DNA of 6,846 nt from Zygophlyctis sp. KS116 (lineage: Eukaryota > Fungi > Chytridiomycota): the NCBI GenBank assembly GCA_054661495.1, contig BAAFSQ010000426.1:1-6846 (forward strand). The letters are read 5' to 3'. This document shows positions 1-6,846 of this stretch, one piece after another (the first letter of the stretch is position 1; each line of letters begins with the position of its first letter). Below the pieces are notes generated by a model. The model did not search any database and had not been told where the DNA came from. It worked only from the letters and a program-made list of their open reading frames with translations. Position numbers and translations under genes: made by a program.

Positions 1-217
1 CCATCCTTGCAAATCATTGAATTATTCATTTCTATTCCTGGACAATGGTCTATCAATGGAAACTCTCCTATTTCTTTATAGTTAATTATGACAGTGTACC
101 TAGTGTACCATCGGACGAGTTTTCGGACAAACACATATGTAATGAGAATAATACAAGACCTGTAATTATAAACATTAATAAAAAGAATCTGGAAGCTTTA
201 GTTTTCCGTATCATCAT
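1..217 (-). CDS. 5' part of an unknown signal-anchor/secreted protein (runs off the window); exons 217-100 and 73-<1
   Basis: Not in the ORF track. ATG at 217 gives MMIRKTKASRFFLLMFIITGLVLFSLHMCLSENSSDGTL (basic N-terminus plus hydrophobic helix). Removing a 26-nt intron (99-74) continues the frame stop-free as EIGEFPLIDHCPGIEMNNSMICKD to the edge. No homology recognised. Confidence 0.65.
74..99 (-). other. Spliceosomal intron, 26 nt
   Basis: GTACACTGTCATAATTAACTATAAAG; TTAAC branch-like motif, AAG acceptor, modal length for the window. An alternative in-frame donor lies 9 nt upstream. Confidence 0.6.
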
Positions 218-223
218 GAGAGA

Positions 224-248
224 TATTTGAAAGAGCTATTTGAAAGAG
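224..248. repeat. Direct repeat TATTTGAAAGAG x2
   Basis: Identical 12-mers at 224-235 and 237-248. Confidence 0.85.
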
Positions 249-265
249 AATAAATCCCGCGACTT

Positions 266-351
266 TAGGTCTGACAATCAGTAGGTCTGACCATCAGTAG
301 GTCATAAAGAAAGTACAAGTAGGTCTGACAATCAGTAAGTAGGTCTGACAA
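266..351. repeat. Imperfect tandem array of TAGGTCTGACAATCAG in the divergent promoter
   Basis: Copies at 266-281, 282-297 (1 mismatch), 298-303 (partial), 320-335 and 340-351 (partial). Confidence 0.9.
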
Positions 352-431
352 AAGGTCAAGTCAAACAGCCTGGCCAGAGTCCCAAATGCTTGCTCTTAAA
401 CCTAGAAGTGGCGTAAAATTCTTTAAAAAAA

Positions 432-1038
432 ATGCCAAAAATTAATTGTTCAAAGACTTACAAAGTCCCCAGAAGAGCATTTACTGCAGATCGCTTAGAC
501 GCTGAATTAAAGTTGGCTGGACAGTATGGACTTCGTAACAAGAGAGAAATCTGGAGAGTCGGTTTTACTCTTTCCAATTTGCGAAGAGCTGCCCGTGAGC
601 TATTGACTTTGGATGAAAAGGATCCTAAACGTCTTTTCGAAGGAAATGCTCTCATTCGTCGTCTAATCAGATCTGGAGTTTTGGATGAAACAAAGGCTAA
701 ATTGGATTATGTTTTGGGTCTAAAAATTGAAGATTTAATGGAAAGAAGACTTCAGACTCAAGTTTTCAAGTTGGGATTGGCAAAAAGTATTCATCATGCT
801 AGAGTTTTAATTCGTCAAAGACATATTCGGTAGTTTTTATATTGTAATTTTTAGTGTTGGAAAACAAATTGTCGATATTCCTTCTTTTATTGTTCGATTA
901 GATTCTCAGAAACACATTGATTTTGCTCTTACTTCTCCTTATGGTGGTGGAAGAGCTGGACGTGTCAAGAGAAAGAGAGCCGCCGCTGCTGCTGCTAAAG
1001 GAGCAAATGCTGGAGAGGAGGAAGAAGAGGAAGATTAA
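432..1038 (+). CDS. RPS9: 40S ribosomal protein S9 (uS4); exons 432-829 and 855-1038
   Basis: [71 protein letters not shown]. After the intron it continues [40 protein letters not shown]...EEEEED*. Confidence 0.98.
830..854 (+). other. Spliceosomal intron, 25 nt (RPS9)
   Basis: GTAGTTTTTATATTGTAATTTTTAG; removal restores HIR-VGKQ. Confidence 0.95.
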
Positions 1039-1150
1039 ATTAAAAAAGAGTAGAAATCTTTCTCTATTTTCTTAAGATTTTTTGAGTGTACTAGTCCTAT
1101 ATAAGATCCTGATAAATTTAGATTAAAGGGCAAGTGTATAACAGTAGGAA

Positions 1151-1413
1151 ATGAATAATATTCAAGCACAAATTGAACATTTACAGTCTAAATACATTGG
1201 TGCAGGTCATGCAGACATTACCAAACATGAATGGATTGTTAATCAACATCGAGACTCTATTGCTTCTTACATTGGTCATCCAAACTTGACTTCTTATTTT
1301 GCAATTGCTCAGAATCAGTCTAGAGAAAGGATAAAGGTCAATCTCTTACAGAAAATGATTCAGCCATGGTAATTTGTTATCTGTCTAATAGTAGTGGTCC
1401 TCCAAAGCCTTGA
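1151..1413 (+). CDS. SF3B5: Splicing factor 3B subunit 5 (SF3b10/Ysf3); exons 1151-1368 and 1395-1413
   Basis: EHLQSKYIGAGHADITKHEWIVNQHRDS is the SF3B5 signature. Splicing yields the conserved end MIQPCGPPKP*. Confidence 0.95.
1369..1394 (+). other. Spliceosomal intron, 26 nt (SF3B5), TAGTAG tandem acceptor
   Basis: GTAATTTGTTATCTGTCTAATAGTAG; the distal AG gives QPCGPP. Confidence 0.85.
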
Positions 1414-1472
1414 GCCTCAATCTCTTTATAAAATAAACTTGGTCTGTTAATTTCTTTAATGATATAAATCCT

Positions 1473-2156
1473 CTACAATAAAACACAATTTTTAGTTTTC
1501 TTGACTTTGGTGTGAGGAGCCAAAACTGCCCGAATTGCTTCATCAAATACATTTTTCAATCCTTTTTGAGTCAATGCAGAGCATTCTAGATATTTTATAG
1601 CATTAATTTCTTTAGCCATTTGAGATCCCTGAGGATAAGAAATTGGAGCCATTCTCTTGTCACGTAATTTCTCAATAGTCTCTCGATCCTCACGTAAATC
1701 CAATTTAGTACCAACAAGAACTAGAGGTGTGTTGGGTGCATGATGACTAATTTCTGGATACCACTTATACTTTAAGCAACAGAAATTACCTTTGTTCTAA
1801 CATTTTCAAATGAAGGTGGAGAGACCAGAGAAAAACAAATCAAGAAAACATCAGTTTGAGGATAAGAAAGTGGTCGAAGTCTGTCATAATCTTCTTGTCC
1901 TGCAGTATCCCAAAGACCTAAATTTATAGGTTTTCCATCCACCATGATATTTGCTGAATAATTGTCAAAACTGGAATTATTTTAGAGAAATTACACTGTA
2001 GGAATATATTCTCCTGGAAAAGCATTTGTTGTGTATGAAATTAGTACTTTTATACTTAGCGCTAAAATTACTTACGACATGTTTTTCCAACAGCTCTAAC
2101 TATTAAGAAAATAGTAATTACCCGTCACCAACAACGACACACTTGATGGACTGCAT
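1473..2156 (-). CDS. RAC1: Rac-family Rho GTPase, 192 aa; exons 2156-2122, 2095-2076, 2046-1995, 1970-1790, 1763-1473
   Basis: Spliced 579 nt: [43 protein letters not shown]...[24 protein letters not shown]...[11 protein letters not shown]. Has P-loop, Rac switch I, polybasic tail and CAAX box. Confidence 0.98.
1764..1789 (-). other. Rac1 intron 4, 26 nt
   Basis: GTAATTTCTGTTGCTTAAAGTATAAG; restores VRTK-WYPE. Confidence 0.95.
1971..1994 (-). other. Rac1 intron 3, 24 nt
   Basis: GTAATTTCTCTAAAATAATTCCAG; restores PTV-FDNY. Confidence 0.95.
2047..2075 (-). other. Rac1 intron 2, 29 nt
   Basis: GTAAGTAATTTTAGCGCTAAGTATAAAAG; restores KTC-LLIS. Confidence 0.95.
2096..2121 (-). other. Rac1 intron 1, 26 nt
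   Basis: GTAATTACTATTTTCTTAATAGTTAG; restores GDG-AVGK. Confidence 0.95.
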
Positions 2157-2197
2157 TCTCAGCTAAAACCTTTTTCTTAAAAAACTTCTACGCGAAA

Positions 2198-2278
2198 ATT
2201 CTCTTAAAAACGCGCAAATTCAAGCAGAATGACAATGAATTCTATACTGAAATATGCTTCAACTAGTCCAAATCTTTT
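2198..2278 (-). pseudogene. Decayed duplicate fragment of the UTP21 3' end
   Basis: 2198-2223 is identical (26/26) to 3742-3767, including EFARF* and the stop. 2232-2240 equals 3774-3782. 2249-2278 matches 3910-3940 with 2 mismatches and 1 gap. The blocks are colinear and in the same orientation. Confidence 0.9.
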
Positions 2279-2329
2279 ACTATTTAGCTGTAAAATAAAT
2301 TTTGAATAATTTTGATGTATTTTTCATTT

Positions 2330-2381
2330 GAGATTTGTAGAGACTTTTGGAGATTTTTTAGAAATTTTTTAGAAATTTTCA
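2330..2381. repeat. Degenerate 10-11 nt tandem repeat (GARATTTTTWA-like) x5
   Basis: gagatttgta gagacttttg gagatttttta gaaatttttta gaaattttca. Confidence 0.7.
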
Positions 2382-2396
2382 ACTTGAACAAAAGTT

Positions 2397-3557
2397 ATGG
2401 TGTCATACATGAAAAGAAGGTTTGTAGTTCTATTTTTGGCCTTTTGTATATTTTACTTGTCTCTTGCCAATTTCAAAATCTCTAAAAATTCAAAGATTGT
2501 ATTTACTACTTCTTCAGAATGCACAATTACTCTTTCGGACAAGGCGTTCAGTATTCCCTTGCAAGTTGAAAACAATTATTACTTTTCTAAACAATTTCGA
2601 CAGTATTTAAAGCAAAATCCTGATGGTTTAAAGGCTGTGGAATTAAGTACATTGATGTCCGAATATGTTGACATTGATAATTCAATCAGTTATTCAAAGA
2701 AAATAACTAGAAATCTTCGTATAACTTATCTTAATGCTGAAAGAGGAAAGTTTTGGTGTGAATTGGCACATTTGATTAAACAAGATTTGATTTTGGGAAA
2801 CACAGATGTCTGGATCATGAATGAATTTGATTTGGGAATGTCCAGATCAGATAATTCGTATACTATAAGGCTTTTAGCATATGCTTTGGGTCTAAATTAT
2901 GCTTTTGGAATTTAATTTCTAGAATTAAGTCATGGCAATTGGGATGAAATTAAAAGTGTACAAAATAATCATGGGAAAGATGAGTGGGGATTGCATGGTA
3001 ATGCAGTCTTGTCTATTTATCCTATAAAATCAGCTAAAATTATCAGATCTAGTGGAATTGAATATTTGTATAATCAGTCTTCTTTTTTTAATGCTTATGG
3101 TTCGGAAATGCGACTTGGAGGTAGAATGACTCTGTTTGCTCACATTGAAACTCCCAATGGTGACTTATTTTCAGTCGCGGCTTCTCACCAACAAGCTGGA
3201 ATGGAAGATTTAAAGTATGATCATCATAAGCATTATGTCATCTCTCTACTAAAAATGTATATTTTGCAATTAAATATGCCTGTTCTTTTTGGAGGTGATA
3301 TTTGGGGTGATCTTTGTAAAAATCTTGATTTAATGGAATTTATTTCAGTTAAGACTCCAATGGTTCATAAAATGTCTGATGGATCAATTAAATTTGGAGG
3401 AGGTGGTGGTGATTATATTTGTTCTTCTAAAGATGGAATTGAAAATGTCTCTCCTCCGACTATTGCTCCTGGAATCGGACATTCTAAAAATAGAAATGGA
3501 ACAGAAGTTTATATGGATCATCAAATGGTTTCATTTTCTTTCGATCTAAAAGCATAA
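2397..3557 (+). pseudogene. Endonuclease/exonuclease/phosphatase (EEP) family gene with N-terminal signal peptide/anchor, interrupted by one in-frame TAA (2913-2915); 386 aa if read through
   Basis: ORFs 2397-2915 and 2991-3557 share a frame, and the linker reads FLELSHGNWDEIKSVQNNHGKDEWGLHGN. EEP motifs: YLNAERG, DVWIMNEFDLGMSRS, LGLNYAFGI*FLEL, HGNAVLS.YPI, RLGGRM, FGGD, DYI, terminal DH. No introns found. Pseudogene status is uncertain. Confidence 0.8.
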
Positions 3558-3747
3558 AGGACTTTTAAGACTTTACACGCATGACAATAATTAAGTTGTT
3601 TAACTAATAAGATTTCAAGTCAGTTATGCACATGAATCGATTATAAAGCTAGATTCTTTATTATAAAGCGATCCATTGATAATGAAGTAAAGATTTATAA
3701 AATTTGATACTCTACCGTAAGAAACCGAATTTCTTCCCAGTATTCTC

Positions 3748-6563
3748 TTAAAAACGCGCAAATTCAATCAAACACAATGAATGCGCAAAACTCTGGTCCA
3801 ACCCCGCCCATCCTTGTTTTGTGAGGTTAAAAAAATCTCTAAGGGCAATCCGGAGGTTAGTGTTGTCAGATTGAATCAGATCTTGGCCATACAATTTCAA
3901 AAAGACGCAGAAATATGCTTGAACTAGTTCAAAATCTTTTCTAGATTTCAACTTTTCCAACATCTTCCTAGTAAATAGCTCCAGCTCTCTTGATTCATTC
4001 TCTACAGAGAGTGATCGAATATAAAGATCTAGAGATGATGGAGATAAGGTTTTTAAATAATCAAAAAATTCCATATCTACAATTTAAATTTCTTGTAAAA
4101 CTTACAGTTTTGAGATTCCAGTAATTGAGAAAATTTTGATTCGGGAAGAACTCTAGACAAATTTAGAATTTTAGATTCATTAGGCTCAATAGACTCCTTT
4201 TTCACAAATTTTCTTTCGACTCCAGGAAGAGATTCAAGGAAAAAAGGTGCCTTTTCTGGAGTTTTGGGTGGTTCAACGGGCATATTTCTTTTCTAACCAT
4301 GATTCTTATAAGTATTTTACCTTTATGGCATCCAGAGACAATAGATTCTGCCATTTAACTTTTGACAAGGTAGATAAGGTGATCATGTCATCATTAATTT
4401 CAGAAAGAGAGATTTTGGAAACATCAAAGGCATCATCAACAGTACATTCTTAACAGTTAAACTAAAATGATTACCGTTCTCTAAATCTTGATCTTGATTA
4501 CCACTAGGTAATGGCATTTCAGAGGTTCGAACAGTATTAGACCCAATATTACGAATAGGAACATTTTCATAGAGCGATCGATTCGCCCAAACGAAAAGTC
4601 CTAGTTGGTCGACATGAGTAGTTACTAAGAATTCACTGGTTGGTGAAAATGAGACTGATGTTGGGATATGAGGTACTTGAAATATATCAATTAAATAACT
4701 TGATGGAAGATCCCAGGTTCTGATAGTAGAATCTAAACTACAAGAAATAAGCCATCGCCCGTCTTTGCTAAAAGTAACATCAGTTATACGAGATTCATGC
4801 CCCCAAAATTCACGAATTATTTTTCGAGATTCAAGATCGAATATACGAATACATAGATCATCAGTGATAACAGCCAAAAGGCTGGTGTCTCTATGAATCT
4901 TTACAAAATTGATACAAGATTCAAAAGGAATTTGATGTAAAAGTTTTCCTGAACCAAAATCAAATATGCATAGAGTTTTATCTAAAGAGCCACTAATCAG
5001 CAAGCTATTTGTACTGTCTGTAACAATTGACACTACAGCTTTCGAATGACCTTCAATTTATATTTAAAATAAAAACCTTTAAATGCTCCTCTAAATTGCC
5101 CAGATTGCAAATTATATTTTTCAATATTCCCCTTTAAAGATCCAATGAATGCAAAATTTCCACAGGCACTTATAGCTACAGACTTTTGCTTTTAGAATAT
5201 TTATAATTTACCTTAACTGTAGATCCATCGTTTGGTGTAAATTTGTGTGTCCCTAAAGCCTTCTTTTGAGAATTCCAAGTATGTGCTACATTATTCTCTT
5301 GATGAAAACTCAAAATATTATCCCATTCTTTAGCACGAGTTTCACAAGCATCAAAATCCAGAATAGTGGGAAATCGCAAATTTTCAATAGATATTTGCAG
5401 CTTTTTGCTCTTCTTTGAGAGTGAGCCCTGAGAAAGTTCTGTATTCTGAGCATCTCTAATCATTGAAAAAGACCGTAATGTCTGATCTCTTCCAGCAGAC
5501 AGTAAATTTTTCCCGTCACTGCTATAGTGCTTTACTCGATGTGGCGGTTTAAAATGACCAGCTCTGGATTTTAGCAATCTAGGAATTCCATCCAAGCTAT
5601 CAAAGATCCACATCTTTATAGAATTGTCTGTAGAAGCAGTAATTAATAGCGGTTGATTTGGATAAAAATAACAGGAATGAATTAAACCATCATGCGCCCC
5701 TCTTTCGATATGAAATAGACGTCTTGTTTCTAAATTCCATAAAGCGACATCCCCTTCCATATTCGCTGTGGCCATTATAGGTTGTCCATCTTGATATTAC
5801 TAAATTGTAACATACCAGTTCTAAAAGAGATAGCCGAGACTCTCCCTTCTTGCTTAAAGCTCATAATCTCTTCTGCGCTCTTTATATCATATATAATAAT
5901 TCTTCCATCCAATAATCCAATAGCAATCACATCAACTGTAGGAGCTTGAACTAGAACAGTAATTGAAGACCCAAAACTAGGAAATTCGTAAATTAAAGAC
6001 ATTGATCTAATATTCCAAAGCTGCAAAATCCCATTTTGGCTGCCTAGTATAATCTTATTCAAGTATGTTGCCGGATGAAGAAATGCTGACGGATAAAAGT
6101 CATCATTAAATCCCAAAACATTGAGAACCTCAAAGGTAGAATGATCCCACATCCTAATGCAGTCAGAATACAATGCCAGTAAGATATTTCCAAAGACCAT
6201 CAATTGATGTATTGGTCCTCTTGCATCCTCGGAACAAAGCTTTCCAATCTAAAGATCAGACTTAAGTAAACTTACCTCCTTTGCTCTTTCGTAGATCAAA
6301 ACATGAGATCCTGAAGCCACAAATGTAAAATCCTTAAATGCAGCCATTGCTGAAATTGAATCATCAGCCTGCGATCCAACAAAAAGTAAATTTAGTTTCT
6401 CTCCATCATAGATCTGAAATGTTTTACCGATACATGTTGTAATTGCAAACGTTTGACCCCTCTGCTGAATGCAGATTGGGACATCATTGGTAATGTATCC
6501 CAATGCTCTAAATGGTGTAAAAAGTCCTATCGGTTAGCATCAGAGTCATATATTACCCTTCAT
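3748..6563 (-). CDS. UTP21: U3 snoRNP/SSU processome WD40 protein Utp21/WDR36, 864 aa; exons 6563-6557, 6526-6276, 6248-5816, 5789-5212, 5182-5077, 5050-4475, 4448-4321, 4292-4106, 4076-3748
   Basis: The spliced 2595-nt frame is continuous. Motifs: LFTPFRALGYITNDVP, HPATYLNKI, SFRTDGQP, PRLLKSRAGH, ISACGNFAFIG, WQNLLSLDAIKKRNMPVEPPKTPEKAPFFL, KDFELVQAY. Confidence 0.96.
4077..4105 (-). other. UTP21 intron 8, 29 nt
   Basis: GTAAGTTTTACAAGAAATTTAAATTGTAG; restores the frame. Confidence 0.9.
4293..4320 (-). other. UTP21 intron 7, 28 nt
   Basis: GTAAAATACTTATAAGAATCATGGTTAG; gives DAIK-KRNMP. Confidence 0.9.
4449..4474 (-). other. UTP21 intron 6, 26 nt
   Basis: GTAATCATTTTAGTTTAACTGTTAAG; restores the frame into ITLSTL...WQNLL. 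Confidence 0.85.
5051..5076 (-). other. UTP21 intron 5, 26 nt
   Basis: GTTTTTATTTTAAATATAAATTGAAG; gives FK-GHSKAV. Confidence 0.88.
5183..5211 (-). other. UTP21 intron 4, 29 nt
   Basis: GTAAATTATAAATATTCTAAAAGCAAAAG; gives TVK-SVAISACGN. Confidence 0.88.
5790..5815 (-). other. UTP21 intron 3, 26 nt
   Basis: GTATGTTACAATTTAGTAATATCAAG; gives FRT-DGQP. Confidence 0.93.
6249..6275 (-). other. UTP21 intron 2, 27 nt
   Basis: GTAAGTTTACTTAAGTCTGATCTTTAG; removes an in-frame stop. Confidence 0.92.
6527..6556 (-). other. UTP21 intron 1, 30 nt
   Basis: GTAATATATGACTCTGATGCTAACCGATAG; canonical GCTAAC branch; joins MKG-LFTPFR. Confidence 0.88.
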
Positions 6564-6581
6564 ATCAATTCAAAAAAACTT

Positions 6582-6846
6582 TTATTCGATAAAATTTTCA
6601 ATCGCTGGAAAATTGTTTCTGTACTCATCAATCCATGCCTTTAGTTTCCTTTCCTTTGATGCGTCAACCTTTCTTACAAAGAAATACCATCCAGACTCAT
6701 TAAATATTGAATGATCGCCGTCATGTAATGTTTGAGGATGTGATTCGCCAGGAAGAAAATTGATAAAATGTGATATGATCATGTCCGAAATATGCAATTC
6801 GGGTGAATAGCCTAGCATTGAAAAAAAAGATTCATCGGGCAACAGA
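6582..6846 (-). CDS. C-terminus of a probable GT14 (Core-2/I-branching, xylosyltransferase-like) glycosyltransferase; 5' part lies outside the window
   Basis: LLPDESFF resembles the GT14 P-x-E-S-F-F motif and YFFVRKVD resembles the FFARKF motif, in the expected order. Only about 87 aa are visible. Confidence 0.65.
   Translation of the reverse strand, partial: LLPDESFFSMLGYSPELHISDMIISHFINFLPGESHPQTLHDGDHSIFNESGWYFFVRKVDASKERKLKAWIDEYRNNFPAIENFIE

Follow-up and report, generated by a model that had tools for sequence, protein, structure and literature searches.

At the breakpoints of Drosophila rearrangements, staggered breaks have left duplications that range from 46 bp to 1.9 kb, with a median of 321 bp (Ranz et al. 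2007, PMC1885836). Two other kinds of event are known to leave direct repeats around inserted DNA. Transposons generate target-site duplications of 2-20 bp that abut the inserted element, while LINE-mediated retroposition places an intronless processed gene at a new locus between direct repeats. In the window (the whole 6,846-nt stretch of DNA that was analyzed), an EEP-like phosphodiesterase gene lies between UTP21 and a Rac1-type gene, and it is bracketed by two direct copies of the UTP21 3' end. We consider it highly likely that this site is the fixed scar of an intragenomic gene relocation, in which a fragment was captured at a widely staggered break and fill-in duplicated ~210 nt. The window belongs to a fragmented, metagenome-type assembly of 12.7 Mb in 1175 contigs (G000), which was the genome examined. 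Its relevant features, in window coordinates, are:

1..242, minus strand: 5' end of a DUF5672 gene, with its ATG at about 218-216
1473..2156, minus strand: Rac1-type small GTPase gene (PF00071), with several introns of 22-40 nt and a CVLL box plus TAG at its end
2157..2203, minus strand: 47-nt spacer from the relic stop to the Rac1 ATG; includes a CGCG box (2191-2194)
2198..2278, minus strand: relic copy of the UTP21 3' end (block C' 2249-2278, 8-nt filler 2241-2248, blocks B'A' 2198-2240)
2279..3741, plus strand: inserted segment of 1463 nt, comprising a 118-nt 5' flank, the EEP-like gene and a 184-nt 3' flank
2397..3557, plus strand: EEP-like phosphodiesterase gene, intronless, 386 residues, with a predicted type-II membrane anchor
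2913..2915, plus strand: polymorphic premature stop TAA (GAA in other alleles) at Glu E173
3742..3955, minus strand: parent (functional) copy of the duplicated segment, assigned from PF04192 and alignments
3748..6559, minus strand: UTP21/WDR36 gene, encoding two beta-propellers and the Utp21 C-terminal domain, with short introns

Local alignment shows that positions 2198-2278 reproduce the UTP21 3' end at 3742-3940 in colinear but decayed form. The first-pass annotation had described three colinear blocks here, and these held on recounting. The first pairs 2198-2226 with 3742-3770 (28/29 identical) and contains an exact 26-nt run, 2198-2223, in which the relic TAA at 2204-2206 matches the real UTP21 stop at 3748-3750. 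The second pairs 2231-2240 with 3773-3782, with nine of ten positions identical. The third, 28/30 overall, is divided by a 1-nt gap into 2249-2266 against 3910-3927 (17/18) and 2267-2278 against 3929-3940 (11/12). Between the last two blocks, local alignment reproduced the replacement reported earlier: 127 nt of UTP21 (3783-3909) correspond to just 8 nt of the relic (2241-2248). About 10 nt of additional homology, through a weak stretch, may carry the copies to about 2290 and 3952. A repeat finder independently returned the same relic/parent pairs (families D4 and D6). The parent copy comprises the final ~200 nt of UTP21 coding sequence plus the stop and the 6 nt that follow. The relic has lost its coding capacity and now lies upstream of Rac1, whose ATG (2156-2154, minus strand) stands 47 nt from the relic stop, the distance originally noted. 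A 25-mer core of the relic occurs exactly twice in the 12.7-Mb assembly, both times inside the window, and the reversed pattern used as a control had no match in the same assembly. The repeat is therefore neither a chance match nor a member of a dispersed family, a possibility that the first-pass annotation had itself raised.

Comparison with relatives reveals both the empty and the filled site. In L006, L007 and L008, UTP21 ends in ...EFARF* and the Rac1 ATG follows head to tail after 23, 29 and 21 nt, respectively, with no gene between; the insert is absent and the duplicated stretch is single-copy. These spacers agree with the ancestral adjacency of UTP21 and Rac1 that had been proposed. 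A 95%-identical strain, L005, represented by a scaffold from a different metagenome, has the same insertion, relic and internal gap. This distribution, filled in L005 and empty in three relatives, supports the earlier suggestion that the EEP gene arrived together with a duplication of about 200 bp or more. The annotation had also weighed the case of a relative with the gene and without the relic; L005, the sole relative found with an EEP gene at the UTP21-Rac1 position, carries both. Contigs of run X3, an independent sample, span the two junctions (2100-2358 and 3302-3798) and, with the L005 scaffold, exclude misassembly.

L006, L007 and L008, which lack the insert, form a clade in the UTP21 tree, and the window lineage branches as its sister; parsimony alone thus gives no direction, and polarity rests on the lineage-specific similarity of the relic. 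The relic is identical to its own lineage's UTP21 end at 67 of 71 aligned nucleotides, and to those of the relatives at 59/67 (L007), 49/61 (L006) and 49/59 (L008). Because the closest match is within its own lineage, the duplication arose there, after the split from L006-L008. Relic and parent diverge by ~5.6%, against a dS of ~0.08-0.09 between the window strain and L005, which dates the event to shortly before these two strains split. The 25-nt core is perfectly kept in the relics of both strains, an observation that is weakly significant given its length.

The product of the inserted gene is divergent. Pfam searches with pieces of the window and with the intact L005 protein gave no hit, and homologues reached 19-20 bits against PF03372, below its cut-off of 24.5. 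The AlphaFold2 model has a mean pLDDT of 93.2, and its top Foldseek matches are all EEP proteins at probability 1.00, with target-normalized TM-scores of up to 0.66. The family profile matches TDP2 (E = 3e-8) and sphingomyelinase C/beta-hemolysin. Judged from the predicted structure, the protein is a divergent EEP-fold phosphodiesterase, a four-layer alpha/beta sandwich. It resembles the EEP superfamily (TDP2, neutral and bacterial sphingomyelinases, nocturnin; PF03372) in fold and in profile matches; it differs in its divergence below the Pfam threshold and in its N-terminal membrane anchor. An alignment of 58 sequences shows N113, D145, R150 and E173 as invariant and N95, E143, H200, N202, H264 and D301 as nearly so, with the C-terminal SDH found in the majority consensus only, outside the conserved columns; the Asn, Glu, Asp and His positions among these may correspond to the metal-binding and catalytic residues of the superfamily. 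The wider family occurs in eukaryotic plankton, one member being annotated in a Prymnesium MAG, and many relatives carry the EEP domain in fusion with Stealth, LicD or galactosyltransferase domains. Such fusions suggest that the substrate is a glycan phosphodiester and not DNA or a lipid.

The first-pass annotation overlooked the in-frame TAA at 2913-2915, which replaces the invariant E173. Both alleles are present in run X2, which is likely to be the source sample, with contig depths of 36.5 for TAA and 19 for GAA. Position 2913 is G in X3, X4 and X6, and L005 reads GAA; the null allele was thus seen only in X2, where the intact allele accompanies it.

The earlier view of the gene as foreign did not survive, since its sister-lineage relatives adjoin a DUF5672 gene. 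In L013 and L017, EEP-like relatives that are 61-67% identical lie directly downstream of DUF5672, and contig C201 of G000 keeps the gene order of the L017 region for 13 called genes, up to the DUF5672 5' end, so that the donor locus can still be recognized in G000. No second copy or paralogue of the EEP-like gene was found in G000. The sister-lineage relatives P0017, P0164 and P0165 are also intronless single ORFs, and the intronless state is therefore uninformative on how the gene moved. L017 shares its sample with L006, and L018 with L007; in the sister lineages, donor and recipient contigs are connected only by a common sample and by similar divergence and GC content, with no physical assembly link. 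The EEP tree groups P0017 and P0164 as a close pair with P0165 further out. It mirrors the UTP21 tree (an L006/L008 pair, plus L007) only if this same-sample pairing holds, the pairing of P0017 with L008 being a guess, and the window lineage takes a different position in each tree. Taken on these sequence comparisons, the arrival of the EEP-like gene is an intragenomic relocation and not a foreign acquisition.

The mechanism that we infer for this relocation is read from its end product alone. In the ancestor, UTP21 and Rac1 would have stood head to tail, ~20-30 nt apart, with the Rac1 promoter overlapping the last UTP21 codons, and the EEP-like gene would have lain elsewhere, directly downstream of DUF5672. 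In the common ancestor of the window strain and L005, a 1.46-kb fragment would have been captured, inverted, in the UTP21 3' end at a break with its two strand cuts ~210 nt apart, one ~200 nt upstream of the UTP21 stop and the other 6 nt past it. Once the overhangs were filled in, a copy of this ~210-nt stretch would have flanked the insert on either side. On the UTP21 side, the copy would have remained under protein-coding constraint; on the Rac1 side, it would have lost at least 127 nt from its middle and drifted, keeping a stop-proximal CGCG core that probably serves the Rac1 promoter. The 47-nt spacer is the presumed Rac1 promoter or 5' leader. A second CGCGC (2211-2215) lies within the last codons of the relic, and GAATTTGCGCGTTTTT, followed by a second (T)CGCGT(T), is found upstream of the Rac1 ATG in all five lineages. 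With spacers so tight, only insertions that duplicate the overlap between gene end and promoter would leave both essential neighbors working; the length of the duplication may thus be explained by selection sparing only inserts with both neighbors functional. The relocated gene would now be under relaxed constraint, with its null allele segregating in the sampled population.

Gene order and orientation are now UTP21+, EEP-, Rac1+, SF3b10-, RPS9-, DUF5672+. A DUF5672 5' end thus lies only 2.7 kb away, across the Rac1-SF3b10-RPS9 block, a proximity that a single insertion by itself leaves unexplained; the history may have been more complex or have involved several steps. Two nested staggered-break inversions, reaching the same end result, are an unlikely alternative to one insertion, but they address this feature directly. 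Starting with the DUF5672-EEP pair just past RPS9, a first inversion would flip the Rac1-EEP interval; its staggered break, ~210 nt wide and within the UTP21 3' end, would leave an inverted copy of the segment on Rac1. A second inversion, re-using the distal breakpoint, would flip the interval from DUF5672 to Rac1 back, turning the duplication direct and leaving EEP inverted between UTP21 and Rac1. This scheme matches the present order and every orientation exactly, and it accounts for why DUF5672 and EEP, neighbors in the sister lineages, flank one 2.7-kb block. Precedents exist both for duplications at staggered breaks (median 321 bp) and for breakpoints used more than once (PMC1885836), and the window strain and L005 diverge beyond DUF5672 from 13 nt past its stop, as expected of a re-used breakpoint. 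Against these points, the scheme needs two events with a common breakpoint, and the DUF5672-EEP pair must already have come to lie beside RPS9; moreover, no duplication was found at the other breakpoints, and no intermediate arrangement was observed.

Replication-based template switching of the FoSTeS/MMBIR type, or repair templated by RNA or cDNA, appears less probable still. A fork or end broken within the UTP21 3' region would have copied the donor EEP gene and re-primed ~210 nt back; in a variant, spliced UTP21 RNA would have been the template for a new UTP21 3' end. The last UTP21 intron, whose position falls within the duplicated segment, is missing in the window lineage and present in L006, L007 and L008, which the variant would explain. 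The end of the duplication just 6 nt after the stop, the patchy relic with its two short retained blocks, and the recurrence of gene-sized, tightly bounded units, such as the DUF5672 unit (from ~25 nt before its ATG to 13 nt after its stop), are also in keeping with template switching. However, neither junction retains any poly(A), the intron-informative stretch of the relic is gone, and UTP21 intron presence differs at several other positions among these lineages, so that the intron loss may be unrelated.

Capture of a fragment at a staggered break also agrees with the first-pass annotation in preferring break repair over a transposon. The insert has no terminal inverted repeats (alignment score 12 versus a shuffle mean of 10.9, SD 1.8), its flanks and termini have no other copies in G000, both ends being unique, and its single ORF encodes an EEP-fold enzyme, with no transposase or mobility gene. 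A DNA transposon or one-ended element was rejected on these grounds. A processed retrogene was likewise rejected, with no poly(A) tract at either junction (no A-run at 3700-3741) and no intron-bearing parent gene in G000.

Horizontal transfer, or retroposition of a foreign, intronless bacterial-type gene, is very improbable. An intronless gene without a Pfam hit, in an intron-dense genome and with a direct repeat on both sides, would invite this reading; against it are the similar, intronless relatives at a conserved locus in the sister lineages, the occurrence of the family in eukaryotic plankton, the lack of poly(A) and of an intron-bearing parent gene, and an EEP tree that gives no sign of foreign origin and no strong conflict with the UTP21 tree, their agreement being partial and dependent on same-sample pairing. 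This rejection concerns the event in the window, not any earlier transfer that the ancestor of the whole clade may have received. An assembly artefact, or a common regulatory motif mistaken for a duplication, might be suspected in a fragmented assembly where the retained CGCG resembles a promoter element, yet it is scarcely credible given two independently reproduced junctions, ~70 nt of homology in three colinear blocks that include coding sequence 160-190 nt upstream of the stop, and a core restricted to two places in the genome.

The locus offers a change of gene order for which the empty site, the filled site, the donor locus and a second strain are all recoverable from natural sequence, so that mechanism and timing can be argued from data and not assumed. 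It is a clean case that can be dated, from the compact genome of a freshwater, fungus-like organism. If a promoter extends into the last codons of the upstream gene, a new gene between the two would be tolerated only if the overlap is duplicated, a constraint specific to very compact eukaryotic genomes, and long target duplications would then be the expected footprint of successful insertions. The relic is also a natural experiment for locating the Rac1 promoter, with a core freed of coding constraint and unchanged in both strains. The relocated enzyme belongs to an uncharacterized EEP clade, often fused to sugar-phosphate transferase (Stealth) domains, for which a natural null allele is segregating. 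More tentatively, and with the balance against it, the site might be the host-gene case of a genome-wide, gene-sparing insertion process, in which gene-sized units enter very short spacers with target duplications of 0.2-1 kb. Such a process would be independent of transposon ends, could be a lineage-specific repair or replication pathway, and would be a main driver of the frequent micro-rearrangements between close strains; RNA or cDNA templates are possible in it because an intron is missing inside the duplicated stretch.

Among known systems, the staggered-break duplications of Drosophila, described under the isochromatid/chromatid model (PMC1885836), share with this site the duplication of non-repetitive host sequence including gene ends, a size comparable to ~210 bp, the decay of one copy by substitutions and small deletions, and the lack of a transposon. 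The Drosophila copies are inverted and flank an inversion, whereas those in the window are direct and flank a 1.46-kb inserted gene, so that either a single staggered-break insertion or two nested inversions are needed. Transposon target-site duplications are likewise direct, but they are far shorter than ~210 bp, and the cargo here is one ordinary host gene with its own flanks, with neither terminal repeats nor a transposase. The insert shares with processed retrogenes an intronless gene, a new locus and direct repeats; it differs from them in its 118-nt upstream flank, in lacking poly(A) and a remaining parent copy, and in a gene that is already intronless at the donor locus of the sister lineages.

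The window, which is contig C426 in its entirety from a eukaryotic assembly of 12.7 Mb in 1175 contigs, displays the compact style of its genome, in which introns measure ~22-33 nt, intergenic spacers only tens of bases, and the standard genetic code is used; the organism is present in freshwater metagenomes. Its genes are arranged as follows.

Genes of the window
1-242, minus strand: 5' end of a DUF5672 gene
Between DUF5672 and SF3b10, plus strand: RPS9
Between RPS9 and Rac1, plus strand: SF3b10
ATG at 2156-2154, minus strand: Rac1-type GTPase
2397-3557, plus strand: intronless EEP-like gene of 386 codons
Stop at 3748-3750, minus strand: UTP21/WDR36

Stop codons occur where homologues lead one to expect them (TAA in RPS9 and UTP21, TAG in Rac1, TGA in SF3b10). 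Just 22 nt separate the UTP21 ATG (6559-6557) from the stop (6582-6584) of the ORF that precedes it, which suggests that promoters in this genome generally overlap the coding end of the gene before them. In the divergent RPS9/DUF5672 spacer (266-358) a 16-nt motif, TAGGTCTGACAATCAG, occurs four to five times; the motif, likewise found in the 95%-identical strain L005 (11705-11800), may represent a repeated binding site.

The EEP-like gene resides in an insert (2279-3741) between UTP21 and Rac1, bordered by the functional UTP21 end on one side and by a decayed copy of that end, the relic, on the other. Local alignment of the relic with the UTP21 3' end resolved four colinear pieces, and a repeat finder returned the same pairs.

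Relic segments and their UTP21 counterparts
2198-2226 with UTP21 3742-3770: 28/29 identical, with an exact 26-mer that includes the stop
2231-2240 with UTP21 3773-3782: 9/10 identical
2249-2266 with UTP21 3910-3927: 17/18 identical
2267-2278 with UTP21 3929-3940: 11/12 identical

In the relic, 127 nt of UTP21 are replaced by 8 nt, and the Rac1 ATG stands 47 nt from the relic stop; the first-pass annotation had described these blocks, the replacement and the spacing correctly in every number. It had also named a genome-wide dispersed repeat as one of the readings that would overturn it. This is ruled out, as the 25-mer core has exactly two occurrences in the 12.7-Mb genome, both in the window (a control pattern had zero), and the 121-nt relic region, used as a DNA query, matched only itself.

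Synteny was examined by using a UTP21 exon as query and fetching the contigs with the best matches, while gene searches used exons one at a time. In three relatives whose UTP21 exons are ~77-83% identical to those of the window, the UTP21 end (...EFARF*) is followed by the Rac1 ATG after 23 nt (L006), 29 nt (L007) and 21 nt (L008), with nothing between, which is the adjacency without EEP that had been anticipated. L005, a scaffold from a different metagenome with 95.3% identity to the window over its full length, carries the EEP-like gene in the same orientation together with the relic, showing the same internal gap and 47-nt spacer; the gene at this position devoid of a relic, the configuration that would have spoken against a scar, was not what this strain presented. 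Both junctions are furthermore bridged by contigs of the independent run X3 (2100-2358 and 3302-3798), and these contigs and the L005 scaffold exclude misassembly. Since insert and relic are common to both strains, the insertion is older than their split. In the deeper outgroups L022 and L023 (UTP21 ~48% identical), no Rac gene adjoins UTP21, so that the UTP21-Rac1 adjacency is confined to the close clade. L004, which carries the more distant homologue P0001, was set aside for synteny as belonging to a different, less compact organism; two neighbour proteins on it have no match in the assembly.

The UTP21 tree groups the window with L005 and makes the pair sister to (L007,(L006,L008)), a topology from which parsimony alone gives no direction of change. 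Direction comes instead from the relic, which matches its own lineage's UTP21 end at 67/71 positions, compared with 59/67, 49/61 and 49/59 for the relatives, and shares the bases past the stop (GAGAAT) only with the former. This lineage-specific similarity indicates that the duplication arose in the window lineage after its split from the other three. Divergence between relic and parent (~5.6%), set against a synonymous divergence of ~0.08-0.09 between window and L005, dates the event to not long before these strains separated.

The length of the duplication may be explained by the position of the Rac1 promoter. All five lineages have GAATTTGCGCGTTTTT plus a second CGCG box ahead of the Rac1 ATG, and in the insert-free lineages the first box also encodes the last five UTP21 codons (EFARF*). 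Because the UTP21 end and the Rac1 signal overlap, an insertion here would spare both genes only by copying the shared stretch, hence a long duplication. The 25-nt core is identical in the relics of both strains, though now noncoding, and the remainder of the relic differs between them at about the neutral rate; this retention, statistically weak, is suggestive of a putative Rac1 promoter role for the core. The two boxes, TTTGCGCGTTTTT and TCGCGT, are located at 2191-2215 in the window and upstream of the Rac1 ATG in L005-L008. CGCG-rich stretches of a similar kind precede DUF5672 on L013, a contig discussed below, and an epimerase gene on L005.

The inserted gene encodes a protein without a ready family assignment: Pfam and NCBIfam gave zero matches for either half of the window protein, which was searched as two pieces, or for the intact L005 protein used alongside. 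An exhaustive search produced 757 cluster representatives. Several of these match PF03372 below threshold, and many carry a fused Stealth_CR2, LicD or galactosyltransferase domain; among P0019, P0021, P0022, P0025 and P0042 the partners comprise Stealth_CR2 (sugar-1-phosphate transferase), LicD, galactosyltransferase and FkbM methyltransferase. The annotation of a Prymnesium MAG includes one family member (KAL3906079.1). Among solved structures, a 58-member profile matched TDP2 (E = 3e-8) and bacterial sphingomyelinases. The AlphaFold2 model (mean pLDDT 93) has a membrane helix at the N-terminus along with an EEP sandwich, and Foldseek matched it to EEP enzymes without exception. By virtue of the profile, model and Foldseek results, the EEP label holds at the level of predicted fold and profile. 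The homologues suggest that eukaryotic plankton has an uncharacterised family of glycan-phosphodiester enzymes, and the fusion partners, from which the substrate is read, suggest a putative secretory-pathway phosphodiesterase acting on sugar-phosphate linkages.

In the window, this gene is interrupted by a TAA at 2913-2915, where every homologue has Glu (E173, invariant in 58 sequences) and L005 has GAA. In X2, the likely source sample, both alleles are assembled, the TAA form at a depth of 36.5 and the GAA form at 19, and they are distinguished by three linked differences, while three other samples have only G at position 2913. The TAA is therefore a real, segregating nonsense allele. An alternative genetic code is ruled out because neighbouring genes stop at TAA, TAG or TGA as homologues predict, and an intron because the sole spanning GT...AG pair would excise a conserved motif; the Glu/GAA of all homologues and of the other allele contradicts both. 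Between window and L005, dN/dS is 0.41 for the EEP-like gene and 0.16 for the UTP21 exon, which indicates relaxed constraint on the former at the level of codon substitution. Short tandem repeats (AGAAATTTTTT-like) occupy 2340-2380, upstream of this gene, where conservation is the lowest in the region (81% identity to L005), and vary in length by sample (+9 nt in X3; -9 nt plus small deletions in X6).

As to the origin of the gene, a same-genome paralogue as source copy is ruled out, since neither protein half found a second copy in the assembly. Its relatives at 61-67% identity, P0017, P0164 and P0165, are each a single ORF, so that intronless is the ancestral state. P0017 (contig L013) lies directly downstream of a DUF5672 gene, and P0164 (L017), from the sample that yielded the insert-free L006, has the same DUF5672-then-EEP order; P0165 (L018) shares its sample with the insert-free L007. 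In the EEP tree, where the window protein's stop was entered as X, P0017 and P0164 form a close pair with P0165 further out. This would resemble the UTP21 tree only if the EEP and UTP21 contigs of each sample share an organism, the partner of P0017 being a guess, and the two trees place the window lineage differently.

Contig C201 of the assembly follows the gene order of the L017 region through 13 called genes, as far as the 5' end of DUF5672, which makes the ancestral donor locus still recognisable, minus the EEP-like gene. The window start provides a second DUF5672 5' context, beside RPS9; its identity to the C201 end (L026 9759-10000) is 94%, and the homology fades ~25 nt upstream of the ATG. 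In L005 the DUF5672 gene at the RPS9-side position is complete, and C850 (L014) holds a DUF5672 3' end that departs from L005 13 nt past the stop. The two contexts may reflect duplication of a gene-sized unit or structural variation among strains. Only chance-level short matches were found in the search for a scar of the EEP-like gene beside DUF5672 (L005 12700-13200 and C850), and in L005 the DUF5672 unit is not framed by any long duplication. Lineages differ by rearrangement in the gene order of the donor region: in L018 the EEP-like gene is followed by an unnamed ORF and a polyprenyl synthase gene, and these two genes are preceded in C153 (L021) by a Utp12-family WD-repeat gene instead. The once-adjacent DUF5672 and EEP-like genes now flank the Rac1-SF3b10-RPS9 block, an arrangement that favours a local or multi-step history over one long-range jump. 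Thus, the proposed arrival of an EEP gene with a duplication stands, refined to a probable intragenomic relocation from the DUF5672 locus, and the gene is not foreign.

The insert lacks terminal inverted repeats, a poly(A) tract and a mobility gene, and its flanks and termini are each unique in the assembly, which agrees with the earlier preference for break repair over a transposon, a mechanism that we infer. In the simplest route, a break whose cuts lay ~210 nt apart would have captured a 1.46-kb fragment, and fill-in and end joining would leave direct duplications on both sides. Alternatively, two nested staggered-break inversions with a shared distal breakpoint could have turned an inverted duplication into a direct one, and would reproduce every gene orientation. 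A further, unlikely candidate is template switching, including RNA- or cDNA-templated repair: the last UTP21 intron, whose site is inside the duplicated segment, is missing in the window lineage and kept in L006, L007 and L008, although these lineages also differ in intron presence elsewhere in UTP21, and the stretch that would be informative is missing from the relic. This intron follows ...FLK, ~145 nt before the stop (window ~3874-3880), and is also absent from L005; the relic is gone exactly where it would sit, and is silent on any link between intron loss and insertion. Across the window and L005-L008, intron presence varies at four UTP21 positions (window ~6277, 4485, 4094 and 3874), which at ~20% protein divergence of the exons means that intron turnover in the clade is fast. 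Fragment capture remains the simplest of these routes, and Drosophila provides documented cases of staggered breaks, of duplications between 46 bp and 1.9 kb in size and of re-used breakpoints (PMC1885836).
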